Shown here one piece after another: positions 1 through 8,336 of a stretch of 8,336 nt of DNA. Source of the stretch: a virus. Lineage: Duplodnaviria; Heunggongvirae; Uroviricota; Caudoviricetes. The notes beneath the pieces were generated by a model. It was not told where the DNA came from and ran no database searches. It was given only the letters and a program-made list of their open reading frames with translations. The position numbers and the translations under genes are program-made. The DNA lies in IMG/VR virus record IMGVR_UViG_3300012983_000662. One strand, given 5' to 3'. How positions within the stretch are numbered: the first letter of the stretch is position 1; every line of letters starts with the position of its first letter.

Positions 1-66
1 AAAGTAAATACCGCCGGACCGGATGATGTTGATCCGCTGGCGGAGCTTTTAAAAGCGAGAGACTGA
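1..66 (+). CDS. 3' end of upstream gene, probably terminase small subunit (partial; C-terminal 21 codons plus stop)
   Basis: Frame 1 reads ...KVNTAGPDDVDPLAELLKARD then TGA at 64-66, overlapping the ATG at 66 of the large terminase (TGATG). Identity is inferred only from position immediately upstream of terL. Confidence 0.4.
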   Translation, partial: KVNTAGPDDVDPLAELLKARD

Positions 67-1823
67 TGGCAAAAGTGGCTGACGGGATCCGCTACGCCGA
101 ACGTGTTGTTGCAGGAGAAATTGTTGCTGGCGAATTTGTCCGCCTAGCCTGCCAGCGTTTTCTTGATGATCTGAAGTACGGCGAAGAGCGGGGGATTTAT
201 TTCAGTGAACCCCGTGCGCAGCACATCCTGAATTTCTACAAATTTGTGCCTCATGTGAAAGGGGCGCTGGCAGGCCAGCCCATTGAACTGATGGACTGGC
301 ATGTATTTATCCTCATTAATATTTTTGGTTTTGTCATTCCGCTGGTGAATGAAGAGACCGGGGAAGTTGTCATGCGCAGCGATGGCAGCGGACGTCCGGT
401 GATGGTGCGCCGGTTCCGGACGGCGTACAACGAAGTAGCCCGTAAAAACGCAAAATCAACTCTGTCATCGGGTATCGGCCTGTATATGACGGGGGCAGAT
501 GGTGAAGGCGGAGCTGAGGTGTATTCAGCCGCAACCACGCGTGACCAGGCCAGAATCGTGTTTGAAGACGCCAAAAATATGGTCAGAAAAGCCCGGTTGA
601 CACTCGGGCGGTTGTTTGATTTCAACAAGCTGGCGATTTACCAGGAGCAGAGCGCATCAAAATTTGAACCGCTTTCTTCGGATGCAAACAACCTGGATGG
701 TCTGAACATTCACTGCGCCATCATTGATGAGCTGCATGCACATAAAACCCGTGATGTGTGGGACGTTCTGGAAACGGCAACCGGTGCCCGTCTGCAGTCC
801 CTTTTATTTGGTATCACCACGGCAGGGTTTAACAAGGAAGGGATTTGTTACGAGCAGCGTGATTACGCCATCAAGGTATTGCGTGGCTATAACAGCGATG
901 TGGAGGGCGCTGTAAAAGACGACTCCTACTTTGCGATTATTTACACCCTCGATGAGGGAGATGATCCGTTTGATGAAACGGTCTGGCAGAAAGCGAATCC
1001 CGGCCTGGGCATTTGTAAACGCTGGGATGATCTGCGTCGTCTGGCGAAAAAAGCGAAAGAACAGGTCTCTGCGCGGGTGAATTTTTTTACCAAACACATG
1101 AATGTGTGGGTAACCGCAGAGTCTGCCTGGATGGACATGATTAAGTGGGAGAAGTGCGAATACATTGCCCCACGACATGAGCTGAAAACGTATCCCATGT
1201 GGGTCGGCGTTGACCTTGCTCATAAGATTGATATCTGTGCGGCGGCAAAACTCTGGCGAACGGATAACGGGCATGTTCATGCCGATTTTAAATTCTGGCT
1301 CCCGGAAGGACGGCTGGAACGATGCTCGCGGCAGCAGGCAGAACTTTACCGGAAGTGGGCGGAGATGGATAAGCTGATTCTGACGGATGGTGATGTTATC
1401 GATCATGCTCAGATAAAAAGTGACTTACTGGAATGGATTGGTGGTGAAAACCTCAGGGAACTGGGATTTGACCCGTGGAGCGCGATGCAGTTCAGCCTGG
1501 CACTGGCTGAAGAAGGGATACCGCTGGTGGAGGTTCCGCAGACGGTTCGCAATCTGTCAGAGGCCATGAAGGAAACGGAATCACTGGTCTATGCCGGGCG
1601 TTTCCATCACAGCAATCATCCGGTCATGAACTGGATGATGTCTAACGTTACGGTAAAACCGGACAAAAACGACAATATCTTCCCGAATAAATCCACGCCG
1701 GAAGCCAAAATCGACGGCCCTGTTGCGATGTTTACAGCAATGAGCCGGATGCTGGTCAATGGTGGTGAACCGGAGCCGGATCTGTCTGAACATCTGGTCA
1801 GCGTGGGCATCCGCTCGCTTTAA
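66..1823 (+). CDS. Terminase large subunit (ATPase plus nuclease domains), 585 aa
   Basis: Long ORF translationally coupled to the upstream gene. Walker-B-like hhhhDE motif ([11 protein letters not shown]), a candidate deviant Walker A about 95 residues upstream ([10 protein letters not shown]), and a C-terminal RNase-H-like nuclease signature ([11 protein letters not shown]). Sits immediately upstream of the portal gene. Family call is from motif recall, not a search. Confidence 0.9.
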
Positions 1824-1834
1824 CCGAGGTCATT

Positions 1835-2017
1835 ATGTTTCTGATAATTCTCGCGTCACTGGTGGGCGTGCTGGGTGCGCTTTTGCTGGCGTATGGTGCT
1901 TGGCTGATTTATCCCCCGGCGGGTTTTGTTGTTGCCGGGGTGCTGTGCCTGTTCTGGTCGTGGCTGGTGGCGCGATATCTCGACCGTACACAGCCGTCTG
2001 TCGGCGGAGGTAAATAG
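1835..2017 (+). CDS. Small hydrophobic membrane protein, 60 aa, two predicted transmembrane helices, function unknown
   Basis: GAGGT at 1826-1830, 4 nt before ATG 1835. Stop TAG 2015-2017 overlaps the portal GTG start at 2017 (TAGTG). CTG-rich codon usage like the flanking genes. Sequence [60 protein letters not shown] has two hydrophobic stretches and a short charged C-terminal tail. Confidence 0.6.
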
Positions 2018-3258
2018 TGTTCTTTTCGGGATTATTTCAACGAAAAAGTGACGCGCCGGTGACCACGCCAGCAGAGCTGGCGGATGCTATCGGGCTGTCA
2101 TATGACACCTATACCGGAAAGCAGATCAGCAGCCAGCGGGCCATGCGACTGACGGCGGTTTTTTCCTGCGTCAGGGTGCTGGCAGAGTCTGTCGGGATGT
2201 TGCCCTGCAATCTGTATCACCTGAACGGCAGCCTGAAACAGAGAGCCACCGACGAACGTCTGCATAAGCTGATCTCCACGCATCCCAATGGCTATATGAC
2301 GCCGCAGGAGTTCTGGGAGCTGGTGGTCACCTGTCTGTGCCTGAGGGGAAACTTTTACGCCTACAAAGTGAAAGCATTTGGCGAAGTGGCTGAATTGCTG
2401 CCCGTCGATCCCGGCTGTGTGGTACCGAAGCTTAACAGTAGCTGGGAACCGGTCTATCAGGTCACATTCCCGGATGGCTCCACGGATGTACTGAGCCAGG
2501 AGGATATCTGGCATGTGCGCACGCTGACGCTGGACGGACTGGTGGGGCTGAATCCCGTCGCCTATGCCCGCGAGGCAATATCGCTGGCGGCAGCGACCGA
2601 AGAGCACGGGGCCAGACTGTTCAGCAATGGTGCGGTGACGTCGGGTGTGTTGCGTACAGAGCAGACGCTGTCAGATCAGGCTTACGAGCGCCTGAAGAAA
2701 GATTTTGAGGAGCGTCACACCGGGCTTGGCAATGCTCACCGCCCGATGATCCTTGAGATGGGGCTGGACTGGAAGTCGATGGCGCTGAACGCCGAGGACA
2801 GCCAGTTCCTGGAAACCCGCAAGTTTCAGCTTGAAGAAATCTGTCGTCTGTTCCGGGTACCGTTGCACATGGTGCAGAACACCGATCGCGCCACCTTCAA
2901 CAATATCGAAGAACTGGGGCTCGGATTTATCAACTATTCACTGGTGCCGTATCTGACCCGCATCGAACAGCGGATCAACACCGGACTGGTACGAAAAAGT
3001 AAGCAGGGCGTTTATTACGCCAAATTTAACGCCGGGGCGTTACTGCGCGGGGATATGAAGTCCCGTTTTGAAGCCTACGCCACCGGGATTAACTGGGGAA
3101 TTTACTCTCCCAATGACTGCCGCGACCTGGAAGATATGAATCCGCGTCCCGGTGGGGATGTCTATCTCACACCAATGAACATGACCACGAAACCCTCCGA
3201 TGGCAGTAAAGCCGGTAAGCAGAAGGATAACGCCAATGCAGACGAAACAACGTCTTGA
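2017..3258 (+). CDS. Portal protein (HK97-family-like), 413 aa
   Basis: GTG start at 2017 with GGAGG at 2006-2010, 6 nt upstream. Size and position (after terL, before prohead protease) fit an HK97-type portal. N-terminus MFFSGLFQRK... is portal-like. No search was run. Confidence 0.9.
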   Translation: MFFSGLFQRKSDAPVTTPAELADAIGLSYDTYTGKQISSQRAMRLTAVFSCVRVLAESVGMLPCNLYHLNGSLKQRATDERLHKLISTHPNGYMTPQEFWELVVTCLCLRGNFYAYKVKAFGEVAELLPVDPGCVVPKLNSSWEPVYQVTFPDGSTDVLSQEDIWHVRTLTLDGLVGLNPVAYAREAISLAAATEEHGARLFSNGAVTSGVLRTEQTLSDQAYERLKKDFEERHTGLGNAHRPMILEMGLDWKSMALNAEDSQFLETRKFQLEEICRLFRVPLHMVQNTDRATFNNIEELGLGFINYSLVPYLTRIEQRINTGLVRKSKQGVYYAKFNAGALLRGDMKSRFEAYATGINWGIYSPNDCRDLEDMNPRPGGDVYLTPMNMTTKPSDGSKAGKQKDNANADETTS

Positions 3259-3886
3259 TGTACCGCTGAGTCTGAAATCTGTCAGTGACTCCGGTGAGTT
3301 TGAAGGGTATGGCTCCGTCTTTGGTGTAAAGGACAGCCACGATGATGTGGTGATGTCCGGGGCATTTGCTGCTTCCCTGCGGGCGTGGAGTGACAGAAAA
3401 GCGTTACCTGCGCTGCTCTGGCAGCACCGCATGGATGAGCCCATCGGTGTTTACACCGAAATGAAGGAAGACGATGTCGGGCTTTACGTCAGGGGGCGGC
3501 TGCTCATTGATGATGATCCCCTCGCAAAACGCGCACATGCACATATGAAGGCCGGTTCGTTAACCGGCCTTTCTATTGGGTACGTCCTGAAAGACTGGGA
3601 ATACGACCGGAGCAAAGAAGCCTTTCTGCTGAAAGAAATCGACCTCTGGGAAGTCAGTCTGGTGACGTTCCCGTCTAACGACGAGGCGCGGATCAGCGAC
3701 GTCAAGAACGCGCTGGCCCGCGGGGAAATCCCCGAACAGAAAAAAATCGAAAGAGTCCTGCGTGATGTTGGACTCTCCCGTACCCAGGCCAAAGCATTCA
3801 TGGCCGGGGGCTATGGCGCACTGTCCCTGCGCGACGCTGAGGATGTGGGCTCTGCACTGAATGCACTGAAAAATCTGAACTTCTAA
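3236..3886 (+). CDS. Prohead maturation protease (HK97 gp4-like, S78/U35-type)
   Basis: ATG 3236 preceded by GAAGGA at 3222-3227; it overlaps the portal 3' end by 23 nt. An in-frame ATG at 3200 (ORF track) has no Shine-Dalgarno motif. Motifs EFEGYGSVFGVKDSHDDVVMSGAF and LTGLSIGY resemble the conserved His and Ser regions of HK97-type prohead proteases. Located between portal and capsid genes. Confidence 0.85.
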   Translation: MQTKQRLDVPLSLKSVSDSGEFEGYGSVFGVKDSHDDVVMSGAFAASLRAWSDRKALPALLWQHRMDEPIGVYTEMKEDDVGLYVRGRLLIDDDPLAKRAHAHMKAGSLTGLSIGYVLKDWEYDRSKEAFLLKEIDLWEVSLVTFPSNDEARISDVKNALARGEIPEQKKIERVLRDVGLSRTQAKAFMAGGYGALSLRDAEDVGSALNALKNLNF

Positions 3887-3900
3887 TCAGGAGAAATACG

Positions 3901-5106
3901 ATGGCGGTAGATATTAAAGATGTCGAACAGGTCGCGCAGGAGCTGCAGCAGAAGTTTGACGACTTCAAAGCAAAGAACGACAGGCGCGTGGATGCGATTG
4001 AGCAGGAAAAAGGCAAACTTGCCGGGCAGGTGGAAACCCTGAACGGAAAACTCAGCGAGCTGGAAAATCTCAAAAGCGATCTTGAAAAAGAGCTGCTTGA
4101 GCTGAAACGTCCGGCAGGTGGTGTGCAAAATAAACTGGCCACTGAGCATAAAGAGGCTTTTGTGGATTTCCTGCGTAAAGGCCGTGAAGACGGTCTGCGC
4201 GATCTGGAGCGCAAGGCATTGCAGGTGGGCACCGATGAAGATGGAGGCTACGCCGTGCCGGAAGAACTGGATCGCAACATTCTCAACCTGCTGAAAGATG
4301 AAGTGGTGATGCGTCAGGAAGCCATGGTGATCACCGTTGGCGGTTCCGACTACAAAAAACTGGTGAATCTGGGCGGTACGGCTTCCGGATGGGTGGGGGA
4401 AACGGATACGCGATCCCAGACTGCTGCCTCAAAACTGGGACTGATTGAACCTTTCATGGGGGAAATCTACGGTAACCCGCAGGCCACCCAGAAAATGCTG
4501 GATGATGCCTTTTTCAACGTGGAGGCCTGGATCAACAGCGAGCTGGCAACCGAATTTGCCGAACAGGAAGAAATTGCCTTTACCACCGGCGATGGTACCA
4601 AGAAGCCGAAAGGGTTCCTGGCGTATGAGTCCACTGATGAAACCGACAAGGTCCGGGCGTTCGGCAAACTTCAGCATATTGTATCCGGCGAAGCGACGGC
4701 AGTGACCGCAGATGCCATTATCAAACTGATTTACACGCTGCGTAAGGCACACCGCACCGGCGCGAAGTTCATGATGAACAACAACAGCCTGTTTGCCATT
4801 CGTCTGCTGAAAGACACCGAGGGTAACTATCTGTGGCGTCCGGGGCTGGAGCTGGGACAGCCGTCCTCTCTGGCGGGTTACGGTATCGCTGAAAACGAAC
4901 AGATGCCGGATATTGCCGCTGATGCGAAAGCCATTGCATTTGGTAACTTCAAACGGGGTTACACCATCGTTGACCGTATCGGTACCCGCATTCTGCGTGA
5001 CCCGTACACCAATAAACCGTTTGTCGGTTTTTATACCACCAAGCGCACCGGCGGCATGCTGGTCGATTCGCAGGCCATCAAACTGCTGAAGATTGCAGCG
5101 GCGTAA
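3901..5106 (+). CDS. Major capsid protein, HK97-fold, with N-terminal coiled-coil delta (scaffolding) domain, 401 aa
   Basis: AGGAG at 3889-3893, 7 nt before ATG 3901. The first ~100 residues are rich in E/K/L heptad-like sequence (VEQVAQELQQKFDDFKAKNDRRVDAIEQEKGKLAGQVETLNGKLSELENLKSDLEKELLELK). No separate scaffold gene lies between protease and capsid. Size and synteny fit HK97-type capsid proteins. Confidence 0.9.
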   Translation: MAVDIKDVEQVAQELQQKFDDFKAKNDRRVDAIEQEKGKLAGQVETLNGKLSELENLKSDLEKELLELKRPAGGVQNKLATEHKEAFVDFLRKGREDGLRDLERKALQVGTDEDGGYAVPEELDRNILNLLKDEVVMRQEAMVITVGGSDYKKLVNLGGTASGWVGETDTRSQTAASKLGLIEPFMGEIYGNPQATQKMLDDAFFNVEAWINSELATEFAEQEEIAFTTGDGTKKPKGFLAYESTDETDKVRAFGKLQHIVSGEATAVTADAIIKLIYTLRKAHRTGAKFMMNNNSLFAIRLLKDTEGNYLWRPGLELGQPSSLAGYGIAENEQMPDIAADAKAIAFGNFKRGYTIVDRIGTRILRDPYTNKPFVGFYTTKRTGGMLVDSQAIKLLKIAAA

Positions 5107-5113
5107 TCATTCA

Positions 5114-5140
5114 GGGGGCGCAGAAGTGCGCCCCTGTTCT
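5114..5140 (+). terminator. GC-rich hairpin after the capsid gene (possible partial terminator or mRNA-stabilising stem-loop)
   Basis: 8-bp perfect stem GGGGCGCA (5115-5122) / TGCGCCCC (5127-5134) with loop GAAG, followed by TGTTCTG, which is only moderately U-rich. Confidence 0.4.
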
Positions 5141-5156
5141 GACAGGTGAAAGAATC

Positions 5157-5345
5157 ATGATCCTGAAACAAGATCTGAAATGGTCACCGGACGGTATGCG
5201 TGTTGAGATCATTCGGGCCGGTGAGTATGAAGATAAAGAATTACCCGAACGGGTACGCGAAATTGCCACTGCAGCTGGGATTGTCTCTGATAAGAGAACA
5301 CCTGTTGCGCGGGGGGCTGATAAGTCTAAAAAACAGCATTCATAG
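5157..5345 (+). CDS. Hypothetical small protein, 62 aa, basic C-terminus
   Basis: AGGTGA at 5144-5149, 7 nt before ATG 5157. Stop TAG 5343-5345 is 11 nt before the next start. Fills the gap between capsid and connector genes. I recognise no family. Confidence 0.45.
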   Translation: MILKQDLKWSPDGMRVEIIRAGEYEDKELPERVREIATAAGIVSDKRTPVARGADKSKKQHS

Positions 5346-5356
5346 AGGTTGCCCAA

Positions 5357-5662
5357 ATGATGCCCACTCTGGAAGAGCTTCGTGTTCAGTGCCGGATTGA
5401 TGATGACAATGAACAGGAGAATTCTCTTCTTATGATGTATCTGGCTGCTGCCAGGGAAGAGGCTGAAAAGTTTTTAAACCGGACGCTTTACGATGAAACT
5501 GTTTCTGAGCAGGATACGACCGGGCTTGTAATAACACCGCTGATAAAGCTGCGTCTTATGCAACTGGTTGGCTACTGGTACGAGAACAGGGAAATGCAGG
5601 ATGCAGTGCCTGATTTTTTCTATACCGGACTGCGGATGTATCGGTTTCATCCCGGAACATAG
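5357..5662 (+). CDS. Head-tail connector protein (phage gp6-like), 101 aa
   Basis: N-terminal pattern TLEELRVQCRIDDDNEQENSLLMMYLAAAREEAEKFLNRTL matches the signature of gp6-like connector / DNA-packaging proteins (LEE.K..LRID.D...L..L..AA). GAGG at 5345-5348 upstream. Position right after the capsid gene. Confidence 0.75.
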   Translation: MMPTLEELRVQCRIDDDNEQENSLLMMYLAAAREEAEKFLNRTLYDETVSEQDTTGLVITPLIKLRLMQLVGYWYENREMQDAVPDFFYTGLRMYRFHPGT

Positions 5663-5670
5663 GAGGATTC

Positions 5671-6009
5671 ATGCAGGCAGGAAGATTACGTGATCGTGTG
5701 GTTATTCTGAATGCCACCACCGTTCGGTCTCCGTCAGGGCACCCTGTGGAAACAATGACGGAGGGGGCAACCATATGGGCAGAAGTTAAGGGGATCAGTG
5801 GCAGGGAGAGAATATCCGGAGGCGCAGAAACTGCTCAGGCTACAGTGAGGGTCTGGATGAGATTCCGGCGAGATGTGACAGCAACTTCATGTCTGAAAGT
5901 GCTGACTGGTGCATTCAAAGGCGCGATTCTGAGTATAGACGGTCCGCCGATACCGGATGTTCGTGCCACCCGGCTTGAGATACTCTGTTCTCAGAAGGGG
6001 AATGTGTGA
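5671..6009 (+). CDS. Head-tail adaptor / head closure protein (Phage_H_T_join-like), 112 aa
   Basis: AGGAGG at 5661-5666 before ATG 5671. N-terminal MQAGRLRDRVVIL and internal TIWAEV...AQATVRVWMRFRRDV match the typical pattern of this family. Unusually rich in AGA/AGG/ATA codons. Confidence 0.7.
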   Translation: MQAGRLRDRVVILNATTVRSPSGHPVETMTEGATIWAEVKGISGRERISGGAETAQATVRVWMRFRRDVTATSCLKVLTGAFKGAILSIDGPPIPDVRATRLEILCSQKGNV

Positions 6010-6455
6010 TGGATTTCAGTCTTGATTTTTCAGGTCTGGCGGATATTGCACGGGATCTGGAGACGCTCAGCAGGGCAGAAAACAATAAGGTACTGCGCGA
6101 TGCCACCCGTGCCGGTGCTGAAGTTATGCGGGATGCAGTTGTTGAACGTGCGCCGGAGCGAACCGGGAAACTGAAGAAAAATGTGGTTGTTCTCACTCAG
6201 CCTTCAAAGCGTCGGGGGGAAATTATCTCGGGAGTCCACATTCGCGGACGAAATCTGCGAACCGGAAACAGTGATAACAGCATGAAAGCCAGCGATCCCC
6301 GAAATGCGTTTTACTGGCGCTTTGTCGAACCGGGAACGGTAAACATGCCTGCTCACCCGTTCATTCGTCCGGCGTTTGATACGACAGAGGAACTGGCGGC
6401 GCAGGTTGCCATACAGCGAATGAATCAGGCTATTGATGAGGTCTTAAGTAAATGA
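6009..6455 (+). CDS. HK97 gp10-like tail component / neck protein, about 148 aa
   Basis: ATG 6009 overlaps the upstream stop TGA 6007-6009 (TGATG), with AAGGGG at 5995-6000. The ORF track begins 3 nt earlier at GTG 6006. Motif FYWRFVEPGTVNMPAHPFIRPAFD resembles the conserved core of the HK97 gp10 family. Confidence 0.75.
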   Translation: MDFSLDFSGLADIARDLETLSRAENNKVLRDATRAGAEVMRDAVVERAPERTGKLKKNVVVLTQPSKRRGEIISGVHIRGRNLRTGNSDNSMKASDPRNAFYWRFVEPGTVNMPAHPFIRPAFDTTEELAAQVAIQRMNQAIDEVLSK

Positions 6456-6796
6456 GAGAGACCACACTGTATTCCCTGCTGTCTCAACTGGCCGGAGGAC
6501 AGGTTTATCCTTATGTGGTCCCGCTGACGGAGGGAAAGCCTGCGGTATCTCCGCCATGGCTGGTATTTTCTGTGGTCTCTGACACTGCGTCTGATGTGCT
6601 TGATGGTCAGGCTGAATCCAGAATTACCGTGCAGATCGATGTCTGGGCAACAGTACCTGATGACGCAGATGATATCCGTGAGCAGGCGCTTGATGCGGTA
6701 AGGCAACTGGCACCCTCCGTTATTTCTAAAACGCAGGGTTATGATCCTGATTCCCGTCTGAGCAGAGCCATGCTTGAATTTCAGGTAATAGCCTGA
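6452..6796 (+). CDS. Tail terminator / completion protein (gp11-like, DUF3168-type), 114 aa
   Basis: ATG 6452 overlaps the upstream stop TGA 6453-6455 (ATGA). N-terminal LYSLLSQLAGGQVYPYVVP pattern and the position between the gp10-like and major tail genes fit the family. Confidence 0.6.
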   Translation: MRETTLYSLLSQLAGGQVYPYVVPLTEGKPAVSPPWLVFSVVSDTASDVLDGQAESRITVQIDVWATVPDDADDIREQALDAVRQLAPSVISKTQGYDPDSRLSRAMLEFQVIA

Positions 6797-6816
6797 GGTC
6801 GTTAATGATTTTACCC

Positions 6817-6844
6817 ACCCGCCGCTGGCGGGTTTTTTTATTTT
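6817..6844 (+). terminator. Rho-independent terminator-like hairpin with long T-tract
   Basis: Stem CCCGCC (6818-6823) / GGCGGG (6827-6832) with a 3-nt loop, then TTTTTTTATTTT (6833-6844). The minus strand has no equivalent T-tract, so it is oriented with the operon. Confidence 0.65.
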
Positions 6845-6856
6845 CAGGAGACGAGT

Positions 6857-7561
6857 ATGTCCTCTAATTTTGAGCGTTCGCAACTGACGAAAATTATGAT
6901 TTCGTCTGCACCGGTAACAGCAGAAACCCTGGATTCTGCCAGCTTTCTTGGGCTGAGCTGTACAATCAAAGAAGTGCAGTTTACCGCAGGACAAAAGCAG
7001 GATATTGATGTCACCACGCTGTGTTCTGTTGAGCAGGAAAATATTAACGGTCTTGGTGCCGCGTCAGAGATTTCCATGTCAGGCAACTTTTACCTCAATG
7101 CTGCCCAGAACGCGTTGCGTAGTGCCTATGACAATGACACCACGTATGGCTTTAAAGTTATTTTTCCGTCAGGCAACGGATTTACCTTTATGGCAGAGGT
7201 GCGTCAGCATACCTGGTCTGCAGGAACCAATGGTGTTGTGGCTGCAACGTTTTCCCTGCGTCTGAAAGGTAAACCTGTGCTGACGACAGAGCCGCTAAAA
7301 GTGAAGGTCGATTTAAACAGCACGCTGCAGATTTCTGCCGGAGCGAAACTTGAAATGGCGGTTGAGGCTGCGGGTGGTGTGCCGCCTTATTCTTATGTCT
7401 GGAAGAAAGGTGGATCTCCTGTTTCCGGACAGACGGCGGCAACGTTCAGTAAGGCATCCGCAGTATCCGGTGATGCGGGTGCATATACCTGCGAGATTTC
7501 TGATTCAGCAAGCCCTGTTAACAAGGTGACCTCCACTTCCTGCACTGTTACCGTCAGTTAA
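6857..7561 (+). CDS. Major tail (tube) protein with C-terminal Ig-like domain, 234 aa
   Basis: AGGAG at 6846-6850, 6 nt before ATG 6857. Positioned between the tail terminator and the tail chaperone genes. The C-terminal ~90 residues (PPYSYVWKKGG...SGDAGAYTCEISD...CTVTVS) carry Ig-fold hallmarks: a conserved Trp and a D.G.Y.C F-strand motif. Confidence 0.7.
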   Translation: MSSNFERSQLTKIMISSAPVTAETLDSASFLGLSCTIKEVQFTAGQKQDIDVTTLCSVEQENINGLGAASEISMSGNFYLNAAQNALRSAYDNDTTYGFKVIFPSGNGFTFMAEVRQHTWSAGTNGVVAATFSLRLKGKPVLTTEPLKVKVDLNSTLQISAGAKLEMAVEAAGGVPPYSYVWKKGGSPVSGQTAATFSKASAVSGDAGAYTCEISDSASPVNKVTSTSCTVTVS

Positions 7562-7575
7562 TGAGGATAGATGTG

Positions 7576-7947
7576 ATGACTAAAAATATCCGTAATCTGG
7601 CACTGGCAACGATGTCGGGGTTTCGCCATAAAACCGTTGATGTGCCTGAATGGGAGGGAGCAACGGTTGTGTTACGGGAACCTTCTGCAGAAGCCTGGTT
7701 GCGCTGGCAGGAGATCGTTAAAGCAAAAGATGATGAGACACCGTTATCCGTTGCGGAGCGCGCCCGCCGAAATCTGGAGGCAGATGTTGAACTGTTCATT
7801 GATGTTCTGTGTGATACCGGACTGCAACCTGTATTTTCAGAGGATGATCGTGAACAGGTGATTGCCGTGTATGGCCCGGTGCATGCGCGGCTTCTTCGGC
7901 AGTCTCTGGAACTGATCAGTGATGCCGGCGAGGTTAAAAAAAAGTAG
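7576..7947 (+). CDS. Tail assembly chaperone (lambda gpG functional analogue), zero-frame product
   Basis: GAGGA at 7563-7567, 8 nt before ATG 7576. In-frame alternative starts exist at ATG 7561 (overlapping the major tail stop, TAATG) and GTG 7573. Acidic protein ending ...AGEVKKK and terminating inside a slippery A-run. Located directly upstream of a -1 frame ORF and the probable tape-measure gene. Confidence 0.75.
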   Translation: MTKNIRNLALATMSGFRHKTVDVPEWEGATVVLREPSAEAWLRWQEIVKAKDDETPLSVAERARRNLEADVELFIDVLCDTGLQPVFSEDDREQVIAVYGPVHARLLRQSLELISDAGEVKKK

Positions 7948-8249
7948 CGCTTCCGGGGATGCGTTTTCTGATGATGCTGGCGCTCAGGATGGGGCGCACA
8001 TTGTCAGAGTTACGCCGGGAAATGTCCGCATCAGAAATCATGATGTGGGCAGAATTTGACAGGTTCAGCCCGCTGGGGGACGAACGGGCTGATATCCGGG
8101 CTGCCCAGATTGTTTCAGCTATTTACGGTGCGCAGGGGGTTAAAGTACTACTGAATGATGCGCTTCTTCAGTGGGAACAAGAGCAGACAGAAGGCGTCTC
8201 AGATCCATTTGCCGGACTGGAAAACGCGCTTTTAATAGTGTCTCAGTGA
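7576..8249 (+). CDS. Tail assembly chaperone frameshift fusion (lambda gpGT analogue), produced by -1 ribosomal slip at 7938-7944
   Basis: The ORF 7959-8249 is in the -1 frame relative to the G-like ORF and is open back through the slip site (codons after the slip read GTA GCG CTT CCG GGG ATG...). Its own ATG at 7959 has no convincing Shine-Dalgarno motif. Predicted junction: ...GEVKKK-VALPGMRFLMML... Confidence 0.65.
7938..7944 (+). promoter_or_regulatory. Programmed -1 ribosomal frameshift slippery heptamer A_AAA_AAG
   Basis: Sequence GTTAAAAAAAAGTAG: zero-frame codons AAA AAG at 7939-7944 are followed by stop TAG 7945-7947. The heptamer fits the X_XXY_YYZ rule and is identical to the E. 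coli dnaX slip site. Confidence 0.7.
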
Positions 8250-8257
8250 GTCAACAT

Positions 8258-8279
8258 AACCGCTTCGGCGGTTTTTTTT
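8258..8279 (+). terminator. Terminator-like hairpin with UUCG tetraloop and T8 tract
   Basis: AACCGC-TTCG-GCGGTT (stem 8258-8263 / 8268-8273, loop TTCG 8264-8267) followed by eight T (8272-8279), 9 nt after the stop of the frameshift ORF. Confidence 0.55.
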
Positions 8280-8295
8280 CGTCCGGAGAATGAGT

Positions 8296-8336
8296 GTGGC
8301 GACATTACGTGAACTGATTATTAAAATCTCGGCAAA
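8296..8336 (+). CDS. 5' end of next gene, probably tail tape-measure protein (partial)
   Basis: GGAGA at 8285-8289, 6 nt before GTG 8296, with the frame open to the window end (VATLRELIIKISA...). Identity is inferred only from position after the G/GT pair. The in-frame ATG at 8290 abuts the Shine-Dalgarno motif and is unlikely to be the start. Confidence 0.45.
   Translation, partial: MATLRELIIKISA

Follow-up and report, generated by a model that had tools for sequence, protein, structure and literature searches.

A YmfR-family mini-protein of predicted membrane type is very probably translationally coupled to the HK97-type phage portal gene

What is a 60-residue, strongly hydrophobic protein doing between the genes for the large terminase and the portal of a phage head module? 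The question arises from an 8,336-nucleotide stretch of viral DNA (IMGVR_UViG_3300012983_000662), analysed over its whole length and called the window here. ORF calling and Pfam searches delineate a head module of HK97 type across it, with genes for the large terminase (terL), the portal, an S78 prohead protease and the major capsid protein (Table 1). An initial annotation, made from the sequence of the window alone, had described a 60-aa ORF that fills the gap between terL and portal, carries its own Shine-Dalgarno motif and ends in a stop codon overlapping the portal start. Our re-analysis confirmed the coordinates, the GAGG motif, which lies within the 11-nt spacer between the terL stop and the ATG of the mini-ORF, and the TAGTG overlap at its other end. 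By size, such an ORF is unremarkable: the six frames of the window contain 66 ORFs of at least 40 aa, among which an ORF of 60 codons is, on its own, not unusual. It is therefore conservation that shows the mini-ORF to be a gene.

Table 1. Coordinates of the mini-ORF, its parts and signals, and the neighbouring head genes, counted from the first nucleotide of the window.
Feature	Position	Strand	Basis or remark
Large terminase gene terL	66..1823	+	PF03354 and PF20441; stop codon 1821-1823
Shine-Dalgarno-like GAGG of the mini-ORF	1826..1829	+	5 nt 5' of the ATG; same place in 79/79 close relatives
Mini-ORF, putative membrane protein of the YmfR / PHROG 502 family	1835..2017	+	ATG, 60 codons plus TAG
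Predicted helix 1, residues 2-25, hydrophobic	1838..1909	+	Hydropathy, AlphaFold2; conserved G11, G14, G21, W23
Tight turn Y-P-P-A-G, residues 26-30, no charge	1910..1924	+	Column conservation
Predicted helix 2, residues 31-46, hydrophobic	1925..1972	+	Invariant G35, S42; near-invariant C38, W41
C-terminal tail, residues 47-60, basic, variable	1973..2014	+	Predicted cytoplasmic
Portal ribosome-binding site GGAGG	2006..2010	+	Inside the final mini-ORF codons (G-G-G-K)
TAGTG, one-base overlap of mini-ORF stop and portal start	2015..2019	+	TAG 2015-2017, GTG 2017-2019
Portal gene, HK97-type, constant 3' partner of the mini-ORF	2017..3258	+	PF04860, E 2.6e-108; synteny surveys
S78 prohead protease	3200-3886		Longest ORF
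Major capsid protein	3901-5106		

The initial annotation had proposed looking for the ORF at the terL-portal junction of related prophages, and this check bore it out. All 79 close relatives in IMG/VR carry an intact 60-aa ORF, encoded by 36 distinct nucleotide sequences. Among them, changes at the codons for G14, G21, P28, G30, C38 and R47 are synonymous only, and on close pairs pN/pS is about 0.32 for the mini-ORF versus 0.05-0.15 for the portal. The mini-ORF is thus under purifying selection, weaker than that acting on the portal. We are highly confident that it encodes a real membrane mini-protein coupled to the portal.

The same annotation had read the protein as a two-helix membrane-type hairpin with a short charged tail, and this description stands. 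With a GRAVY of +1.27, the 60-residue sequence has a hydropathy profile in which two hydrophobic stretches (residues ~2-24 and ~29-46) flank the turn YPPAG. AlphaFold2, run with an alignment of 20 sequences, places helices at residues 2-25 and 27-52 with a mean pLDDT of 72.7. As modelled, the mini-protein is a hydrophobic helix-turn-helix hairpin of membrane type, followed by a basic C-terminal tail of 14 residues. The best conserved stretch in the family comprises 11 residues and runs from late helix 1 through the turn into early helix 2. At 61 loci sampled from different species, no variation is seen at G11, G14, W23, G30, G35 or S42, and G21 is kept in 60/61; C38 and W41 vary very little, and position 47 holds R or K in 58/61. 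In a diverse alignment of 28 sequences, G14, G21 and G35 are still invariant, and P28 and G30 nearly so. The tails of the 61 loci run to 9-20 aa and are variable, with a mean K+R of 2.7, while the N-terminal tail is minimal and the turn essentially uncharged. Under the positive-inside rule, both termini would face the cytoplasm (N-in/C-in) and the YPPAG turn would be periplasmic.

Variation within the family is patterned in other ways as well. Residue 54 (codon 1994-1996) is hypervariable, being P, S, L, M, Q or R in E. coli and Shigella copies that are otherwise almost identical, and residues 2-4 (FLI or IML) largely follow the terL type. Two metagenomic family members, P0147 (102 aa) and P0155 (122 aa), are tandem fusions of the whole hairpin, which suggests that hairpins normally pair or oligomerize.

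Searches for the identity of this protein led to a family that is already catalogued. PHROG 502 ('membrane protein') matches residues 1-55 with an E value of 1e-26, and by this sequence match the mini-protein is YmfR of the E. coli e14 prophage rather than anything new; neither Pfam (E up to 1) nor NCBIfam gave a match. We collected 159 homologues, nearly all of them 60 aa long. The gene occurs in 1387 of 5426 complete E. coli genomes, always beside a 'phage portal protein', and PGAP calls most copies ymfR. The window copy is 92-99% identical to E. coli copies at the nucleotide level and has Ser8 where most copies have Pro. Phages carrying the family include ST64B, SfI, SfII, SfIV, phiP27, phiKO2 and PY54; the ORF is annotated in ST64B (sb3), SfII, SfI, phiP27 and 118970_sal3, and present but unannotated in SfIV. 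Record names range from SfII_03, a 'putative integral membrane protein' (likewise in phiP27), to phiKO2 Gp3 and ST64B Sb3, and everywhere that we met the family, in phages of Shigella, Salmonella, Klebsiella and Yersinia, it was annotated as 'hypothetical' or 'membrane protein'. In the literature searched, mentions of ymfR are confined to gene lists, deletion lists and expression tables, with no function reported. A profile search of 1.84 billion representatives extended the family to 354 clusters at 50% identity, almost all of them stand-alone proteins of 45-90 aa; its distant members are mostly metagenomic sequences, one coming from an alphaproteobacterial MAG. We found no homologue with a solved structure, and a fold search of the model against viral predicted structures returned only uncharacterized small proteins, none at E <0.001.

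Several database records of this region deserve comment. In an e14-type cryptic prophage of E. coli EC2648-R2 (locus 1841-3578), ymfR is intact and overlaps the portal in the same way, although its neighbours are a 5'-truncated terL pseudogene and a 3'-truncated portal pseudogene; its survival there could be due to chance, the gene being a small target, or to retention by selection. GenBank OR844959, 'Enterococcus phage Efm 3-10' (1764 bp), and a 'Bacillota bacterium' MAG contig are 95-99% identical to the enterobacterial portal region, and their attribution to Gram-positive hosts is likely contamination or mislabelling. In the record of phage vB_EcoM-606R7 (6698-7759), the portal annotation begins at an internal start codon and covers 1062 nt rather than about 1242, so that 180 nt after the mini-ORF look like a gap and the stop/start overlap is obscured.

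We surveyed the partnership with the portal from both sides. From the side of the mini-protein, a degenerate DNA pattern for GAW..Y.PAG[FY] produced 120 matches in IMG/VR, 115 of them with enough downstream sequence. A PF04860-type portal ORF lies immediately 3' in 114 of these 115 family members, and 103 of the 114 show the one-base stop/start overlap. From the side of the portal, a seven-portal alignment retrieved 80 loci, with portals 99-36% identical, from a collection holding one genome per species; two loci cut at a contig end were left out, leaving 78 evaluable. About 64 of the 78 have an intact family member, in Enterobacterales, Halomonas, Marinobacter, Shewanella, Aeromonadaceae and others. 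At nearly all of these intact loci, stop and portal start share a single base, the last of the one and the first of the other; three are offset by a few bases. The mini-ORF is frameshifted at two loci, in Shigella and Xenorhabdus prophages, and one more is ambiguous and may be frameshifted. Look-alike hairpins that our custom family profile missed or matched weakly occupy three loci, one of them matching PHROG 502 (E 4e-9), and eight loci have no mini-ORF.

A second portal-side sample, drawn by portal motif, comprised 91 evaluable portal genes. An abutting two-helix mini-ORF accompanies 33 of the 91 (27 from the family, 6 other), a proportion that is approximate because seven re-used loci were added by hand, versus 0 of 233 other ORFs of at least 300 aa at the same loci. 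The initial annotation had called such a protein unexpected in a head module; with the family catalogued, and a mini-ORF of this kind at about one-third of the sampled HK97-type portal genes, that judgement has to be withdrawn.

Head modules without the gene are equally instructive. In HK97, terL abuts the portal gene and the mini-ORF is absent, and in Gilliamella, Motilimonas and Endozoicomonas prophages, whose portals share 64-71% identity with that of the window, terL overlaps the portal start directly. The mini-ORF is therefore not required for portal function and is accessory at most, and these mini-ORF-less head modules can serve as natural 'deletion' controls. A motif at the portal N-terminus, MF.[PSN]..F, was also considered as a mark of the partnership; it occurs at 61/61 genome loci with the mini-ORF and at 0/9 without. 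This candidate was dropped as a lineage signal: 36 of 114 distant members have other N-termini, and portals lacking the mini-ORF start similarly hydrophobic.

The junction with the portal gene has the marks of coordinated translation. In 59 of 61 relatives the mini-ORF has a Shine-Dalgarno-like motif within its final 16 nt, the portal ribosome site, which lies in the codons for the C-terminal residues G-G-D/E/K of the mini-protein. Combined with the one-base overlap, this embedded site indicates that mini-ORF and portal would be made together, at the low level typical of a portal, and makes translational coupling of the two very likely. The earlier proposal of a gene coupled to the late head genes is supported.

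Inheritance, too, points to the portal. Homology to the window starts at ~1804-1806 in ST64B and the Sf phages and only from ~1806 in 64 of the 79 IMG/VR relatives, and the breakpoint to relatives with a different terL type coincides with the terL 3' end (window ~1765-1850). The terL genes fall into classes about 35% or 70-90% identical to that of the window, regardless of the mini-ORF, and relatives with a ~35% identical terL retain the same mini-ORF plus portal. Phage Evi presents the reverse case: it has the terL 3' end in common with the window, to which the Evi group matches only up to ~1765, whereas its mini-ORF and portal are different ones. Across pairs, mini-protein identity is correlated more strongly with portal identity (rho 0.57) than with terL identity (rho 0.22), coefficients that are meaningful in size only, the pairs being phylogenetically non-independent. 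As far as these comparisons reach, the mini-ORF is inherited with the portal and not with terL.

Nor does the mini-ORF depend on other modules. HK97/S78-type prohead proteases are found in the relatives SfII, YeP1 and ST101-KPC2phi6.3, and a serine or S49-type peptidase serves as head protease in Marinobacter AS1 and Kpn74. ST64B and the Sf phages are myoviruses, and phiKO2 and PY54 are siphoviruses. The gene is independent of these modules in that it accompanies two kinds of head protease and both tail types.

Other small ORFs lie further along the window. One of 62 aa (5157-5345), between the major capsid and head-tail connector genes, is hypothetical in relatives and, by eye, not hydrophobic. 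Two consecutive ORFs (7561-7947 and 7959-8249) follow the major tail gene (6857-7561); their counterparts in a phage with a 98.9% identical terL-portal junction region are annotated as tail assembly chaperones, and the pair may contain a programmed frameshift of the G/GT type.

What might a membrane-type companion of the portal do? By analogy, and tentatively, we favour an accessory protein of the inner membrane that would partner the portal early in head assembly, in the manner of T4 gp40 but unrelated to gp40. The mini-protein would be made in step with the portal at a low level, and its hairpin would insert into the inner membrane in the N-in/C-in orientation. Hairpins may then self-associate via the invariant glycines and other small residues, an idea supported by the tandem-fused members, and, as head assembly begins, hold portal rings at the membrane or nucleate them there. 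Such a hairpin would improve head assembly and not be indispensable, because some related head modules work without the mini-ORF. Membrane-associated assembly has precedents. In T4, gp40 helps the portal initiator to form on the inner membrane (PMC9958956); in SPP1, open procapsid precursors are located at the membrane only when portal protein is produced, and the authors describe the mechanism as unknown (PMC13212656). Between terL and portal of SPP1 we found no hydrophobic ORF; SPP1 genes 3-5 were considered as analogues and rejected, being hydrophilic.

Part of the evidence counts against this assembly role. Conservation sits in the intramembrane hairpin and turn, whereas contact with the portal would fall to the cytoplasmic tail, a short and variable segment. 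HK97 and some prophages with close portals do without the gene, and its pN/pS of 0.32 exceeds the 0.05-0.15 of the portal. A membrane anchor for assembly was one of the options listed by the initial annotation, and of those options it best fits the comparative data, although it is still unproven. A wider form of the idea, which we regard as unlikely, is that the YmfR / PHROG 502 hairpin and sisters such as PHROG 7105 constitute an unrecognized class of head-assembly factors, acting as low-copy inner-membrane oligomers that recruit or template the portal ring. If true, it would supply a mechanism for membrane-associated procapsid initiation in a large group of temperate Proteobacteria phages.

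The assembly reading has to be weighed against accounts that place the protein elsewhere. It is possible, if somewhat doubtful, that the protein is a late membrane effector unrelated to head assembly and fixed in an insertion-tolerant slot between terL and portal, where it might serve superinfection exclusion in the late period, tune lysis timing or membrane potential, or counter a membrane-bound host defence. A conserved intramembrane hairpin is what such an effector would be expected to have if it acted on the membrane or on a conserved host membrane protein, and some lineages do without the gene. In size, in having two helices and in its basic C-terminal tail, the mini-protein also resembles class II holins and small exclusion proteins. 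Moreover, the terL-portal junction is known to take insertions in other phages (PMC7302621, PMC5513430). Accessory effectors, however, are normally sporadic and mobile, and this one keeps a single position and a single overlap geometry down to 36% portal identity, found 5' of portals (33/91) and not of other large genes (0/233). Pfam (E up to 1) contains no matching holin family, PHROG matches are labelled 'membrane protein' or unknown, and PADLOC defence models gave no match. The predicted two membrane helices and charged C-terminus, cytoplasmic by the positive-inside rule, do agree with a holin, and a pinholin-like role had been among the initial suggestions; it is disfavoured by the missing family match and by vB_EcoM-606R7, the phage with the 98.9% identical junction region, in which a complete cassette of holin, lysozyme and Rz lies 5' of terS. 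On these two grounds we rejected the mini-protein as the phage's holin; coupling to the portal, implying low expression, would also fit a pore-former poorly. An ejection peptide, associated with the virion, made with the portal, situated in or near the portal channel and set free on infection to help DNA across the inner membrane, is improbable. Genetic coupling to the portal would suit it, and a channel could be built from a small hydrophobic hairpin whose helices are rich in glycine, but a protein with a GRAVY of +1.27 is expected in the membrane of the producer cell, not in soluble form for packaging. Contractile and non-contractile tails alike go with the gene, tape-measure or tail-tip proteins usually do this job, and the literature searched yielded no report of it as a virion protein.

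Two further accounts fare worse still. The initial annotation had raised moron-type cargo, and we judge it very improbable that the gene is an independently expressed cargo gene benefiting the lysogen, for example by lysogenic conversion or HK97 gp15-like exclusion. It is indeed an 'extra' gene between genes that are adjacent in HK97 and in the Gilliamella, Motilimonas and Endozoicomonas prophages, PHROG places it in the category 'moron, auxiliary metabolic gene and host takeover', and the decayed e14 prophage retains ymfR intact between truncated terL and portal pseudogenes. Against this, the gene has no usable signals of its own: in a consensus scan, the only nearby promoter-like site has its -10 at 1843-1848, 3' of the ATG, the window as a whole has fewer promoter-like sites than shuffled sequence, and a terminator scan found no + strand terminator between 1823 and 2100. 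The 'putative rho-independent terminator' of the SfII record KC736978 (2370-2419, window ~1843-1892), which would lie inside the mini-ORF, was likewise not found by that scan. Composition is not foreign, with a GC3 of 0.62 versus 0.61-0.67 for the portal, protease and capsid genes, and the tight coupling to the portal goes with a synteny that is near-invariant down to 36-40% portal identity. Without promoter, terminator or foreign composition, we rejected a typical moron. In e14, a treatment that likewise switches on the SOS regulon raises ymfR by ~4.5 log2, in concert with other e14 genes (PMC10012262), so that ymfR behaves like the rest of the prophage and not like a separately expressed gene. 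Least credible of all is a functionless peptide whose ORF is a spacer or upstream ORF passing ribosomes from terL to portal and setting portal translation. Both the one-base overlap with its embedded portal ribosome site and the lineages in which terL overlaps the portal start in the same way would accommodate it; amino acids, however, are conserved while codons vary, with near- and fully invariant positions and a pN/pS of 0.32, and length and hydrophobic pattern are retained over 354 clusters. RNA structure at the locus is not unusual, the fold z-score of -0.93 being no better than that of shuffled sequence, and a regulatory RNA element was rejected on the same result. Read-through or frameshift fusion of the hairpin to the portal was rejected as well, a TAA in the portal frame standing at 2011-2013, just 5' of the GTG. 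The initial verdict that nothing could be decided from sequence was thus too pessimistic, as comparative genomics leaves considerably fewer options.

The gene itself is ordinary, being catalogued and present in about a quarter of complete E. coli genomes. Its strict, translationally coupled companionship with the portal over deep divergence is another matter; we found no description of it in the literature searched, and none of two-helix mini-ORFs at about one-third of sampled HK97-type portal genes. The reason for which portals and procapsid precursors are found at the cell membrane was restated as an open question for SPP1 in 2026. The YmfR family offers a small candidate for the membrane link of portal-initiated head assembly, one that is genetically testable in tractable E. 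coli and Shigella prophages.

Comparison with known systems sets the mini-protein apart from most of them. Lambda gpW occupies the same terL-portal position and has a similar size; gpW is soluble, whereas the mini-protein is hydrophobic and has no PF02831 match at E up to 1 in Pfam, and we rejected membership of the gpW family, as the initial annotation had done. The label 'head-tail joining protein W', given to the ORF in GenBank ON470580, ON470584, ON470603 and PQ793804, seems to be a recurrent positional mis-annotation, which our analysis corrects. Class II holins and pinholins such as S21 of phage 21 share about 60-70 aa, two membrane helices, an N-in/C-in topology and a basic C-terminal tail; the mini-protein differs in lying outside the lysis cassette, coupled to a low-abundance gene. 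HK97 gp15 is a small membrane protein for superinfection exclusion, encoded by a moron inside the structural operon. It is encoded among the tail genes with expression signals of its own, is made in the lysogen and is sporadic, whereas the mini-ORF has no signals of its own and is fixed beside the portal. T4 gp40 resembles the mini-protein, by analogy only, as a phage-encoded, membrane-associated helper for the portal initiator (PMC9958956). It differs in being a 114-aa acidic protein with a basic C-terminus and no hydrophobic helix, encoded away from the portal gene, and was rejected as a homologue when BLASTP found no alignment at E up to 100. Nearer at hand is PHROG 7105, a 53-aa ORF of Evi and its relatives, which has the same slot, a stop/start overlap (TGATG), a two-helix hairpin and a basic tail. 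It shows no pairwise BLAST similarity to the mini-protein, and its partner portal belongs to a lineage 28% identical; the Evi protein nevertheless also matches PHROG 502 (E 1.3e-6), which makes PHROG 7105 probably a remote sister family. Closest of all is YmfR / PHROG 502 itself, with the same ~60 aa, the same predicted hairpin and the same slot 5' of the portal, from which the mini-protein of the window differs in nothing of substance.

Follow-up and report, generated by a model that had tools for sequence, protein, structure and literature searches.

Why does codon usage change in the middle of a phage structural operon? We addressed this question for a stretch of tailed-phage DNA of 8,336 nt (the window), in which a sequence-only reading had placed a recombination junction, between head and tail modules of different ancestry, in the interval 5107–5356. 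The answer that we favour, with a probability of roughly 0.87, is that the step in GC content at third codon positions (GC3) is the trace of a historical recombination seam and not a functional element. A junction of differing ancestry does fall in that interval: the match to phage SfIV ends at 5231, and the GC3 of the parental lineages fits each flank.

Gene content and the codon-usage step

The long ORFs of the window are all on the plus strand and make a canonical HK97-like structural operon. The gene order TerL, portal, S78 protease, major capsid protein (MCP), adaptor, head closure and neck is that of an HK97-like head assembly module, and the Pfam matches of the genes of this module all exceed the curated cut-offs. 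The genes are as follows.

66–1823, plus strand: large terminase TerL (PF03354 / PF20441, TerL_ATPase and TerL_nuclease)
1835–2017, plus strand: YmfR-like membrane ORF (phrog_502)
2017–3258, plus strand: portal (PF04860, Phage_portal)
3200–3886, plus strand: S78 prohead protease (PF04586, Peptidase_S78)
3901–5106, plus strand: MCP, HK97-fold (PF05065, Phage_capsid)
5157–5345, plus strand: 62-aa ORF, the small gene (phrog_1020)
5357–5662, plus strand: gp6-like head-tail adaptor Ad1 (PF05135, phrog_40)
5671–6009, plus strand: head closure Hc1 (PF05521, phrog_25)
6006–6455, plus strand: gp10-like neck Ne1 (PF04883)
6452–6796, plus strand: tail completion (PF11367)
6857–7561, plus strand: major tail protein, MTP (phrog_158)
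7561–7947 and 7959–8249, plus strand: tail chaperones G and T (phrog_344; phrog_337 / phrog_14766)

Third positions had been described as GC-rich up to 5106 and AT-richer afterwards, and the counts bear this out: GC3 is 0.612 in 66–5106 and 0.484 in 5157–8249 (chi-square 41, p 1.5e-10). Every in-frame third position was then taken as a binary series, a change point was placed by maximum likelihood and 500 codon permutations served for comparison. The single change point is at 5168 (2-LLR support interval 5061–5249), inside 5107–5356, with GC3 of 0.613 before it and 0.483 after it. Its LLR of 21.4 compares with a 99th percentile of 7.5 and a maximum of 10.3 among the permutations (n=500); the step that a GC3 profile had been expected to reveal is therefore significant. 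A secondary change point, at 1472 in the 3′ part of terL, has an LLR of 6.3, above the 95th and below the 99th percentile of the permutations.

By gene, GC3 is 0.564–0.566 in TerL, 0.617 in the small YmfR-like ORF, 0.673 in the portal, 0.610 in the protease and 0.616 in the MCP gene; downstream it is 0.403 in 5157–5345 and then, in gene order, 0.495, 0.491, 0.497, 0.465, 0.479, 0.477 and 0.542. The five genes up to 5106 thus span 0.57–0.67 and the eight later genes 0.40–0.54. By segment, the values are 0.635 for 1806–5233, 0.45 for 5231–5659 and 0.488 for the block from about 6000 to 8336. TerL is intermediate, differing both from the head block (p 0.005) and from the region 5234 onward (p 0.003). 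Single codon families go the same way: in summed per-gene counts, CTG makes 118 of 170 Leu codons upstream and 47 of 85 downstream, AGR 13 of 99 and 16 of 71 Arg codons, and ATA 5 of 78 and 11 of 48 Ile codons.

The downstream genes had also been said to be richer in codons that are rare in E. coli, and this was upheld in part. The counts given for 5671–6009 are exact (AGA/AGG in 5 of 12 Arg codons, ATA in 5 of 8 Ile codons), and the four rarest E. coli codons (AGA, AGG, ATA and CTA) are enriched downstream overall, with 29 of 999 codons versus 19 of 1671 upstream (Fisher p 0.0013). The enrichment is not module-wide, however, as 10 of these 29 codons lie in one gene, Hc1 (5671–6009); the rare-codon share is 8.9% in Hc1, and 1.9% in the block 6006–8336 versus 1.2% in the head block. 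The Hc1 gene of the siphovirus Evi is likewise rich in rare codons (7.1%, with a codon adaptation index, CAI, of 0.27), so that the rare-codon richness of Hc1 is a trait inherited with that gene and not a property of the tail module. The GC3 shift is module-wide; the rare-codon excess is gene-specific.

CAI, computed with 29 E. coli K-12 ribosomal-protein, elongation-factor and rpoA genes as reference, did not give the step by module that had been looked for. It varies gene by gene, with no step at the seam, and was dropped as a module marker. The MCP has the sole high value in the window (0.54); the portal is at 0.37, the protease at 0.38 and the tail genes at 0.36–0.43 (major tail protein 0.43, tail completion 0.39), and CAI is lowest in four small low-copy genes, Ad1 (0.29), Hc1 (0.24), Ne1 (0.31) and chaperone T (0.27). 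Because rare-codon and CAI signals follow individual genes and not modules, they can mislead.

These values bear directly on an explanation by gene expression, in which abundant head proteins would favour G/C-ending codons and low-copy connector and tail proteins would tolerate rare ones, all genes being of the same ancestry. The CAI of the MCP, the highest in the window, is high also in SfIV (0.57) and in Klebsiella phage ST101-KPC2phi6.3 (0.58; hereafter KPC2phi6.3), the low-copy Ad1, Hc1, Ne1 and chaperone T genes are at the bottom of the scale (0.24–0.31), and the rare-codon excess is concentrated in Hc1 in the window and in Evi alike, all as this explanation would have it. Yet the portal and protease genes, with GC3 of 0.61–0.67, have CAI values (0.37–0.38) not above those of the major tail protein or tail completion genes. 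Furthermore, head and tail share GC3 in Evi (∼0.50) and in SfIV, described as a myovirus (PMC3851460; ∼0.63). In Evi the portal, protease and MCP genes have GC3 of 0.49–0.53 and the connector and tail genes 0.45–0.55; in SfIV the range is 0.60–0.69 for head genes, 0.64–0.67 for the terminase and mostly 0.54–0.65 for the contractile-tail genes. The uniformity of each phage across head and tail argues that the step reflects ancestry rather than expression, and since a fall in GC3 from head to tail is absent from both unrecombined lineages, the step is best seen as an effect of the junction. With parental lineages this uniform, expression bias is largely refuted as the source of the GC3 step, and we consider it unlikely.

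The seam at 5231 and the small gene around it

Compared with SfIV, the window has one mismatch in 5150–5230 and then 12 in the next 20 nt (5231–5249). BLAST alignments end at 5233 for SfIV, 5224 for ST64B and 5230 for KPC2phi6.3. Two features of the interval need to be located.

5115–5134, plus strand: G+C-rich hairpin after the capsid gene, 8-bp stem (5115–5122/5127–5134), loop GAAG
5209–5231, no strand: the seam, bounded by a lone mismatch at 5208 and the onset of dense mismatches at 5231

Position 5231 corresponds to codon 25/26 of the 62-aa gene, 75 nt inside it, and falls within both the interval 5107–5356 and the GC3 support interval 5061–5249. The shift thus lies where it had been proposed to lie, whether judged by composition (5168) or by similarity (5231); the two breakpoints agree to ∼60 nt, a coincidence that also speaks against expression bias. 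The locus has the properties of a mosaic junction: similarity to SfIV drops abruptly from high to low at a defined point, each flank occurs with other partners in other genomes, and the compositional break matches the parental lineages (0.635 versus 0.45–0.49). A targeted, non-exhaustive literature search returned no paper describing this seam or its GC3 contrast.

The 62-aa ORF, which had been taken for an orphan, is a member of phrog_1020, matched over its full length with an E-value of 5e-35 (and with no Pfam match), and the seam lies inside it. SfIV-type prophages (66 aa), the prophage of E. coli strain 142 (62 aa) and KPC2phi6.3 (67 aa) all have a homologue downstream of the capsid gene. 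In the protein, conservation decreases from the near-invariant N-terminal ∼24 residues through residues 25–41, where it is moderate, to a Lys-rich C-terminus that varies; substitutions are biased to synonymous ones (pN/pS 0.43–0.56). In the gene, the 5′ ∼75 nt are conserved in all lineages having it; homology extends into the 3′ part, which has diverged. None of the relatives compared was an unrecombined recipient, in which this small gene would stand beside another head allele.

The hairpin that precedes the small gene is stable (MFE −21.7 kcal/mol for 5104–5150, z −4.0; 0 of 200 shuffles as stable), and its pair 5122/5127, A-U in the window and G-C in SfIV, is a compensatory change. The sequence 3′ of it, CUGUUCUG, is a poor U-tract. 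As a Rho-independent terminator the element therefore has the stable stem-loop and lacks the U-run directly 3′, and a plus-strand terminator scan did not call the hairpin, its T-run being too weak. The corresponding place in Evi, after the MCP gene, is occupied by a canonical terminator with UUUUUUU.

Could the hairpin and small ORF be a moron-like cassette, the dip in composition coming from its insertion and not from a module junction? No gene in the region has a lower GC3 than the ORF (0.40, with 0.32 in strain 142 and 0.39 in KPC2phi6.3), and it is missing between the MCP and Ad1 genes in Evi and in E. coli CM2010-0578/1; absence from relatives together with deviating composition is what one expects of a moron. 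One also expects a promoter and terminator of its own, but a scan of 4900–6100 found no sigma-70-like promoter site and no plus-strand terminator after 5345, and we reject the moron reading on this ground. Other observations point the same way. The hairpin is upstream of the ORF, as part of the 3′ end of the capsid gene, and has an analogue in the Evi terminator; the low GC3 continues for 3 kb past the ORF; and the ORF is SfIV-like in its 5′ 75 nt and not at its 3′ end, so that the seam cuts through it instead of flanking it. The gene is, moreover, conserved in three phage lineages despite its moron-like absence elsewhere. Insertion of such a cassette is scarcely credible as the cause of the step.

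IMG/VR was searched with a conserved 5′ motif of the small gene (5175), and at least 120 loci were found. Among the matches listed, all SfIV-type loci lose similarity to the window 55–60 nt past the motif, which is equivalent to 5229–5234. The downstream types among these matches are those of SfIV, the window, strain 142 and KPC2phi6.3, and one further variant; E. coli-type sequences among them have two states right of 5231. Since these are the only two right-hand states among the E. coli-type sequences listed, repeated use of 5231 is unsupported, and we saw no sign among the matches listed that it is a recurrent hotspot. The pattern fits a single historical event, passed on by descent.

Relatives of the two flanks and further seams

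Escherichia phages phi467 and vB_EcoM-606R7 are collinear with the entire window at 97–98% identity, every seam included; they are of the same phage type as the window, with point differences only. Phage phi467 is a Stx2f-converting phage (PMC7366253). The name of the other phage begins with ‘vB_EcoM’ despite the siphovirus-type tail encoded at the locus. Identity to E. coli chromosomal prophages reaches 99.8% in the stretches queried (1500–2300 and 4800–6100).

Apart from these two phages, the relatives found in separate BLAST searches form two groups: myoviruses of the SfIV, SfII, SfI and ST64B type match 1806–5233 only, and Evi with about nine records of related, prophage-derived vB_EcoS siphoviruses matches 1–1765 and 5660–8336. 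Searching the two halves separately, as had been advised, thus does lead to different lineages (SfIV-type and Evi-type), but there are more than two modules.

SfIV, SfII and SfI share with the window the stretch from the YmfR-like gene through codon 25 of the small gene, at 95–97% nucleotide identity, and ST64B shares the same head stretch at ∼92–95%. Unlike the window, SfIV-type phages have another terminase allele (577 aa, without nucleotide match to 66–1765) and, past 5231, an adaptor with 34% identity to that of the window as well as the sheath and tube genes of a contractile tail. Evi has the TerS/TerL of the window (96.5%), its neck, tail and chaperone genes (about 6000–8336, 96–100%) and the same gene order. 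It differs in having its own portal, protease, MCP and Ad1 genes, without nucleotide match, a true U-tract terminator and no small gene after the MCP gene, and a uniform GC3 of ∼0.50. These comparisons divide the window into six segments.

1–1765, plus strand: Evi-type segment, end of the small terminase region and most of terL (96.5% to Evi 1589–3353; GC3 0.564)
1766–1952, plus strand: transitional segment, last ∼19 TerL codons and 5′ part of the YmfR-like ORF (shared with CM2010-0578/1)
1953–5230, plus strand: SfIV/ST64B-type head block, portal to the first 25 small-gene codons (GC3 ∼0.63)
5231–5659, plus strand: third-ancestry segment, 3′ part of the small gene and Ad1 (GC3 0.45)
5660–6000, plus strand: Hc1 segment, Evi-related at ∼85% (sliding identity; PF05521, phrog_25)
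6001–8336, plus strand: Evi-type neck and tail block, Ne1 to the chaperones (96–100% sliding identity to Evi; GC3 0.49)

The first segment (1–1765) has no nucleotide match to SfIV. At three-way informative sites the window follows CM2010-0578/1 to ∼1858 and SfIV from ∼1953. The head block is 96.8% identical to SfIV 2275–5700, with sliding identity of 0.92–1.00. Nucleotide matches to 5231–5659 are confined to phi467, 606R7 and 249 E. coli genomes, and identity to strain 142 is 94% there; the Ad1 protein is 48–50% identical to that of Evi, 45–48% to that of KPC2phi6.3 and 34–35% to that of SfIV (tblastn and alignment), and one-genome-per-species bacterial contigs yielded no confirmed locus with an Ad1 relative. 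In Hc1 the sliding identity to Evi is 0.79–0.88 (pS 0.42), jumping to 0.96–1.00 at about 6000. There are, then, further seams beside 5231: at about 1765–1950, at 5660 and at about 6000. The Ad1/Hc1 boundary (5660) is a breakpoint in three independent comparisons, namely the window with Evi, the window with strain 142, and two IMG/VR loci (L048 and L049) with KPC2phi6.3; both loci follow KPC2phi6.3 through Ad1 and then have an unrelated Hc1-neck-tail module.

Three relatives combine the segments in other ways. In the prophage of E. coli strain 142, TerS, TerL and the head genes are SfIV-type (97.5%) up to the position that corresponds to 5233; next come a small gene and an Ad1 gene of the window type (94%) and then a siphovirus tail that is more divergent (75–90% to the window). 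The prophage has the same GC3 step as the window. The two are contiguous at 94–100% over about 1950–5660, and identity falls at 5660. This contiguity implies both that Ad1 travels with the head block and that the seam at 5231 was there before the two sub-lineages (the window/phi467 type and the strain 142 type) split; it is old, and both have it. E. coli CM2010-0578/1 has an Evi-type terminase, tail and Ad1, no small gene and a head block with 82% identity to SfIV, and its left seam is identical to that of the window nucleotide for nucleotide. Klebsiella phage KPC2phi6.3 has a strain-142-like architecture, an SfIV-family head with this tail type, at nucleotide identities of 75% (head) and 68% (tail) and with little GC3 contrast; synonymous divergence is saturated in both MCP and MTP (pS ∼0.7).

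The sequence-only reading had put the terminase in the head module and started the tail module at 5357, which amounts to a head (66–5106) and a tail (5357 onward) joined at a single recent junction in 5107–5356. In its favour, the strongest signal is a single change point inside this interval, and the relatives of the two halves are partly different. The ancestry of the terminase, though, is that of the tail (Evi-type, 96.5%) and not that of the head block: the Evi-type match covers 1–1765 as well as 5660–8336, which places the terminase with the tail lineage, and the secondary GC3 change point (1472, LLR 6.3) is in the 3′ part of terL. Nor does the tail module start at 5357, as Ad1 (5357–5662) is not Evi-like and goes with the head block, to which it is linked in strain 142; Hc1 is merely ∼85% Evi-like. 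Finally, the seam is neither recent nor private, being present in 248 genomes and two sub-lineages. A two-module structure with one recent junction is thus very unlikely.

The population figures come from 5426 complete E. coli genomes queried with 4800–6100, 5234–5662 and 1500–2300. Some part of 4800–6100 is matched in 1608 genomes, and 248 (∼4.6%) carry all of it across the seam. The stretch 5234–5662 is carried by 249 genomes, the one extra being an IS100-interrupted copy. An apparent extra breakpoint at 5432, in E. coli K99B, was discarded as an IS100 insertion in the adaptor gene. About 557 genomes have the right arm only (861–1301 of the 4800–6100 query) at about 87% (best-match class 80–90%), and most of the remaining matching genomes have the left arm only, stopping at 431–435 of the query. 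Both left-arm-only loci that we inspected carry sheath and tube genes and belong to SfIV-like myovirus prophages. The left seam (1500–2300) is intact in 289 genomes. Constant co-occurrence of the two halves with the same junction, which would have told against recombination, is not what we find: the flanks separate in hundreds of E. coli genomes, each being found without the other in such genomes and in many phage records.

Proposed history and its meaning

The seam shares several features with the mosaic junctions of lambdoid and HK97-like phages: an abrupt loss of similarity, flanks found with other partners, a break in composition, a position near a gene or functional boundary and a conserved structural gene order. 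Mosaicism of temperate tailed phages is summarised for Stx phages in PMC7366253, a passage of which cites the Hendrix/Hatfull view. What is specific here is that the seam is 75 nt inside a small conserved gene and not in an intergenic linker, that a myovirus-shared head block adjoins a siphovirus connector, and that the GC3 contrast is unusually clear (0.63 versus 0.48). The window is an ordinary, clean case of known phage mosaicism, with nothing different in kind.

The exchange itself may have proceeded as follows. At ∼5231 an SfIV-type head block (∼97%, GC3 ∼0.63), which spans the C-terminal tail of TerL to the first 25 small-gene codons, hairpin included, meets siphovirus connector and tail DNA (GC3 ∼0.45–0.50). 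Most likely the crossover came about by homologous recombination, within the conserved 5′ stretch of the small gene; this stretch would be the last that myovirus- and siphovirus-type genomes have in common before adaptor and tail diverge. Later, the head-plus-adaptor block (∼1950–5660) would have been placed in an Evi-like backbone (1–1765 and ∼6000–8336), a combination that would have made the extra seams at the 3′ end of terL, at the Ad1/Hc1 boundary and at ∼6000. We infer this direction and order of exchanges from compositional homogeneity and from the nested levels of identity.

The seam may, on the other hand, not date from the first joining of this head and this tail. The combination in KPC2phi6.3 and the saturated synonymous divergence of MCP and MTP suggest that the pairing may be ancient. 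The pairing of the head family with the siphovirus tail family is probably old, with a high-GC3 head allele circulating between SfIV-type and siphovirus prophages, and 5231 appears to be the edge of what these two kinds of prophage share. If so, the seam would be the boundary left behind when the head genes were replaced, at a later time, by alleles from the abundant pool of SfIV-type prophages.

A more tentative idea, which we think possible but would not bet on, is that the seams are non-random and bracket the proteins that must fit the portal, a ‘portal-compatible cassette’. The unit would consist of the TerL tail, portal, protease, MCP, small protein and adaptor, and its recurrent right seam would be Ad1/Hc1 rather than MCP/Ad1. 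As the left seam is inside terL, the last ∼19 TerL residues travel with the portal. The C-terminus of lambda gpA is a prohead/portal-binding domain according to a passage of PMC4856287 (citing Frackman 1984 and Yeo & Feiss 1995), and the C-terminal tail of TerL may, by analogy, correspond to it here. If the idea is true, 5231 would be a rare pairing of an SfIV-type portal with a foreign adaptor, 34% identical to its own, and phrog_1020 could be a head/portal accessory whose N-terminus doubles as a homology patch.

As a trace of a historical seam, the codon-usage step makes the window a clean, quantifiable example of a temperate-phage structural operon built from blocks of differing ancestry, in which the GC3 change point alone placed the recombination seam within ∼60 nt. 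The prophage family concerned is present in ∼1 in 20 complete E. coli genomes and includes a Stx2f-converting phage. The tail morphology of its members is not inferable from their head genes, and for classification of these prophages terminase, head and tail are three separate markers.

Boundary between the adaptor and head-closure genes

The boundary between the gp6-like head-tail adaptor gene (Ad1, 5357-5662) and the head-closure gene (Hc1, 5671-6009), at window 5660, where the Ad1 stop meets the Hc1 ribosome-binding site (TAGGAGGA), is, as judged from sequence comparison, a recurrent breakpoint. We observed a breakpoint at Ad1|Hc1 both in the comparison of the window with phage Evi and in that with the prophage of E. 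coli strain 142, which represents a second sub-lineage. When two IMG/VR loci (L048 and L049) are compared with the Klebsiella phage KPC2phi6.3, a change to an unrelated Hc1-neck-tail module is found at the same boundary.

The adaptor gene is also the site of an insertion in the E. coli K99B prophage (L008), which apart from this element is identical to the window: IS100 (istA/istB; L008 4114-5915) lies within the gene at the equivalent of window ~5432 and presumably inactivates it.

Tail proteins

The two tail-chaperone ORFs, both covered by phrog_14766 (224 aa), are as follows:
7561-7947, + strand, first tail-chaperone ORF
7959-8249, + strand, second tail-chaperone ORF

At window 7936-7947, eight As followed by a G stand directly 5′ of the TAG stop of the first of these ORFs. 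The slippery heptamer A_AAA_AAG is located at 7937-7943, and from it the −1 frame stays open into the second ORF; the site has the appearance of a −1 programmed frameshift of the G/GT kind, as is canonical for the tail chaperones of siphoviruses.

The gene upstream encodes the major tail protein (6857-7561), named in RefSeq as an immunoglobulin domain-containing protein; its C-terminal half matches Hoc-like/Ig-like decoration families. At 7255-7354, identity to the strain 142 prophage is as low as 0.64; this dip suggests that a surface domain is evolving fast locally or has been exchanged.

Of the two phage records nearest to the window, one, ON470580.1 (vB_EcoM-606R7), which matches it over its whole length, has a myovirus-style name (EcoM). 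Its locus nevertheless specifies a siphovirus-type tail: there are genes for a major tail protein of 234 aa, for G/T chaperones and for a tape-measure protein, but none for a sheath. The name may derive from the SfIV-like head genes.

The region from terL to portal

A small hydrophobic ORF (1835-2017; phrog_502) is located between terL and portal. Its counterpart in SfIV-type prophages is named YmfR, and the stretch of E. coli K-12 strains that matches window 1500-2300 likewise covers genes annotated as ymfR, portal and terminase.

Window ~1806-2147 and 4801-5224 are matched by two short GenBank records, OR844966.1 and OR844959.1, whose label (‘Enterococcus phage Efm 3-10’) assigns them to a phage of Enterococcus faecium. 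Their identity to the ST64B-type head genes of enterobacterial phages is 92-95%. Contamination or mislabelling is the probable origin of these entries.

The left mosaic seam (window 1728-1952) falls within the 3′ end of terL: mismatches to Evi increase from ~1728, and the Evi-like match stops at 1765. The lambda terminase C-terminal tail is described as portal-binding (PMC4856287). In the window, the final ~19 TerL codons, identical in a second type of hybrid prophage (E. coli CM2010-0578/1), are of the SfIV/P27 family, so the terminase C-terminal tail travels together with the portal.

Follow-up and report, generated by a model that had tools for sequence, protein, structure and literature searches.

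The window analysed here, a stretch of 8,336 nucleotides, holds a gene (6857-7561) whose 234-aa product is very probably a major tail tube protein; the phage would be an HK97-like temperate siphophage integrated in Escherichia coli. At its C-terminus the protein bears an immunoglobulin (Ig) domain that likely serves weak adhesion to surface carbohydrates. An Ig-like domain on a tail tube of this type is already known. The new details are that members of one tube family may have or lack a C-terminal module and can exchange it for another, always at the same junction after a conserved 'KGKP', and that the Ig part is under purifying selection several-fold weaker than that acting on the tube.

The gene and its surroundings

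From ORF, Pfam and PHROGs assignments the window covers the genes for the head and for the proximal part of the tail in a temperate siphophage. Its features, with those of the tube gene, are as follows.

66-1823: large terminase
2017-3258: portal
3200-3886: prohead protease
3901-5106: HK97-fold major capsid protein
5357-5662, 5671-6009 and 6006-6455: head-tail connector proteins
6452-6796, + strand: tail terminator (tail completion gp17-like), upstream neighbour of the tube gene (Pfam Tail_completion_gp17, E 3e-11; PHROG 347 'tail terminator')
6857-7561, + strand: gene of the major tail tube protein (234 codons and a stop), orthologous to HK97 gene 12 (ORF list, PHROG 158, identity to HK97 gp12)
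6857-7276, + strand: tube (TTP) domain, residues 1-140 (invariant columns, Foldseek, PHROG 158)
7277-7297, + strand: linker, residues 141-147 (VLTTEPL), the junction where relatives end or switch module
7298-7558, + strand: Ig domain of immunoglobulin-superfamily (IgSF) type, Ig_2/I-set-like, residues 148-234 (Pfam Ig_2, PDB matches, model)
7400-7402, + strand: codon of W182, core tryptophan of strand C (invariant in full-length homologues)
7472-7492, + strand: D206-A-G-A-Y-T-C212, the D-x-G-x-Y-x-C motif of strand F (read from the sequence)
7576-7947, + strand: tail assembly chaperone G, downstream neighbour (Pfam Phage_TAC_1, E 2.8e-58)
7959-8249: tail assembly chaperone T

The order of the genes (tail terminator, tube, chaperones G/GT, tape measure) is the same as in HK97. 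A heptamer scan located the slippery site A_AAA_AAG at 7938-7944 within gene G, leading to a 224-aa G-T fusion. The true start of chaperone G is likely 7576, preceded by GAGGA at 7564-7568; the Phage_TAC_1 match begins at residue 6 of the longer chaperone G ORF, and the RefSeq start equals 7576. The prophage of E. coli RM11911 carries a 100% identical copy of the tube gene, named 'immunoglobulin domain-containing protein' in RefSeq, and downstream in that prophage a 1,091-aa tape measure protein is followed by tail tip proteins. The inducible E. coli phages vB_EcoM-606R7 and phi467 carry this exact gene and are 97-98% identical to the window across its whole length.

The tube domain

The earlier note had proposed a major tail tube protein with a tube domain of about 140 residues, and both proposals proved correct. 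The 234-aa protein matches PHROG 158 'major tail protein' with an E value of 1.5e-108, is 72% identical to HK97 gp12, lies in a syntenic module and finds lambda gpV by fold, while the homology of relatives that consist of a tube domain only ends after residue 140. All 45 invariant columns of the alignment fall in residues 1-139. The AlphaFold model of the full protein, built on a 38-sequence alignment, has a mean pLDDT of 80, with residues 150-234 at 90-96, and is poor in confidence only in residues 1-7 and 46-67. The latter stretch coincides with the position of the long beta2-beta3 loop described for tube proteins (PMC8718954). A Foldseek search of the PDB with the full model ranked lambda gpV first, at its full length (7t4f_A, 250 aligned columns, E 1.6e-8); 8k36_A, the lambda tail tube, was another match (TMt 0.54). 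The rmsd of the full-length matches is large (12-13 Å) owing to the arbitrary relative orientation of the two domains, and the Ig domain was therefore modelled and searched separately. In this predicted model, as distinct from a solved structure, residues 1-140 have the fold of tube proteins.

The Pfam tube families all scored below their curated cut-offs: Phage_TTP_11 at 22.6 (28.4), Phage_tail_2 at 20.4 (23.8), TTP_12 at 16.0 (26.1) and Phage_tail_3 at 14.3 (24.2). The close relatives L031 and L032 pass Phage_TTP_11 at 42-45 bits. A search of NCBIfam with the 234-aa protein returned no family. The tube identity hence rests on PHROGs, on HK97 homology, on the predicted fold and on synteny, which together support the assignment of residues 1-140 as a siphophage tail tube domain.

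The C-terminal domain is of immunoglobulin-superfamily type

The hallmarks on which the earlier note had based an Ig-like domain at 7289-7558 (residues 145-234) are present, namely YVWKKGG at residues 180-186, GDAGAYTCEISD at 205-216 and the terminal CTVTVS at 229-234. W182 is unchanged in all 35 full-length homologues aligned, and D206, G208, Y210 and C212 are each conserved at 90% or more in the alignment of homologues. Across genera the conserved positions are W182, G173, G174, P177, D216 and the D-x-G-x-Y-x-C motif. The HMM search that had been proposed as a check yielded Pfam Ig_2 above its curated cut-off of 27, at 28.9 bits with the whole protein and 30.5 bits with the isolated domain. 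Within the Ig clan only Ig_2 passes; I-set (23.2 against 23.7) and Ig_3 (29.3 against 30) fall just under their cut-offs.

Searches against solved structures point to the same class. With phmmer against the PDB, residues 140-233 match the decoration protein pb10 of phage T5 (8zvi_a, E 4e-16), and further matches were the NMR structure of the Ig-like C-domain of pb10 (5lxk_A, E 1.7e-14), the multi-Ig Hoc-like gp20 of Shigella phage Sf14 (9c2d_S, E 8e-28) and carcinoembryonic antigen. The identities of the T5 pb10 and Sf14 gp20 chains are confirmed in PMC11313276 and PMC11821841. Residues 124-233 match PHROG 2973 'Hoc-like head decoration' (E 9e-24). The other check that had been suggested, structure prediction, agreed with the HMM search: modelled alone by AlphaFold, the C-terminal 95 residues form an all-beta domain with a pLDDT of 95, which superposes on solved Ig domains with TM 0.82-0.86 and rmsd 1.3-1.8 Å. 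Among these are the Ig C2-type domain (Ig2) of MALT1 (3bfo_A, TM 0.82, rmsd 1.4 Å), chain 9d7z_K of a phage Moo19 capsid entry (TM 0.85) and chain 9e99_K of a phage N4 capsid entry (TM 0.86); the matches include as well the T5 pb10 C-domain (39% identity) and many I-set domains, such as those of titin, sidekick and Dscam. Hoc and decoration proteins are among the matches of the domain in BFVD, a library of predicted viral structures, with an rmsd of about 1 Å.

The canonical disulfide between strands B and F is absent, as there is no Cys between residues 57 and 211 and hence none in strand B; the only Cys of the Ig domain besides C212 is C229, in strand G. The B-F disulfide is not required of Ig-like domains that fold in the cytoplasm. 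A Big_2 identity of the domain, as in lambda gpV, was considered and rejected, no match to PF02368 being found at E ≤ 0.1 while the Yersinia relatives L031 and L032, taken as positive controls, scored 39.8 and 43.7 bits. As far as the entry descriptions show, none of its 50 best fold matches is a Big_2 structure. The identification of residues 148-234 as an immunoglobulin-superfamily-type domain, appended to the tube and not part of its core, is thus supported.

A fixed junction and an exchangeable module

The start of the C-terminal domain at residue 145, as given earlier, needs a small correction: the boundary lies slightly before it, after residue 140, where the homology of tube-only relatives ends ('LKGKP'), and the first Ig strand of the model begins at residue 148. 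The linker between the two points is the most variable segment of the protein, with a mean column entropy of 1.87 vs 0.72 for the tube. Both the tube-only relatives and those carrying Big_2 diverge from the 234-aa protein directly after the conserved 'KGKP' (residues 137-140). For example, the tube-only homologues P0110, P0112 and P0113 (147-148 aa) keep 78-79% identity through residue 139 and then end; more generally, relatives with a tube domain 76-80% identical to that of the 234-aa protein end at 147-151 aa.

The extent of this exchange was assessed in a survey of one genome per species, which gave 36 loci in Enterobacterales whose ORFs were read and scanned against Pfam. The Ig type of the 234-aa protein is present in 13 of the 36 loci (233-236 aa), and a C-terminal domain is absent from 17 (147-162 aa). 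Four loci, all from Yersinia, carry Big_2 at the same junction (PF02368, cut-off 22.8; the two of them that were scanned scored 39.8 and 43.7 bits). The remaining two are interrupted by a contig end in one case and disrupted in the other. In the tube-only relatives for which gene calls are available (L001-L006) the chaperone gene begins 9-11 nt past the tube stop, and the contigs of P0110, P0112 and P0113 show this same distance and an identical order of genes; the possibility of an Ig domain hidden downstream and reached by frameshift was rejected on the ground of this short distance. The comparison of relatives' tail genes therefore bears out the view that the domain is appended. Moreover, since intact syntenic relatives lack it, the Ig domain is dispensable for building a tube of the HK97 gp12 type.

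Selection and distribution

The two parts of the gene evolve at different rates. Among 10 close alleles from E. coli and phages, a sample whose members are not independent, dN/dS is 0.06 for the tube (codons 1-140) vs 0.36 for the Ig part (codons 145-234). Among homologues the mean pairwise identity is 73% in the tube part and 53% in the Ig part. Where it is present, the Ig domain is kept by selection. Its most variable parts, along with the linker, are the F-G loop and strands A/A', and positions 151, 154, 158-161 and 217-224 are variable. Conservation is seen in the B-C loop, 'GGxxPY'. Some alleles look mosaic: P0008 is 99% identical in the tube and 79% in the Ig part, and P0009 83% and 93%, respectively. 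The divergence of tube and Ig parts differs (Fisher test, p < 0.05) in five of nine allele comparisons, with p between 0.0007 and 0.025. On this nucleotide evidence the gene may be a mosaic of its two halves.

The gene is present in 873 of 5,426 complete E. coli genomes, 870 of which hold a full-length copy (at least 80% of the query covered), and frameshifted variants are few and rare. Many of the sampled E. coli records are named 'immunoglobulin domain-containing protein' in RefSeq, and others 'hypothetical protein' or 'phage tail protein'. The E. coli hosts are gut strains from humans, cattle, pigs and poultry. The same type of Ig domain occurs in prophages of Pectobacterium, Dickeya, Symbiopectobacterium and Erwinia, which are plant- or insect-associated genera, and tblastn against phage genomes showed that Stx1a- and Stx2c-converting phages use the same tail protein family.

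Display and function of the Ig domain

From these data a simple arrangement can be proposed. Residues 1-140 would build the tube, and a short linker would lead from them to one C-terminal IgSF-type domain, residues 148-234. Because both parts are read in the same frame with no stop between them, every subunit should carry the Ig domain, which would stand on the tube exterior in six copies per ring. Lambda-type tails, with the lambda tape measure of 853 aa, are the basis for estimating the number of rings; the 1,091-aa tape measure would then correspond to about 35-40 rings, and so to about 200 or more Ig domains per tail. The earlier note had made a point of the domain being encoded in frame instead of being added by frameshift. 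The single uninterrupted ORF agrees with this, but the arrangement is not special, since in-frame encoding is what most phage Ig domains have (PMC9022992), examples being the Big_2 domains of lambda gpV and T5 pb6 (PMC8718954).

The most likely job of the Ig domain would be adhesion to surface carbohydrates, a hypothesis of the literature that we extend to the 234-aa protein because of what has been written on lambda gpV, SPP1 gp17.1*, T4 Hoc and T5 pb10. The domains may bind carbohydrates in a weak, multivalent and reversible manner, and binding of this kind could make adsorption better or faster.

An alternative, which we regard as unlikely, is a mainly structural role, in which the Ig domain would stabilise or stiffen the tube or aid its assembly via neighbouring subunits, as proposed for the C-domain of lambda gpV. 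Lambda gpV is the structure that the full-length model matches best, and in lambda the Ig domain runs along the tube and contacts a loop of the adjacent subunit; its removal lowers activity 100-fold, although tails still form (PMC8718954). The survey speaks against such a role, as relatives with 76-80% identical tube domains have either no C-terminal domain in intact syntenic modules or an unrelated Big_2; the existence of these tube-only and Big_2 relatives argues that the tube does not depend on the Ig domain. The faster evolution of the Ig part does not favour it either, nor does the fact that comparable domains of Sf11, T5 and YSD1 are too flexible to be modelled.

Quite improbable, in our estimate, is that the Ig domain binds glycans of animal mucus or epithelium and so would retain the phage in gut mucus, as proposed for T4 Hoc. 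By its match to PHROG 2973 the domain groups in sequence with the Hoc-like and pb10 decoration proteins, and the E. coli hosts live in the gut. Binding of Hoc to mucin is cited in PMC9022992, and adherence to epithelium rose when phage Ig-like proteins were displayed, T4 Hoc serving as the control (PMC13370021). However, the same domain is found in the prophages of the four plant- or insect-associated genera, for which animal mucus is not the habitat. Mucus adherence may thus be possible for phages of gut E. coli, and is unlikely as a general role.

That the Ig domain is a passenger of recombination, neutral and without function, is very improbable. Many close relatives do without it, and a similar domain of SPP1 is dispensable; yet its dN/dS of 0.36 indicates purifying selection, its core residues are conserved across genera, and the full-length gene persists in 870 E. 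coli genomes with rare frameshifted variants.

Hardly credible, finally, is that only some of the subunits carry the Ig domain owing to a -1 slip at T_TTA_AAC (7312-7318, codons 152-154), the reverse of what occurs in SPP1; it is equally hard to credit the product that such a slip would make, an Ig-less tube subunit of 164 aa and about 17.5 kDa ending ...DLNQHAADFCRSET, next to a full-length protein of about 24 kDa. This X_XXY_YYZ heptamer, the sole one found in the scan of the gene, is in frame just past the domain junction, with a stop 10 codons on in the -1 frame, and is kept in 10 of 10 close E. coli alleles as T_TTA_AAC or T_TTA_AAA. Nevertheless, chance alone should put about 0.9 heptamers of this kind into a gene of 234 codons, this one is missing from HK97 gene 12 and nine other enterobacterial homologues, and the folding of the next 82 nt is not better than that of shuffled sequences (z 0.30); for these reasons it was judged a chance occurrence and rejected as a programmed slip site. 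In E. coli, U_UUA_AAC is not known to promote slippage efficiently. Nor does the gene show a frameshift-appended Ig domain of the SPP1 gp17.1* type, being a single uninterrupted ORF with no stimulatory structure.

Surface-carbohydrate adhesion as the preferred role can be taken one step further, tentatively and as a reading that we hold to be improbable. The slot after 'KGKP' might be a cassette, either empty or filled with an IgSF-type or a Big_2 module, and the fast-evolving surface of the Ig domain might tune glycan adhesion and thereby host range or niche; a remote variant would add Ig-less subunits made by the slip at T_TTA_AAC. If the reading were true, sticking to O-antigen, capsule or gut mucus would be tuned above all by strands A/A' and the F-G loop, and the Ig module would determine host range or niche a second time, over the length of the tail, in HK97-like phages, among them the long-tailed Stx1a- and Stx2c-converting phages. 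The locus is a tidy natural experiment, with near-identical tube cores that carry an IgSF-type domain, a Big_2 domain or none.

Comparison with known systems

The value of the Ig domain as a discovery is small, given that siphophage tail tubes with Ig-like domains have been on record since 2006 and that HK97 gp12 is listed by name. A review of 2022 (PMC9022992; its Table 3 follows Fraser et al. 2006) gives HK97 gp12, ORF64 of BP-4795 and gp12 of PY54 as major tail proteins that carry an I-set domain, and Ig-like domains are present in about 70% of the tube proteins of 20 clusters of enterobacterial siphophages (PMC9022992). The closest of these systems is the major tail subunit gp12 of HK97 (AAF31091.1), whose gene 12 was located by tblastn against phage genomes. 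It is also 234 aa long, is 72% identical over 234 of 234 residues with no gaps and has the same two-domain layout, with a gp11-like terminator upstream and G/GT chaperones downstream. The two differ only by allelic divergence, greater in the Ig part, and by the lack in HK97 of T_TTA_AAC at codons 152-154.

Lambda gpV is built in the same way: in every subunit a tube domain of about 150 aa precedes a single Ig-like domain, about 90 aa long and in the same frame. Of the systems compared it is the one whose function is best documented, through the deletion of its C-domain. However, the sequence identity is only 15-16%, and the Ig class in lambda is Big_2, unlike the IgSF type of the 234-aa protein. 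A carbohydrate-binding role has been proposed for the C-domain of gpV (PMC8718954). In the 238-aa tube protein gp24 of Shigella phage Sf11 (9occ_A), residues 126-237 align with residues 114-231 of the 234-aa protein (E 1.7e-11); the C-terminal Ig module is of the same type, whereas the tube domain is only distantly related. Residues 7-161 alone of gp24 were modelled in the structure, its C-terminal module being flexible (PMC12724387).

In SPP1, gp17.1* also places a C-terminal Ig-fold decoration on a siphophage tube, and this has been proposed to bind carbohydrates of the cell wall. The SPP1 domain differs in being an FN3 domain reached through a +1 programmed frameshift and so present on about a quarter of the subunits (PMC8718954), in contrast to the IgSF-type domain encoded in the single ORF described here. 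SPP1 virions without the FN3 extension are fully infectious (PMC8718954), so that phages may do without a domain of this kind under laboratory conditions.

The Ig domain itself has homologues in the C-domain of T5 pb10 and in Hoc-like head decoration proteins such as Sf14 gp20 (E 1e-14 to 1e-28), with which it has in common the motif GGxxPYxYxW...DAGxYxC. The context is different: T5 pb10 and the Hoc-like proteins decorate the capsid by means of a separate capsid-binding domain, whereas in the 234-aa protein the Ig module is fused to the tail tube.

Alternative C-terminal modules of the tube protein

The domain that follows the tube domain of the major tail tube protein is not of one kind among the relatives. 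In the proteins encoded by Yersinia similis, Y. vastinensis, Y. massiliensis and Y. proxima (loci L031, L032, L033 and L037; 1501-2208) a Big_2 domain replaces the IgSF-type domain. These proteins belong to the same family, with residues 1-141 being 55-56% identical, and the Big_2 domain is attached at 'KG(K/R)P', the same junction as that of the IgSF-type domain. A third type of C-terminal module is carried by P0097 and P0105, two homologous tube proteins of 237 aa in which identity amounts to 73-75% in the tube part and to only 28-30% in the Ig part. The module is missing the Y-x-C cysteine, and its only matches, to Ig_3 and SprB, are both below threshold.

A few copies of the tube gene, members of small clusters, are damaged: in P0025, P0045, P0088 and the Leclercia adecarboxylata NCTC13032 locus (L013) the gene has either a frameshift, located in the Ig part or shortly upstream of it, or an early disruption. 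These copies represent either decaying prophages or sequencing errors.

Candidate frameshift heptamers and the tail chaperone genes

Two heptamers are considered here, one inside the tube gene and one at the end of G, the first of the tail assembly chaperone genes.

7312-7318: in-frame heptamer T_TTA_AAC, tube gene codons 152-154
7938-7944: -1 slippery heptamer A_AAA_AAG of canonical type, last codons of G
7945-7947: stop codon of G
7959-8249: T open reading frame

A -1 slip at the first heptamer would produce a tube subunit of 164 aa devoid of the Ig domain. The heptamer is retained in 10 close alleles of the gene; it was not found in HK97 or in other homologues, and no RNA structure was detected 3' of it (z 0.30). 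Its presence was judged to be a chance occurrence.

At the second heptamer, a -1 shift yields a G-T fusion of 224 aa. The longest G reading frame begins with the ATG at 7561 and overlaps the stop codon of the tube gene; its Pfam match runs from residue 6 on. The RefSeq start is the ATG equivalent to position 7576, and a Shine-Dalgarno sequence, GAGGA, occupies 7564-7568. The real start of G is probably 7576, rather than 7561.

Neighbouring features and comparison with HK97

1835-2017: open reading frame for a hydrophobic protein of 60 aa, flanked by the terminase and portal genes
5157-5345: open reading frame for a 62-aa protein, between capsid and connector genes
6817-6843: terminator-like G+C hairpin followed by a T run, between the tail terminator and tube genes
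8258-8283: terminator-like G+C hairpin followed by a T run, directly 3' of T
L043:18053-20755: 900-aa protein, tail tip region of the Escherichia coli RM11911 prophage; RefSeq name, 'sulfur carrier protein ThiS'

Both small proteins are annotated as hypothetical in RefSeq, and a function was found for neither. The protein behind the 'ThiS' label has almost certainly been misnamed and belongs to the tail tip or the central fibre. The same prophage carries a 'scabin-related ADP-ribosyltransferase' gene, directly upstream of the lysis cassette, and has IS100 (IS21 family) inserted in the stretch that separates the lysis genes from the HNH/terminase genes (L043:1-46 and 2390-4191).

The hairpin at 6817-6843 may be a leaky terminator setting the expression of the tube gene; its position is the same as that of the annotated 'putative terminator' of HK97. 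A fusion by -1 shift, like that of G and T, is annotated for HK97 gp13/gp14.

Follow-up and report, generated by a model that had tools for sequence, protein, structure and literature searches.

In tailed phages, the G/GT chaperone frameshift is reportedly defined, following Xu and colleagues in 2004, by two open reading frames (ORFs) between the tube and tape-measure genes, the second of which overlaps the first and lacks a good start of its own, by a slip site that is in phase within the overlap and conserved in position among relatives, and by production of both G and GT in a low, fixed ratio, the two being needed to assemble the tail but missing from the virion. A further point of reference is dnaX (gamma/tau), in which a single tRNA-Lys slips on the heptamer A_AAA_AAG with a Shine-Dalgarno (SD) sequence ~8–11 nt upstream and a stem-loop ~6 nt downstream of it; there, ~50% of translation shifts and the shifted product is the shorter one. 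In lambda, where the G/GT strategy was originally demonstrated, the heptamer is G_GGA_AAG and, according to a summary of the lambda work (Levin, Hendrix and Casjens 1993; Xu, Hendrix and Duda 2004, 2013, 2014), a low-level frameshift sets a ratio of roughly 30:1.

The closest described systems are the HK97 gp13/gp14-type pairs, which share their two Pfam families (PF06222 and PF06223), gene order and −1 direction of shifting with the locus described here. Two cassettes from the 'Phage_TAC' cluster, similar to HK97, have been tested, with a Stx-phage cassette giving 7 ± 0.79% −1 frameshifting in E. coli and an HK542-type GCG_GGA_AAG_CCG_TAA cassette giving 6% (Antonov 2013, PMC3711429). Among the clusters in Table S4 of Sharma 2014 (PMC4066793) is A_AAA_AAG_25 (ECs1801, tail assembly chaperone, 53 genes), for which −1 PRF 'can be safely inferred'.

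Here we analysed a viral contig of 8,336 nucleotides (hereafter, the window), in which a sequence-only reading had proposed a −1 frameshift of the G/GT type at a heptamer identical to that of dnaX. Our analysis makes it very probable that a programmed −1 ribosomal frameshift at this site yields the GT tail-assembly chaperone of an HK97-like siphophage or prophage. Judged by its sequence, the pair is a member of the HK97 gp13/gp14-type chaperones, and all the defining features that sequence can show are present.

Genomic context

The window comprises the late structural operon of an HK97-like siphophage or prophage, with the following features:

66–1823, large terminase
2017–3258, portal
Between portal and major capsid in the operon listing, prohead protease
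3901–5106, major capsid protein
After the major capsid protein, head-tail connector and tail-completion genes
6857–7561, + strand, gene for the major tail (tube) protein, which carries an Ig-like domain at its C terminus; marks the 5′ edge of the conserved module
7576–7947, + strand, G, tail assembly chaperone ORF of 123 aa, HK97 gp13 family; zero-frame product ending ...GEVKKK before TAG
7938–8249, + strand, T, −1 frame extension of 103 codons, lambda gpT family (Pfam PF06223)
8296–8336, + strand, start of the tape-measure gene (GTG 8296), with a GGAGA SD 6 nt upstream; downstream boundary of the module

The order is major tail, G, T and tape measure, with two ORFs lying between the tube and tape-measure genes. 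Identification of the tube gene at 6857–7561 comes from a match to phrog_158 (major tail protein, 1.5e-108), with Pfam Ig_2 above its cut-off and weak, sub-threshold matches to Phage_TTP_11 and Phage_tail_2; PGAP names it 'immunoglobulin domain-containing protein'. The tape-measure call at 8296 is based on the PGAP annotation of a 99.7%-identical E. coli R1 prophage together with SD analysis. Eleven E. coli phage records, among them Evi, phi467, PhiR49_2 and the vB_Eco series, match the window at 96–98% DNA identity, and the HK97-like prophage module is found in 902 of 5,426 complete E. coli genomes.

Several features of this region are worth recording in their own right. Between the large terminase and portal genes lies a strongly hydrophobic ORF of 60 aa (1835–2017; a PGAP hypothetical, WP_000478567.1); a small membrane protein would not be expected among head genes. 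Beyond the 3′ end of the window, in the E. coli R1 prophage (L003, 14349–17051), a tail-tip gene of ~900 aa carries the PGAP name 'sulfur carrier protein ThiS'; it is evidently a misnamed large tail protein. Terminator-like hairpins with T runs bracket the major tail/G/T block, one at 6817–6843 (ACCCGCCGCTGGCGGGT followed by T7) and one at 8258–8280 (AACCGCTTCGGCGGTT followed by T6–8), and rho-independent terminators are annotated at the equivalent positions in phage HK446. These bracketing hairpins may set differential mRNA levels or stability for the tube and chaperone genes versus the tape-measure gene.

Both halves of the pair belong to known chaperone families. Along its entire length, G aligns with Pfam PF06222 (Phage_TAC_1; E 2.4e-58, 195.9 bits, the cut-off being 25), and it also matches the solved HK97 chaperone, PDB 2OB9 'Tail assembly chaperone' (E 4.5e-49); its start, ATG 7576, is preceded by a GAGGA SD 7–8 nt upstream. 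T, whose frame stops at 8247–8249, matches PF06223 (Phage_tail_T; 1.2e-18, 67.7 bits against a cut-off of 25.9). The 224-position profile phrog_14766 aligns with G at positions 1–121 and with T at positions 123–220, a match pattern that has the layout of a fused GT protein. Neither half had a match in NCBIfam. Through PF06223, the T half is homologous to lambda gpT; the G half matched only PF06222, the HK97 gp13 family, and lambda gpG belongs to a different Pfam family.

Anatomy of the probable shift site

The 3′ end of G reads GAG GTT AAA AAA AAG TAG in zero-frame codons (7930–7947), and the elements around the junction are as follows:

7930–7934, + strand, SD-like GAGGT (Glu-Val codons), a 5-base SD-core match, 3 nt upstream of the heptamer
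7935–7937, + strand, TAA stop in the −1 frame; 5′ limit of the interval open to shifting
7938–7944, + strand, slippery heptamer A_AAA_AAG within an A8 run (7936–7943), phase verified; predicted site at which a tRNA-Lys pair slips −1
7945–7947, + strand, TAG stop of G in the zero frame, directly 3′ of the heptamer; 3′ limit of the interval open to shifting

The heptamer stands in X_XXY_YYZ phase, with the eight A residues followed by G at 7944. The −1 frame opens at its first base, 7938, leaving a G/T overlap of 10 nt (7938–7947). Because the −1-frame TAA lies immediately 5′ and the G stop immediately 3′, the two frames can be joined only within these 10 nt, which pins the shift to the heptamer. 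The sequence-only reading had described the downstream ORF as open in the −1 frame through the site, and this is true only just; that it is open by the narrowest possible margin strengthens the case. Every coordinate given in that reading, from the ...GTT AAA AAA AAG TAG end of G and the heptamer to GAGGT and the ATG at 7959, proved correct.

The heptamer alone is not beyond chance, but its position and phase are. Two copies of AAAAAAG occur in the 8.3-kb window, against 1.64 expected; the second, at 1047–1053 in the terminase gene, has the phase AAA_AAA_G, a non-tandem-slip arrangement, and there is no sign of recoding there. The frequency of the heptamer is not significant on its own; the signal is carried by its position and phase, by the homology of both ORFs and by conservation. 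By our own arithmetic, which assumes uniform base composition, the chance of finding any canonical heptamer in the sole in-phase slot is ~64/4^7 = 0.004, and that for the three best E. coli motifs in the same slot is ~2e-4.

Around the junction, the −1 frame reads ...CRRG* KKVALPGMRFLMMLALRMGRTL..., and the predicted GT junction is ...EVKKK|VALPGMRFLMM....

Conservation across the chaperone family

We compiled a census of 203 PF06222-type chaperone loci from phage records, IMG/VR contigs and species-representative genomes, which reduced to 48 distinct local sequences; a scan of genome contigs contributed 15 loci, and two scans of viral contigs widened the set. An in-phase A_AAA_AAG was the commonest slip site, present in 31 of the 48 distinct sequences and carried by loci from Escherichia, Yersinia, Serratia, Xenorhabdus, Pseudomonas and Burkholderia. 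Of the other 17, all except three retain an in-phase A_AAG core, the exceptions being two apparently disrupted loci and the A9-C run of a Halomonas phage. In the two disrupted loci, L091 (Leclercia adecarboxylata) and L202 (an IMG/VR contig), the G frame stops prematurely and the T frame is short; these look like indel-disrupted copies or assembly errors.

Variation at the site is informative about what is retained. Members of the HK97 subgroup (HK446/HK97 type; L004, 1560–1587) read CGG GAA AAG, so that HK97 itself has GGAAAAG, an in-phase G_GAA_AAG and a non-canonical heptamer, rather than A_AAA_AAG; HK542 has lambda's G_GGA_AAG; and a large Klebsiella subgroup (L102, 1590–1605) has no more than GCA_AAG before a TAA, the overlap here too being 10 nt. 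From the HK97 and Klebsiella subgroups, the family's conserved shift-site core appears to be a single in-phase A_AAG, with tRNA-Lys in the A site, rather than the full heptamer. This in-phase A_AAG lies at a fixed distance of 22–23 nt upstream of the codons for the T-domain motif F-L/M-M-x-L-A-L-R, and the distance from slip site to FLM motif in HK97-type and Stx-type loci is the same as in the window. The window's slip site is in phase within the overlap, at a position conserved among relatives.

Across the family, the A run varies from 3 to 9 residues, with 6 in Stx-type loci, Bcep176 and phi1026b, 3–4 in the HK97, HK542 and Klebsiella types and 8 in the window's clade. Conservation thus applies to the phase and the AAG rather than to a long homopolymer. 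Among close relatives of the window, A8-G-TAG is kept in 83 of 83, whereas the non-coding T run of the downstream hairpin (8258–8273) varies among 7, 8 and 9 residues in the same loci, a contrast that points to purifying selection acting on the A run.

The HK97/HK446 and Stx-phage proteins share 64–68% amino-acid identity with those of the window. Stx-phage members have an identical A_AAA_AAG followed directly by TAG, and the same arrangement, with a stop directly 3′ of the slip site, is also found in Yersinia and Klebsiella relatives; an adjacent stop codon is not universal in the family. The window clade departs from the HK97 and Stx types in its GAGGT 3 nt upstream of the heptamer and in the length of its overlap, which is 10 nt, with the −1 TAA just before the heptamer, compared with 25 nt for Stx-type and 52 nt for HK97-type loci.

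Candidate stimulatory elements

We examined the surroundings of the heptamer for elements that could raise the rate of shifting. All 83 close relatives carry GAGGT, whereas none of the Stx-type, Yersinia, Xenorhabdus or phi1026b relatives has it; GAGG stands instead 7 nt upstream in some Serratia, Pseudomonas and Bcep176 relatives. A stimulatory SD sits 8–11 nt upstream of the slip site (Huang 2018), and an SD duplex next to the E site is reported to lower −1 frameshifting (Larsen 1994, as cited in Huang 2018). GAGGT as a dnaX-like stimulator was accordingly rejected, its spacing being wrong and the motif not conserved in the family. Its presence is probably incidental, and were it to pair with 16S rRNA, the effect would at most be a mild attenuation. 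The earlier doubt over its role was well placed, given a motif not conserved outside the immediate clade and a 3-nt spacing reported to lower shifting.

Downstream of the heptamer, single-sequence folding gave one strong structure:

7961–8015, + strand, strong clade-specific hairpin (dG −26.7 kcal/mol, z −3.0)

This hairpin, which starts 16 nt beyond the heptamer, falls in the opening codons of the T domain and has ATG 7971/7974 inside it. Stimulatory structures act 5–9 nt downstream of a slip site, and a 16-nt spacer is therefore too far for a canonical stimulator. Across 13 relatives, RNAalifold returned 0 consensus pairs downstream of the slip site, and when the window hairpin was imposed on the alignment, 52.7% of cells were paired versus 51.1% in shuffles, with no excess covariation. 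With this spacer, no consensus pairs and no covariation, the hairpin was rejected as a conserved family stimulator; it could mask internal initiation, to go by its predicted fold. A weak hairpin at 7946–7965 was also rejected, as it has a 1-nt spacer and is disrupted by C7948A in 16 relatives. An Rfam scan of 7700–8336 gave chance-level hits only and matched no frameshift-element family. No downstream stimulatory stem-loop was conserved at the right distance, and the 13-relative alignment held no consensus pair.

Taken against dnaX, the window has an SD-like motif at 3 nt rather than ~8–11 nt, and hairpins with spacers of 1 and 16 nt where a dnaX-type stem-loop would lie 5–7 nt downstream. With both the SD spacing and the stem-loop differing, the window site is not a dnaX-type cassette beyond the heptamer itself. 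The outcome would differ as well, the shifted product here being the longer one and the expected frequency a few per cent. We infer that the heptamer and its immediate surroundings, namely the adjacent stop and the longer A run, suffice without a dedicated stimulator.

Expected frameshifting efficiency

The Stx cassette of Antonov 2013 corresponds to a Stx-phage locus in our census (L005), whose G is 68% identical to the window G and which has the same AAA AAG TAG. By analogy with this homologue, the window site would be expected to shift at a similar rate. In lacZ reporters in E. coli, A_AAA_AAG gave 0.29, 4.3 and 39% frameshifting with no stimulator, the moderate IS911 stimulators and the strong IS3 pseudoknot, respectively, and G_GGA_AAG gave 0.28, 3.8 and 43% in the same series (Sharma 2014 Table S3, PMC4066793). 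The two heptamers are thus of the same efficiency class in E. coli, and the difference from lambda's heptamer is without functional weight. The sequence-only reading had stressed that the heptamer was dnaX's rather than lambda's; this holds but is unremarkable, A_AAA_AAG being the family majority and equally shift-prone.

Because the bare heptamer gives 0.29% and we found no conserved stimulator, the rate here could be below that of the Stx homologue. The adjacent stop is a candidate to account for the 7% of the Stx cassette versus the 0.3% of the bare heptamer, two values obtained with different reporters.

Proposed mechanism and alternative explanations

The frameshift reading draws on the anatomy of the site, the homology of both halves, synteny, conservation, the 7% measured for the Stx cassette and the poor start of T. 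Under this model, most ribosomes would translate G (7576–7944) and terminate at TAG 7945–7947 to give the 123-aa chaperone, and a minority, probably a few per cent, would slip one base back at the heptamer. During the slip, the single E. coli tRNA-Lys species would occupy AAA (7939–7941) in the P site and AAG (7942–7944) in the A site and re-pair to AAA/AAA at 7938–7943, after which reading would resume as GTA GCG CTT CCG GGG ATG... and continue to 8249, yielding a 224-aa G-T fusion. On the model of lambda, G would coat the tape-measure protein together with the G portion of GT, the T part would recruit the tail-tube protein, and a low, fixed GT:G ratio would be set by the frequency of slipping.

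The same fusion could arise before translation if RNA polymerase added one A on the A8 run (T8 template), generating a minority mRNA with G and T in frame. Programmed transcriptional realignment occurs at homopolymers of ~8 nt or longer (Antonov 2013, PMC3711429), the run here has 8 A residues, and the product, ...EVKKKVALPGM..., would be identical to that of ribosomal frameshifting. Indeed, all routes, including a single-tRNA slip at the second Lys codon, give this junction, and protein data therefore cannot discriminate among them. Against the polymerase route, the family conserves a phase-specific A_AAA_AAG or A_AAG rather than run length, with only 3–6 A in some types; the Stx cassette, with 6 A, already reaches 7%; and the invariant terminal G, which places AAG in the A site, matters for tRNA-Lys slippage and not for the polymerase. 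We thus regard transcriptional slippage as very unlikely to be the main mechanism, while a minor contribution is possible. A second elaboration concerns the clade's local context, in which A8, GAGGU next to the E site, stops bracketing the 10-nt interval and a hairpin burying ATG 7971/7974 could form a distinct device for tuning the GT:G ratio. Were this so, attenuation by the SD would be offset by the extra slip opportunities of A8 or by transcriptional slippage, and the hairpin at 7961–8015 would suppress stand-alone initiation of T. Outside the clade, not one of these elements is conserved, which makes the tuning device speculation, and we consider it unlikely.

A separate T gene, initiated or reinitiated at ATG 7959 or 7971/7974 after the G stop with the heptamer merely incidental, is what the clade's annotations imply, as every clade record examined has its own T CDS from ATG 7959 or a nearby start. 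The spacing of ATG 7959, about 11–12 nt after the G stop, is compatible with termination-reinitiation, and GGGGA lies 11 nt before ATG 7971. Yet T overlaps G in the −1 frame by 10 nt and has no good start of its own: ATG 7959 lacks an SD at functional spacing, the nearby GGGG standing at spacer 0 (duplex dG −4.5), whereas SD matches precede most of the operon's other genes at 3–8 nt. Nor is the Met at 7959 conserved in Stx-type or HK97-type relatives, and one close relative has Val (GTG). Further against independent expression are the in-phase slip site, whose distance from the T-domain FLM motif is shared by several genera, the existence of a fused-length PHROG profile, and the experimental detection of the frameshift product for homologous cassettes; in lambda, moreover, T is made only as GT, according to a summary of the work (Levin 1993, Xu 2013). 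An independently expressed T is accordingly highly improbable. There remains the notion that the A run arose by chance where two genes meet, or that the prophage is a decayed remnant, with no functional recoding. The number of AAAAAAG copies in the window, being near expectation, would fit a chance run, but position, phase, homology, synteny and conservation all oppose it, and the comparative data effectively refute it; against decay, the window's stretch of the late operon is intact, and phages Evi and PhiR49_2 have the same module. The probability left to this notion is negligible.

Discussion

Programmed −1 ribosomal frameshifting is thus the reading that we favour for this locus. The proposal of a G/GT-type frameshift of a long-tailed phage, first made from the sequence, is borne out by gene order, Pfam and PHROG matches, a family-wide slip site and a homologue that shifts at 7%, and its corollary that the downstream ORF is not an independent gene stands on the lack of a usable SD at 7959, the non-conserved Met and the fused-length profile.

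Public annotation of the clade does not reflect this. None of the four clade records examined (RefSeq/PGAP E. coli R1, Evi, vB_EcoM-606R7 and PhiR49_2) has a joined GT; PGAP names the G half 'phage tail assembly chaperone' and the other half, started at ATG 7959, 'phage tail assembly protein T', and Evi and PhiR49_2 list two separate chaperone CDSs. More distant relatives do carry joined G-T CDSs, as in HK446 ('similar to HK97 Gp14', 'tail assembly chaperone') and Burkholderia phage Bcep176 (69, 69'). ON470580.1 gives the name 'tail assembly chaperone' to a +1-frame ORF of 46 aa (7919–8059), almost certainly in error and as a result of the unrecognised frameshift.

The G/GT frameshift is an already known, textbook feature of long-tailed phages, and the biology described here is not new. 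The value of the finding is limited to annotation correction in a very common E. coli prophage family, in which a rule combining a PF06222 ORF, an in-phase A_AAG or A_AAA_AAG and a −1 ORF matching PF06223 would fix the records.
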